A DNA stretch of 64,000 bases from Clostridiaceae bacterium (GCA_021771025.1 JAETPW010000007.1:60744-124743); one strand, 5' to 3'. Positions 1 to 64,000 are shown, numbered from the stretch's first letter. The notes: generated by a model from the letters alone, not told the origin. Translations and numbers: made by a program.

Positions 1-279
1 TTTAAACCAGAATTTGGAAGTAAAATGAGTTTTTATTTAACAGCATTAGATGAACAAGTAAAAGATGAAAATGATAATGCATCTATTGGAATTATATTAT
101 GCCAAAGCAAAAGCGATAAAATAGTAGATTACACCTTAAAATATATAAATAGACCAGTTGGAGTAAGTGAATATAAAATATTTAATAAATTGCCAGAAAA
201 CATATTAAAAGAACTACCCAAGAAAGAAGATATCATAATTCATTTAGAAGAGGGGGAAGAATACTATGGAAGAAAATAA
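1..279 (+). CDS. DUF1016 (YhcG-like) PD-(D/E)xK nuclease family protein, C-terminal fragment (5' end lies outside the window)
   Basis: The reading frame is open from position 1. Its C-terminus (SIGIILCQSKSDKIVDYTLKYINRPVGVSEYKIFNKLPENILKELP) aligns closely with the C-terminus of the DUF1016 protein at 46122-47174 (TIGLLLCEDKDKLTVEWSLKGVNAPIGVASYKVKNVIPKEIMEKLP). Confidence 0.6.
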   Translation, partial: FKPEFGSKMSFYLTALDEQVKDENDNASIGIILCQSKSDKIVDYTLKYINRPVGVSEYKIFNKLPENILKELPKKEDIIIHLEEGEEYYGRK

Positions 280-1189
280 AAATTATCACAAAACTTCAAT
301 CAACTGGTACCCCGGTCATATGGCAAAAACAAGAAGACAAATAACAGAAGACTTATCCCTAATCGACGTAGTCATCGAACTCTTAGACGCCAGAATTCCC
401 ATTTCAAGCCAAAACCCTGACATAGCCAAAATCACCCAAGGCAAAAAAAGAATTATCGTCTTAAATAAATGTGATCTAGCAGAAGAAAGAGAAAACCAAA
501 AATGGGTAGCCTATTTCCAAAAGCAAGGAATACCAGCCATTTTAACAGATGCCAGCTCAGGTAAAGGTATCGAAAATCTACTAAAAGAAATCGAAAAAGT
601 CATGGAATCAGAAACTGAAAAACAAAAGCAAAAAGGTAGAATCGGAAGAAAAATTCGTGCCATGATATTAGGAATCCCCAACGTAGGGAAATCCTCACTA
701 ATCAACCGAATCACCAAAAAATCCACAGCAGGTGTAGGAAACAAACCAGGAGTAACCAGACAAAAACAATGGATACACATCAATGACAAAATAGAACTAC
801 TAGACACCCCAGGAGTATTATGGCCAAAATTTCAAACTGACGAAATAGCCTATCATCTAGCATTTACCGGAACCATTAAAGAGGACATACTAGACAAACT
901 TGAAGTAGCCTATCAGTTAACCAAATTCTTGCTAGAAAACCAATGTGAAAAATTGCTCACCAGATATCAACTATCCATAGAGCAAATTAAAGAAATACAA
1001 GAAAAGCCCCAACCAGAAAACGAAAACATCTACGAAATCATGTTACTCATCGGAAAAAAACGAGGATGCGTAATCTCAGGAGGAAAAATAGACGAAGAAA
1101 AAACAGCCAGAATTCTATTAGATGAATTTAAAAATGGTGTATTAGGCAAAATAACCATAGAAACCCGAATTGGGGACGGGGTAAAATGA
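266..1189 (+). CDS. rbgA: ribosome biogenesis GTPase A (YlqF/RbgA)
   Basis: N-terminal INWYPGHMAKTRRQ motif; circularly permuted GTPase motifs (NKCDL before GIPNVGKSSLIN, then DTPG). Confidence 0.9.
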   Translation: MEENKNYHKTSINWYPGHMAKTRRQITEDLSLIDVVIELLDARIPISSQNPDIAKITQGKKRIIVLNKCDLAEERENQKWVAYFQKQGIPAILTDASSGKGIENLLKEIEKVMESETEKQKQKGRIGRKIRAMILGIPNVGKSSLINRITKKSTAGVGNKPGVTRQKQWIHINDKIELLDTPGVLWPKFQTDEIAYHLAFTGTIKEDILDKLEVAYQLTKFLLENQCEKLLTRYQLSIEQIKEIQEKPQPENENIYEIMLLIGKKRGCVISGGKIDEEKTARILLDEFKNGVLGKITIETRIGDGVK

Positions 1190-1228
1190 GGGAATTTTAC
1201 CCATTTTAGGGACAGGGTGAATACAAAT
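1170..1228. repeat. intergenic repeat family A (GGGGACGGGG - hairpin GGTAAAAT/ATTTTACC - AGGGACAGGG)
   Basis: Near-identical copies lie at 34584-34641 and 36686-36741, and in reverse orientation at 59928-59972. This copy supplies the last codons and the stop of rbgA. Confidence 0.7.
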
Positions 1229-1331
1229 AAGCCTAATAGCCAAAAAAGAAAAACATAAAGTGAGAAGAAGAGGAAACAAGAGCCAAAAGGTTCAGATCTG
1301 AATAAAGAAGGAGTTAGTATAGGAAAAAGAA

Positions 1332-1742
1332 ATGGAACAAGTATTAGAATTTAATCGAACCAAAGAAGAAGTTAATTTATTATCACCATTAACTTGGGCA
1401 TATGTGGGGGACTGTGTATATGAGTTATTCATTCGCACAAAATTGGTCGATGAAACTAATTTGAAACCCCATGCGTTACATAGAAAAGCGATTCAATGCG
1501 TCAAAGCAAAGGCTCAGGCAGATTTATTGCTTGCAATACATGAACAATTAACAGAGGAAGAAAAAAACATTGTTAGGCGTGGACGAAATGCTGAGAATCA
1601 TCACTTACCTAAAAATGCCAATGTCCAAGAATATATGTATTCAACAGCTTTTGAAGCATTAATTGGTTATTTATACATGACGAAACAAGAAGAAAGGCTA
1701 AAAGAAATTTTTGATTTATGTGTACGAAATTTATCCATATGA
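1332..1742 (+). CDS. mrnC: mini-ribonuclease 3 (Mini-III, MrnC)
   Basis: Roughly 135-aa RNase III-like protein with LSPLTWAYVGDCVYELFIR, typical of Mini-III. Confidence 0.85.
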   Translation: MEQVLEFNRTKEEVNLLSPLTWAYVGDCVYELFIRTKLVDETNLKPHALHRKAIQCVKAKAQADLLLAIHEQLTEEEKNIVRRGRNAENHHLPKNANVQEYMYSTAFEALIGYLYMTKQEERLKEIFDLCVRNLSI

Positions 1743-1789
1743 GTTGACGAATCGTAAAAAAAATGATAAACTGATGAAGTATCATTTTT

Positions 1790-1864
1790 GGCCCGTTGGT
1801 CAAGCGGTTAAGACGCCACCCTCTCAAGGTGGAATCATGGGTTCGATTCCCGTACGGGTCACCA
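1790..1864 (+). tRNA. tRNA-Glu (anticodon CUC)
   Basis: 75-nt cloverleaf: acceptor GGCCCGU/ACGGGUC, anticodon stem CCACC/GGUGG with loop CUCUCAA, T-arm GGTTCGATTCC, encoded CCA. It closely resembles Bacillus tRNA-Glu. Confidence 0.85.
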
Positions 1865-1949
1865 ATTAAAAGGGAGTAGCTTTCCATTACTAATCAACAA
1901 TCGCGTTGCTACAAAAGCATCTGGTTAGTAAGCTTAAATTAAGTAAGCG

Positions 1950-2005
1950 AGACTTTTAAAAGAAATATAGGAAACTGAATTTCTTTTAAAAGTCTTGTTT
2001 TTTTG
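1950..2005 (+). terminator. rho-independent terminator after tRNA-Glu
   Basis: Hairpin AGACTTTTAAAAGAAAT...ATTTCTTTTAAAAGTCT followed by a T8 run. Confidence 0.6.
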
Positions 2006-2063
2006 TTAAGAAAAAGAATGATTTTGAAGAAATTCGTTCACAATACTAAAAGGGAGGAATATC

Positions 2064-4793
2064 ATGGAAAAGAAAATTTGGTTTACCAAAAGCATCGAAG
2101 AAGTAAAACAAGAATTACAAACAGATGAGGCAAATGGATTATCCTCAGAGGAAGTCAAAAAACGTCAAGAACAGTATGGGCTAAACGAATTACAAGCAGC
2201 CAAAAAGAAAAAACTATGGCAACGATTTTTAGATCAATTCAAAGATTTTTCCATCATTGTCTTAATCATTGCTGCCATTGTTTCAGGGGTAGTAGGAGTA
2301 GCAGAAGGCGAAGGAATTACGGATACGATTATTATTTTAATTGTTGTTTTAGTCAATGCCATTATTGGTATAGCTCAAGAAAGTAAAGCCGAAAAATCAT
2401 TAGAGGCTCTTCAACAACTAAGTAATCACGCAGCAAAAGTGATTCGTAATGGAACAATGGAAGTCATCCCTGCTAAAGAACTTGTACCAGGAGATGTTAT
2501 CGTTTTAGATACAGGAGATTATATTCCAGCAGATTTACGTGTAATAGAAGCCATCAATTTAAAATCACAAGAAAGTTCACTAACCGGAGAATCTGTCCCA
2601 GTAGAAAAAACAACAGGCAAGATTGATGATGAAGAAGTAGGAATAGGCGATAGAACCAATCTATTATTTTCTTCTAGCCTAATTACTTATGGCAGAGGAA
2701 AAGGAATTGTTGTTTCTACCGGTATGGAAACCGAAGTAGGAAAAATAGCCGGAATGATCAATAACACCGAAAAGCAAGAAACACCCTTACAGCGAAAATT
2801 AAATCAGTTAGGAAAAACATTAGGAACAGCAGCTTTACTCATTTGCGTATTCATTTTTGTTTTAGGACTATTCCAAGGAAAAGAACCAATTCATATGTTT
2901 ATGACAGCGGTATCGTTAGCAGTAGCAGCTATTCCAGAAGGGTTAGTAGCGGTATCTACCATTGTTCTTGCTATAGGGGTACAAAAAATGGTAAAACGTC
3001 ATGCCATCGTGAAAAGGCTTCCAGCAGTAGAGACATTAGGTGGGGCAACTGTCATTTGTTCAGATAAAACAGGAACGTTAACACAAAACAAAATGACCGT
3101 AGAAAAAATCTTTTGGAACGATTCTTTAAGAGAGTTAAAAGATATTCAAGAATCAGAAATGGACCAAGAATTAAAACAACTAGTCTATGCCAATATGTTA
3201 TGCAATGACACCAAAATAGGCAAAGAAGGGACACTAACAGGAGACCCAACCGAAACCGCGTTAGTTGATATGGCATTTGCTTTAAATTTCGATCCAAGCA
3301 TTTATGACCGTACCCCAAGAATAGAAGAAGTACCTTTTGACTCAGATCGAAAATTAATGACAACCGTCAACAAGGTAGGAAATGAATATGTCGTTTATAC
3401 CAAAGGAGGAATAGACGAATTATTAAGAAGATGTAACTCCTATGTATTAAATGGGGAAATATATCCTCAGATAGACCAATATATGCCTAAAATCAGAAAA
3501 GAAAACGAGGCAATGGCAAAAGAAGCATTACGTGTATTAGGATGTGCTTACAAAAAAATAGACCATCAGCCAAGTAAAGAAGAAATGGAAAAGATAGAGC
3601 AAGACCTTACCTTTATTGGTATGGTAGGAATGATTGATCCTCCAAGAGAAGAGGCTAAAAAGGCAGTAGAAACGTGTAAAATGGCGGGAATCAAAACCGT
3701 AATGATTACCGGAGATCACAAAATTACTGCTATTGCTATTGCCAAAAAATTAGGCATTATTGAGCAAGAAGACGAAGCATTAACTGGATTAGAATTAGAA
3801 CAAATGTCAGATGAAGAGTTAACCAAAAACATTAGAAAATATGCAGTATATGCTCGAGTTTCACCAGAACACAAAGTTCGTATCGTTAAAGCTTGGCAAA
3901 AAAACGGTGAAATTGTAGCCATGACAGGGGACGGAGTAAACGATAGCCCAGCCTTAAAAACGTCTGATATTGGTTGTGCTATGGGAATTGTTGGTACAGA
4001 TGTAGCAAAAGAAGCGGCAGATGTTATCCTAACTGATGACAATTTTGCAACCATTGTATCAGCCGTAGAAGAAGGAAGAAGAATATACGATAATATCTTA
4101 AAAGTAATTCAATTCTTACTATCTAGCAATGTAGGAGAAATTTTTGTTTTATTATTTGCTACTTTACTTACTCCTTTATTTGCCCAGTGGTTCGGCATAA
4201 CCGACATTAATCATTTAGAAATATTATTACCAATTCATATTTTGTGGATTAATTTAGTCACTGATTCATTGCCAGCTTTAGCCTTAGCCTTTGATCCAGC
4301 AAACCGTGATATTATGAAACGAAAACCAGTAAAACCAAGCCAAGGAGTATTCACCAAAGGAATGATTTGGCGAGTGATTTACCAAGGAGTTATGATTGGT
4401 GGACTTACTTTAGCAGCCTTTATGATTGGCCTTGCGACGACAACAGAGCCAATTGGAAACTTAAGTTTAGATGCTTCTAAAATTGAAATAGGGCAAACGA
4501 TGGCATTTATGACATTAGCTTTATCTGAGTTAGTTCATGTATTTAATGTAAGAGATAATAAAAACTCACTAGTTAAAACAAAAGTATTTAATAATACTAA
4601 ATTGATCTGGGCGGTATTAGCTTCGGCAACGCTAATGTTTGTTATTGTAGGTGTGCCTGGATTAAGAGAGGTATTTAGTATACCACTTCTTCCAAAGGAA
4701 AATGTGATTGAATTGGTTGCTTTGATTTTAGCACCAGTTGTGATTGTTGAATTGTTTAAGTTGATTAAAATAAATACTACAAAGGATGAGTAA
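2064..4793 (+). CDS. P-type cation-translocating ATPase (Ca2+-ATPase, PMCA/SERCA-like, type IIA)
   Basis: DKTGTLT phosphorylation motif, TGDGVNDSPALK, a cation-ATPase N-terminus, and ten predicted transmembrane segments; 909 aa. Confidence 0.9.
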   Translation: MEKKIWFTKSIEEVKQELQTDEANGLSSEEVKKRQEQYGLNELQAAKKKKLWQRFLDQFKDFSIIVLIIAAIVSGVVGVAEGEGITDTIIILIVVLVNAIIGIAQESKAEKSLEALQQLSNHAAKVIRNGTMEVIPAKELVPGDVIVLDTGDYIPADLRVIEAINLKSQESSLTGESVPVEKTTGKIDDEEVGIGDRTNLLFSSSLITYGRGKGIVVSTGMETEVGKIAGMINNTEKQETPLQRKLNQLGKTLGTAALLICVFIFVLGLFQGKEPIHMFMTAVSLAVAAIPEGLVAVSTIVLAIGVQKMVKRHAIVKRLPAVETLGGATVICSDKTGTLTQNKMTVEKIFWNDSLRELKDIQESEMDQELKQLVYANMLCNDTKIGKEGTLTGDPTETALVDMAFALNFDPSIYDRTPRIEEVPFDSDRKLMTTVNKVGNEYVVYTKGGIDELLRRCNSYVLNGEIYPQIDQYMPKIRKENEAMAKEALRVLGCAYKKIDHQPSKEEMEKIEQDLTFIGMVGMIDPPREEAKKAVETCKMAGIKTVMITGDHKITAIAIAKKLGIIEQEDEALTGLELEQMSDEELTKNIRKYAVYARVSPEHKVRIVKAWQKNGEIVAMTGDGVNDSPALKTSDIGCAMGIVGTDVAKEAADVILTDDNFATIVSAVEEGRRIYDNILKVIQFLLSSNVGEIFVLLFATLLTPLFAQWFGITDINHLEILLPIHILWINLVTDSLPALALAFDPANRDIMKRKPVKPSQGVFTKGMIWRVIYQGVMIGGLTLAAFMIGLATTTEPIGNLSLDASKIEIGQTMAFMTLALSELVHVFNVRDNKNSLVKTKVFNNTKLIWAVLASATLMFVIVGVPGLREVFSIPLLPKENVIELVALILAPVVIVELFKLIKINTTKDE

Positions 4794-4961
4794 GGTTAAT
4801 TTATCCTCGAAAGATCACTTTCTTTTTATCTTACTTTAGCGTTGGAAATAGTTAGATTTAGTTAGTGAAAGAAAATAAGTAATGAATAAAACCAGTGAAT
4901 ACTATCTCTAAATATAGTATTCATTGGTTTTTGTCGTTACTAGATAATAGTTTTTACGAAT

Positions 4962-5160
4962 GAGTCCGCTCTGAACCCAAGGCATCTGTAGTATTTTTGG
5001 GATAAATTTAGTCTTCCATAGCAGGGGCATTTTAAAACCCTTAAGTCCCTAACGAAGAGGCCTGTAATCGGGTTTTAAGGCTGACGCGGGTCTTAGGGAA
5101 CTGTCAGACGTAAATTTATCCCAAAAATACTACAGATACCTTGGGTTCAGAGCTACTTTG
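4962..5160. repeat. MITE-like structured repeat, family S, copy 1 (about 199 bp with about 50-bp terminal inverted repeats)
   Basis: The left arm AGTCCGCTCTGAACCCAAGGCATCTGTAGTATTTTTGGGATAAATTTA is the reverse complement of the right arm. The conserved core TCCATAGCAGGGGCATTTTAAAACCCTTAAGTCCC...GGGTTTTAAGGC...TCTTAGGGAACTG is shared with copies at 55959-56156 and 58988-59106. Confidence 0.8.
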
Positions 5161-5265
5161 TTGGAAAAGATTATTCAGTAACTTTTTGTTCATAAATGAT
5201 CTCAATTTGTAGAAAAAAATAAAAAAATATGTTATAGTGTAAAAATAAAATAGGAGGAAAATAAC

Positions 5266-6135
5266 ATGGAATGGGATTTATTTGTTTCACATGCTTCAGA
5301 AGATAAAGATGACATTGTAAAACCGTTAGTCCAAGAATTAGAAAGCTATGGATTAAAAGTATGGTATGATGAATTTGAATTAAAGATAGGAGATAGTTTA
5401 TCAGAGTCAATAGATAAGGGAATTATTCACTCTAAAAATGGTTTACTGATAATCAGTAAAAGTTTTCTGAATAAAAATTGGACCGATTATGAATTAAAAA
5501 GTTTTATTATGAAAGAAACTGAACAAGGCGGAAATATTTTACCAATTTGGCACAATGTTACTAAAAAAGATATGATGAATAGAAGTTTATTTCTTGCCGA
5601 TAAATTTGCATTATCTTCTAGTATAGGAGTAAAAAAATTGGCCATAAAAATTTTACAAAAAATTAGACCAGATATATTAAGTAGTTATGCTTTAAAAAGT
5701 GCTGTTAGAAATGCTTATGCAGAAGAAAAGGGAAAATCAGAGAAAGTTAGCATTGAAGAGTTAAGAGATGGAAAAATAGTCCACAAATCACTTCCTAACT
5801 ATATTGTAGCTTCAAGCTTTTTGATTAGTCAAATATTTTCTGATGTATGGGATTCAGATTTTAATGACTTTATTGAAAACCTAGCAAGGGATTGGGATTA
5901 TGATAGAGAATTTTTTATCTGGAATGTCATTACCAGTTCCTATTTGATGTTTATCAGAAATAATAAAATTTCTTTTGATGATACGAAGAAGAAGAGAAAG
6001 GTCTTTGGTGATTTAGTTAATTTGTCATTTGGAATTGTAGAGCCAACTTTTCTTAGTAAAGATGAATTTAATATTTTAATACAGATTTATAAGTATAATT
6101 ATGATTTTATAGATCAATTTGGTCTGAAATCGTGA
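5266..6135 (+). CDS. TIR-domain protein (N-terminal Toll/interleukin-1 receptor domain, about 135 aa, plus an uncharacterised roughly 150-aa C-terminal domain)
   Basis: DLFVSHASEDKD box 1, VWYDEFELKIGDSL, and NWTDYELKSF, which matches the catalytic-glutamate motif WCLDEL of NADase TIRs. Strong SD site AGGAGG 8 nt upstream. Very AT-rich gene with no partner gene. Confidence 0.85.
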   Translation: MEWDLFVSHASEDKDDIVKPLVQELESYGLKVWYDEFELKIGDSLSESIDKGIIHSKNGLLIISKSFLNKNWTDYELKSFIMKETEQGGNILPIWHNVTKKDMMNRSLFLADKFALSSSIGVKKLAIKILQKIRPDILSSYALKSAVRNAYAEEKGKSEKVSIEELRDGKIVHKSLPNYIVASSFLISQIFSDVWDSDFNDFIENLARDWDYDREFFIWNVITSSYLMFIRNNKISFDDTKKKRKVFGDLVNLSFGIVEPTFLSKDEFNILIQIYKYNYDFIDQFGLKS

Positions 6136-6261
6136 TTAAAAGTATTTACACGTATTTTTGTATGGTCAATTATCCTAATCAAGGCTGAAAAGAAACATTC
6201 TGTTCACAGTTTTTGTCATTTAGTTCCCTCTACCTACTCTATAATTTATATGCTTGTCGAA

Positions 6262-6355
6262 GGTAACGAATAAACGTAACTACTCAGATGGTGCATAAAT
6301 CTAGTCCGCTCTCAAGGGGATATAGGAAGACCATCTGAGTAGTTACCGAATAAAC
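6262..6355. repeat. hairpin element with flanking 9-bp direct repeat (related to family S; contains the AGTCCGCTCT motif)
   Basis: 17-bp perfect inverted repeat GTAACTACTCAGATGGT/ACCATCTGAGTAGTTAC around a roughly 37-nt loop carrying TAGTCCGCTCTCAAGG, flanked by CGAATAAAC on both sides. Confidence 0.6.
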
Positions 6356-6383
6356 TAAAAAAGCAAAAAATACTCAAAAACGT

Positions 6384-6412
6384 TTGACAAAAAGATAATT
6401 TTAATAGATAAT
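6384..6412 (+). promoter_or_regulatory. sigma-A-type promoter for the alpha-glucan phosphorylase gene
   Basis: TTGACA, 17-nt spacer, GATAAT, about 60 nt upstream of the start. Confidence 0.5.
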
Positions 6413-6471
6413 AGAATTGTCAATCAACAATAGAAAAAAATAAAAAAAGATACTAAGGAGGATCAATAAAA

Positions 6472-9039
6472 ATGTACATTTTTAACCGCATTACTGTTAA
6501 TCCACAATTACCAAAACGAATCGAAAAATTAGCTGAAATTGCTAATAATTTATGGTGGGCGTGGAATTCAGAATTTTTAAGACTATTTAAAAAAATAGAT
6601 AAAGATCTATGGGAGGAATCTGGAAAAAATCCTGTCAAATTTCTCCGTCAAGTTTCTCAAGATCGTCTAGAAGAAGCATCAAAAGACATTCTTTTTTTGC
6701 GTGACTATGATCGCGTAGTAGAAAATTTTGAAGATTATATGAATAGCAAAAACACTTGGTTTGCTAATCGTTATCCAGAAAATAAAAATGACTTAATTGC
6801 TTATTTTTCAGCAGAATATGGCTTAGATGAAACCATTCCCATTTATTCAGGGGGCTTAGGTATTTTATCAGGAGACCATTTAAAATCAGCTAGTGATTTA
6901 GGAATTCCTCTAGTAGCGGTAGGATTATTATATAAAAATGGTTATTTTCATCAAAAAATTGATGGAAATGGTAAACAACAAACCGAATACCATGACATAG
7001 ATTTATACAATATGCCAATTCTTCCGGTAAAGGACGAAAAAGGCGAAGACTTAATGATCTACATCAAATTTCCCAAAAGAAGAATTTATCTAAAAGTATG
7101 GCAAATTAATGTAGGAAGAGTAAAATTATATTTACTTGACTCAGATATCGAAAAAAATAATCCAGAAGATCGTGATGTTACTTTGCGCCTATATGGTGGT
7201 GACCAAGAGATGAGAATCCGCCAAGAAATCGTTTTAGGTATGGGAGGAGTTAATCTACTTACTCGTGCTTTAAAACTAAAACCAACCGTTTATCACATGA
7301 ATGAAGGGCACTCTGCATTTTTAACGTTAGAATTAATCAAAAACATCATCAAAGAAAAAGAAGTTTCCTTTGATTTAGCAAAAGATATCGTTAGTTCAAA
7401 AACAGTATTTACTACTCACACACCAGTACCAGCAGGAAACGATATTTTTCCAATTTCTTTAGTAGAAAAATACTTCAAAGACTTCTGGCCAAGAATTGAC
7501 CTATCTCGTGAAGAATTTTTAAAGATGGGAATGAAACCATGCCAAGATTTAGAACCAGGATTTAATATGGGAATATTAGCCTTAAAAATTGCTGGAAAGA
7601 AAAATGGCGTAAGCAAACTTCATGGAGCAGTATCCAGAGAATTATTTGGAGAAGTTTGGCCAGAGATAGCCGCCAATGAATCACCAATCGGTCATGTTAC
7701 CAATGGAATTCATACTTGTTCATGGCTTGCTCCCAATTTAAAGGCTTTATACAATAAATATTTAATTCCTTATTGGCAAGATAATATTCAACACGATTAT
7801 GTTTGGGAAAAAATCAAAAACATTCCTGATGATAAATTATGGGATGCCCACCAAGATCGCAAAAATAAATTACTAAAAATCGTAAAAGACAACACAACCG
7901 AACGCCTAAGAAGATCAGGCTATCCTTATGAAGAAATAACCTCAATTGTTTCAAAATTAGATCCAAATGCACTAACCATTGGATTTGCCAGAAGATTTGC
8001 TACCTACAAAAGAGCAACCTTGATTTTTAAAGACTTAGAACGAATTACTCAAATCTTAAATAACAGTGATCGTCCAATTCAACTTATCTTTGCTGGAAAA
8101 GCCCATCCTGCTGACAAAGAAGGGCAAGACTTAATCAAATATATCCATGAAGTATCCATGATGCCACAATTTAAAGGCAAAATATTCTTATTGGAAAACT
8201 ACAATATTGCCATGTCACGTTACTTAATCAGTGGGGTAGACGTATGGCTTAACAACCCAAGAAGGCCAATGGAAGCATCAGGAACCAGCGGGCAAAAAGC
8301 ATCTGTCAATGGAGTGTTAAACTTCAGTGTATTAGACGGATGGTGGGCAGAAGGCTATAACCAAGAAAATGGTTGGACCATTGGAACAAACGCCGAATAC
8401 GATTCCTACGAAGCCCAAGACATGGCAGATAGCCAAAGTATGTATCGAACATTAGAAGAAAAAATTGTTCCTGCTTATTATGCCAAAGACAAAAATGGGG
8501 TCTCCCGAAAATGGATCAATTTAATGAAAAACTCAATTATCACCACAGGAGGAAAATACAGCACATCTCGTATGTTAGTTGACTACACAAGAGACCTATA
8601 TATACCTCTATGCAACCTAACCAATGAATACTACGAAAATGTAGACGATGTAGCATCTTATCACGCATGGAAACAAGAAATATACACCAATTGGAAAGAC
8701 ATTAAACTGCATCAAAAAAATAACTTAGACAACATCACCATTGATGCCGGAAATCAAATTGAGGTAAAATGTGAGGTAGAATTACCTAATATTGATCCAG
8801 AACACATCAGTGTGGAATGTTACTATGGAAAAATATTAGAAAATGGAGTAGTAGAAAACGTAACCATCATTCCAATGAATCTAGTAGAAATAAATGAAGA
8901 AACAAAAACGTATGGATACACAACCAAAATAGAACTAAAAACAGGAGGAAACTACGGTTATACCTTCCGCATTATGCCAAAACATGAGATGTTATTAGAA
9001 CCAGCCAATTTAAATTTAATTAAATGGATAACGAAATAG
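6472..9039 (+). CDS. glgP: alpha-glucan (glycogen/maltodextrin) phosphorylase, GT35 family
   Basis: 855 aa; DUF3417-type N-terminus, NEGHSAF motif, and a pyridoxal-phosphate lysine region (FARRFATYKR). Confidence 0.85.
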   Translation: MYIFNRITVNPQLPKRIEKLAEIANNLWWAWNSEFLRLFKKIDKDLWEESGKNPVKFLRQVSQDRLEEASKDILFLRDYDRVVENFEDYMNSKNTWFANRYPENKNDLIAYFSAEYGLDETIPIYSGGLGILSGDHLKSASDLGIPLVAVGLLYKNGYFHQKIDGNGKQQTEYHDIDLYNMPILPVKDEKGEDLMIYIKFPKRRIYLKVWQINVGRVKLYLLDSDIEKNNPEDRDVTLRLYGGDQEMRIRQEIVLGMGGVNLLTRALKLKPTVYHMNEGHSAFLTLELIKNIIKEKEVSFDLAKDIVSSKTVFTTHTPVPAGNDIFPISLVEKYFKDFWPRIDLSREEFLKMGMKPCQDLEPGFNMGILALKIAGKKNGVSKLHGAVSRELFGEVWPEIAANESPIGHVTNGIHTCSWLAPNLKALYNKYLIPYWQDNIQHDYVWEKIKNIPDDKLWDAHQDRKNKLLKIVKDNTTERLRRSGYPYEEITSIVSKLDPNALTIGFARRFATYKRATLIFKDLERITQILNNSDRPIQLIFAGKAHPADKEGQDLIKYIHEVSMMPQFKGKIFLLENYNIAMSRYLISGVDVWLNNPRRPMEASGTSGQKASVNGVLNFSVLDGWWAEGYNQENGWTIGTNAEYDSYEAQDMADSQSMYRTLEEKIVPAYYAKDKNGVSRKWINLMKNSIITTGGKYSTSRMLVDYTRDLYIPLCNLTNEYYENVDDVASYHAWKQEIYTNWKDIKLHQKNNLDNITIDAGNQIEVKCEVELPNIDPEHISVECYYGKILENGVVENVTIIPMNLVEINEETKTYGYTTKIELKTGGNYGYTFRIMPKHEMLLEPANLNLIKWITK

Positions 9040-9100
9040 GGAATAGGGAAAAATTAGCTAGGGAAAAAAGGGGACGCCCCAAACTTCCCTAGCTAAAAAT
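9040..9100. repeat. intergenic repeat family B (nested hairpin with a GGGGACGCCCC core)
   Basis: CTAGGGAAAAAAGGGGACGCCCCAAACTTCCCTAG. Similar copies at 20111-20160, 20701-20750 (reverse), 54842-54892 and 58859-58910, all immediately after stop codons. Confidence 0.7.
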
Positions 9101-9126
9101 TTGATAAAAAAAGAGCCACTAATTGT

Positions 9127-9155
9127 TTGACAAATCTAAAATAGTGTGTTATTAT
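9127..9155 (+). promoter_or_regulatory. near-consensus sigma-A promoter with no downstream ORF (candidate sRNA promoter)
   Basis: TTGACA, 17-nt spacer containing TGn, then TATTAT. Downstream are about 500 bp with no credible CDS, lying between convergent genes. Confidence 0.5.
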
Positions 9156-9662
9156 TGAGTTACAAAATGAATGTGTTTATCTAGTCGTTAGCATTCATAA
9201 AGTGAACGGGTGTGTATTGCAACTACACATCTTTTTATATGCAAAAAAATAGAGCAGAGTGCAACTCTCTACTCCATTCGACTATGTATTGCTACTTTTA
9301 GTCTTTGTTCACTTTTTCATCTTGCATTTGATTTTCTTGTTGTAGCAGAAAGTTTTTTTCCTTTTCTGCTATTACCATATCTATCAAATGAAGAATCACG
9401 TCGTTAGCATTCAATCTGTGAACCCCCTTTCCGCCCTTCAGAAAGGGCTACCTTTCTTAGCGTTAGGTTGGTAATATTTTACAATGTTTTGGTTGAAAAA
9501 TCAAGCGAACATTTATCATATTTTTACTTACATTTTTGTTGGACTTGATTTAAGTTTCTTAGCAAAATGTAATAAGTTAGAGATTATATGGACCTTTCAA
9601 AGAACAAAGTTATTTATTTTTTGGGGCTATATTCAAGAAAATGTGACCATGAATATGATGTA

Positions 9663-10910
9663 CTAGCAAAGGGAATTATCTAAAAATTCCAATTTATGCG
9701 TAAAATCCAAATTGCTCCACGAATCATATTCATATCCAATTGTATAAATATTAGTAGCATCAATATCTTTTTCCAGCAAAATTCTATTGTTTTTATTCAT
9801 ACTTTCATCAGCATATTTCTTCACAGAAGTAATAATTTCCAATTTTGGATTAGCTTTACTTATCTCAGAAATCAAATATTTCCCCTGTTCATTCCAACCT
9901 AAAACACGAGCATAAGGAGTAGTTTTTTTAGCAATTATCATATCCTTTTTATCAATCCCTAACAAAGCATACAATAAAATACGGGTAAGTCTAGTATTAG
10001 CATAACGTTTACTCTGAATAATCGTTAAAAACTCGGTAAGACTATTACAGCTATTAGCTGCATTTTTAATAGCATACTCTAAACCTTCTGAAACATCTGG
10101 CAATTCTGCTATTTCACTTAATGGCATCTTACGTAAAAGATAAATCATTTCCCTTTCGAAAGTAGAAAGGTCAGGAACAATATGACCAATTTTTAATTGA
10201 TCCATTAAAATAGAATAACTACTTTCAGGCATTAACTTAGGAAGAATACGAAATCCATTATTTTTCACAATATTGCGAATAGCGGTACTACTAGCCATAT
10301 TACCATTAACCCCTGTACTATGGTAATCAGCCTCGAAACGCTCTAAACAATAAGGTACAATACTACTCTTTCTTCGTTTTAATGCTTTTAAATATTCGAT
10401 TGCTAAGATATTATTAGGAGAAGAAAGAATGCCAGCATATTTTCGAATATCATTCAGATACATCATTAAAGCATTTTCACGTGCCTTAGGAAAAGAAAGG
10501 CCCTTTTTTAATTCATGAGACAAAATACTTCTATATTCTTTAGGTTCTTGCACTAAAACATCAGCAATTTTACTCAATAACTCCAAATGAGCTGTTTCTG
10601 CACCAAAAGAGAGGGTATCCACAATTTTCAGTGAATCTAAAATTTTAACTCCTCCCTCAGCAAAATTCTCTGCACTAGAAATAGCATATAAAACAGGAAG
10701 TTCAAGAACTAAATCAATGCCACTTGCCAAGGCCATTTTAGCTTTAGACCATTTATCCATCAAAGAAGTAGAACCTCGCTGAGTAAAATTACCACTAATC
10801 ACAGCGATACTATATTTTGAATTCGTTTCTTCCTTTGATTTTTGCAAATGATAATAGTGACCATTATGAAATGGATTATACTCAGCAATAATTCCTAATA
10901 CTTTACTCAT
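9663..10910 (-). CDS. tmcAL: tRNA(Met) cytidine acetate ligase TmcAL (YlbM/UPF0348 nucleotidyltransferase)
   Basis: N-terminal LGIIAEYNPFHNGHYYHLQ with the HxGH nucleotidyltransferase motif; 415 aa. Confidence 0.8.
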   Translation of the reverse strand: MSKVLGIIAEYNPFHNGHYYHLQKSKEETNSKYSIAVISGNFTQRGSTSLMDKWSKAKMALASGIDLVLELPVLYAISSAENFAEGGVKILDSLKIVDTLSFGAETAHLELLSKIADVLVQEPKEYRSILSHELKKGLSFPKARENALMMYLNDIRKYAGILSSPNNILAIEYLKALKRRKSSIVPYCLERFEADYHSTGVNGNMASSTAIRNIVKNNGFRILPKLMPESSYSILMDQLKIGHIVPDLSTFEREMIYLLRKMPLSEIAELPDVSEGLEYAIKNAANSCNSLTEFLTIIQSKRYANTRLTRILLYALLGIDKKDMIIAKKTTPYARVLGWNEQGKYLISEISKANPKLEIITSVKKYADESMNKNNRILLEKDIDATNIYTIGYEYDSWSNLDFTHKLEFLDNSLC

Positions 10911-10980
10911 GTCTACCTCCTTGTCAATTCCTAAATTTACTGTTATAATATCATAAAATTAAACAAGGGTCAAACTTTTT

Positions 10981-11040
10981 CGTTTTGGGGACGGTTCTCA
11001 AAACGAAAAAATCTTCCGTTTGAGAACCGTCCCCAAAACG
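10981..11040. repeat. palindromic repeat family R (GGGGACGGTTC core)
   Basis: A 25-bp near-perfect inverted repeat, CGTTTTGGGGACGGTTCTCAAAACG / CGTTTGAGAACCGTCCCCAAAACG. Relatives at 51049-51133, 54061-54127, 57651-57710 and 50243-50280. Confidence 0.7.
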
Positions 11041-11061
11041 AAAAAGAGAAAGGAAAAAAGA

Positions 11062-11496
11062 ATGGAAAAAGTAATGATTTATACCGATGGTGCATGCTCA
11101 GGAAACCCAGGACCAGGAGGGTGGGGAGCCATATTATTTTATGGAGATTACCAAAAAGAAATTTCAGGTGGGAAAAAGGATACTACGAATAATGTAATGG
11201 AATTAACTGCTGCCTTAGAGGCACTTAAGTTATTAAAATTTCCGTGTCAGGTGGATTTATATAGTGATAGTGCTTATTTAGTTAATGCCTTTGAAAAAAA
11301 ATGGATTGAAAGTTGGCAGAAAAACCAATGGAAAACAGCTAGTAAAGATCCGGTGAAAAATCAAGAAATATGGCAAGAATTGTATGGGCTTACTAAAACT
11401 CATCAAGTGAAATTTCATAAAGTAAAGGGACATAGTGATAATGAGTTTAATAATCGTTGTGATGAATTGGCTAGAAATGCTATTCAGAATTTATAG
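11062..11496 (+). CDS. rnhA: ribonuclease HI
   Basis: [20 protein letters not shown] and the DEDD catalytic pattern. The start is placed at [10 protein letters not shown]; the upstream in-frame stretch lies inside the palindromic repeat. Confidence 0.85.
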
Positions 11497-11600
11497 AGAA
11501 ATTTATATTGTGACATTTTCATGACAATCCACTGATTTTATTGCAATTTTCCCCGAATTCTTTTATAATAAAATTGTCAAGAATACTTAGGAGGAATAAA

Positions 11601-12380
11601 ATGGAGACATTTGCGGAATATATTTTAAACGAAAAAAACTTAGCTTCTAAAATGGAAATCATGTATTATCTAGCTAGAAAAAGCAAGATTTTTTTTGATA
11701 AATCAACGGTTTTTAAAACAGAGATAGCACGCCTATTTTTAGGGAGTGTACCATTAGAAATAGATCAAAATCAGGTGCTAACAGCTTGTCTTCTATGCAA
11801 TTGTAAAAAGGTAGAAATTTCTCAAAGTTTAGATGATTTAAAGTCATATGCTAAGCATGGGGCTGAATATCTTTTTTCCATTGGTTTTGATAAAAAATTT
11901 TGTAAAATTTGTGAAGAAGTGAATCGATATAGTGGTACTAATCCAAGAGAAAAAGAAGGCGATATTTTAGAACTAGTTGATCAGTTTGGAGGAATGCTCT
12001 TAGATAGACCAGAAAGAATTGGCTTATCAGTAGAGGAAGCCTTAGTGTTGTTAGAATACCGAAATTTAAAAGATAAATTCAATCGTTATTTACATCCGTT
12101 TATTGACTTTGTCCGTGAAATAGAATCCATTATTATTTCAGAACAGGGAGAAATAACGCCACTAAAAGAATTGGTTAACTTAGTTAAGGAAACACCAGAC
12201 GAAAAGCATTTTATTACGGCAGTAACGTATGAATATGAACCAAAGATAGATAAAATTTTACGTCAAAATGGTAGTGTAGATCCTACTAAAAATGAAGGAA
12301 TGTTAGAAGAAGGAAATCCCAATAGAGCCTTATTTAGTGAAGAGACAACCAAAAAGATTATTGGTCATTTAGTTCCTTAA
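11601..12380 (+). CDS. hypothetical protein, HD-domain-like with degenerate H-D motif
   Basis: AGGAGG RBS. Segment LTACLLCNCKK...AKHGAEYL resembles the HD phosphohydrolase core but carries C-N in place of H-D. Confidence 0.4.
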   Translation: METFAEYILNEKNLASKMEIMYYLARKSKIFFDKSTVFKTEIARLFLGSVPLEIDQNQVLTACLLCNCKKVEISQSLDDLKSYAKHGAEYLFSIGFDKKFCKICEEVNRYSGTNPREKEGDILELVDQFGGMLLDRPERIGLSVEEALVLLEYRNLKDKFNRYLHPFIDFVREIESIIISEQGEITPLKELVNLVKETPDEKHFITAVTYEYEPKIDKILRQNGSVDPTKNEGMLEEGNPNRALFSEETTKKIIGHLVP

Positions 12381-12421
12381 AAGACGTAGCTAAATGGTAG
12401 AGATAGAAAAGAGGATATAAT

Positions 12422-13609
12422 ATGTACGAAATATTTGCTGATTTACACGTTCACATCGGACGATCAGAAACAGGTAAACCCATTAAAATCACAGCAGCAA
12501 AATCACTTAATTTTGCCAATATTGCGAAGGAATGTGCTGAGCGAAAAGGAATTCAAGTAGTTGGCATTATTGATTGTGCCTCTCCCTATGTGATAGAAGA
12601 TATTGAGAAATTCTTACAAACAGGAGAAGCTTATGAATTAGAAGAAGGAGGAATCATATACCAAGATAAAGTATGTATTTTATTAGGAAGTGAAGTAGAA
12701 ACCTCAGAAGAAGGACGAAATGGAAAAAAAGGAGCTGCTCATAATATTTGTTTCTTTCCTCATTTGTCTGATATCAAACAATTTTCCCAGGAAATGAGTC
12801 ATCACATAAAAAATATCACATTAAGTACCCAAAGATCCGATTTATCTGGGTATGAATTAATCGACATTGTGGAAAAATACCAAGGGATTTTAATTCCTGC
12901 TCATATTTTTACGCCGTTCAAAAGTTATTATGGAAATTGTACAGACCGCATAAGATCTATTTTCAAAGAAAAATACGATAAAATCTGTGCTGTAGAATTG
13001 GGCTTAAGTTCAGACACGTATCTTGCTGATACCATTTCAGAACTGGAAAACAAAACGTTTCTAACCAATTCAGATGCTCATTCTTTGCCTAAAATTGCAA
13101 GAGAATACAATAAAATGTTAGTTGAAAAGATCTCTTTTACTGAAATTGTAAAGGCATTAAAAGGGCAAGAAGGAAGAAAAGTGTTAGCTAATTATGGATT
13201 AGACCCTAAATTAGGAAAATACCATAGAACCTATTGTGATGATTGTGAACAATCCATAGAAACCAAAGAACCAGTTCTAAGTTGTCCACATTGTGGAGGA
13301 AAAAATGTGACATTTGGTGTTTTCGATCGAATTGAACTCATTAAAGACAAAGAGCAAACCAAAAGTCCAGACATAAGACCTCCTTATATTTATCAAATTC
13401 CATTGGGATTTATCCCGGGAGTAGGAGGAAAAACGGTAGAGAAATTGTTAGCTCATTTTGAAACAGAAATGAACATTTTACATCGATTATCCAAAGATGA
13501 TTTAGAAGCTGTCGTAGGCGAAAAAATAGCAAGTCACATCGAAAAAGCAAGAACAGGAAATTGTGTAGTTCACGCCGGTGGTGGAGGAAACTACGGAAAA
13601 ATTGAATAA
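12422..13609 (+). CDS. PHP-domain protein of the TIGR00375/endonuclease Q-like family
   Basis: N-terminal ADLHVHIGRSETGKPIKITAA and a C-terminal Cys cluster (CDDC...CPHCGG) as in EndoQ-type enzymes. Confidence 0.6.
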   Translation: MYEIFADLHVHIGRSETGKPIKITAAKSLNFANIAKECAERKGIQVVGIIDCASPYVIEDIEKFLQTGEAYELEEGGIIYQDKVCILLGSEVETSEEGRNGKKGAAHNICFFPHLSDIKQFSQEMSHHIKNITLSTQRSDLSGYELIDIVEKYQGILIPAHIFTPFKSYYGNCTDRIRSIFKEKYDKICAVELGLSSDTYLADTISELENKTFLTNSDAHSLPKIAREYNKMLVEKISFTEIVKALKGQEGRKVLANYGLDPKLGKYHRTYCDDCEQSIETKEPVLSCPHCGGKNVTFGVFDRIELIKDKEQTKSPDIRPPYIYQIPLGFIPGVGGKTVEKLLAHFETEMNILHRLSKDDLEAVVGEKIASHIEKARTGNCVVHAGGGGNYGKIE

Positions 13610-13669
13610 GTAGAAGTTCTAAAAAACTCCTTATCGCATACACATTATGTAAGAAAACAAAGGAAAGCG

Positions 13670-14338
13670 ATGAGGAGTTTTACGATGAGAAAAAAGAAGT
13701 TAGGAAGATGGAGAGAAGTACTTCAAAATCATATTGGTAATAATCGAAAAGAATATATCATTGTGACATTATTTTTTATCATTGGCGTATTTTTAGGGGT
13801 ACTCTTTATTAATTATACGGGAGAAAGCCAGCATACTGAAATTTCTACGTATTTAAATCAGTTTTTAACAAAAGTGAATGAGAAACAAGAGATTGATCAA
13901 ATGGCAATGCTAAAGAATAGTCTCTGGGAAAACATTGTTTTGACGATTACCATTTGGTTTTTTGGCACTACCCTGATTGGTCTTCCTGTGGTGTTTGGTA
14001 TGTTGATTTATCGAGGATTTTGTTTGGGATATACGATTTCAGCTTGTATTCAAGTTTTGGGTTTTTCTAAAGGGATTGTTTTTGTTTTGTCTACGCTGGT
14101 TGTACAGAATTTGATTTTTATTCCGGTATTACTTGCTTTAGCAGTTAGTGGATTTAAGCTTTATCAGTCAATTGTTAGGGATAAGCGAAAGGAAAATATT
14201 AAACTAGAAATGATTAGGCATACGGTTTTTGGTTTGGTGATGATGGTATTTTTGTGTTTGGCTTCTGTACTGGAGGTTTTCATTTCGGGCAATTTGCTTA
14301 AGGTGATTGTTCCACTTTGGGGGCAGGGTGGTGGATAA
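13670..14338 (+). CDS. spoIIM: stage II sporulation protein M
   Basis: Polytopic membrane protein with a SpoIIM-like N-terminus; located beside xerD as in Bacillus. Confidence 0.7.
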   Translation: MRSFTMRKKKLGRWREVLQNHIGNNRKEYIIVTLFFIIGVFLGVLFINYTGESQHTEISTYLNQFLTKVNEKQEIDQMAMLKNSLWENIVLTITIWFFGTTLIGLPVVFGMLIYRGFCLGYTISACIQVLGFSKGIVFVLSTLVVQNLIFIPVLLALAVSGFKLYQSIVRDKRKENIKLEMIRHTVFGLVMMVFLCLASVLEVFISGNLLKVIVPLWGQGGG

Positions 14339-14532
14339 ATTAATATGATTATCATTAGCCAAGTTTCCCTTTTTACACGGCCTCCTTTTTAGCAAGCTGT
14401 GGGAGGTAACAAGGTAGTAGCAAAAAAATGAAAAAATATCGAAAAATGTATTTACATTTTCGAAATTGTTTGATATAACATATATAGTTTATGTAAATAA
14501 AATATTTCAAATATAGGGGTAGGGGAAAAAAC

Positions 14533-15414
14533 ATGGAAAAACAATTAAAACTTTTTTTTGCATTTCTTGAAAATGAAAAAAAATTATCAAGTAACACTTT
14601 GCAATCATACAAAAGAGACTTAAAACAATTTAAACAATACTTAGAATATCGTGAAATCCATTATAATCGAGTAGATGAAGATGTTATCAAAGACTATACA
14701 AAAGAGTTAGAAGATGAAGGGAAAAAAGCATCTACTATTTCGAGATGTATTGCCTCTATTCGTTCATTCTATCAATTTGTGGTAAAAAAAGGAAAAGTAA
14801 AGAAAGATCCAACTGAACACATTCAATCTCCTAAAATCGAGAAAAGAGTACCAAGTGTGTTAACGGCAAAAGAAGTAGAATTATTATTAGAACAACCAAA
14901 AGATGTTGACTTAAAAGGAATTCGTGATAAAGCCATGTTAGAATTTGCCTATGCTACTGGAATGAGAGTAACCGAAATCATTTCTCTAGATATAGATGAT
15001 GTTAATGTAAAAGAAGGTTTTGTTACTTGTCACCATGCGGGAAAACAAAGGAACATTCCATTAGGAAATATGGCTCTTAAAGCTTTGACTGAATATATCG
15101 AAGAAGCAAGAGATGTATTAATCAAATATGAACAAGAAAGAGCTTTATTTGTTAACATCAATGGAAGAAGATTAACCAGACAAGGATTTTGGAAAATCAT
15201 CAAATATTATAAAGAACAAGCCCATATAACCAAAGAAATTACACCACATGTTCTTAGACATTCATTTGCTACCCATTTATTACAAAATGGTGCAGATTTA
15301 AAAGCTATTCAAACTATGCTTGGTCATTCTGATATTTCTTCAACACAAGTGTATATGCAATTTCAAGATGAAGGATTAAAAAACGTTTATCGTAAAGCAC
15401 ATCCTAGAGCATAA
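14533..15414 (+). CDS. xerD: site-specific tyrosine recombinase XerD
   Basis: LSSNTLQSYKRDL N-terminal SAM-like region; catalytic HVLRHSFATHLL...GHSDISSTQVY with the RHRY active-site tyrosine. Confidence 0.85.
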   Translation: MEKQLKLFFAFLENEKKLSSNTLQSYKRDLKQFKQYLEYREIHYNRVDEDVIKDYTKELEDEGKKASTISRCIASIRSFYQFVVKKGKVKKDPTEHIQSPKIEKRVPSVLTAKEVELLLEQPKDVDLKGIRDKAMLEFAYATGMRVTEIISLDIDDVNVKEGFVTCHHAGKQRNIPLGNMALKALTEYIEEARDVLIKYEQERALFVNINGRRLTRQGFWKIIKYYKEQAHITKEITPHVLRHSFATHLLQNGADLKAIQTMLGHSDISSTQVYMQFQDEGLKNVYRKAHPRA

Positions 15415-15591
15415 AAGAAATTTAGCAAAATTATTGTTATTAAAAATAGATAGAAAATAAAAGGGAAAAAGTTGGCAATGACCTAGTATAAATAGGGTAA
15501 GTGCTGACTTTTTTGACCCTTTATGTATTTTTTCTTGCTTAATCAGGAAGAATATAGTAAAATAAACCCAATAAAAAAGAAAGGGAGGCAA

Positions 15592-17153
15592 ATGATGAGT
15601 GGAATAGGAATAGGAGAAAGTGATTTTAAAAGACTAAGAATAAGAGAAAATTATTATATTGATAAAACCATGTATATTAAGCACATTATAGACAATGAAA
15701 GTAGAGTGTTATTAGTTACTCGTCCAAGAAGATTTGGAAAAACATTAAATATGAGTACACTAAAATATTACTTTGACATTAAAGGAAAAGACACAAAAGA
15801 CTTATTTAAAGGGCTAAAAATCATGGAACAATCAGAAAAATATACTTCTAAAATGGCAAGTTATCCCTGTATTTATATGACGCTAAAAGATTTAGGGCAG
15901 GTAAATTATCAAAATATGTTGTTAGCCTTACAAACAGAATTAGTAGAAATATTTATTGAAAATGTATTCTTATTAGAAAGTAATAAATTAATTGCTATAG
16001 AAAAAGAAATGTTTAACAAAGTATTAAATATGAAAGCAAACGAAATAGAACTAAGTAATGCGCTAAATCTGTTAATTAAATTATTGTATAAACATTATGA
16101 AAGACCAGTTATGTTATTTTTAGATGAATATGATGTACCATTACAATCGGCTTATGTAGAAGGATATTACGACCAAGCTATAAAATTTTTTAAAACATTC
16201 TATGGAACTACATTTAAAGACAACCCTTATTTAGAAAAAACAGTAATCACAGGGGTATCCAGAGTAGCCAAAGAGAGTATCTTTAGTGGAGCAAATAATT
16301 TTAACGTTTATACAGTATTAGATGATGAATTCAATACTGATTTTGGAATTACTAATGATGAAATGGATCAAATTATCCAAGATTTTACGATACAAGACAA
16401 GAAAGAAGAAATAAAAGAATGGTATGATGGGTATGTAATAGGAAACTATGATGGGATTTATAATCCATGGAGTATATTAAACTATTTAACGAGAACAGAA
16501 TTAAAACCTTACTGGGTAAATACCAGTTCTAACGACTTAATCAAACTAACCCTAAAAAATAGCGTAACCGTAAAAGAAAAAATAGAAAGATTACTAAGAG
16601 GAGAAACCATACAAGTACCCGTAAATTTAGAAACTATCATCACCGGAATAGAAGAAAAAGAAGATAACATTTGGGGGCTAATGGTAGGAACTGGTTACCT
16701 AAAAGTGGTAGAAAAATCACAAGATCAAATGACAAACCTGTGTAAAGTAAAGCTACCAAATCTTGAAATAAAATATCTATTTATCCAAATTGTCACCAAT
16801 TGGTTTTCCGACAAAGTACCGGGAAATTCCTTAAGAGAAATCCTAAAAGACTTAGTAAACCTAAACTTAGATGAATTTCAAAAAAAGTTTCGTGTATTAG
16901 TAGAGGAAATGTTTAGCTATATGGATGTCGGAAAAAATACAGCCGAAAACTTTTATCATGCTTTTGTTTTAGGATTATTAGTAGGGTTCTAGAAGATGAC
17001 CGCGAAAAAACACTAGAAGACACCATCGAAAATGCGAAAAAACAAATAGAAGAAAGAAAATACGAAGAAGATTTACAAATGCGAGGGTTTACCAATATCA
17101 CTAAAATGGTATTTGCCTTTAGAGGAAAAGAAGCTAAAATGCAGGTGGTATAA
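15592..17153 (+). pseudogene. AAA-ATPase-like (PF09820) / PDDEXK_9 (PF08011) family protein with an internal deletion plus frameshift
   Basis: The N-terminus (GESDFKRLRIRENYYIDKT...RPRRFGKT) is intact. The ORF stops at 16992 after HAFVLGLLVGF. The typical C-terminus (LEDDREKTLED...KMVFAFRGKEAKMQVV) continues to 17153 in another frame, and the nuclease core between the two is missing. Confidence 0.55.
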
Positions 17154-17244
17154 AAATTAATATTTTCTTAAACGAACAGATTAAATTGACAAAACCAAAT
17201 AAATCTTCTAGAATAAGGAAAAGACAAAAAGGAGAAATCAAATC

Positions 17245-18132
17245 ATGAAATCAAAAGCCCTAAAAATAACCATAGGAATATTACTCATTTTAATTGCCAT
17301 CAGTTTACTCATTGTGGCTTATTTCATGTTTGTCGATATTCAAACCAAAGAGCCTGAAACCGTAAAGCAAAACTACCATCTATCAGTAGAAGAATTTAAA
17401 GGAAGAAAAATATTTACGATTTCTCCCAAAGAGGGAACTACCAATCCAAAAACGATACTGTATTTTCATGGAGGATCCTACGTAGCAGAAGCAACAGACC
17501 AGCATTGGGAATTTATCACTGATTTAGTCAATGATACAAAAGCAAAAGTGATTTTACCCGACTATCCATTAACTCCTAAATACGATTACCAAGACGTGAT
17601 GGACATGGTAATTCCGATGTATGAAAAATTAATTAAGGAAACTGATCCAAATTCTATCATCATGATGGGAGATTCAGCAGGAGGAGGATTAGCCATGGGG
17701 TTAGCAGAAAAATTAGGCGAAAAAGAAATTCCTGTTCCTGGGCAATTAGTCCTTATTTCTCCTTGGTTAGACGTTACCATGAAAAATCCTAATATAGAAG
17801 AAGTTCAAAGCTATGACCATGATTTAAACAAAGAGGCACTAAAAGTAGCAGGGATTGCTTATGCAGGAAAAGAAGGAATGGATGATTATTTTGTTAATCC
17901 CATTCAAGGTCCACTTATTCACTTAAAAAATGTTACTATATTTACGGGAACCTATGACATCTTAAATCCAGATGCAAAAAAATTAGTCAGTCGTGCAAAA
18001 GAGGAAGGAATATCCATCGAATTAAAAGAATACCAAACAGCACCACACATTTGGATCGTAAAAAAGAACAGTCACCCTACAGATCTTGCCAAACAAAGTT
18101 ATGAAGATTTACTAAAAGTGCTTGACAAATAG
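17245..18132 (+). CDS. alpha/beta hydrolase (esterase/lipase, HSL-like)
   Basis: HGGSY oxyanion motif, GDSAGG nucleophile elbow, N-terminal membrane anchor. Confidence 0.75.
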   Translation: MKSKALKITIGILLILIAISLLIVAYFMFVDIQTKEPETVKQNYHLSVEEFKGRKIFTISPKEGTTNPKTILYFHGGSYVAEATDQHWEFITDLVNDTKAKVILPDYPLTPKYDYQDVMDMVIPMYEKLIKETDPNSIIMMGDSAGGGLAMGLAEKLGEKEIPVPGQLVLISPWLDVTMKNPNIEEVQSYDHDLNKEALKVAGIAYAGKEGMDDYFVNPIQGPLIHLKNVTIFTGTYDILNPDAKKLVSRAKEEGISIELKEYQTAPHIWIVKKNSHPTDLAKQSYEDLLKVLDK

Positions 18133-18139
18133 AAAAAGT

Positions 18140-18296
18140 ATGATATAATAATAAACGTTACAAGAAGAAGGAATCAAACTTCTCACCTGATCGAATAGAG
18201 AAAGGTTAGAAATAAAAAAATCAGACTGACCTAAATCAAGTGGTTATGTCTATGGTTTTGATGAATTGACTTGTAACACAAAGTCAATTTTTTTTA
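18140..18296 (+). promoter_or_regulatory. putative L20 (rplT) autoregulatory leader with attenuator upstream of infC
   Basis: Structured leader ending in hairpin AATTGACTTGTAACACAAAGTCAATT plus a T9 run, immediately before the infC RBS, as in the Firmicutes infC-rpmI-rplT operon. Confidence 0.4.
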
Positions 18297-18311
18297 TGGA
18301 GGTGTTTTCCA

Positions 18312-18827
18312 ATTAAACAAGAATTACCGATTAATGGAAAAATCAGAGAAAAACAAGTCCAAGTCATTGGAGCAGAAGGAGAAAAGTTAGGAATTTTTGC
18401 TACAAGAGAAGCAATCGAAATGGCAGAAAAAGAAAGTTTAGATTTAGTTCAAGTAGCCCCATCAAATAATAATAATCCACCAGTATGTAAAATGATGAAC
18501 TATGGTAAATATAAATTTGAACAAGCCAAAAAAGAAAAAGAAGCTAAGAAAAAGCAAAAAACATTAGAATTAAAAGAATTACGTGTAACTCCTAATATTG
18601 AAGAACATGATTTTTCGTTCAAATCTAAAAATGCAAGAAAATTTTTAGAAGAAGGAAACAAAGTAAAAATCACAGTTCGTTTCCGTGGAAGAGAAGTCAA
18701 CAACGCAAAAGCGGGAGAAGCAGTATTAAACAAATTCATCGAAAATTTAGAAGATATTTCAGCCGTGGAAAAAAAGCCAAAACTAGAAGGCAGAAATATG
18801 TTCATTATATTAGCTAAAAAAGCGTAA
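18312..18827 (+). CDS. infC: translation initiation factor IF-3
   Basis: The N-terminus (INGKIREKQVQVIGAEGEKLGIFATREAIEMAEKESLDLVQV) begins upstream of the first ATG. An ATT start sits 6 nt after GGAGGTG, the typical non-AUG infC start. Confidence 0.8.
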   Translation: MKQELPINGKIREKQVQVIGAEGEKLGIFATREAIEMAEKESLDLVQVAPSNNNNPPVCKMMNYGKYKFEQAKKEKEAKKKQKTLELKELRVTPNIEEHDFSFKSKNARKFLEEGNKVKITVRFRGREVNNAKAGEAVLNKFIENLEDISAVEKKPKLEGRNMFIILAKKA

Positions 18828-18884
18828 ACGGAAACGATTATGCTTTCAGATAACATTATCACAAATAAGAAAGGAGATCTACTC

Positions 18885-19088
18885 ATGGGAAAATTAAAAA
18901 CAAACAAAGCTGCTAAAAAAAGATATGGAATAACAGCAACAGGAAAAGTAAAAAGAACCAAATCAAACAGAAAACATCTATTTGCTAACAAAACAAAAAG
19001 ACAAAAAAAATCTGGAAGAATTCAAGATGCTTATGCAGACAAATCTTGTGTAAAAACAATCAAAAAATTATTACCATATGGTAATTAA
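18885..19088 (+). CDS. rpmI: 50S ribosomal protein L35
   Basis: MGKLKTNKAAKKRY..., basic, 67 aa. Confidence 0.85.
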   Translation: MGKLKTNKAAKKRYGITATGKVKRTKSNRKHLFANKTKRQKKSGRIQDAYADKSCVKTIKKLLPYGN

Positions 19089-19128
19089 TCGAAAAAATGA
19101 AGAAAGAAAATAAGGAAGGTGAACAATA

Positions 19129-19479
19129 ATGGCAAGAGTAAAAACAGCAAGAACAACAAGAGCAAGACATAAAAAAGTATTAAAACAAGCAAAAGGATAT
19201 TATGGAGCAAAAAGTTATCGTTTCCGTAACGCCAATCAAGCAGTGATGAAATCATTAGCATATGCGTATGTAGGAAGAAAAGATAAAAAAAGTAATTTTA
19301 GAAAATTATGGATAGCCAGAATTAATGCAGCAGCAAGAATGAATGGTACTACTTACAGCAAAATGATCGCAGGATTAAAAAAAGCAAACATCAACATCAA
19401 CAGAAAAATGTTAGCTGAAATGGCAGTATCAGATCCAAAAGCATTTACCGAAGTTGCTGAAATGGCAAAAAATGCGTAA
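19129..19479 (+). CDS. rplT: 50S ribosomal protein L20
   Basis: [28 protein letters not shown]... a canonical L20 sequence. Confidence 0.9.
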
Positions 19480-19693
19480 TGAAAGTTAAAGATAGTAGAG
19501 AGGATAACTTATCTACTATTTTTTGTTTTTATTTGGAGCTACTATGATGCAAAAAGGATTATCAAGTAACTGTTATACTTTGGGCATTTTGTGAACCATT
19601 GACTTTTATGCAAATTTGCATCATCACCAAATCTATGTTATAATAAAACTACAAAATAATTGGCTAAATGCCTAAATAGAAAGGAGTATAGAT

Positions 19694-20074
19694 ATGAATA
19701 TTTATATCTATAACGATTATTTTGTACAAATGGATAAAATGCAGAACTTTTGCATTACATCTGAAGAAAATTTAAGAGCGATCCGGATAGAAAGTGCATA
19801 TCTTTATCAAAACTATGCTAACTATCCAAGTAATTTCTACGAAATAGCCATATTGATGGCAAGAGTAGAAATAGCTCGTATACAAAGGAAAAAAGCTAAT
19901 AGGGGAAGAAATTACCCTATTATTTACCAAAGAGAATTTACCATTTCATTGCAGAACTTTTTGCTGTTATATTCCATTGAACAACTAATTAGTGCAGTTG
20001 AGCAAATGAAATATAATGAGATGGAAAAGTGTTTCATGCAAGGAAATCTGAAAATTCTCGAAGAATACTTATAG
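19694..20074 (+). CDS. hypothetical protein
   Basis: 126-aa ORF with no recognisable motif. Confidence 0.4.
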   Translation: MNIYIYNDYFVQMDKMQNFCITSEENLRAIRIESAYLYQNYANYPSNFYEIAILMARVEIARIQRKKANRGRNYPIIYQREFTISLQNFLLLYSIEQLISAVEQMKYNEMEKCFMQGNLKILEEYL

Positions 20075-20110
20075 ATAAAAGAGGCTCCTTATGACAAGGA
20101 GCCTTTTACT

Positions 20111-20160
20111 ATAGGGATAGGGAAAATAGGGGGACGCCCTTTTTTTCCCTATTCCTATTC
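20111..20160. repeat. repeat family B copy
   Basis: AATAGGGGGACGCCCTTTTTTTCCCTATT. Confidence 0.6.
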
Positions 20161-20204
20161 TAGGACATCTTCTTATGATTTCTCTCTCTTTTCATGCTAA
20201 TCTT

Positions 20205-20606
20205 CTATTGTTTTTTCATTTTTGGTTTTGAAATTAATGAAGCTAAGTAACCAAAGAAAATGGCTGCTGCAATACCGCCGGCGGCTGCTTTTACTCCACC
20301 AGTAAAGGCACCAATGATACCCATTTCTTTTACTCCTTCAATAGCACCTTTGGCTAAGTTGTAGCCAAATCCGGTAAGGGGTACGGTTGCTCCTGCACCG
20401 GCAAAGTCAACTAAATATTGGTAAATACCAAGTCCACCTAAGATGGCACCAGTTGTGACGAAAATGACTAATATTCTTGCTGGCGTTAATTTTGTTTTGT
20501 CAATTAAAATTTGACCAACAATACAAATTAATCCACCAACGATAAAGCATTTAAGTAAAGGCATCCAACTAAACACTTGAGCCCAGTCTATATCCATATT
20601 GATCAT
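20205..20606 (-). CDS. spoVAEB: stage V sporulation protein AEb (SpoVAC/AEb family)
   Basis: Small polytopic membrane protein, paralogous to the SpoVAC-like ORF at 21853-22329; last gene of the spoVAC-AD-AEb arrangement. Confidence 0.7.
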   Translation of the reverse strand: MINMDIDWAQVFSWMPLLKCFIVGGLICIVGQILIDKTKLTPARILVIFVTTGAILGGLGIYQYLVDFAGAGATVPLTGFGYNLAKGAIEGVKEMGIIGAFTGGVKAAAGGIAAAIFFGYLASLISKPKMKKQ

Positions 20607-20700
20607 CCTTTCTTTTTTAGTTTAAATTTCATTGCTTTTTCACTTTCTTCTAAAGGTATACATAGGGATAAAGCAACTTCTTTTCTTTCCCGCTAATCTA

Positions 20701-20750
20701 ATAGGGAAATTTTAGATAGGGAAGAAAAGGGCGTCCCCTTTATTTCCCTT
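20701..20750. repeat. repeat family B copy (reverse orientation)
   Basis: AGGGAAGAAAAGGGCGTCCCCTTTATTTCCCT. Confidence 0.6.
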
Positions 20751-20756
20751 TTTTTC

Positions 20757-21767
20757 TTATAATTCAATGCTAATGGCGTGTGCGATTCCGGGAATGGTTT
20801 CTCCTTGTTGGGAACTGGTGGAGTTCATTAAGGCTCCAGTAGCAATTAACAACATTTTTTTGATTTTCTTTTCTTGTAATTGTTTGAAGAAATAACCAGA
20901 AAATACTGATCCACAACATCCACAACCACTACCTCCTGCGTGAGTATCTTGTTTGGCTTTATCAAAAATAAGTACTCCACAGTCATTATAGTTGGATTTG
21001 ATGTTATATCCTTGTGAAGCTAATATATCAATCACGATTTCTTTTCCGATGTAGCCTAAGTCTCCACTAATGATAGCATCATAGTAACTTGGATTTCGTC
21101 CGGTGTCTAAAAAGTGGGTGACTAAGGTGTCGGCAAATGCTGGCGCCATAGCGGCTCCCATGTTATTTCCATCTTTTATTCCCATATCAATAATTTTTCC
21201 TGGGGTAATGGTGGTGATGAATGGGCCTTGTCCAGATTTGGATAAAATACAACTACCGGCACCAGTAACGGTCCATTGAGAAGTAGGTGGTCTTTGGTTT
21301 CCTAATTCTAGGGGAAAACGAAATTGCTTTTCTGCGCTACAAAAATGACTTGAAGTAGCACATAATACGTGTTCTGCAAAACTTTCTGTGCAAATAGCAC
21401 CTAAACTCATGGATTCTACGAAAGTAGAACAAGCACCAAATACACCAAAGAAAGGAACGTTTAATTCACGTAGACCAAAGCTTGAAGAAATACATTGATT
21501 GAGAAGGTCACCGGCAAAACAACAGTCAATTTCATCAATGGCGATTCCTGATTTAGAAATGAGGGTATTTACTGTTTCTTTGATGATTTTGCTCTCTGCT
21601 TTTTCCCAGGTTTTTTCTCCCCAAAATTCATCATCTAGTGTTTGATCAAAATATTTAGCAAGAGGGCCTTGTGCTTCTTTTGGTCCAACAATACTAGCAC
21701 AATCTAATATCGTTGGAGGGGTATCAAACTGAATGGTTTGTTTTCCTATTTTTTTCACGATTTTCAC
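20757..21767 (-). CDS. spoVAD: stage V sporulation protein AD (thiolase-like fold)
   Basis: 336 aa; ketoacyl-synthase/thiolase-like SpoVAD pattern (CSTFVESMSLG, GGSGCGC). Confidence 0.8.
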   Translation of the reverse strand: MKIVKKIGKQTIQFDTPPTILDCASIVGPKEAQGPLAKYFDQTLDDEFWGEKTWEKAESKIIKETVNTLISKSGIAIDEIDCCFAGDLLNQCISSSFGLRELNVPFFGVFGACSTFVESMSLGAICTESFAEHVLCATSSHFCSAEKQFRFPLELGNQRPPTSQWTVTGAGSCILSKSGQGPFITTITPGKIIDMGIKDGNNMGAAMAPAFADTLVTHFLDTGRNPSYYDAIISGDLGYIGKEIVIDILASQGYNIKSNYNDCGVLIFDKAKQDTHAGGSGCGCCGSVFSGYFFKQLQEKKIKKMLLIATGALMNSTSSQQGETIPGIAHAISIEL

Positions 21768-21852
21768 TCCTTGTATTAAAAGTTATTTTTTTAGTTACAT
21801 TTTTAGCAATAGAAATCGTAATATTTTATCGATTCCTAAGCAGTAATTTTAT

Positions 21853-22329
21853 TTAGACTAAAGTAATGGATTGGGTATTAAATATCATATAAATAATACC
21901 AATCAAAATGGAAGCAGATATACCAAAAACAAGAACAGGTCCTGCTACGGTAAACATTTTTCCTCCTACTCCCATGACATATCCTTCTGATTTATACTCC
22001 ATAGCGGGGGAAACGATTGAGTTAGCAAATCCGGTAATAGGAACTAATGAACCAGCACCGGCGAATTTTCCGATTTTATTGAAGATATTTAATCCTGTTA
22101 AAAAGGCAGCAATACCAATTAAGATAATCGATACGATAGTTCCAGAAGTAGCTATATCAAAACCTCTTTGCTTACAAATGTTACTAATAATTTGTCCAAT
22201 AGTACAGATAAGACCTCCCACCCAGAAAGCATTAAAACAATTTTTCCAGATGGGTGAATTAGGCGATTTTTGATCTACATAATTTTGATAACCCTCTTTT
22301 GTTTCTAACGGATTTTTATTGGTCCCCAT
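21853..22329 (-). CDS. spoVAC: stage V sporulation protein AC
   Basis: 158-aa membrane protein, paralog of SpoVAEb. Confidence 0.75.
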   Translation of the reverse strand: MGTNKNPLETKEGYQNYVDQKSPNSPIWKNCFNAFWVGGLICTIGQIISNICKQRGFDIATSGTIVSIILIGIAAFLTGLNIFNKIGKFAGAGSLVPITGFANSIVSPAMEYKSEGYVMGVGGKMFTVAGPVLVFGISASILIGIIYMIFNTQSITLV

Positions 22330-22549
22330 CGTTTTGCTCCTTTCTATTTAGGTCTAAGGTGAAACTTAAATCTAAATCGACAAAATATTCGGCAATACGA
22401 TTTCCATCAACTCGGGCTCTTTGTTCTAAAATGGTTACATTGGTTAAATAATCAATGGTTTTAGAAGCCTCATTAATGGCTTTGACAATGGCATCTTTCC
22501 AAGAAACATCTGAGTTTCCGGTGATTTTTAAATGTTTTTCAATATTCAT
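22316..22549 (-). CDS. dodecin-family protein
   Basis: LKITGNSDVSWKDAIVKAINEASKTIDYLTNVTILEQRARVDGNRIAEYFVDLDLSFTL fits the dodecin (PF07311) consensus. Confidence 0.6.
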   Translation of the reverse strand: MNIEKHLKITGNSDVSWKDAIVKAINEASKTIDYLTNVTILEQRARVDGNRIAEYFVDLDLSFTLDLNRKEQNDGDQ

Positions 22550-22796
22550 GATTGATAAACCTCCTATAAACTTTTGTTAGTAGTTTTTCCCGGAAATGAA
22601 AAAATATACAAAAATTTTTTCATAGAGGATATATTGGGAAGGACCATGAAAAAAGAGAGTGTTTAGTATATGGAAGGTTAAATTTTACGTAGATAAGAGA
22701 TCTCTTCTGATGGCTAAAAGCAAACAATGCAAAATCCAATCTGTTTACAATCATCAAAATTCATGATAAAATCAAACAAAAAAAGGAGAAAAGCAA

Positions 22797-24142
22797 TGTT
22801 AGACAAACCCAGAGAACTAGCGCTAAAAGCATTAGTCAAATTAGACCAAGAAGAATCCTATACCAACTTAGTCATAGATGAAATAATCCATCAAAACAAA
22901 CAAAAGCTAACAGACAAAGACATAGGTTTTATCACTGAATTAATCTATGGAGTAACCACATGGAAATTAACCCTAGACGAAATTATCCGTTTCCATTCCA
23001 CCATTCGCCTGAAAAAAATTTCCATTTGGATTTTAAATGTATTAAGAATGGGAATTTACCAAATACTATATTTAGACAAAATTCCTACTTCTGCAGCTGT
23101 AAACGAAAGTGTCAACTTAGCTAAACGCTATGGTCATGCAGCAAGTAGCAAATTTGTTAATGCGATTTTACGAAAGGTTACACGAGAAGACAAAAAACGC
23201 TTAACTCAAATCACAGATCCCAAAGAAAGAATTGCCAAAACTACCTCAACACCACTATGGTTAGTCGAAAAATTAAGCGAAAATAGAAAGCTAGAACAAG
23301 TAGAAACCATTTGCCAAAGTTTTACGACAAAACCCAAAATAACCATACGTATCAATGAATTAAAGATAACACCAGCCGAATTTACACAAGAACTTACCCA
23401 AAGAAACATACCATTTGAAGTAGTTTCTCCCGATTGCCCTGAATTTATTCAAATTGAGCGAATCAAAGATTTAGAACACTTAGACTTATTTCAAAGAGGG
23501 TATTTCATAGTACAAGATTTATCAGCAGGCTTTACGGTACGTTTGCTTAACCCAAAAGCTGGACAACTTGTGTTAGATGCGTGTGCGGCACCAGGAGGAA
23601 AAACCACGTATCTAGCAGAGAAGATGAAAAATCAAGGTAAAATTATAGCATGGGATCTTCATCAGCATCGAACAGAATTAATCAAGCAAAATGCAAACCG
23701 TTTAGGAATTACGATCATCGAACCAGAAACGCAAGATGCCACTATACCTAATTCAAAATATCACGAAATATTTGATCAAATCTTATTAGATGTACCTTGT
23801 TTAGGAATAGGAGTCATTCGTAAAAAACCAGACATCAAGTGGCAGAAAAAAGAAGAAGACATTCCCGAAATCACTAACGTGCAAAAAAAGCTATTAGAGG
23901 TAGTGCAAAACTATTTAAAACCGGGAGGGCAATTAGTGTATTCCACATGTAGTATTCTCAAAGAAGAAAATCAAGATATTGTTAACGAATTTTTGGCAAA
24001 TCATCCAAATTTTGAAATATTTCATGAAAATGAAATATCCATGAAATATTTTCAAAAATACCAAGATAAACAAGGATTTTATCAGATAGATCCAAGCCCA
24101 GAAAATGACGGTTTTTTTATGGCAAAACTGCAAAAAAAATAA
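22797..24142 (+). CDS. rsmB: 16S rRNA (cytosine967-C5)-methyltransferase RsmB
   Basis: NusB-like N-terminus, SAM-binding DACAAPGGKT, catalytic PC...TCS motifs. Confidence 0.85.
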
Positions 24143-24328
24143 TTGTTACACCCATATTACATTTATATGACATTTACCCAAAACTTATTGACTTTTTCTT
24201 AAAAAACGATAAAATAAAAGAGAAATCGATAGCATAAAATTCATAAAAATGAAAATATAAGAAGTATGCTTTTTTTTATTTGGTCAATCCTAATAATAAA
24301 TCATAGAAAGAAATGTAAGGAGTAGAAA

Positions 24329-25948
24329 ATGACTAGTTGTCTAGGATTATATGTGGACAGTAACCTAATTAAATATGCAAAAGTGACCAAAGACCATGAC
24401 AATTATAAAGTGGAATCTTTTGGTGTGAAATTTTTTGAAAAAGTAGAAGATGCCATTAAACAAATCATAGAAGAAACGTATAGTTTTAAAACACCAATTG
24501 CCATTAATTTGTCTGAAGAAATGTACGAATATTTTAGTATGTATTCTTTACTTAATAAAAAAGATTTACAAAAAGCAATAAAAACAGAATTTGAAGCTTA
24601 TTGTACAGACAAAGGGTATAATCCAAACGTTTTCGAATCCAGATATGCAGTTGTGGATAATCGTCAGGACAAGGAAAAATTAAAAATTATTCATATTAGT
24701 GCCAATAAAATTGACTTAAATCGTCTTACACAACAATTGGAAGGGTATAAATTAACAGGCATTTTTCCCATAGCAATGGCGATTACTAATTTAAAAGAGC
24801 ATGAAGCTGAACAAAACAGCATAATCGTAAACATTGAAGATAAAACTACGATAACTACTATTATGGATCAAAAAGTATATGATATTCAAACACTAGAAAT
24901 AGGAGCTCAAGATTTTTTAGCTAAAATCAATGCAAAAGAAAATTCTTATGCTAAATCATATGAAATATGTAAGGAAACAACTATTTACACCTCTGAAGGA
25001 AAAGACTTAACAGATGAGCAAACAAGCCATTTAGAAGATATCATGCCAACATTATATGAAATTGTTGGTCAAGTAAAAAAGATTATCAATGAAAGTGACG
25101 ATAAAATTAATACAGTTTATATTAGTGGTACAGCTGCCCTAATTAACAATATTGATTTATATTTTGAAGAATATTTAGAAAATGTGAAATGTGAAATTTT
25201 AAAACCAGATTTCATCAAAGTAACACCTGATATTAATATCAAAGACTATATTGAAGTAAACTCGGCTATAGCTATTGGACTTATGGGCTTAGGCGCTGGT
25301 GTTGGAGGAATGAATTATAAATCTACTGATGCTTTAGAACAGTTAAAGAATTTATTGAAAGTAGATATCAATCCAGAAAAAAAGGGAAAAGAGAAAAAAT
25401 TAGCAGGCAATTTATTTACCAATGATTTAAAACAACCACTCGATAATACAGAAAAAATGTTATTGCGTATTGCCTCTACTATGTTTATTCTTTTCGTTGT
25501 ATATAGTTGCTTTTCTGGTCTATTGGCTAATCAGATGGATCGTAAAATGCAAGAAGCAAAAGAATCAGTATCATCCACAAATTCACAGATTAGTTTAGCT
25601 AATAGCGATAACGAAAAAATAAAATCTAAAACCAATGATTATGCAACTAGAATTAAGAATCTGCAAGAAATAAATGATAAATTAAGTGAAAGAAATAAAA
25701 CCAAAAAGGCTATTCCCAACTTATTAAGTGCATTAATGACAGGAATACCAGAAGGGGTACAAATCACTTCTATTCAAAACACTTCAAACAACCATGTTGA
25801 AATCATCGCACAAACAACACAATACGAACAATTAGGATTCTTTAAAGCAAAAATACAAAATGACAATATTTTAACCAATGTCGTATCTACGGCAGGACAA
25901 AAAGATAATAATGTGATTACAGTCAAGATAGAAGGTGATTTACCATGA
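24329..25948 (+). CDS. pilM: type IV pilus assembly protein, PilM-PilN fusion
   Basis: Actin-like PilM N-terminus (LGLYVDSNLIKYAKV) joined to a transmembrane plus coiled-coil PilN-like C-terminus. Confidence 0.65.
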   Translation: MTSCLGLYVDSNLIKYAKVTKDHDNYKVESFGVKFFEKVEDAIKQIIEETYSFKTPIAINLSEEMYEYFSMYSLLNKKDLQKAIKTEFEAYCTDKGYNPNVFESRYAVVDNRQDKEKLKIIHISANKIDLNRLTQQLEGYKLTGIFPIAMAITNLKEHEAEQNSIIVNIEDKTTITTIMDQKVYDIQTLEIGAQDFLAKINAKENSYAKSYEICKETTIYTSEGKDLTDEQTSHLEDIMPTLYEIVGQVKKIINESDDKINTVYISGTAALINNIDLYFEEYLENVKCEILKPDFIKVTPDINIKDYIEVNSAIAIGLMGLGAGVGGMNYKSTDALEQLKNLLKVDINPEKKGKEKKLAGNLFTNDLKQPLDNTEKMLLRIASTMFILFVVYSCFSGLLANQMDRKMQEAKESVSSTNSQISLANSDNEKIKSKTNDYATRIKNLQEINDKLSERNKTKKAIPNLLSALMTGIPEGVQITSIQNTSNNHVEIIAQTTQYEQLGFFKAKIQNDNILTNVVSTAGQKDNNVITVKIEGDLP

Positions 25949-26718
25949 AAAAATTATTAATTATTGTCATGATTACTTTAGTAACGATATTAACCATCAT
26001 AACGGTCATTAATGGATTACAAATTGGTGGATTAACTATTTTAGGAATTACTGGTATGAAAGATAAAAATGCTCAACTAGAAACCCAAGTAGAACAGGCG
26101 ACAAAATTAGCTAGTACAGATTTTCCCAATAAAGTAACCAGTGTTAATGAAAGTATAAAAAAATTACAAAAGCAAAGACAAGATTACGAAGATATGGTAA
26201 CGGTAAGTACAGATAGTCAGGTACAATCAGCTAATCAATTTGATGTCTATCCAATCGAATATTTATGGACACAAATAGGAAAACATGCCAAACGTGAAGG
26301 CGTAGTTATGAAAATGGATGTAGTAAAAGGAAGCACAAACACTAAAGATACGTACAATTTAAGTTTTACGGCAACAGGATCTTATATCGGAATTACTGAT
26401 TTCATCAGTGATATAGAAGATGATTCGTCACTTGGATTTAAAATTGAAGAATTTAAAATGGTACCAAGTGGAAATAATAATGAATTACAAGCTACTTTTA
26501 CTTGCAAAGAAATTACCATCAAGGGAATTTCAGCATCCACAGTGTCCACACCAGATGCTAATTCACAAAAAAATACTGCCGGTGAAAATGCAACAAACAA
26601 TACGACAAGTAATACCACAAACAGTACAAATACCAATACAAATACAACGAATACTAATACTGCGGGGGGTACAACTAATACAACCAATACAACCAACACA
26701 GCAACTACGACACAGTAG
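25945..26718 (+). CDS. PilO-like pilus assembly protein with Thr/Asn-rich low-complexity tail
   Basis: N-terminal TM, coiled coil, and a C-terminal NTTSNTTNSTNTNTNTT tail. Confidence 0.5.
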   Translation: MKKLLIIVMITLVTILTIITVINGLQIGGLTILGITGMKDKNAQLETQVEQATKLASTDFPNKVTSVNESIKKLQKQRQDYEDMVTVSTDSQVQSANQFDVYPIEYLWTQIGKHAKREGVVMKMDVVKGSTNTKDTYNLSFTATGSYIGITDFISDIEDDSSLGFKIEEFKMVPSGNNNELQATFTCKEITIKGISASTVSTPDANSQKNTAGENATNNTTSNTTNSTNTNTNTTNTNTAGGTTNTTNTTNTATTTQ

Positions 26719-26740
26719 TTAAGAAGAGAAGCGATGAAAA

Positions 26741-26830
26741 TGTTTCATCCATTCAATCTAGGTACACTTTCAAAGTTTACCACTATTATGAAAGGAGGAA
26801 TATGTTAGTTTTAAACACTAACATATGCTA
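26741..26830 (+). promoter_or_regulatory. conserved leader element family L, copy 1 (hairpin plus 9-codon uORF overlapping the downstream start)
   Basis: TTCAATCTAGGTACACTTTCAAAGTTTACCACTATTATGAAAGGAGGAATATGTTAGTTTTAAACACTAACATATGCTAAGG. Related copies at 38655-38735, 50437-50504 and 54971-55066. Confidence 0.6.
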
Positions 26831-27286
26831 AGGAAAATGGCCAAAAATATGATAAAAGAAATCATCATATTGTTATTACTTACATTAGCTATTATTTTAA
26901 TCCTTGGAGTGCTACTCTATGGCTACTCTCCTTCTAGTAAGGTGTTGCCAGAAGCAGTATCCTATACTACACCAGAAAGTGTAAGAGAAGAATTAGCAAG
27001 TAGTACACAAGATGATGAAGATCAAATGGTGATGACGTATGAAATTACAGCATCTGATTTAAAAAATTACCAAAGAGTCAATGAATATGTACAAGGAAAA
27101 CGAAATCCATTTGCTTCTACAGCAACTTCAGAAAACAATAATTCAGGAAATACTACTTCAGGGGGGCAATCATCGGGAAATACTAATGGAAATGCCAATA
27201 CAAATACTAACACGAATGAAGGTTCATCAACATCTGGAAATAATCAGAATAATACTAATTATTTTCCTGATCGAGGAACCAAATAA
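26825..27286 (+). CDS. membrane protein with Ser/Asn/Thr-rich tail (pilus-cluster associated)
   Basis: N-terminal TM segment; C-terminal low-complexity NNSGNTTSGGQSSGNTNGNANTNTNTN. Confidence 0.5.
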   Translation: MLRKMAKNMIKEIIILLLLTLAIILILGVLLYGYSPSSKVLPEAVSYTTPESVREELASSTQDDEDQMVMTYEITASDLKNYQRVNEYVQGKRNPFASTATSENNNSGNTTSGGQSSGNTNGNANTNTNTNEGSSTSGNNQNNTNYFPDRGTK

Positions 27287-27366
27287 AACAAGTTAATAAC
27301 ATTAGATTTATCTAAACATAAATCTATCAAAAGATAAAATTTCAAAAGAAAAGGAGGATGAGTTGA

Positions 27367-27801
27367 ATGATGAAAGAACAAAAAGGTATTACATTAGTAG
27401 CATTAGTCATTACCATTATCGTATTATTAATTTTAGCAGGAGTATCCATTGCTGCATTATCTGGACAAAATGGTATATTAACCAATGCGTCTGAGGCAAA
27501 ACAACAAGATGCAATTGGAGCTGCAAAGGATATAGTCGCTATGGCAATTAATGAATCCATTAATGCTTATTATGATGCTACTTATGCTGGTGGAGATGCT
27601 ACTAAAATTGTAGCAGGAAAACCAGGAGATACAGCAATCAAGTTTGTTAAAGCACAAGCTAGCAAAGCTAACGGAACTACTATTACTGTAGATAAAGATG
27701 TTGCACCTGCAACTGTTACGATAACAACAACAGATAAAAATCCAGCTACCGTAACAGCTACAATTGATGCAGATGGTGCTTTAAGTGCTTGGTCAAAATA
27801 G
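27367..27801 (+). CDS. pilin-like protein with non-canonical prepilin N-terminus
   Basis: KGITLVALVITIIVLLILAGVSIAAL class-III-like signal lacking Glu+5. Confidence 0.65.
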   Translation: MMKEQKGITLVALVITIIVLLILAGVSIAALSGQNGILTNASEAKQQDAIGAAKDIVAMAINESINAYYDATYAGGDATKIVAGKPGDTAIKFVKAQASKANGTTITVDKDVAPATVTITTTDKNPATVTATIDADGALSAWSK

Positions 27802-27831
27802 TCAAATTGAATTTTAATAGGAGGAAATAAA

Positions 27832-38654: not shown

Positions 38655-38735
38655 TATTCAATCTATGTAAGTTCTCAAAGTTTACCAATAGCAAGAAAGG
38701 GGGAATATGTTGGTTTTAAAAGCTAACATATGCTA
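38655..38735 (+). promoter_or_regulatory. leader element family L, copy 2
   Basis: TTCAATCTATGTAAGTTCTCAAAGTTTACCAATAGCAAGAAAGGGGGAATATGTTGGTTTTAAAAGCTAACATATGCTAG. The uORF MLVLKANIC stop overlaps the ATG of the M23 peptidase gene. Confidence 0.6.
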
Positions 38736-39977
38736 GAAACAATGCGTAAAATTTTATGTATCGTTTTCGCTTTTCTCATCTGTTTAGTCGCAACGTATGT
38801 ACAGGCAGAAGATATGAATACAACGAACACGAATCAAGGAGGAACAGATTTACAAACCAAGCAAAAAGAATTGCAAGATCAAATTAATCAGGCAAATGAT
38901 GAATTAAATCAAACGCAAAGTCAGCTTTCAGAAAATTTGCAACAAGTGCAAAAGTTAGATGAAAAAATTGCTGGATCTGAAACAGAACTGAGTGACTTAA
39001 CAGAAAAGATAGAAAACTTAAAAACGTCAATGAATAAGGTGCAGCAAGAATTAACGGAAGTAACAGAGCGTTATGAAAGGCAAAGACAAATTTTTGAACA
39101 ACGAATGGTAGCTATTTATGAGGCGGGAGATACTAATTATTTAGATATCCTTTTGCGTTCAAGAAGTGTTTCCGATTTTCTTTCTAGTTATTATGTTATT
39201 TCCGAAATAGCTGATTCAGATACAGAACTGTTAAATGATATAGCTGAAAAGAAAGACCAAATATCGCTTGCTAAACAAAAACTAGATAACGAAAAAACAG
39301 AGTTAGCACAAATGATTGAAACACAAAGTAGAACAGCTAAAATTTTGCAAAATACTAAGGTGATTCGTGAAAATTATATTGCTAAGTTATCAGAGGAAGA
39401 AAAAGCAAAACAGGCACAAATCGATGAATACAATCAAGCATTAGCACAAATCAATAGCCAAATTTTGCAATTAGCACAAGCAGGCATTGATACCCAATAC
39501 ATAGGAGGAGAATTAGCATGGCCAACACCAGGCTATACGAGAATTAGTTCTCCTTATGGAATGAGAGTACATCCGATTACTGGTGTTTATAAATTACATA
39601 CGGGAGTTGACATAGGAGCACCAATGGGAGCAAACTTTGTAGCTGCTAACGAGGGAATTGTTGTAAAATCAGAATATAATGTAGCTTACGGTAAAATGGT
39701 ACTGATTGACCATGGAGGAGGAATTTCCACCTTATATGCTCATGGATCTGAATTTTTAGTACAAGTAGGAGATTCAGTGACAAGAGGACAAGCCGTATTA
39801 AAGGTAGGATCTACTGGATATTCAACAGGTGCACATGCTCACTTTGAAGTAAGAAAAAATGGTTCACCAGTAAATCCAATGCCATACATTACGAATGGAA
39901 TAGTACCAAATTCAGAGCAAGATGCACAAGGAAATACTACTGCTACTAAAGAAGAAATACAAAATACAACCAATTAA
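38730..39977 (+). CDS. M23 family metallopeptidase with N-terminal coiled-coil domain (EnvC/FtsEX-partner-like)
   Basis: Long coiled coil followed by an M23 LytM domain (HTGVDIGAP...HAHFEV). Confidence 0.8.
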   Translation: MLETMRKILCIVFAFLICLVATYVQAEDMNTTNTNQGGTDLQTKQKELQDQINQANDELNQTQSQLSENLQQVQKLDEKIAGSETELSDLTEKIENLKTSMNKVQQELTEVTERYERQRQIFEQRMVAIYEAGDTNYLDILLRSRSVSDFLSSYYVISEIADSDTELLNDIAEKKDQISLAKQKLDNEKTELAQMIETQSRTAKILQNTKVIRENYIAKLSEEEKAKQAQIDEYNQALAQINSQILQLAQAGIDTQYIGGELAWPTPGYTRISSPYGMRVHPITGVYKLHTGVDIGAPMGANFVAANEGIVVKSEYNVAYGKMVLIDHGGGISTLYAHGSEFLVQVGDSVTRGQAVLKVGSTGYSTGAHAHFEVRKNGSPVNPMPYITNGIVPNSEQDAQGNTTATKEEIQNTTN

Positions 39978-40157
39978 CCAAAACAAAAGAAAAGCGAAAA
40001 ACGAAGAAAAAATTGGTATAATTTCTTATAGGATGTTTTTCTGCCATGCGGAGAAACATCCACTAAAAGAAAAAACGGGCGAAGAAAATTCGCCTATCAA
40101 AATACTAACTAAAATTACCAAAAAGTGGAGATTTTAGTAAAAAGTAGGAGGAAACTG

Positions 40158-41396
40158 ATGAAAAAGATAGGAATGAAATTAATCGGAATTGTATTAATGG
40201 GGATTATCTCTTTTCATGCAACTGGGGTATTGGCGATAACAGAAAATGAGTTAAATAGTCAAAAACAGCAAAATAATCAAAAGATGAACGAAGTAAAAGA
40301 AAAAGAAAAAGAAGTACAAAATATCAAAGATGAAACAGTAAGAGAAGTTGAAAAGTTGACTACGCAAATTGGTGAATATCAAAGTCAAATTAATGGATTA
40401 AATACACAAATAGAGGAAGCTAATCAAAAAATAGCCGATGCTACGGAAAAATTGACAAAAGCACAAGAAGACTATAAAAAACAAGAGGAAATTTTAAATG
40501 AGAGAATGGTTGCTTTGTATGAAGCAGGCGAAACTTCTTATTTAGATGTTTTATTATCTTCACAAAGTGTAACAGATTTCATTTCTAGTTATTATTTAAT
40601 TTCAGAAGTAGCAGAATGTGATTTAGCGTTATTAGAAAAAATAGACAAACAAAAACAGGAAATTGAAAAAGCTAAAAATGATTTGGAAAATAGCAAAAAC
40701 GAATTAACTAGTGCCAAAAATGAAAAGCAAAAAGTAGCTAATGATTTGCAAAGTGTTAAACAAGAAAAAGACTCTTATGTAGGTAAACTATCAGAAGAGC
40801 AAAAGAAATTACAACAACAAATTGATGAATTACAAAAAGACAATGTATCCATTGACCAAAAGATCAAACAAAAGCAAGCAGAGGCAAAAAAGAAATTAGA
40901 AGAAGAACAAAAAAAGCAAAATAGTCAATCTGGAAATAGTGGAGGTTCTTCTAACACTAGTGGAGGAGGAAGTTCATCTACTCAAAAAAATCCTTCAGGT
41001 TTTATTTATCCAGTGCCATCTGCTTATGCCAAAATAACGACAGGTTGGTATTATTCTGATGGAAGACTACACGGAGCATCAGACTTTGGAACTGGTGGAA
41101 TTGCCGGTCAACCAGTGTATGCAGTTGCTGATGGAGTAGTTGTTACTACAGAACGATTGACAACTAGTTATGGAAATTACATTATTATTATGCATAACAA
41201 TGGACTATATACGTTATATGCCCATGGACAAGCAGGATCTATTGCAGTTTCAGAAAATCAATACGTAAAACAGGGACAACAAATCATGAGGGTAGGAAAT
41301 ACAGGAAACTCTTTTGGAGCACATTTACATTTTGAAGTAAGAACTAGCCCCGGATTATATCAGAATCGTGTAAATCCAGTTAATTATTTACCATAG
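40158..41396 (+). CDS. M23 family metallopeptidase with coiled-coil domain (paralog)
   Basis: Same architecture; HGASDFGTGG...HLHFEVR. Confidence 0.8.
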   Translation: MKKIGMKLIGIVLMGIISFHATGVLAITENELNSQKQQNNQKMNEVKEKEKEVQNIKDETVREVEKLTTQIGEYQSQINGLNTQIEEANQKIADATEKLTKAQEDYKKQEEILNERMVALYEAGETSYLDVLLSSQSVTDFISSYYLISEVAECDLALLEKIDKQKQEIEKAKNDLENSKNELTSAKNEKQKVANDLQSVKQEKDSYVGKLSEEQKKLQQQIDELQKDNVSIDQKIKQKQAEAKKKLEEEQKKQNSQSGNSGGSSNTSGGGSSSTQKNPSGFIYPVPSAYAKITTGWYYSDGRLHGASDFGTGGIAGQPVYAVADGVVVTTERLTTSYGNYIIIMHNNGLYTLYAHGQAGSIAVSENQYVKQGQQIMRVGNTGNSFGAHLHFEVRTSPGLYQNRVNPVNYLP

Positions 41397-41627
41397 GTAT
41401 GAAACAAAAATAAATACATAAGATAGAAATAAGAGGGGCGGAAATGAAGAATATCCGCCCGAAATTTATGTAATCATTGCTAAACACGAGAAAAACGAAA
41501 AGAAAATGCACTAATCGATAAAAATGATAAGATATACAAGGAATTTATTGTTAATTGGTTTATAGGTTAATCCTTAGAAAAACCTAAATCTGTTTGACAA
41601 GGAGATCATAGGCTAAAAGAACTACCT

Positions 41628-42848
41628 ATGTTAGGAAATATGGAAAAAAAGAAAAGCTATCAATTGTATAAAACCATCATGATGATTGCCTTAACAGCAT
41701 TCATTACATTTATGTTAACAACGATTGCAGGCTATACCTACATCACTAAAGGGGAGGGGAAAATTGCCTTTCTTAATACAGAAGAATCTAGTGATATTGA
41801 TACGGCATTGAATAAATATAAGACCATCATTGATCAATATTATTTAGGAGAAATAGATGAAGAAAAGTTAAAAGAAGGAGCCATTAAAGGCTATATTGAA
41901 GGGCTTGATGATCCTTATACCCAATATATATCCAAGGAAGATATGGAACAATATATGCAAGATATCCTAGGAAATTATGTAGGAATTGGTATTTATATGG
42001 TAAAAGATGCTAAAACCGGAAAAATCAAAGTAGTATCACCCATAAAAGGATCGCCAGCTGCTAAAGCAGGAATTTTACCGGGAGACATCATTGTTTCTGT
42101 TGATGGAAATGACTATTCATCAGAAGAGGCTGATACTATTTCAAATAAAATAAAAGGTGAGGCAGGTACAACAGTAAAATTACAGTTATTAAGAGGCACG
42201 CAAACACTTGATTTAGAAGTAAAAAGAGAAAGTATTACGGTAAATCCAGTAGAAGGAAAAATGCTAGAAAACCAAATTGGTTATATCGAATTTTCATCCT
42301 TTGATGAAAATACAGCAGAAGATTTTAAGAAAGAATATGAACAATTAGCCAAACAAAACCTAAAATCATTAATTATCGATTTACGAAATAATGGAGGAGG
42401 TTTAGTTTCTCAAGCACTAAAAATTGCCGATTATATGACTGACAAAGGATCTGTATTATTATATGAAGTAGACAAAAATGGTAAAGAAGAAGTAAAAAAA
42501 GCAGAAAATAATCCAATCATTCAAATTCCTATTATTATCTTAACCAATGAAAATACAGCAAGTGCATCAGAAATTTTAGCTGGTAGCTTAAAAGATTTAG
42601 GAAAAGCGAAAATTGTAGGAACAAAATCATACGGAAAAGGGGTTATTCAAGAAGTTCTTACTCTAAAAGATGGAAGTGGACTAAAAATTACCACAGAGGA
42701 ATACCAAACGCCGAACCGTAATAAAATCAATAAAGTAGGAATAGAGCCAGATGAAATGGTAGAATTACCAGATACAGTTACCAATGTTTTAGATGTACCA
42801 CAAGACCAAGATACTCAGTTAAAAAAAGCAATAGAAATGCTCAAATAA
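41628..42848 (+). CDS. ctpA: carboxy-terminal processing protease (S41) with PDZ domain
   Basis: PDZ region (GSPAAKAGILPGDIIVSVDG) and the S41 catalytic region (NENTASASEILAG...GTKSYGKG). Confidence 0.85.
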   Translation: MLGNMEKKKSYQLYKTIMMIALTAFITFMLTTIAGYTYITKGEGKIAFLNTEESSDIDTALNKYKTIIDQYYLGEIDEEKLKEGAIKGYIEGLDDPYTQYISKEDMEQYMQDILGNYVGIGIYMVKDAKTGKIKVVSPIKGSPAAKAGILPGDIIVSVDGNDYSSEEADTISNKIKGEAGTTVKLQLLRGTQTLDLEVKRESITVNPVEGKMLENQIGYIEFSSFDENTAEDFKKEYEQLAKQNLKSLIIDLRNNGGGLVSQALKIADYMTDKGSVLLYEVDKNGKEEVKKAENNPIIQIPIIILTNENTASASEILAGSLKDLGKAKIVGTKSYGKGVIQEVLTLKDGSGLKITTEEYQTPNRNKINKVGIEPDEMVELPDTVTNVLDVPQDQDTQLKKAIEMLK

Positions 42849-42941
42849 CAGACTTTTCTACTATCTCTATAAATCGTTTAGCTAGCAAAAAAAGAAATAA
42901 AGAAAAATCCAGTTCAAAAATTCAAAAAAGAGGTGTAGCAA

Positions 42942-43532
42942 ATGAATTTACCCAATAAATTAACAATTATTCGTATTATTTTAGTACCCGTTATGGTAAT
43001 CATACCGTTTTTTGGGTTAACCAATCAAGCTTTCGGTATTCCCTTAACGTGGTTATTAGTCGATTTAGTCTTTTTATTGGCTTCTATAACGGATAAATTA
43101 GATGGCTACCTAGCCAGAAGTAGAAATCAAGTAACTACCTTTGGCAAATTTTTAGATCCATTAGCCGATAAAATATTAGTATTGGCTGCTATGCTTATGT
43201 TAGTAGAAGTAGGAAGATTACCAGCATGGATTCCCATTATTGTTTTAGCTAGAGAATTTATGGTATCTGGCTATCGACTTATTGCCGTAGAAAAAGGGGG
43301 AAAAGTAATAGCTGCTTCAAAATGGGGAAAACTAAAAACGGTAACCCAAATGATAGCTATCATTTTAGCCTTTTTAGATATTCATGCGTTTGGGGCATGT
43401 TTTAGCGGACAGTTAATGGGAGGAGACTTTGTACTCAATTTAATTGTTACTATTTTAATGATCATACAAGTAATTGCTACAATTTTTTCCGGGTATGATT
43501 ACTTAAAAGGAGGAAAAGATTTATTAAAATAG
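42942..43532 (+). CDS. pgsA: CDP-diacylglycerol--glycerol-3-phosphate 3-phosphatidyltransferase
   Basis: CDP-alcohol phosphatidyltransferase motif DKLDGYLAR...G...DPLADK. Confidence 0.85.
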   Translation: MNLPNKLTIIRIILVPVMVIIPFFGLTNQAFGIPLTWLLVDLVFLLASITDKLDGYLARSRNQVTTFGKFLDPLADKILVLAAMLMLVEVGRLPAWIPIIVLAREFMVSGYRLIAVEKGGKVIAASKWGKLKTVTQMIAIILAFLDIHAFGACFSGQLMGGDFVLNLIVTILMIIQVIATIFSGYDYLKGGKDLLK

Positions 43533-43617
43533 CTTGACAAATTTTTATTTCTGCCGTAATATAGTAGAAGTATTTTAAAGGCAAACAAAACAATGCCACA
43601 GGAAGGAAGAGATAAAT

Positions 43618-44094
43618 ATGGAAGAAAAAGACGTTATCCTTACCCAAGAAGGATATGAAAAGTTAGAAGAAGAATTAAATTTATTAAAAACAGATAAAAG
43701 AGCAGAGATTGCAGAAAGAATTAAAGTTGCTTTAGGGTTTGGAGATCTATCCGAAAACTCAGAATACGATGAAGCAAAAACAGCACAAGCAGAAAATGAA
43801 AACCGTATTGCTGAATTAGAAAACAAAGTAAGACACGCCAAAATTATTGATGAAAAAGACATTGATACAGACACTGTTCAAATTGGAAACATTGTTAAAG
43901 TATTAGACATGGAATTTGACGAAAAAATCGACTATACCATTGTTGGTTCAACAGAAGTAAATTTGGCTGAAAACAAAATTTCTAACGAATCACCTTTAGG
44001 ATCAGCTTTATTAGGAGCAAAGAAAAATCATGTAGTAGAAGTAAAAGCACCAGCAGGAGTCATGAAATATAAAATTTTGGACATTACCAAATAA
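43618..44094 (+). CDS. greA: transcription elongation factor GreA
   Basis: [18 protein letters not shown]... and acidic finger residues DLSENSEYD. Confidence 0.9.
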
Positions 44095-44250
44095 GAAAAA
44101 ATAAGGGAAAAAAATTATTTTATCTTTTGAAAAGAAGGATGATTTTTAACTAAAGATAAAATAATTTTTTTCCAAAAAGTATTGACAAACAAATGAAAAA
44201 GCTTTATAATAACTACTGTTACCGAGGAAACTTAGTAACCAACTAAATAT

Positions 44251-44565
44251 GGGTAGGTGGCCGAGTGGCTAAAGGCGGCAGACTGTGGTCTTTGGTAAAA
44301 ACAAAACCTAAACTTGCAGCTCTTGTCAGTAATGATAAGATGAACACCGGGCTAATTCGGGGAACTCTAAGGGTAGAAATACTGATGACAATCCCGAGCT
44401 AGGAAGAAAACTTCCGAGTGTAGAGACTTTATACCTGGTATCTTCTAAGCAGAAGATAAAGAGAAAGTCCAGACTACAAACATGGTAAAATGGTAGTGAA
44501 AACTATAGTAGTAAGAAATCTGTTCTCATTTGAGTACGATGGTTCGAATCCATCCCTGCCCACCA
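44251..44565 (+). tRNA. tRNA-Tyr (GUA) gene interrupted by a group I intron in the anticodon loop
   Basis: Exon 1 (44251-44286) gives acceptor GGGUAGG, D-arm GCC-GAGUGGCUAAA-GGC, and anticodon stem GCAGA plus CUGU. Exon 2 (44516-44565) gives AAA, UCUGU, a long variable arm, T-arm GAUGG-UUCGAAU-CCAUC, CCUGCCC-A-CCA. The spliced anticodon loop is CUGUAAA. The exon sequence is very close to Bacillus tRNA-Tyr. Confidence 0.7.
44287..44515 (+). ncRNA. group I self-splicing intron (229 nt) within tRNA-Tyr
   Basis: The upstream exon ends in U and the intron ends in G (omega-G). P-, Q-, R- and S-like elements are present (AATTCGGGGAAC, AATCCCGAGC, TCCAGACTACA, AAACTATAGTAG), and GCAG 30 nt inside the intron can pair with the exon end CUGU. 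Confidence 0.65.
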
Positions 44566-44595
44566 AAAATACAAGGAAACTTGTATTTTATTTTT
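44562..44595 (+). repeat. 34-bp direct repeat (att-like), left copy; also the tRNA terminator hairpin
   Basis: Identical to 49076-49109. Confidence 0.8.
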
Positions 44596-44638
44596 CTATT
44601 ACACACGAACAAAGGTTCTAAATAAAAAGGGGAAGAAT

Positions 44639-45019
44639 ATGAATTTTGCTACTAATAAAGAAAAGGGAAATTCAGGATTAGGCATAGCCATTGCCTATTT
44701 TTCGACGAATGGATATACTGTTTCCATACCGTTAAACGACACTCAAGATTATGATTTGATTGTAGAGAAAGACGGGAAATTGAAAACGATACAAATAAAA
44801 GCAACTGGATGTAAAACTAAATGGGGAAATTATCAAGTAGCTTTAAAAAGTTGTGGTGGAACAAAGGGGAAAAGTTATAAGACAGTCATTGAGACGAGAG
44901 TAGATGAATTATTTATCGTAAATGATAGGCAAGAGATGTACCTAATTCCCATTAATGATATTAAGAATAAATCAACTTTAACCTTATGTTCAAAGTATGA
45001 TAAATATAGAGTTTACTAA
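44639..45019 (+). CDS. small PD-(D/E)xK-fold nuclease-like protein (YraN/Hjc-like pattern)
   Basis: GNSGLGIAIAYFSTNGYTVSIPLNDTQDYDLIVEKDGKLKTIQIKAT follows the G-GE-A--L---GY-I....GEIDLI....L-FVEVK template of UPF0102-type nucleases. Confidence 0.4.
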   Translation: MNFATNKEKGNSGLGIAIAYFSTNGYTVSIPLNDTQDYDLIVEKDGKLKTIQIKATGCKTKWGNYQVALKSCGGTKGKSYKTVIETRVDELFIVNDRQEMYLIPINDIKNKSTLTLCSKYDKYRVY

Positions 45020-45183
45020 TATTTCTGTGCTTTAAATTTTGTAGTAAATTTAAAATTGGTTTAAATAAGTCTCTAATAGAAAAATGCAAGATATGCAGTT
45101 ACTCATTTCTGTAAGTAATTGTTTTTTTTGTAATTTTGTGATATAAAATTGGTAAAATAAAAATTTATACGAGGAGAAAAGTA

Positions 45184-45733
45184 AATGGATAATTATTTTA
45201 TAATACATGGAAGCTTTGGAAGCCCGTTGTAAATTGGTTTAGTTGGTTACAAGATTTTATATCATGTGATGGAAAACAAGTATATGTACCACAATTTCCA
45301 ATAGGAGTAGGTTATCAAAATTATGGAAATTGGAGTAAACTACTTAAATACTATTTAGATTTAGGTTTAATCAATAAAAATACAACAATAATCGGTCATA
45401 GTATTGCACCAGTATTTATATCAAGATTTTTAATTGAAAATGAAGTAAAGGTCAAAAAATTAATATTTGTATGTGGATTTAACAATTATTTAGGAATAGA
45501 CGAAGAATATGATACAGTAAATAAAACAATGTATTTTGATAATTTGAAAGATGTAAAGAAATATGCAAATGAAATTATTTGTTTCTATTCAGAAATGATC
45601 CATATGTAAAATACGAAGTAGAAAGAGAATTTGCAGACAAGATTCGGGGCAGAGCAAGTTCTATTACCTAATGCAGGACACATAAATAGCGAAAGTGGAT
45701 ATGACACATTTGAAGACATAGCAAATTATATTT
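45184..45733 (+). pseudogene. YdeN/RBBP9-like serine hydrolase, disrupted by frameshifts
   Basis: MDNYFIIHGSFGSP, then stop. Other frames give NWFSWLQDFISCDGKQVYVPQFP...IIGHSIAPVFISRF...ICFYSE and then a frameshifted C-terminus. The ORF track shows nothing of 60 aa or more here. Confidence 0.5.
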
Positions 45734-45746
45734 AAAGAGGTAAAAA

Positions 45747-46095
45747 ATGAAAATAGTAAAATTTAGTGATGCACAAACAGTAAAAAATAGTCATACAAGT
45801 AAATTATTAGAATATTCGATAGATTTAAATGATAAAGATATTGATTTTTGTATAAATACAATTAGTGGTCAATATCCAGAAAAAGGATATTGCACTAATG
45901 AAAGATGCAAAGAAATCTGTTATATACTAGAGGGAAAGGGAACTCTTAATAAAAGAGATGAAAGTATTAATTTTGAAAAAGGTGTGTATTTTAATAGAAA
46001 AAGAAGAAATTTACTATTGGAATGGAAATTGCGAAATAATTATGATATGCACTCCTGCTTGGTATAAAGAACAATGTAAGTTATTAGATTTATAG
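45747..46095 (+). pseudogene. cupin-domain protein with probable C-terminal frameshift
   Basis: The ORF ends with FNRKRRNLLLEWKLRNNYDMHSCLV, whereas the +1 frame reads the cupin-typical EKEEIYYWNGNCEIIMICTPAWYKEQ. Confidence 0.4.
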
Positions 46096-46121
46096 AAAAA
46101 ATTTTAAAGGAGATAAATAAT

Positions 46122-47174
46122 ATGTCAAATCAATTTCAACTATTAGATGATCACTTTATAAAAATTGTAAAAGATATTGAAAAGGATATTTTAGATACAA
46201 GATATAATATCATTTCAAGGGCAAATAAAGAGGTGGTAAATTTTTATTTAAGACTTGGAAAAATAATTAGTGATAATGCTAAATATGGGAATAATTTTAT
46301 TAATAGATTATCAGTAGCATTAAAATTAGATTTTCCAGATGAGCAGGGATTTTCGGCTCGTAATCTAGCAAGAATGAGAAAAGTATATGAAGCATATAAA
46401 GATTTATCTAGTATTCCAAAAGAATTAGAAATAATATCATGGTCACAAAATTGTGTTTTAGTAGATAAAATTGAAGATATTGATAAAAGAGTTTGGTATG
46501 CTAAGCAAATTATTGAAAATGGTTGGTCTAAAACTGTATTAAGCCATCAAATTGATTTAGAATTATATGAAAGACAAGCATTACCAGATAAAATGACCAA
46601 TTTTAATGATAAGCTACCTATTGCACAAAGCGAATTTGCTAGAGATATGATAAAAGATCCATATATTTTTGAATTAGCTAACATAGGAAAAAGAGCAAAA
46701 GAAAGAGATATTGAAAAGGCAATGTTAGAAAGAATAAAGAATGTGTTGCTTGAATTAGGCAAAGGTTTTAGTTTTGTTGGAAATCAATATAAAATTTCAA
46801 CCAATGATAATGATTATTATATAGATTTATTATTTTATCACTTGGATTTAAGATGTTTTGTAGTTGTAGAATTAAAAAATACAGAGTTTAAACCTGAATA
46901 TGTTGGACAATTAGGATTTTATGTAACAGCAGTTGATGAAACTTTGAAAAAAGAAACAGACAATGAAACGATAGGATTATTACTTTGTGAAGATAAGGAT
47001 AAACTAACAGTTGAATGGTCTTTAAAAGGTGTAAATGCACCAATAGGAGTAGCTTCATATAAAGTGAAAAATGTTATTCCAAAAGAAATAATGGAGAAAT
47101 TACCAACGGAAGAAGAATTAAATTTATATATAAAAAAATTACCAAATGAGGAAATTGAAGGAGAAAGTGATTAG
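46122..47174 (+). CDS. DUF1016 (YhcG-like) protein with C-terminal PD-(D/E)xK nuclease domain
   Basis: YhcG-type N-terminal domain; C-terminal nuclease motif D-LLFYH...VVVELK. Paralog of the fragment at 1-279. Confidence 0.75.
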   Translation: MSNQFQLLDDHFIKIVKDIEKDILDTRYNIISRANKEVVNFYLRLGKIISDNAKYGNNFINRLSVALKLDFPDEQGFSARNLARMRKVYEAYKDLSSIPKELEIISWSQNCVLVDKIEDIDKRVWYAKQIIENGWSKTVLSHQIDLELYERQALPDKMTNFNDKLPIAQSEFARDMIKDPYIFELANIGKRAKERDIEKAMLERIKNVLLELGKGFSFVGNQYKISTNDNDYYIDLLFYHLDLRCFVVVELKNTEFKPEYVGQLGFYVTAVDETLKKETDNETIGLLLCEDKDKLTVEWSLKGVNAPIGVASYKVKNVIPKEIMEKLPTEEELNLYIKKLPNEEIEGESD

Positions 47175-47180
47175 TATTTT

Positions 47181-47206
47181 GAAATTTGCCACTGGTGGCA
47201 AATTTC
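47181..47206 (+). other. palindromic hairpin between the DUF1016 gene and the downstream gene
   Basis: GAAATTTGCCACTGGTGGCAAATTTC. A variant, GAAATTTGCCGCCAGTGGCAAAATTT, follows the next gene at 49042-49067. Confidence 0.6.
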
Positions 47207-47230
47207 ATATATAGATTGTATGAGGAAAAA

Positions 47231-49036
47231 ATGAAAGAATTAGATAATAAAATAAATTTAGGAAAAGTAACGGAAAATCACTTTAAAGAAAGTAAATCAA
47301 TAACAATTTTAAGAGAAATTGTAGAGAAAAATAATAGAATTAAGGTAAGAGCAACTGAAGCAGATAAAATAGCAAATTTAGATGGTAAAGTAGTAATAAT
47401 AGATAAAAATAGTTTCGAAAGGATTCATATTGAAATACAAGTAAAAACATTACCAGAAAAATATAATTTGAGGAAACAGTATTCATATAGTTGCGATACA
47501 AAAGCTTTCAATGTTGTTTTAGAACATATTACATTTAATTCAGTTGTATTATTTTTGGTTGATGAGCAAACAAATAGAGTATTTTGGAAATTAATTTCAA
47601 ATGAATATGCAAAAAGTTTGAATATCGGAAATCAAGAAAAAAAGACAATATATTTTAATGATCAAGATTTATATAGTGAAAATAATTTTATAGAAAAGAT
47701 AAGCGATTATTGTGATTCACTTTGTGAAATAATAGATAAAAAAGATGCTAATAAAAGTTTAATTTCATCAAATATAGATGAATATAGTACAGAATATATA
47801 GAGATACAAATGCAAGTTGACAGATTAAAAAATATATTCGATAATGAATTAAAACATATTAAAGATGTATTTTTTAAATATGTATGGAAATTTGGAATAT
47901 CATATAATAAGTTTCAAAAGCAAACTGCAATGGGCATTTATTTTATTACATATGGAAAGAATGATACTTTAATAAAAAGATTTGACCCTAGACTAAATTA
48001 TATACATATGTCTATTAATTTTCAAAAAAATATTACATTAGAAGCATATATTAATGAATGGTTAGAAGAAGTAAAAAAACAATATTATTTAAAAGAACCA
48101 ATTCTTGTGAAAAATTTATCAGATGATATATTGAATGAAATTGTATTTAGTTTTTTAGATAAACTAACAATGAATATTAAAGTATTAGAAGATAAAAATA
48201 GACCATACACATACTATAAAGATGAGGAAAAAGTCAATAATATAGTTAATCTTATAAATGCTTTAGAATTATTTTATGAAGAAATAATAAAAACGAAAGA
48301 TTTGTCAAATGTAAGTAGTGCTGTTGCTTTTCTTACACCTACATATAATTTGACTGGCAAATTCTTACTCTTTAACCCTCTTATACAATTTAATGCTGAT
48401 GAAATAAAATTGTTAAACCAATATTTTAATCAAACTAATCCCAATGTCCCTCTAAAATTTTTGGATAATGGAGAAGATAAAAAAATACAATTAAGTTTTT
48501 TAGCAATACAAGAATTACAGAAACGTACAAGGGACAGTATAAAAAGAATATGGAATAAGAAAAATATAGTAAAATGTAAAGAAGATTTTGCAAAAGAAGT
48601 TCAATGTATTAGAACAGGGTATTCTAAAGAAGATTTAATAATAAATTCAAAGCACTTTTTTGATATTATTGCCGAAAATTATAATTTTGTGTTTAATAAG
48701 TCTAGTTATTCAGATAAATATTATTTAGATGATTTACATTTAATAGTGTTAGATGAAAACGAAATACAAACATATAATGATTATATTACCCAAAATAATG
48801 TTTTCGAAGTGAAAAGGATTTGTAATGATATAAAAATTGATGAAGAGAATATTATTTCTATAATTGAATCTAATTTAGAATGCTTATTTTTGCTAGATAC
48901 TCCACTATATGAAACTGTTAGAATATTGTTATATATTGGTATTATGAAAAATAATGACTATAAAGTAAAAGATGAAAATGTAAACTATAGTGTTAAATTT
49001 GAAGAATTACCTATCATTAATTATTATATAGATTAA
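47231..49036 (+). CDS. 601-aa protein with N-terminal DUF4365/Mrr-like PD-(D/E)xK-type domain and a large uncharacterised C-terminal region
   Basis: ATG at 47231 with a GAGGA RBS. N-terminus LDGKVVIIDKNSFERIHIEIQVKT...FWKLIS fits the D...E.QVK signature of the DUF4365 restriction-endonuclease-like fold. The remaining roughly 430 aa have no recognisable motif. About 24% GC. Confidence 0.55.
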   Translation: MKELDNKINLGKVTENHFKESKSITILREIVEKNNRIKVRATEADKIANLDGKVVIIDKNSFERIHIEIQVKTLPEKYNLRKQYSYSCDTKAFNVVLEHITFNSVVLFLVDEQTNRVFWKLISNEYAKSLNIGNQEKKTIYFNDQDLYSENNFIEKISDYCDSLCEIIDKKDANKSLISSNIDEYSTEYIEIQMQVDRLKNIFDNELKHIKDVFFKYVWKFGISYNKFQKQTAMGIYFITYGKNDTLIKRFDPRLNYIHMSINFQKNITLEAYINEWLEEVKKQYYLKEPILVKNLSDDILNEIVFSFLDKLTMNIKVLEDKNRPYTYYKDEEKVNNIVNLINALELFYEEIIKTKDLSNVSSAVAFLTPTYNLTGKFLLFNPLIQFNADEIKLLNQYFNQTNPNVPLKFLDNGEDKKIQLSFLAIQELQKRTRDSIKRIWNKKNIVKCKEDFAKEVQCIRTGYSKEDLIINSKHFFDIIAENYNFVFNKSSYSDKYYLDDLHLIVLDENEIQTYNDYITQNNVFEVKRICNDIKIDEENIISIIESNLECLFLLDTPLYETVRILLYIGIMKNNDYKVKDENVNYSVKFEELPIINYYID

Positions 49037-49075
49037 AATGTGAAATTTGCCGCCAGTGGCAAAATTTATTTTCAA

Positions 49076-49109
49076 ACCAAAAATACAAGGAAACTTGTAT
49101 TTTATTTTT
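49076..49109 (+). repeat. 34-bp direct repeat (att-like), right copy
   Basis: Identical to 44562-44595. Confidence 0.8.
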
Positions 49110-49238
49110 ATTTTTTATTATCGAATAAAAAATAACCCTCAATCCCAAAAAAAGTAAATAAATCACCAAACTCCATTGAAATTATCCCCAAAATGTGATA
49201 AAAATATAGTCAGCATAAATGAAGGAGGAAAAGCCAAA

Positions 49239-50234
49239 ATGTTTAATCGAGCAGAAGAAACAAATAAAGGACCAAAAATAAAAGTAATCGGAGTAGGGGG
49301 AGCAGGAAACAATGCTGTCAACCGAATGATAGAAGATGGAGTAAAAGGAGTAGGATTTTACCTAATCAACACCGAAACAGGAACCCTAAAAAGAGCAACC
49401 ACCAAAAATATATTACAGATCGGAATAGAAACAACCAAAGGACTAGGAGCAGGAGCAAACGAAAATGTAGGCGAAAAAGCAGCAAGAGAAAACAAAGAAC
49501 AAATCAAGCAAATCTTACAAGGTGCAGATATGGTCTTTATTACTGCAGGAATGGGAGGCGGAACGGGAACAGGAGCAGCACCAGTAGTAGCCGAAATTGC
49601 CAAAGAAATGGGAATCCTAACCGTAGGAGTAGTAACCAAACCATTCCTATTTGAAGGAAAAGCAAGAAAAGTAAGAGCCGAATATGGAATCAAAAAACTA
49701 AGAGAACACGTAGATGACCTAATTGTCATTTTAAACGACAATTTATTAAAAATTACTGACGAAAAAGTAACCTTAAATTCAGCCTTCTTTTTAGCCGATC
49801 AAGTTTTAGAACAAGGGATCACCAGCGTAACAGACTTACTTACCTCAGTAGGAGAAGTCAACATCGACTTTGCCGACATACGAACAACCCTAAAATATCA
49901 AGGAAAAGCCTATATGGGAATAGGAAGAGCATCAGGAGAAAAGAAAATAGAAGAAGCAGTCAAACAAGCCATCAGCAGTCCATTAACAGAAAACAAAATT
50001 AATGGAGCACAAGGAGTTATCTTCAACGTAAAAGGAGACGAAAGCCTAAGCCTAATGGAAATCAATAGTGCCATTACCCTAATCAACGACCAAATTAGGG
50101 AAGATGCCAACGTTATTTTTGGAACAGTCATTGATCCAAAAATGAACGGAGAAGTAGCGGTAACCGTTATAGCAACCGGAGTAGACGAACAAAATAAAAA
50201 CGTAAATCCTATGGCAAAACAACTAACAAAATAA
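49239..50234 (+). CDS. ftsZ: cell division protein FtsZ
   Basis: GVGGAGNNAVNRM, tubulin signature GGGTGTGAAPVVA; no ftsA upstream. Confidence 0.85.
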   Translation: MFNRAEETNKGPKIKVIGVGGAGNNAVNRMIEDGVKGVGFYLINTETGTLKRATTKNILQIGIETTKGLGAGANENVGEKAARENKEQIKQILQGADMVFITAGMGGGTGTGAAPVVAEIAKEMGILTVGVVTKPFLFEGKARKVRAEYGIKKLREHVDDLIVILNDNLLKITDEKVTLNSAFFLADQVLEQGITSVTDLLTSVGEVNIDFADIRTTLKYQGKAYMGIGRASGEKKIEEAVKQAISSPLTENKINGAQGVIFNVKGDESLSLMEINSAITLINDQIREDANVIFGTVIDPKMNGEVAVTVIATGVDEQNKNVNPMAKQLTK

Positions 50235-50285
50235 AAAATGTCCAATTGGGGACAGGTACGTTTGGGACATATTGTCCAACAAAAG

Positions 50286-50332
50286 GCGTTTCTTTTCCGG
50301 ATCTATTTGTCCGATGAGAAACGTTTTTTCTA
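50286..50332 (+). terminator. rho-independent terminator after ftsZ
   Basis: GGCGTTTCT...AGAAACGTTTTTTCT. Confidence 0.55.
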
Positions 50333-50436
50333 TTCATTTAATCTGCTGGAAATGTTCCCTTATTCCAAATAAAATCATAAACTATCATGAGGTGAAAGCT
50401 AAAAAATAATGTTTACTAGTTAATAATAAGTAAACA

Positions 50437-50504
50437 TTCAACGTTTACTAAAAGCAAGAAGGGAGGAAAAGGTTCGTTTTTAAACTAACATAACCTAACC
50501 AAAC
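50437..50504 (+). promoter_or_regulatory. leader element family L, copy 3 (degenerate)
   Basis: CAACGTTTACTAAAAGCAAGAAGGGAGGAAAAGGTTCGTTTTTAAACTAACATAACCTAACC. Confidence 0.45.
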
Positions 50505-51005
50505 ATGATAGAAATACCCTATAATAGGCAAGAAGCCTATAACTATGCTAAAAAGTGGGCCTATCAAAGAAATCCTAACTATTATAATTTTGACCAATTA
50601 GGAGGCGACTGTACAAACTTCATTTCGCAATGTGTATACCAAGGAAGCAAAGTCATGAACTATGCAAAAGACACAGGTTGGTATTATCTAACAGCTAACA
50701 ATAAAGCACCTGGATGGACAGGAGTTGAATTTTTTTATCGTTTTCTAACCAAAAATCAAGGAGTAGGCCCATATGCCAAAGAAGTCCTTATGACAGATCC
50801 TAGCCTCCAAGTAGGTGATATTGCCCAATTAGCCTTTGAAAAAGGAAAATTTGCTCATACTGTACTCATTGTCAAAATAGAAAATCAAAACGATATTCAC
50901 CAGATTTATACTGCTTCACATACCTACGATACATTTGAAAAATCATTAGGTACCTATACCATCAGCCAAATTCGTTTTCTTCATATCCAAGGAATTCGAA
51001 AGTAA
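50505..51005 (+). CDS. putative amidase-domain protein (Amidase_6/PF12671-like)
   Basis: YNRQEAYNYAKKWAYQRNPNYYNFDQLGGDCTNFISQCVYQGS matches the putative-amidase-domain consensus. Confidence 0.6.
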   Translation: MIEIPYNRQEAYNYAKKWAYQRNPNYYNFDQLGGDCTNFISQCVYQGSKVMNYAKDTGWYYLTANNKAPGWTGVEFFYRFLTKNQGVGPYAKEVLMTDPSLQVGDIAQLAFEKGKFAHTVLIVKIENQNDIHQIYTASHTYDTFEKSLGTYTISQIRFLHIQGIRK

Positions 51006-51048
51006 CAATCTAACTCCTTAATAAAGAGCGAACATTAAAACCAATAAC

Positions 51049-51133
51049 CTGTCCCTAAAACGAAAAAATCTTCCTTTTGAGAACCGTCCCCAAAAAGAAA
51101 AAAACTTCTTTTTGGGGACGGTTCTTAAAAAGA
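51049..51133. repeat. repeat family R copy (18-bp perfect palindrome AGAACCGTCCCCAAAAAG / CTTTTTGGGGACGGTTCT)
   Basis: Read directly from the sequence. Confidence 0.7.
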
Positions 51134-51206
51134 AAAAATTAAGATTTTCTCTATTTGTTCTTAAGGTTTTTTGTGGTATACTATTGATAATAAGAGGAGG
51201 AGAGTT

Positions 51207-51908
51207 ATGGTTCAAATATTAGTTGTTGATGATGATAAAGAAATTGTAAATGCCATTGAAATTTACCTAAAAAAAGAAGGATACCAAATTTTGAAAGCCT
51301 ATGATGGAAAGCAGGCTTTAGAAATGATTAAAAATCATGAGGTTCATTTAGTTATTTTAGATGTAATGATGCCAAACCAAGATGGTTTTGAAACATTACA
51401 AGAAATTCGTAAAGAGAAAACAATTCCTGTAATTATGCTGTCGGCTAAATCAGAGGATTACGATAAAATAGAGGGCTTAAATACAGGAGCAGATGATTAT
51501 ATTACTAAACCATTTAATCCATTAGAACTTATTGCTAGGGTAAATTCTAATGTAAGAAGATATGTTGATTTTGGTTCAATGGAAACGACTAAAGGGGAAA
51601 AGATTTATCAAACTGGCGGGCTAAAAATGAATGATGAGACAAAACAAGTAACGGTTGATGGAGAAGAAATTAAACTAACTGCTACTGAATATCATATTTT
51701 ACGCTTTTTACTTCAAAATAAGGGAAAGGTGTATTCTATTCCACAAATTTATGAAAATGTGTGGAATGAGGAGAGTTATGGAGCAGAAAATATTATCGCT
51801 GTTCATATTAGGCATATTCGCGAAAAAATTGAGATTAACCCGAAAGAACCAATCTATTTAAAAGTAATATGGGGAATAGGTTATAAAATTGAAGATATTA
51901 GCCATTAA
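51207..51908 (+). CDS. OmpR-family response regulator
   Basis: Receiver domain (VVDDD...D56-like ILDVMMP...K) and a winged-helix C-terminus. Confidence 0.85.
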   Translation: MVQILVVDDDKEIVNAIEIYLKKEGYQILKAYDGKQALEMIKNHEVHLVILDVMMPNQDGFETLQEIRKEKTIPVIMLSAKSEDYDKIEGLNTGADDYITKPFNPLELIARVNSNVRRYVDFGSMETTKGEKIYQTGGLKMNDETKQVTVDGEEIKLTATEYHILRFLLQNKGKVYSIPQIYENVWNEESYGAENIIAVHIRHIREKIEINPKEPIYLKVIWGIGYKIEDISH

Positions 51909-51999
51909 CCAAAAAAAGGTTATCAAAATGGTACAAATCAAGTGGTTAATGATTAAAAATGGAGAGAGGATGTCTCCTAAGTAAGGAGGAAATAATACG

Positions 52000-54012
52000 A
52001 TGGAAAAATTAAAAAGTTCAAGTTTACTACGAGCGATATGCTATGTAGCTATTCCTTTATTGGTGCTCATCTTAATCGTAAGTATAGCTCATGTTAGTTT
52101 AGTTTCAAAATATGGTGAGGTTAGCGAAAGAAAAGATTATTTGCAGACGGAAAATTTTGCTCATTTATATTATAATACTATTTTATCTAACGTATTAAAT
52201 GTCAATAGTTATCGTAATAATGCTAATCGTCGTTATTCACCCTATAGGGAAATACAAAATGATGATAACCACCAAGCAATTTATTACGAAGATAATTCAC
52301 GTTATAATAGTGTAACTTCCAAATGTATGGATTATATTATTTTAGACAAAGAAAACGGCACAATTTATACCAATATGAAAAGTAATGACTATCAAAAAGA
52401 GATGCAATCCATGAAAGATAAAAAAACGTATTGGAATTATACACAAGGACAAATTCAAACCAACATGGAATCAATTAACCAAGACAACATAAAGTTTTTA
52501 TATTCTTCATCTAGTTCTCTGGAAGAATTTGAAGAAATTGAAGTATATTCAAGCTTTAATACTAAATTGATGGCCACATCAGCCTCTTTTTCGATGCAAC
52601 AAAAAATTTATGACATTTTCAAAGATAACCGAAATGCAACTGCATATTTAATTCCCATGACGGTTATCGCCTTAGCTGTTATTTTTCTTTATTTGTGTTT
52701 TTCCATTGGTCATCAAAAAGGAAAAGAAGGAATTGAATTAAGCTCAATTGATCGCTTCCCATATGAAATATTAGTAACTATTTCGTTTACGATTATTGGT
52801 ATTTTATGTAGTATCATGTTGGCATCATTTGAATCTAGTGCAATGGGAAATCTAATTTATTCCATTTGGCTATTATGCTACTTAGGAAGTTATGTGAGTT
52901 TAGCAGTACTTGGGATTACCACCATCAAAAGAATAAAAGCCAAAGAATTTTGGCATTCCTTTTTAGTGTATCGCATCTTCCGCTGGGTCAAAAGGCAAAT
53001 AGCAAAAGTAGTTACTAAAGCAATTGATGGTTCTCATATGAGTAAAAGAATAACCTTCTTTTATCTAGGATTTGTCTTACTATCTATCTTTTTAGGACTT
53101 ATGCTAGGGTCAGGGATAGCCATCATTCTTCTCCTTGTTTTTTGGATATGGGTTTACTATCAATTACTACAATATGGGAAAAAGATGGAAACCATTCAAA
53201 ATGCCTTAAAAGATATCTATGAAGGGAAAAAGGAAGTATACTTAAACGAAGAAGAACTAGCTGGAATGTTAAAACGTATGGCAAGATACATCAATGACAT
53301 CGCAGGAGGATTTTCTAATGCGATAGAAGAAAGCCTAAAATCAGAAAGGTTAAAAACAGAATTAATTACCAATGTATCTCATGACATCAAAACACCATTA
53401 ACCTCCATCATTAACTATGTTGATTTATTAAAAGAAGAAGAACTAGAAAATCCAAAAACCAAAGAATATTTAGTCGTGTTAGACAAAAAATCCCAACAAC
53501 TAAAAAAACTAATCGAAGACCTAGTAGAAGCATCCAAAGTATCATCAGGCAATGTTAAGCTAAAAATGGAAACCATAGACCTAAAAGAATTATTAAATCA
53601 AATTAGAGGGGAATTTGAAGACCGTTTCGAACAAAGGCACTTATCCATCGATATGAATCTGCCAAAAGAAGACGTCAAAATACAAGCAGATGACCGTTAT
53701 TTTTACCGCATCATTGAAAACTTATTTAGTAATGTCACCAAATATGCCATGGAACATACAAGAGTCTATATAGAACTCGTGAATACTGGATATGAAATAC
53801 ATCTCATCATGAAAAACATCTCAAAAGAAAAACTAAACATATCGGCAGACGAACTTATGCAACGATTTGTCAGAGGAGATCGCTCTCGCTACACCGAAGG
53901 AAGTGGACTAGGACTATCCATAGCCCAAAGTTTAACCGAACTACAAGGAGGAAAATTTCAGATTTCCATTGATGGAGACTTGTTCAAAGCAGAGATAATA
54001 TGGAAAAAATAG
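52000..54012 (+). CDS. sensor histidine kinase with large polytopic N-terminal sensor region
   Basis: H-box NVSHDIKTPLTSI, N/G boxes, HATPase_c; several TM segments. Confidence 0.85.
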   Translation: MEKLKSSSLLRAICYVAIPLLVLILIVSIAHVSLVSKYGEVSERKDYLQTENFAHLYYNTILSNVLNVNSYRNNANRRYSPYREIQNDDNHQAIYYEDNSRYNSVTSKCMDYIILDKENGTIYTNMKSNDYQKEMQSMKDKKTYWNYTQGQIQTNMESINQDNIKFLYSSSSSLEEFEEIEVYSSFNTKLMATSASFSMQQKIYDIFKDNRNATAYLIPMTVIALAVIFLYLCFSIGHQKGKEGIELSSIDRFPYEILVTISFTIIGILCSIMLASFESSAMGNLIYSIWLLCYLGSYVSLAVLGITTIKRIKAKEFWHSFLVYRIFRWVKRQIAKVVTKAIDGSHMSKRITFFYLGFVLLSIFLGLMLGSGIAIILLLVFWIWVYYQLLQYGKKMETIQNALKDIYEGKKEVYLNEEELAGMLKRMARYINDIAGGFSNAIEESLKSERLKTELITNVSHDIKTPLTSIINYVDLLKEEELENPKTKEYLVVLDKKSQQLKKLIEDLVEASKVSSGNVKLKMETIDLKELLNQIRGEFEDRFEQRHLSIDMNLPKEDVKIQADDRYFYRIIENLFSNVTKYAMEHTRVYIELVNTGYEIHLIMKNISKEKLNISADELMQRFVRGDRSRYTEGSGLGLSIAQSLTELQGGKFQISIDGDLFKAEIIWKK

Positions 54013-54060
54013 ACTTTTTTCAAAATTTCTTGAACAAGCTTATCAATTGTGATAAAATAA

Positions 54061-54127
54061 AGAAAATCTTCTTTTTGGGGACGGTTCCGAAAACGAAAAA
54101 ATTTTCTTTTTAGGGACAGGTTTCAAG
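54061..54127. repeat. repeat family R copy
   Basis: TTTTTGGGGACGGTTCCGAAAACGAAAAAATTTTCTTTTTAGGGACAGG. Confidence 0.65.
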
Positions 54128-54169
54128 TGAAGAAAACAAAGGATAAGGTAAACTTAAGGAGGCTTCTTC

Positions 54170-54844
54170 ATGAAAAAAATGGTTGCTCTCATTTGTGTAT
54201 TGTTGGTTATTTTTGTTGGTATGTTTGTCAAACAAAATTATGACCGTAATCAAAAAAACATCACAGCAGATGAAGTTCAAAAAATAGAATCGTTTATTGC
54301 CAGTGTATATGCGTGGAAAGAAATAACCGGTGAAGCATTACCAAGCTTTCAACAAATTAATGAGGCTCCTGAACGTTGGATTTGGGAAGTCGTGAAAAAA
54401 AATTTAGAAGAGTATAGTTTAACTTATGCTCAATTACAAGATAAAGCAAAAGAGATCTTTGGCCCAGACTTTACCAAACAGTTTCCTGAGCAAGGAAACG
54501 AAGCATTTACTTGGCAAGAAGAAACAGGAACTTATCTGCCTACTGAAATTCAAATTGATGAGCAAGATGATTTATTTTTAATTCACCAGATTAGTAAAAG
54601 TAAAGAAGGGTATGAAGTTGAACTAATAGAATATGTAGAAGATTATTCTTCTTATGAAAATCACCAGATTCGTATTCAAAACTTACAAGGAGAGACAATT
54701 TCTTTATTGGATTCATCAAAAAGTGAAACCGAAGTGATTGAATTAGTTAAACAAAATGCAGATAAGTTTTCCAAAAAGAAAATTAGCTTAAAAAAAGACG
54801 GAAAAGATAAATTTATCATAACGAAAGTAGAAGAAAAAAAGTAG
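54170..54844 (+). CDS. hypothetical membrane-anchored protein
   Basis: N-terminal TM/signal anchor; no recognisable domain. Confidence 0.45.
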   Translation: MKKMVALICVLLVIFVGMFVKQNYDRNQKNITADEVQKIESFIASVYAWKEITGEALPSFQQINEAPERWIWEVVKKNLEEYSLTYAQLQDKAKEIFGPDFTKQFPEQGNEAFTWQEETGTYLPTEIQIDEQDDLFLIHQISKSKEGYEVELIEYVEDYSSYENHQIRIQNLQGETISLLDSSKSETEVIELVKQNADKFSKKKISLKKDGKDKFIITKVEEKK

Positions 54845-54892
54845 GGAAAAGAAGGGGACGCCCTTTTTTTCCCTATTAAAAATTTCCCTACG
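54842..54892. repeat. repeat family B copy
   Basis: GTAGGGAAAAGAAGGGGACGCCCTTTTTTTCCCTAT. Confidence 0.6.
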
Positions 54893-54970
54893 AAAAGAAA
54901 AGGAAAAAGACAAAATAAAGGGAAAAGTGTTGCTGCCAAGAGTTAACTTAAAGGAAAAAGGTTGAAAAAT

Positions 54971-55066
54971 TATGTTTACCCATCCACTCTAGGTAAGTTT
55001 TTAAAACCTGATTTATACGAAGAAAGGAGGAAGGGCTAGCTTCCAAAGCTAACCTATGCTAAAAAT
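54971..55066 (+). promoter_or_regulatory. leader element family L, copy 4 (rearranged, uORF lost)
   Basis: ...CTAGGTAAGTTTTT...GAAAGGAGGAAGGGCTAGCTTCCAAAGCTAACCTATGCTAAAAATATGG aligns position by position with copies 1 and 2 and keeps the hairpin via TAGCTT/AAGCTA. Confidence 0.5.
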
Positions 55067-55960
55067 ATGGAAGATTTATCACAATTAGAAATGTGTACAA
55101 TTTGTCCACATACTTGCCAAGTTAATCGTTTGCAAAAGCAAAAGGGGAGATGTGGAGCAGAGGATACAGTGCGTATAGCCTTAGCATCGGTCTATCACTT
55201 TGAAGAGCCATGCCTAAGTGGAAAAAGAGGGTCAGGTACTGTATTTTTTTCTCACTGTACGATGAGGTGTGAGTATTGTCAAAATTATGAAATTAGTAGT
55301 TTAGGCAAAGGAAAAGAAATAACAGTAGAAGAATTAGCAGAAATTTTCTTAAAGCAACAAGAAAAGCAGGTTCATAATATTAATTTGGTAACCCCGACGA
55401 GTTATGTGCCACAAATCAAAAAAGCAATTGAGTTAGCTAGAAATCAGGGACTACAACTGCCAATTGTCTATAATACGAATGGCTATGAAACAGTAGAAAC
55501 GATAAAGGAATTAGATGGCTATGTAGATATTTATTTACCGGATTTCAAATATGCAGAAGATGAATTGGCAAAGCGTTTATCTCATGTAGATCATTATTTT
55601 TCGACAGTGGCACAGGCCATTTTAGCCATGCAAAAACAAGTAGGAGATGCGGTTTTTGATGACGAAGGCATGATGCAAAAAGGATTGATCATTAGGCATT
55701 TGATTTTACCGAATCATATCATTAATACAAGAAAAGTACTCAAGTGGATTAATGATTATTTGCCAAATGTGTATGTAAGCATTATGGCTCAATATTTTCC
55801 TACTTACCGAGCAAAGCAAATAGAAGAGATTAATCGAAAGATAACTGATGAGGAATATCAAAAAGTGGTGCGTTATTTAGATCGTTTAGTACTAACGAAT
55901 GGGTATTTACAGGAATTAGGAGAACATGAGGAGGAATATGTGCCAAAGTGGGAGGGATAA
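55067..55960 (+). CDS. radical SAM activating-enzyme-like protein (PflA/AmmeMemoRadiSam-type)
   Basis: N-terminal CTICPHTCQV...GRCG cluster plus CTMRCEYCQN radical-SAM CxxxCxxC. Confidence 0.65.
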   Translation: MEDLSQLEMCTICPHTCQVNRLQKQKGRCGAEDTVRIALASVYHFEEPCLSGKRGSGTVFFSHCTMRCEYCQNYEISSLGKGKEITVEELAEIFLKQQEKQVHNINLVTPTSYVPQIKKAIELARNQGLQLPIVYNTNGYETVETIKELDGYVDIYLPDFKYAEDELAKRLSHVDHYFSTVAQAILAMQKQVGDAVFDDEGMMQKGLIIRHLILPNHIINTRKVLKWINDYLPNVYVSIMAQYFPTYRAKQIEEINRKITDEEYQKVVRYLDRLVLTNGYLQELGEHEEEYVPKWEG

Positions 55961-56156
55961 GTCCGCTCTGAACCTGAGGTATCTGTAATATTTTTTAGAT
56001 AAATTTAGTCCTCTATAGCAGGGGCATTTTAAAACCCTTAAGTCCCTCACAAAGAAGCTTGTTATCGGGTTTTAAGCCTAACGTGAGTCTTAGGGAACTG
56101 TTAGACGTAAATTTATCTAAAAAATATTACAGATACCTCAGGTTCAGAGCTACTTT
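55959..56156. repeat. MITE-like structured repeat, family S, copy 2
   Basis: AAGTCCGCTCTGAACCTGAGGTATCTGTAATATTTTTTAGATAAATTTA...core...TAAATTTATCTAAAAAATATTACAGATACCTCAGGTTCAGAGCTACTTT. The terminal-repeat differences from copy 1 are compensated in both arms. It overlaps the radical SAM stop codon. Confidence 0.8.
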
Positions 56157-56274
56157 AGTGTAAAAGTATTATTAGCCAGTAACTCAAATTTTAGAAAAAT
56201 ACCCGAAAAATGTAGAAAAAAGAAATGCGGTATGGTATACTCATATTGAGTAAGAAAACAAGGAGGAAAATAAA

Positions 56275-57132
56275 ATGACAGAAGCAGATAAGCATTTCAT
56301 AGAAACATGTAGGGAGATATTAGCTCATGGTTATTCTTCAGAAGGTACGGGAGTACGTACACGTTGGGAAGATGGAGCTGAAGCAAATTATATTTCCATA
56401 GTAGGGGTGCAAAATAAATATGATGTAGGAAAAGAATTTCCTATGATTACCTTACGTAATAATAGTAAAACGGTAAAAAACGCTATTGATGAAATATTAT
56501 GGATTTGGCAAAAAAAATCAAATCAAGTAAGTGAACTAAATTCTCACATTTGGGATCAATGGGCAGGGGAAGATGGAACAATTGGTAAAGCCTATGGGTA
56601 TCAAATGGGAAAGAAATATGAATTTAAAACCAAAACAGGAATGCAAACTATGGATCAGGTGGATTATGTACTATATCTACTAAATAACGATCCATCAAGT
56701 CGTAGAATAATGACCAATTTATTTAATCATGAAGAATTAAAAGATATGAACCTTGAACCATGTGTATATGGCACGCAATGGCTAGTAAAAGGAGGAAAAC
56801 TGCATTTAATCCTAAGCCAACGTTCTCAAGATATGTTAGCAGCAAACGGATGGAATGTTATGCAATATGCTGCTTTGCAATGTATGTTTGCCCAAGTAGC
56901 AGGACTAGAAGTAGGAACCCTAACTCATAATATCGGAGATTGTCATATCTATGACCGCCATGTTCCGTTAATAGAAAAATTAATTCAAGCAAAATCAATG
57001 GAAGTACAACCTAAATTAATCATCAAAAATCCAACGAAAGACTTTTATCAATTTAAAGTAGAAGATTTTGAAATAGAAGGGTATGAATATAATCCTGAAA
57101 TAAAATTAGGAAAGATTCCAGTAGCAATTTAA
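56275..57132 (+). CDS. thyA: thymidylate synthase
   Basis: Catalytic Cys in LEPCVYGTQW, QRSQD, and C-terminal GDCHIYDRH. Confidence 0.8.
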   Translation: MTEADKHFIETCREILAHGYSSEGTGVRTRWEDGAEANYISIVGVQNKYDVGKEFPMITLRNNSKTVKNAIDEILWIWQKKSNQVSELNSHIWDQWAGEDGTIGKAYGYQMGKKYEFKTKTGMQTMDQVDYVLYLLNNDPSSRRIMTNLFNHEELKDMNLEPCVYGTQWLVKGGKLHLILSQRSQDMLAANGWNVMQYAALQCMFAQVAGLEVGTLTHNIGDCHIYDRHVPLIEKLIQAKSMEVQPKLIIKNPTKDFYQFKVEDFEIEGYEYNPEIKLGKIPVAI

Positions 57133-57154
57133 AAGAAAAAAGGAGTTAACCAAA

Positions 57155-57649
57155 ATGTTAAGTATCATAGTTGCGAAAGCAAAAAACAATATCATCGGAA
57201 AAGACAATCAATTATTATGGAAATTACCAGATGACTTACGAAGATTTCAAGCCTTAACCACAGGTCATACCATTATCATGGGAAGAAAAACATTTGAATC
57301 AATAGGTAGAGTATTGCCAAACCGCAAACACATCATTTTAAGCCAAAATCCAGATTTTAAAGTAGAAGCTGAGAACGTAGAAGTAGTACATTCTATGTTT
57401 CAAATTCAAGAATACATAGAAAGTAACGAAGAATGTTTTGTCATAGGAGGAGCAATGATTTACAATTTGCTTATGCCATACGTAACCAAAATGTACGTAA
57501 CCGAAATAGACAAAGAATTTGAAGGAGATGCGTTCTTTCCCAAAATTAATCTTGATGTATGGCAAGAAGTAGCAAGAGAAAAAGGACCAGAAGATGAAGG
57601 CGTGCATTTTGATTATGACTATGTGACATATGAAAAAGTGTCTAATTAG
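57155..57649 (+). CDS. folA: dihydrofolate reductase
   Basis: LSIIVAKAKNNIIGKDNQLLWKLPDDLRRFQALTTGHTIIMGRKTFESIG. Confidence 0.9.
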   Translation: MLSIIVAKAKNNIIGKDNQLLWKLPDDLRRFQALTTGHTIIMGRKTFESIGRVLPNRKHIILSQNPDFKVEAENVEVVHSMFQIQEYIESNEECFVIGGAMIYNLLMPYVTKMYVTEIDKEFEGDAFFPKINLDVWQEVAREKGPEDEGVHFDYDYVTYEKVSN

Positions 57650-57650
57650 G

Positions 57651-57710
57651 CATGTCCAATTGGGGACATTTTTGTCCAATTAGGGACGGTTCTTTTTTGG
57701 ACATTTTTCA
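57651..57710. repeat. repeat family R-related copy (GTCCAATTGGGGACA / TTAGGGACGGTTC)
   Basis: Read directly from the sequence; a related short form lies at 50243-50280. Confidence 0.55.
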
Positions 57711-57732
57711 CAAAGATAAATTAACTTTAGCT

Positions 57733-57768
57733 AAAAAAACCACGAGCATAAATACGTGGTTTTTTTTG
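57733..57768 (+). terminator. rho-independent terminator
   Basis: ACCACGAGCATAAATACGTGGT followed by a T8 run. Confidence 0.6.
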
Positions 57769-57824
57769 TGTGTGATAAATTCTGCATTTTTGGGCAAACT
57801 AAACAAAAAGCAAGGAGGAAAAAG

Positions 57825-58823
57825 ATGTTTAAACCACAAGCTATCTATTATGAAAAAGATATTTTAACCTATCCACTAGGAAAAGAGTTAATGCAAAAAT
57901 ATGAAGAAGTACCTAAATTTGAAATAGAAAATCACAATAATATAGAAGAAATGAGAAAAAAAGAAAATGCAGAATTTCCCTTTTTAAAACGCAACCTAAT
58001 CATCGGAACGCGAAAAACACATAAATACGTAGAAAATCATAAAGTATCGGATTACCTAGTACCCTATACTTCATCAGGTTGTACAGCATCCTGTCTATAT
58101 TGCTACTTAGTCTGCAATTATAACAAATGTGCGTACTTACGCCTGTTTGTCAATCGTGAACAAATGCTAGAAAAAATCATCAAAACAGCCGAAAAAGCAG
58201 ACAAAGAATTAACGTTTGAAATAGGAAGTAATAGTGATCTAATCCTAGAAAATACAATAACCGGAAATCTAGTCTGGACGATTGAAAATTTTAGTCATAC
58301 GACTCAAGGAAAATTAACCTTTCCCACTAAATTCGATATGGTAGATGACCTTCTTCCTTTAGATCATCAAGGGAAAGTAATTGTAAGAATGAGTGTAAAT
58401 CCACAAGAAATAATCCAAAAAGTAGAATTTGGAACGTCTCGTTTAGCAGGAAGAATACAAGCCATCAATAAGCTAAAACAAGCAGGTTATCCACTAGGAA
58501 TCTTAATTGCTCCTGTCATCTTCGTAGACAATTGGAAAGAACTGTATGGTGAGTTAATCCAAACATTAGCTGAAAAATTATCCGAGGAAGTGAAAAAAGA
58601 CGTATTTTTCGAAATCATCTTTATGACCTATAGTTACATTCATACCAAAATAAATGAAGAAGCATTTCCCAATGCCATTTCCTTATACGACAAAGAAAAA
58701 ATGACAGGAAGAGGTAGAGGAAAATATTGGTATAAAGAACAGTTAAGAAAAGAAGGAGAAATCTTTTTCCGTGAGAAAATGAAACAATACTTTCCAGAAA
58801 ATCAGATTTTATATATTGTGTAA
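57825..58823 (+). CDS. splB: spore photoproduct lyase (radical SAM)
   Basis: MFKPQAIYYEKDILTYPLGKEL N-terminus and the CTASCLYC radical-SAM cluster; about 333 aa. Confidence 0.8.
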   Translation: MFKPQAIYYEKDILTYPLGKELMQKYEEVPKFEIENHNNIEEMRKKENAEFPFLKRNLIIGTRKTHKYVENHKVSDYLVPYTSSGCTASCLYCYLVCNYNKCAYLRLFVNREQMLEKIIKTAEKADKELTFEIGSNSDLILENTITGNLVWTIENFSHTTQGKLTFPTKFDMVDDLLPLDHQGKVIVRMSVNPQEIIQKVEFGTSRLAGRIQAINKLKQAGYPLGILIAPVIFVDNWKELYGELIQTLAEKLSEEVKKDVFFEIIFMTYSYIHTKINEEAFPNAISLYDKEKMTGRGRGKYWYKEQLRKEGEIFFREKMKQYFPENQILYIV

Positions 58824-58858
58824 TACAAAGAAAAAAGGAAAAAAGAAAAAAGAAAAAG

Positions 58859-58910
58859 AGGGAAGAAGGGGGACGCCCCTTTTTTCCCTATACAATTTTC
58901 CCTATTTTTC
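58859..58910. repeat. repeat family B copy
   Basis: GGGAAGAAGGGGGACGCCCCTTTTTTCCCTAT. Confidence 0.6.
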
Positions 58911-58987
58911 AATCCATTGGTTATTATTCACAGCTTGCTGAAATTGGTAACCGTGTAAAAAAGGAAGCCTAGCTAATGGTGATCATA

Positions 58988-59106
58988 TTAATTTAACCTT
59001 CCATAGCAGGGTCAATTTAAAACCCTTAGGTCCCTCACATGGAAGCCTGTTATCGGGTTTTAAGCCTAACGTGGGTCTTAGGGAACTGTCAGGTATAAAT
59101 TATAAC
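58988..59106. repeat. family S copy 3 (core only, lacks the long terminal inverted repeats)
   Basis: AATTTAACCTTCCATAGCAGGGTCAATTTAAAACCCTTAGGTCCCTCACATGGAAGCCTGTTATCGGGTTTTAAGCCTAACGTGGGTCTTAGGGAACTGTCAGG. Confidence 0.7.
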
Positions 59107-59199
59107 AACTATTAATCAAAGCCAAAAATCTTACTCATAGACATCTTGCTAATCCCTACCGAATATGATAAAATAAACCCAAACAAAGGAGGGATATTT

Positions 59200-59902
59200 A
59201 TGCCCTATATCGAATTTAACCATGTACATAAAGAGTATCAGATGGGAGAAATCGTCATCAATGCCCTTAAAGACACTAACTTTCAAATAGAAAAAGGAGA
59301 ACTAGTCGTTATTGTTCGGCCCAAGTGGAGCAGGAAAAACCACCACATTAAACATATTAGGGGGAATGGACACAGCAACATCAGGAGAAGTCTGGGTAGA
59401 TGGGAAAGAAGTAACCAAACTAAAAAATAAAGAATTAATTCAATATCGTAGAGAAGATATTGGGTTTGTTTTTCAATTCTATAACTTAGTCCAAAACTTA
59501 ACAGCAATTGAAAATGTAGAATTGGCCACACAAATTTGTAAAGACTCACTAGATCCCAAAGAAGTAATGAAAAAAGTAGGTCTAGAGGATCGTATGAAAA
59601 ATTTTCCCTCTCAATTATCAGGAGGAGAACAGCAAAGAGTTGCCATAGCAAGGGCAATCGCGAAACATCCCAAATTGTTACTATGCGACGAACCAACGGG
59701 AGCTCTAGATTATAAAACAGGTAAACAAATTTTACAATTATTGCAAGATATGGCACGAAAAGAAAACATGACAGTCTTAATTATTACCCATAATGGAGCG
59801 TTAGCCCCAATGGCAGACAAAGTCATTCACTTCAAAAATGGTACGGCCCAAGACATTCAAAAAAATGAACACCCAATTCCTATTCAAGAAATCGAATGGT
59901 AA
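59200..59902 (+). pseudogene. ABC transporter ATP-binding protein (MacB/LolD-like), +1 frameshift in the P-loop region near 59310-59316
   Basis: The ORF from 59200 reads ...GELVVIVRPKWSRKNHH and then stops. ORF 59312-59902 begins FGPSGAGKTTTLN. Deleting one C in GTTCGGCCCAAGT restores the VGPSGAGKTTT frame. Signature [14 protein letters not shown]. Confidence 0.7.
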
Positions 59903-59927
59903 TAAAATGAAATTCGATAGCCACCCT

Positions 59928-59972
59928 GTCCCTAAAATGACAAAATGACCAAAATTTACCCCGTCCCCAATC
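59928..59972. repeat. repeat family A copy, reverse orientation
   Basis: The reverse complement reads ATTGGGGACGGGGTAAATTTTGGTCATTTTGTCATTTTAGGGACAGGGTGG. Confidence 0.7.
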
Positions 59973-59992
59973 TGGCAAAAGGAGGAGATACC

Positions 59993-62900
59993 ATGAAAAA
60001 GGCATTAAGAAAAGATACCGTTAAGGAAATTAAAAATACGTTTAAGCGTTTTTTATCCATTTTGTTAATGGCTTTTTTAGGTGTTGGTTTTTTTGCAGGA
60101 ATTAAAGCGACTTCTCCTGATATGGTGGAAACGATTGATGCTTTTTATCGTGAGCAAAGGGTCAATGATTTACAAGTAATTTCTACTTTAGGATTAACGA
60201 ATGAAGATCTAGAAGAACTAAAGAGTATTGATGAGGTAGAAGAGGTTCAGGGGAATTTTTCAGCTGATGCTAAGATTGAGTTAGAAAATAAAGAGATTAT
60301 TGCTAAAGTAATGACTTACCTACCGATGAATAAACCAATTTTATTAGAGGGAAAATACCCTGAAACAGAGAATGAGTGTGTGGTAGAAAAGAGTTTTTTG
60401 ACTCATTTGCAGAAACAAATGGGAGATAGTTTGGTTATTGAAATAGAAGATACTAAAAATGACAAAGGAGAAGCGGTACCTTTTTTACAACAAAAAGAAG
60501 TGACTATTGTTGGTATAGTAAGTAGTCCAATGTATATTTCACGTGATCGTGGTACGAGTAAACTGGGAAATGGAAAGGTAGATTATTATCTTTATGTTTC
60601 TCCTCAAAATATTAGTGCATCTGAAATTTATACAGAAATGAATATTAAAATACAAGGAACAGAAGGACTCATTACTTCTGAGCAAGCTTATGAGAATCGT
60701 GTAGAGGATGTTAAGCAAAACATAGAAGCCATTAAACAGAGGCGTGAACAAGCAAGATATGAGGCTTTAGTGGGAATGGCAACAAAACAAGTAGAAGAAG
60801 CGGAAAATGAGTTTCTTAAGAAAAAGCAAGAGGCAGAAAATAAGATAGCAGAGGCTAAACAAGAGATTGAATCAGCTAAACAAGAGTTATTGCAAGGTAA
60901 ACAAGAATTAGAAATACAAAAAAATAAAGCAGAGACTAGTTTTCAGCAAGCAGATAAGCAGTTAAAACAAGCAGAATTTGATTTAGCTAAAAAAGAAAAA
61001 GAACTAACGAAAAAAGAACAAGAGGCGAATTCTAGTTTTACTTCGTTAGAACAACAAAAACAAAGTTTACGAGAACAAGAGAGTGAGATTCAAACTGGGC
61101 TAGCCCAAGTAAAACAAGGAATAGCAGGTTATGAACAAGCTTTGCAGGATTCTTCTTTATCTGAGGCACAGAAACAAATAATCGAGCAGCAGAAAAAGAA
61201 ATTAGAAGAACAAAAAGAACAGTTAGAGCAAAATAAATTACAGGTAACGCAGGGAATTGCCCAAATAGAAAACGGAATTACCCAAGGAAGACAAGAATTA
61301 TCTCAAGGAAAAAGGCAACTAAATGAGGCAAAAAAACAATTACAAACGAAGAAACAAGAACTAACCCAAACCAAACAAAACACAAATGCTAAGTTAACTA
61401 AAGGAGAAAATGACTTAACCACGGCTAACCAAAAAATTGAGCAAGGAGAACAAGAATTAACGAAACAAGAAGAAGAGGCAAATACTGAACTAGCAAGTGC
61501 TGAGCAAAAATTGATGGAAGCTAGAGATGAAATTAGCCAGATAGAACATCCTAAATGGTACATATTAGATCGCTATGGTAATGCGGGTTACACTAGTTTT
61601 ATCCAAGATACAGAAAGTGTAGCCAATATTGGAAAAGTATTTCCTGTGGTGTTTTTTGTGGTAGCTACTTTAATTTCCCTTACTTCTATGACTAGAATGG
61701 TAGAAGAACAAAGAACGCAAATAGGAACCTTAAAGGCGTTAGGGTATAATAAAATACAAATTGCAGGAAAGTATTTGTTATATGCGTCACTTGCTTGCTT
61801 AATTGGTGGATTTTTGGGCATGAGTGTTGGCTTTGTTTTATTACCTAAAATTATTTGGATGATGTATGGCATGATGTATCAAATTTCCGAAATTCACTTA
61901 AACTTTAATTGGGTATATGGAGGAACTGGTTTATTACTGATTAGCCTTTGTATTGTAGGAGCGACATTATATGCAGTGATGATGGAACTTATTCATACGC
62001 CAGCCACGCTCATGAGGCCAAAGGCTCCTAAAATGGGAAAACGAGTTTTGCTAGAGAAAATCCCGTTTATTTGGAAACATTTGCGTTTTTCCCAAAAAGT
62101 AACGGTACGCAATCTATTTCGCTATAAAAAACGATTTCTCATGACAATTATAGGAATTTTAGGTTGTACCTCTCTTATTCTAGCCGGATTTGGTTTACGT
62201 GATTCCATTCGCTCTATTTTGCCTAGTCAATACCAAAAAGTCTTTCATTATGATGAACAAATTAATTTAAAAAATAATTTACAGCAGGGGCAAAAAGAAG
62301 AATTAATTCGCTCTCTAGCAAACCTTGAGCCTGATGAAAAATCTCAAGAAAAAACTAAGGAAGAACTAAACAATCAATCACGCATGGAGGTTAAAAACGA
62401 AAAAGATAAATCAACTATCGTAGAAACACATATGACATCAGGAAAAGCAATTTCCGCTAAGGGGGAAGAAGAAGTTCAATTTATTGTTCCTAGCCAAGCA
62501 CAGGAAATTGATCAAGTCATTAAATTAAATGATATCAAAACAAAAGAAACTTTAACCTTAGGCCCAAATGATGTATTCTTAAGTGATAAAGCAGCGAAAT
62601 TGCTAGGTGTTAAAGAAGGAGATACCCTTACCATAGAAGACAGCAATGAAGTAAAAAAAGAAGTAAAAATCACCCATATTGTGGAAAATTACATTTATCA
62701 CTTTGTTTATATGGCAAAAGATTTATACGAAACCATGTATGAAGAACCTTATGAGACCAATGTTTTATTAACAAAGGAAATCAATTTATCAGCAGAAGAA
62801 ATCATGCAAATGCCACAGGTAGCCTCAGTAAGTCAAGTTTCCTCTATGGTAGAAATGATACAAGATACCATGGATTCTCTTAACTATGTAGTCATTGTAT

Positions 62901-63280
62901 TAATTGTATCAGCCGGACTATTAGCCTTTGTGGTATTATATAATTTATCCAATGTCAATATTAGCGAAAGAATTCGTGAATTAGCTACCATTAAAGTATT
63001 AGGATTTTACGATAAAGAAGTATACTCCTATGTAACTCGAGAAACCGTTATCTTAAGCCTAATAGGAATCCTCTTTGGCTTAGTTGCAGGATATTTTTTA
63101 AATGCGTTTATCATCGGAACTTGTGAAATCAATATGTTACGATTTAGCCGAACTATACAGCCAATGAGTTATGTATATTCAGCTCTTATCACCATAGGAT
63201 TTACCTTAATCGTTAACCTAGTAACCTATTTTTCGCTAAAGAAAATCGACATGATAGAAAGCCTAAAAACTGTAGAATAA
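59993..63280 (+). CDS. ABC transporter permease, FtsX/MacB-like, with a huge coiled-coil extracytoplasmic domain (YhgE/Pip-like)
   Basis: Start placed at MKKALRKD with a GGAGGAG RBS; the upstream in-frame codons lie in repeat A. Two FtsX-like 4-TM blocks flank a roughly 350-aa Gln/Glu/Lys-rich coiled coil. Confidence 0.8.
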   Translation: MKKALRKDTVKEIKNTFKRFLSILLMAFLGVGFFAGIKATSPDMVETIDAFYREQRVNDLQVISTLGLTNEDLEELKSIDEVEEVQGNFSADAKIELENKEIIAKVMTYLPMNKPILLEGKYPETENECVVEKSFLTHLQKQMGDSLVIEIEDTKNDKGEAVPFLQQKEVTIVGIVSSPMYISRDRGTSKLGNGKVDYYLYVSPQNISASEIYTEMNIKIQGTEGLITSEQAYENRVEDVKQNIEAIKQRREQARYEALVGMATKQVEEAENEFLKKKQEAENKIAEAKQEIESAKQELLQGKQELEIQKNKAETSFQQADKQLKQAEFDLAKKEKELTKKEQEANSSFTSLEQQKQSLREQESEIQTGLAQVKQGIAGYEQALQDSSLSEAQKQIIEQQKKKLEEQKEQLEQNKLQVTQGIAQIENGITQGRQELSQGKRQLNEAKKQLQTKKQELTQTKQNTNAKLTKGENDLTTANQKIEQGEQELTKQEEEANTELASAEQKLMEARDEISQIEHPKWYILDRYGNAGYTSFIQDTESVANIGKVFPVVFFVVATLISLTSMTRMVEEQRTQIGTLKALGYNKIQIAGKYLLYASLACLIGGFLGMSVGFVLLPKIIWMMYGMMYQISEIHLNFNWVYGGTGLLLISLCIVGATLYAVMMELIHTPATLMRPKAPKMGKRVLLEKIPFIWKHLRFSQKVTVRNLFRYKKRFLMTIIGILGCTSLILAGFGLRDSIRSILPSQYQKVFHYDEQINLKNNLQQGQKEELIRSLANLEPDEKSQEKTKEELNNQSRMEVKNEKDKSTIVETHMTSGKAISAKGEEEVQFIVPSQAQEIDQVIKLNDIKTKETLTLGPNDVFLSDKAAKLLGVKEGDTLTIEDSNEVKKEVKITHIVENYIYHFVYMAKDLYETMYEEPYETNVLLTKEINLSAEEIMQMPQVASVSQVSSMVEMIQDTMDSLNYVVIVLIVSAGLLAFVVLYNLSNVNISERIRELATIKVLGFYDKEVYSYVTRETVILSLIGILFGLVAGYFLNAFIIGTCEINMLRFSRTIQPMSYVYSALITIGFTLIVNLVTYFSLKKIDMIESLKTVE

Positions 63281-63372
63281 ATTTATACAAAACCAAGTAT
63301 ATACCTCATAAAAGAGGAATATCACTTAATTTAGTTTGATCAATATACCAATAAATGAAGGAGTGAAAGAAA

Positions 63373-63885
63373 ATGAGTGGAGAAAAACGAAAAGACTATT
63401 TATCATGGGATGAATATTTTATGGCGATTGCTAAATTATCTGCCATGAGAAGTAAAGATCCATCAACACAAGTAGGAGCCTGCATAGTTAGTGATGACAA
63501 TCGAATTTTATCCATAGGTTACAATGGAGCACCAAATGGATTTAGTGACGATAAATTTCCTTGGGCAAGAGAAGGGAATCATCTAGAGACTAAATATCCA
63601 TACGTATGCCATGCAGAAATGAATGCTATTTTGAATTTTAGAGGAACGAAAAGAGACCTAGACAAAGCTAAAATATATGTTGATTTATTTCCTTGTAATG
63701 AATGTGCTAAAATCATCATCCAATCTGGAATAAAAGAAGTCATCTATCGATCAGACAAATATTATGACACAGAAGAAAACAAGGCATCTCGCAGATTATT
63801 AGATGAATGTAAAGTAGCCTACCACAAAATTAAACTAAAAGAAAATCGAGAAATACAAATCAACTTATTAGAAACAGAAACTTAA
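63373..63885 (+). CDS. deoxycytidylate (dCMP) deaminase, ComEB family
   Basis: CDA zinc motifs HAEMNAI and PCNECAKII. Confidence 0.85.
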
Positions 63886-63930
63886 CATTTGTCTCAATAA
63901 CTTTTACAGAATAATAGTTTTGAGGAATAA

Positions 63931-64000
63931 GTCCGCTCCAAAGTGAGATGTTTGCTACTTCTTTTTTGATTCATTTAGTATTTCATAGCGTGGTCTTTTT
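63931..64000. repeat. family S-related element, truncated by the window end
   Basis: AAGTCCGCTCCAAAGTGAGATG...TTTCATAGCGTGGTC parallels the left end and core start of family S. Confidence 0.45.

Follow-up and report, generated by a model that had tools for sequence, protein, structure and literature searches.

The low-GC islet between tRNA-Tyr and ftsZ in a metagenome-derived Clostridiaceae genome (GCA_021771025.1) is the decayed remnant of a mobile element once inserted at the end of the tRNA-Tyr gene. In the reading that we favor, with a probability of roughly 0.6, the tRNA-Tyr/ftsZ interval is a hot spot of accretion and the islet a fossil left by it rather than an element complete in itself. 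Comparison of related loci indicates that, in a clade of uncultured gut Clostridia, the normal order is tRNA-Tyr, terminator hairpin, and a gene for a PF11645 nuclease; that integrative mobilizable elements attach at the CCA end of the tRNA gene, where the core is CACCAA; and that the element remaining here has lost its recombinase, its relaxase, and both recombination arms. All coordinates refer to the window, the whole stretch of 64,000 nucleotides that was analyzed.

The direct repeats and the intron-split tRNA gene

A search of the window recovered two exact plus-strand copies of the 34-mer ACCAAAAATACAAGGAAACTTGTATTTTATTTTT, at 44562–44595 and 49076–49109, as expected from an earlier note on this DNA that had reported perfect direct repeats about 4.5 kb apart. 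A third copy was absent from the window even when three mismatches were allowed, and the sequence did not occur a single time in 100 shuffles; the similarity between the left and right repeats reaches 39 nt, weakly. Each repeat opens with the discriminator A plus the CCA end of tRNA-Tyr and continues with a hairpin (stem at 44566–44589 in the left copy), whose 10-bp stem is capped by GAAA, and a T run, consistent with its previous description as tRNA end plus terminator hairpin. The hairpin RNA folds at −9.8 kcal/mol (z −4.6). Only four nucleotides of the repeat (ACCA) belong to the tRNA, the remainder being terminator. A 24-nt core of the 34-mer is the tRNA-Tyr terminator in many other species and the hairpin is identical across 15 genomes; within the window, the 34-mer is not a common terminator, a possibility that the note had named as adverse to its reading. 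The junction from the tRNA through the 34-mer to the first open reading frame (ORF) was confirmed independently by L003, L016, L113, and L122, and that from the DUF4365 gene through the 34-mer to ftsZ by L114, while the interior was recovered as a 4,540-nt unitig (44566–49105) with both ends in the repeat, in at least 22 samples. GC content is 0.20–0.27 inside the islet versus 0.30–0.39 in the flanks, bearing out the low GC noted before.

No tRNA was called at the locus by ARAGORN or by Rfam at the gathering score. The gene for tRNA-Tyr(GTA) nevertheless spans 44251–44565 on the plus strand and is split in the anticodon loop by a 229-nt group I intron without ORF (44287–44515). The 5′ exon (44251–44286) ends in ...CAGACUGU, containing anticodon nucleotides 34–35, and two unitigs from other assemblies (L004 and L005) terminate precisely at 44286; the 3′ exon (44516–44565) ends in the discriminator A and CCA, where CACCAA forms the crossover core of the attachment site. 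The intron reaches 34.9 bits against Rfam RF00028 (E = 2.6e-7), for which the gathering score is 50, and RF00028 was not recovered at E ≤ 0.001 in 58 kb of other loci. The assignment also draws on covariation: in an alignment from 33 species, compensatory changes affect 21 of 65 predicted pairs, exon CUGU and intron GCAG form P1 with a U–G pair at the 5′ splice site, and G is the final nucleotide of all 33 aligned introns. The joined exons give a canonical tRNA-Tyr anticodon arm, identical to the natural intronless allele L113, in which GACTGT|AAATCTG is continuous. The intron is thus polymorphic within the species, being present in the window and absent in L113. A promoter-like site at 44182–44210 (plus strand; TTGACA, 17 nt, TATAAT; 12 of 12 matches) lies upstream of the tRNA gene and is the sole obvious promoter before tRNA-Tyr and the nuclease gene.

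A resident nuclease gene and the elements at the CCA end

The first ORF of the islet (44639–45019, plus strand) had been taken for a YraN-like mini-nuclease. It matches Pfam PF11645 (PDDEXK_5) with an E-value of 1.3e-17 and 64.5 bits (cut-off 26.1), and would encode a free-standing PD-(D/E)XK nuclease of 126 amino acids in the I-Ssp6803I family. Its match to PDB 2OST has an E-value of 8.7e-4 with the single sequence and 8.4e-6 with a profile, and the alignment spans PLxD...YDL...QVK, residues that are invariant in 23 homologues. Homologues form more than 2,000 clusters and were found in 133 species, and the gene lies at most 150 nt after tRNA-Tyr at 58 of the 80 related-species loci examined. 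In the window it starts 74 nt past the tRNA 3′ end and, the intron itself being ORF-less, is located outside the intron; it has no obvious promoter of its own. In three related species (L040, L051, and L070) the order runs from tRNA-Tyr through the nuclease gene directly to ftsZ. Judged by this gene order, the PF11645 nuclease is a resident neighbor of tRNA-Tyr and not cargo, and the islet cannot be kept as a single integrated unit. Among the 23 sequences, 46 alignment columns are invariant, an unusual degree of conservation. At one locus (L036), the nuclease gene is intact while tRNA-Tyr, with the exon sequence of the window, has no intron, which argues against the anticodon loop as a universal target of the putative nuclease.

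The right-hand neighbor, ftsZ (49239–50234, plus strand; alternative TTG start at 49176), is equally a conserved part of this arrangement. The lack of an upstream ftsA, remarked on in the note, does not stem from the islet: tRNA-Tyr, nuclease, and ftsZ form a conserved order in related species. The empty-site comparison suggested in the note gave a partial answer: an empty allele, with tRNA, hairpin, nuclease, and ftsZ in direct succession, turned up in other species whose ftsZ is 76–78% identical, but not in this one.

The elements found at the site carry a large serine recombinase at the left end, a relaxase, and defense-type cargo, and they insert between CCA and the hairpin. Three loci of the same species (L001, L002, and L122) hold an element at the junction of the left 34-mer. 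L001 and L002 are 97–99.9% identical to the window up to 44566 and there diverge into an element encoding, near its left junction, a 564-aa protein with Resolvase, Recombinase, and Zn-ribbon domains; the recombinase of L001 has an N-terminal frameshift. In L122, the right end of an element, ...TTAAGGCACCA, is joined to a stretch 100% identical to window positions 44561–44713, with the ThsA and ThsB genes of a Thoeris defense system upstream of the junction and ftsZ downstream. L001 and L122 come from one metagenome sample as two contigs, and we assumed the linkage between them.

Element and target share only CACCA(A) at the intact junctions, namely attL in L001, attR in L122, both element ends within the single locus L049, and the junction between two accreted elements in L116. 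Both repeats of the window include (A)CCAA. The left copy is, however, without the AGAGCAATTTTCGTCGAAC-type arm of L001 and L002, and the right copy, consisting of core and terminator side with no nuclease gene after it, is without the ...CGCTAAGGCACCA arm of L103, L116, and L122. The 34-mers do not, then, represent attL and attR, as had been proposed. With element arms absent from both, the left copy amounts to an intact attB of tRNA, core, and terminator, and excision of the islet by a serine recombinase should be impossible.

The cargo retains the clearest traces of the former element (all features on the plus strand). After a spacer (45020–45175), shared with allele L113 from 45117 onward, a 2-kb module (45176–47208) holds a hydrolase pseudogene (45186–45735; PF06821, at least three frame disruptions), a cupin pseudogene (45747–46095) with one frameshift that is intact in other samples (L013 and L023), a DUF1016/YhcG nuclease gene (46122–47174; DUF1016_N and YhcG_C), and a closing hairpin, hp2 (47180–47208). 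A variable slot (47209–49069) follows, in which a gene for a 601-aa protein with an N-terminal DUF4365 domain (47231–49036) lies between hp2 and its counterpart hp2′ (49041–49069). These genes agree with the frameshifted hydrolase, frameshifted cupin, and DUF1016/DUF4365-like pair read from the sequence before. The module matches PADLOC PDC-S02 (E = 3e-122), and window positions 45188–47208 are 92.7% identical in nucleotides to L103:4699–6722 and 92–94% identical to L115–L121; elsewhere, the hp2/hp2′ pair encloses a gene of 351 amino acids (L103 and L032) or 376 amino acids (L115–L121). The L103 match picks up again at hp2′-TTTATTTTCAAA, and this element sequence ends at the right-hand breakpoint (49070–49075), where about 165 nt of the element right end, including the arm ...GGCA, are missing relative to L103. 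Since the L103 element encodes a serine recombinase C terminus, a NikA-like protein, and a MobA/VirD2-type relaxase, the match identifies the block from hydrolase to slot gene, by homology, as the right-hand part of an integrative mobilizable element. The five ORFs annotated in the islet include no integrase, serine recombinase, or relaxase, and neither the L001 recombinase nor the L103 relaxase had a tblastn match anywhere in the window. The earlier suggestion of an integrative element with a lost integrase was right about the tRNA 3′ end as integration site and about cargo from an element that is now recombinase-less, but wrong in treating the interval as the integrated unit; its other option, a cassette captured by duplication of the terminator, comes closer to the final anatomy and misses the serine-recombinase origin.

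Formation of the islet and competing explanations

Several other loci are informative about how the layout may arise. In L071, 37-bp repeats starting from CACCA enclose the nuclease gene, NUDIX, HD, and DUF1016 genes, and a 570-aa gene, and are followed by an element arm, a second, internally deleted nuclease gene, and ftsZ; in L057 and L078, repeats from (C)ACCA enclose the nuclease gene and only about 250–300 nt of an element right end. The window layout arose independently in these three species; their repeat sequences differ from those of the window and follow each host's own terminator. The right copy is evidently old, for alleles L113 and L122 retain just GTATTTT, its last 7 nt, before the shared ftsZ-upstream sequence; L113, with a nuclease remnant and hydrolase before ftsZ and a single 34-mer, is an instance of the same genes without repeats, which the note had listed as counting against it. 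One contig (L017) runs from the DUF4365 end through one 34-mer into the nuclease gene, as in a circle junction. The repeat, at 34 nt, is longer than k = 31, and the contig may therefore be an assembly artefact; if genuine, it would mean that the islet circularizes or amplifies in tandem, events that the favored explanation treats as rare. For mobilization of the islet in cis by a neighboring functional element, L017 is suggestive at most.

Under accretion, an older element would first have integrated at the CCA end of tRNA-Tyr. A subsequent rearrangement would have returned a copy of the hairpin and nuclease module to the tRNA side and deleted the left part of the element, recombinase included, giving the order tRNA, CCA-hairpin, nuclease, element remnant, CCA-hairpin, ftsZ. 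The left 34-mer would then be a regenerated attB, which in other strains is seen to be capable of taking a new element, and the right 34-mer what is left of the old attR, its core and terminator side; the islet could be lost only through homologous recombination between the two 34-bp copies, which would be rare. Selection would probably favor the recurrent layout because the nuclease gene relies on putative read-through from the tRNA promoter. We infer the re-coupling of hairpin and nuclease to the tRNA from the end states alone, and no intermediate was seen among the loci compared; the spacer at 45020–45175 may hold the join, and no join with diagnostic sequence was identified in the islet.

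An alternative that we consider unlikely is a Campbell-type or homology-facilitated insertion, in which recombinase-less DNA carrying its own hairpin-nuclease beside element cargo, as a circle or transformed fragment, recombined RecA-dependently with the resident module, doubling it around the cargo, with later decay of the right copy. A single crossover predicts the exact order of L071 and L057 (tRNA, hairpin-nuclease, cargo, element arm-CACCA, hairpin-nuclease), and the duplication in L071 does cover the entire nuclease gene, beyond the hairpin. A nuclease gene is found inside an element in L090, the L017 sequence is as expected of such a circle, and the hairpin, identical in 15 genomes whose nuclease genes are about 79% identical, would offer a landing pad across species. 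The window's right copy, however, has no nuclease remnant, leaving a visible duplication of only 34 bp; the left and right copies of L071 and L057 are each other's closest relatives (87–88%), unlike a resident and a foreign copy; and no circular or plasmid form was found, L017 being open to the doubt over k. Somewhat less probable still, in our judgment, is duplication driven by the nuclease itself. The PF11645 protein, as an active homing-type endonuclease, would cut at or beside the 3′ end of the tRNA-Tyr gene or the palindromic hairpin; the break would be repaired from another copy, sister or foreign, which would put the hairpin and nuclease gene back beside the tRNA, and end-joining to the resected element would delete a variable left part. 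The family includes I-Ssp6803I, a tRNA-gene-specific homing endonuclease with a 23-bp pseudo-palindromic target, and the hairpin is a 24-bp near-palindrome immediately upstream of the nuclease gene, identical in the 15 genomes despite only 62% identity at nuclease third codon positions. The repeat boundary has the same position in four species with differing hairpin sequences, and the retained element varies from about 250 nt to 4.3 kb. Against this, cleavage by the protein is putative, the presumed target is intact beside the nuclease gene in every genome, the recombinase core already accounts for the common CACCA left boundary, and the 46 invariant columns suit a host function more than a selfish one.

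We give little credence to the whole of 44562–49109, nuclease included, being one integrative element whose 34-mers are true attL and attR, the 34-bp identity common to attP and attB having been recognized by a lost integrase, most simply a tyrosine recombinase. Perfect repeats starting inside a tRNA gene, the low interior GC, and the circle-like junction in L017 would all be expected. Yet the nuclease gene with the same upstream hairpin adjoins tRNA-Tyr in species without a second repeat, the repeat holds just 4 nt of tRNA, and the elements found at the site encode a serine recombinase and share a core of about 6 bp with the target, no tyrosine integrase having been noticed among the ORFs annotated at these loci; the repeats of L071, L057, and L078 differ and match each host's terminator, and L113 has the left part of the supposed element with the right repeat absent. 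Hardly credible, finally, is an assembly artefact or a meaningless chance local duplication: the genome is metagenome-derived and short-read assemblers break or mis-join at repeats longer than k, but many independent samples reproduce both junctions and the interior, none of the 100 shuffles contained the 34-mer, and three other species have analogous repeats.

Relation to known systems

The accretion reading has its nearest parallels in cis-mobilizable elements (CIMEs) and in the tandem build-up of elements at tRNA genes, both known from elements of the ICESt1 type and from mobilizable elements of streptococci (PMC5704250). Like a CIME, the islet lies at a tRNA 3′ end between direct repeats, is derived from a mobilizable element (the 92.7% match to L103), and has no integration and transfer genes of its own, and the site is still open to new elements, giving tandem or composite islands (L116 and L122). 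Unlike a CIME, which keeps functional attL and attR, it is without both element arms and its left repeat is a plain attB; a resident gene, the PF11645 nuclease, lies inside the repeats; and the recombinase is of the large serine type, using a core of about 6 bp, instead of a tyrosine integrase with long tRNA-derived identity. It likewise differs from islands made by tRNA-targeting tyrosine integrases, in that the repeat is not a substantial 3′ tRNA segment. Intact relatives at the site (L001 and L103) carry a serine recombinase, and the short CACCA(A) core at junctions and (A)CCAA in the window repeats resemble large-serine-recombinase elements, whereas the window, with a remnant only, has no recombinase at the left junction. 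In the ssrA genomic islands of Dehalococcoides, serine-recombinase mobilizable elements are bounded by a repeat of the 20-bp 3′ end of ssrA (PMC3146451). Shared features are a target at the 3′ end of a tRNA-like or essential gene present in one copy, a recombinase adjoining the left junction, tandem elements each bounded by a short repeat of the target end, and certain recombinase-less units; here, in contrast, no more than CACCA(A) comes from the target, the long repeat being the terminator that follows it, and the ssrA islands involve no homing-endonuclease-like neighbor or intron. Composites of SCC and pseudo-SCC in staphylococci offer another parallel.

The nuclease gene has a different set of relatives. 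Collaborative homing is known from cyanophage, where the free-standing endonuclease F-CphI acts with an ORF-less psbA intron. Here too a free-standing nuclease gene adjoins a gene with an ORF-less group I intron whose presence varies (window versus L113), though the intact nuclease beside an intronless tRNA-Tyr in L036 speaks against the anticodon loop as the universal target, and any joint homing here would be putative. In Synechocystis, the group I intron of tRNA-fMet carries I-Ssp6803I, a homing endonuclease of the PD-(D/E)XK type (PDB 2OST; PMC3384342). The window protein is similarly small, belongs to PF11645 with the PLxD...YDL...QVK residues aligned, and is linked to a tRNA gene with an anticodon-loop group I intron; it differs in being encoded outside the intron, past the tRNA terminator, in its association with tRNA-Tyr rather than tRNA-fMet and with a gut Clostridia clade rather than cyanobacteria, and in being highly conserved across more than 100 species, with an activity that is putative.

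The islet is ordinary in kind, yet its neighbors are a conserved nuclease gene and a tRNA gene that is, unusually, split by an intron, and it marks the tRNA-Tyr end as a spot at which mobile elements have been captured repeatedly in this group of gut bacteria.

Repeats and attachment site at tRNA-Tyr

Two exact copies of the 34-mer ACCAAAAATACAAGGAAACTTGTATTTTATTTTT stand on the + strand of the window (44562-44595 and 49076-49109); with up to three mismatches allowed, no further copy was found in the window, and shuffled sequence gave none. Each copy is made up of the tRNA-Tyr discriminator base and CCA, a hairpin with a 10-bp stem and a GAAA loop (folding energy –9.8 kcal/mol, z = –4.6), and a T run. 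The interior of the islet that it bounds has a GC content of 20-27%, compared with 30-39% outside. The perfect 34-bp direct repeats at the tRNA-Tyr end described in the earlier note were confirmed, and an assembly artefact as their source was ruled out by contigs from other assemblies (L-numbers): the left junction is crossed independently by L003, L016, L113 and L122 and the right one by L114, while the interior was recovered in at least 22 samples as a unitig of 4540 nt (44566-49105), the length expected from a k = 31 graph branching at a 34-nt repeat. In one contig, L017, the islet is circularly permuted through one 34-mer, which would mean a circle or a tandem copy. We downgraded it as proof of a circle and give it little weight because, at 34 nt, the repeat exceeds the assembler's k of 31, and a unitig can spuriously cross such a repeat when the other branches lack coverage; the permutation may be a graph artefact.

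Same-species contigs part from the window exactly after ...CCCACCAA (44566), with flanks 97% (L001) and 99.9% (L002) identical to it. Past the divergence, L001 reads AGAGCAATTTTCGTCGAAC... and then encodes a protein of 564 aa whose domains are Resolvase, Recombinase and Zn-ribbon. At L001:11603-11680, the catalytic N-terminus of this recombinase (MNEERKIAGIYIRVSTDDQ...) is out of frame with the remainder of the gene, reflecting either a frameshift pseudogene or an assembly error. The other side of the site is seen in L122, a second contig of the same metagenome (JGI sample 3300044856). There, ThsA-Macro and ThsB-TIR genes (Thoeris; L122:36-1375) lie next to the right end of the element, a conserved region of ~200 nt ending ...TTAAGGCACCA. 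Joined to this end is sequence with 100% identity to window 44561-44713, which covers hairpin, spacer and the nuclease gene's first 75 nt; beyond it come a truncated locus and then ftsZ.

As judged from the sequences of the L001/L122 junctions, with which L049, L116 and L103 agree, the attachment site is tRNA...CACCAA|hairpin. L049 contains both ends of a 2-kb relative within one locus, and in L116 a right arm (the element-side sequence at the junction) meets, via CACCA, the left arm of the following element, as expected from accretion. L103 encodes a recombinase C-terminus 60% identical to that of L001, a NikA-like protein and a MobA/VirD2 relaxase, and is therefore an integrative mobilizable element. 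For the L001-type recombinase, we infer an attP of ...TTAAGGCACCAAGAGCAATTTTCGTCGAAC.... We considered whether the right ends '...CGCTAAGGCACCA' and '...GTTGTAAATAACTACGTCAACGGCACCA' are decayed tRNA-Tyr/intron copies left by a long duplication; as their local alignments scored no better than shuffles, we treated them as element arms. The sole right-end type sharing 10-12 nt with the tRNA is '...TCCTGCCCACCA'.

The two 34-mers had been read as attL and attR of an integrative element that lost its integrase. Element and target share only ~6 bp and the arms are missing from both copies, and the 34-mers are not attL/attR. The left copy is an intact attB, since it directly follows the tRNA without an element left arm, whereas the right copy is the fossil of an old attR, consisting of core and terminator with the right arm of the element deleted. 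Its age is indicated by L113 and L122, which carry different genes ahead of ftsZ and yet both keep the last seven bases of the right 34-mer before the common ftsZ-upstream sequence. The left site remains usable: L001 with L122 holds a newer element exactly there, in an L113-type background. A serine recombinase should be unable to excise the islet because both element arms are missing. The earlier interpretation is partly supported, in that the cargo derives from a mobilizable element whose integration and transfer genes are missing. Where perfect repeats occur at a tRNA end and no integrase is present, they are not necessarily attL/attR, and reading them as attB plus a fossil junction alters the predictions on islet mobility. 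The nearest known parallels are CIMEs with tandem accretion (PMC5704250) and, in Dehalococcoides, the serine-recombinase islands at ssrA (PMC3146451). The islet resembles a CIME in deriving from a mobilizable element and lacking integration and transfer genes, but differs in that attL and attR are not retained; the most fitting description is a fixed remnant within a hot spot of accretion.

Origin and variability of the cargo

The cargo genes are as previously listed, with qualifications on their disruptions: in the window, the reading frame of the hydrolase (PF06821) is broken in at least three places and that of the cupin in one, a disruption missing from other samples. Both genes are intact in L103, where window 45188-47208 (hydrolase, cupin, DUF1016 and the hairpin hp2) has a counterpart of 92.7% nucleotide identity inside the element (L103:4699-6722). 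The same 2-kb block is found at 92-94% identity in a multi-element island (L115-L121), with no tRNA-Tyr or nuclease gene within 10 kb of it. The nuclease genes of the window and L103, by comparison, share only 72% protein identity, and the block has therefore moved horizontally.

Beyond DUF1016, two similar GC-cored hairpins (AAATTTGCCnnnnnnGGCAAA) bracket a variable slot: hp2 at 47180-47208 (L103:6694-6722; L116:11061) and hp2' at 49041-49069 (L103:7738-7765; L116:12370). The slot is occupied by three unrelated genes, encoding a 601-aa DUF4365-domain protein in the window, a 351-aa protein in L103 and L032, and a 376-aa protein in L115-L121, and looks like cassette exchange between conserved hairpins. 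Homology between window and element picks up again at hp2'-TTTATTTTCAAA and then ends: the window reads CCAAAAATAC..., while L103 runs ~165 nt further to the arm ...GGCACCA. At least three cargo configurations of the tRNA-Tyr/ftsZ interval exist within one species. At L113:1140-2162 and L122:1882-4193, orphan genes without a Pfam match replace the cupin, DUF1016 and DUF4365 genes (340 aa; 80, 132, 172 and 211 aa in the L113/L122 alleles).

Three further observations concern the surrounding sequence. The window starts (positions 1-246) in the C-terminal region of another DUF1016/YhcG gene, which shares 41% identity with that of the islet and lies ~1.5 kb upstream of tRNA-Glu (1790-1864). Secondary BLAST matches of L001 and L122 against the window revealed short dispersed repeats of ~40-230 nt and 84-100% identity (window ~4960-5183, 10976-11045, 36858-36906, 51046-51140, 54055-54122, 55965-56150 and 58987-59101), which may represent a small intergenic repeat or MITE-like family. 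Finally, L007:1-1324 (DRR848702) comes from a contig with an amidase gene identical to that of the window but matches the window only from 50054, inside ftsZ, with unrelated genes upstream; the 5' region of ftsZ in that sample is either disrupted or strongly divergent.

A split tRNA-Tyr and its neighbouring nuclease gene

ARAGORN and Rfam at the gathering score reported no tRNA at the site. The tRNA-Tyr(GTA) gene (44251-44565) is split between anticodon nucleotides 35 and 36 by a group I intron of 229 nt without an ORF (44287-44515), which we delimited using Rfam at an E-value threshold, contig breakpoints and an intronless allele. The group I model matches it with 34.9 bits (E 2.6e-7), under the Rfam cut-off. 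We placed 60 distinct introns of 201-247 nt in related genomes; in 12 other loci, the Rfam search at E ≤ 0.001 recovered none. An alignment of the window intron with 32 of the 60 contains 65 predicted pairs, 21 of them with compensatory changes, and shows a P1 helix, the 5' splice-site U-G pair in it and a G as the last intron nucleotide. Where both exons could be placed in related loci, 52 of the 54 tRNAs carry the intron. The intron is polymorphic within the species: in L113, whose ftsZ product is identical to that of the window, the tRNA reads GACTGT|AAATCTG unbroken. Unitigs L004 and L005 end exactly at 44286, as expected where alleles with and without the intron coexist. Bacterial tRNA genes named in the tRNAscan-SE 2.0 paper as having group I introns are tRNA-fMet and tRNA-Ile2. 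Our literature searches, incomplete in coverage and so no proof of novelty, found no report of a tRNA-Tyr intron or of an I-Ssp6803I-family nuclease associated with that tRNA.

The ORF following the left repeat (44639-45019; 126 aa), described earlier as YraN-like, belongs instead to PF11645 (PDDEXK_5; E 1.3e-17), as does the homing endonuclease I-Ssp6803I, relatives of which have been reported mainly from cyanobacteria (PMC3384342). The protein has more than 2000 homologue clusters, all of ~126 aa, with 70-77% identity among the best matches. A profile built from 23 homologues, with 46 invariant columns, had I-Ssp6803I (2OST) as its sole PDB match (E 8.4e-6), and the PLxD...YDL...QVK residues aligned to 2OST are invariant in these 23 sequences.

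Scanning one genome per species, we found relatives of the nuclease in 133 species of uncultured gut Clostridia and fetched 80 loci (L033-L112). In 58 of these the gene starts <150 nt past the CCA end of tRNA-Tyr, behind a terminator hairpin, and in 8 more tRNA-Tyr lies 0.2-2 kb upstream; in L040, L051 and L070, an ftsZ with 76-78% identity to that of the window comes immediately after the nuclease gene. Given this adjacency and the direct succession of ftsZ, the order tRNA-Tyr, hairpin, nuclease, ftsZ is the conserved backbone, and the nuclease gene is a resident neighbour of the tRNA, not islet cargo as first thought. The absence of ftsA, remarked on in the earlier note, does not result from the islet. 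L040 encodes two FtsZ paralogues within 5 kb (3492-4382 and 8595-9464), 54% and 76% identical to that of the window, and the ftsZ beside tRNA-Tyr may be one of two in the clade. In an exact protein look-up, FtsZ was matched as a 352-aa version with a TTG start, the 331-aa version being unmatched.

The 24-nt near-palindromic hairpin (44566-44589) is identical, loop included, in 15 genomes (the window, L034, L035, L039, L046, L047, L060, L062, L072, L076, L084, L087, L101, L105 and L107), in which the adjacent spacer is 69% and the third codon positions of the nuclease gene 62% identical. This constraint exceeds the needs of a terminator, and the hairpin may be a binding site for the recombinase or the nuclease. 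Collaborative homing, with the nuclease cutting the intronless tRNA-Tyr, is weakened by L036, where an intact nuclease gene accompanies an intronless tRNA-Tyr with the exon sequence of the window. L083 likewise has an intact gene and no intron, with a variant anticodon stem; L031 shares that stem, and its nuclease start codon is apparently lost.

A proposed return of the module to the tRNA

Canonical integration places the element between the tRNA and the module formed by hairpin and nuclease gene (L103, L049 and L122), whereas the window has the module on the left-hand side of the element remnant. This layout arose independently in L071, L057 and L078. L071 has 37-bp repeats starting from CACCA. 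After the left copy come an intact nuclease gene, NUDIX, HD and DUF1016 genes and a gene for a 570-aa protein; the right copy has the element arm before it and, after it, a nuclease gene with an internal deletion and then ftsZ. In L057 and L078, only ~250-300 nt of the right end of the element are left between the copies. With the window hairpin as the query, no second hairpin copy was found within 8 kb in the 80 loci; for the repeats to surface, the query had to be the hairpin of the respective locus. Their sequences vary by species and match the terminator of each host, so that the position is common, not the sequence. L078 also contains a group II intron (8792-9053; RF02001, 100 bits) directly after the second CACCA-hairpin copy, fitting the insertion of bacterial group II introns behind terminators.

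In each case, a copy of the module has replaced the left, recombinase-side part of the element. The left copy is intact; the right one has decayed or, as in the window and L078, is not followed by a nuclease gene. The two copies are mutual closest relatives with 87-88% identity (L071 and L057). We infer a rearrangement that restores the adjacency of tRNA and nuclease gene. Selection may favour this re-coupling, as no promoter of its own is obvious for the nuclease gene, which sits downstream of the strong tRNA promoter (44182-44210). The end states fit a route in which break repair would take the module over from a sister or allele without an insertion, with end-joining as the final step. They also fit, as less likely rivals, a single-crossover homologous insertion of recombinase-less DNA bearing the module, and breaks made by the nuclease itself. 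The most far-reaching version, that the PF11645 protein is an active, domesticated relative of I-Ssp6803I that recognises, as its cognate site, the palindromic 24-bp terminator of tRNA-Tyr or the neighbouring 3' end of the tRNA, we consider unlikely. Breaking or binding DNA there, such a protein would create the recombination hot spot, its own re-coupling to the tRNA and the CCA-hairpin repeats, and it may police the intron. If this is true, the clade has conserved a trio of intron, free-standing nuclease and defence-island landing pad.

The CCA end of tRNA-Tyr, with the core CACCAA, is a defined landing site for serine-recombinase mobilizable elements, which carry defence-type cargo between uncultured Clostridia from the guts of humans, goats, rabbits and chickens; this cargo includes Thoeris as well as DUF1016 paired with an exchangeable gene. 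The neighbouring pair of intron and nuclease is the more surprising result, and these by-products may outweigh the islet in importance. The tRNA-Tyr gene carries a group I intron in dozens of species and is polymorphic for it within one; standard tRNA finders miss the split gene, and the genomes will look devoid of tRNA-Tyr. Together with a nuclease gene welded to the tRNA, the intron offers a tractable system for how relatives of homing endonucleases turn into host genes.
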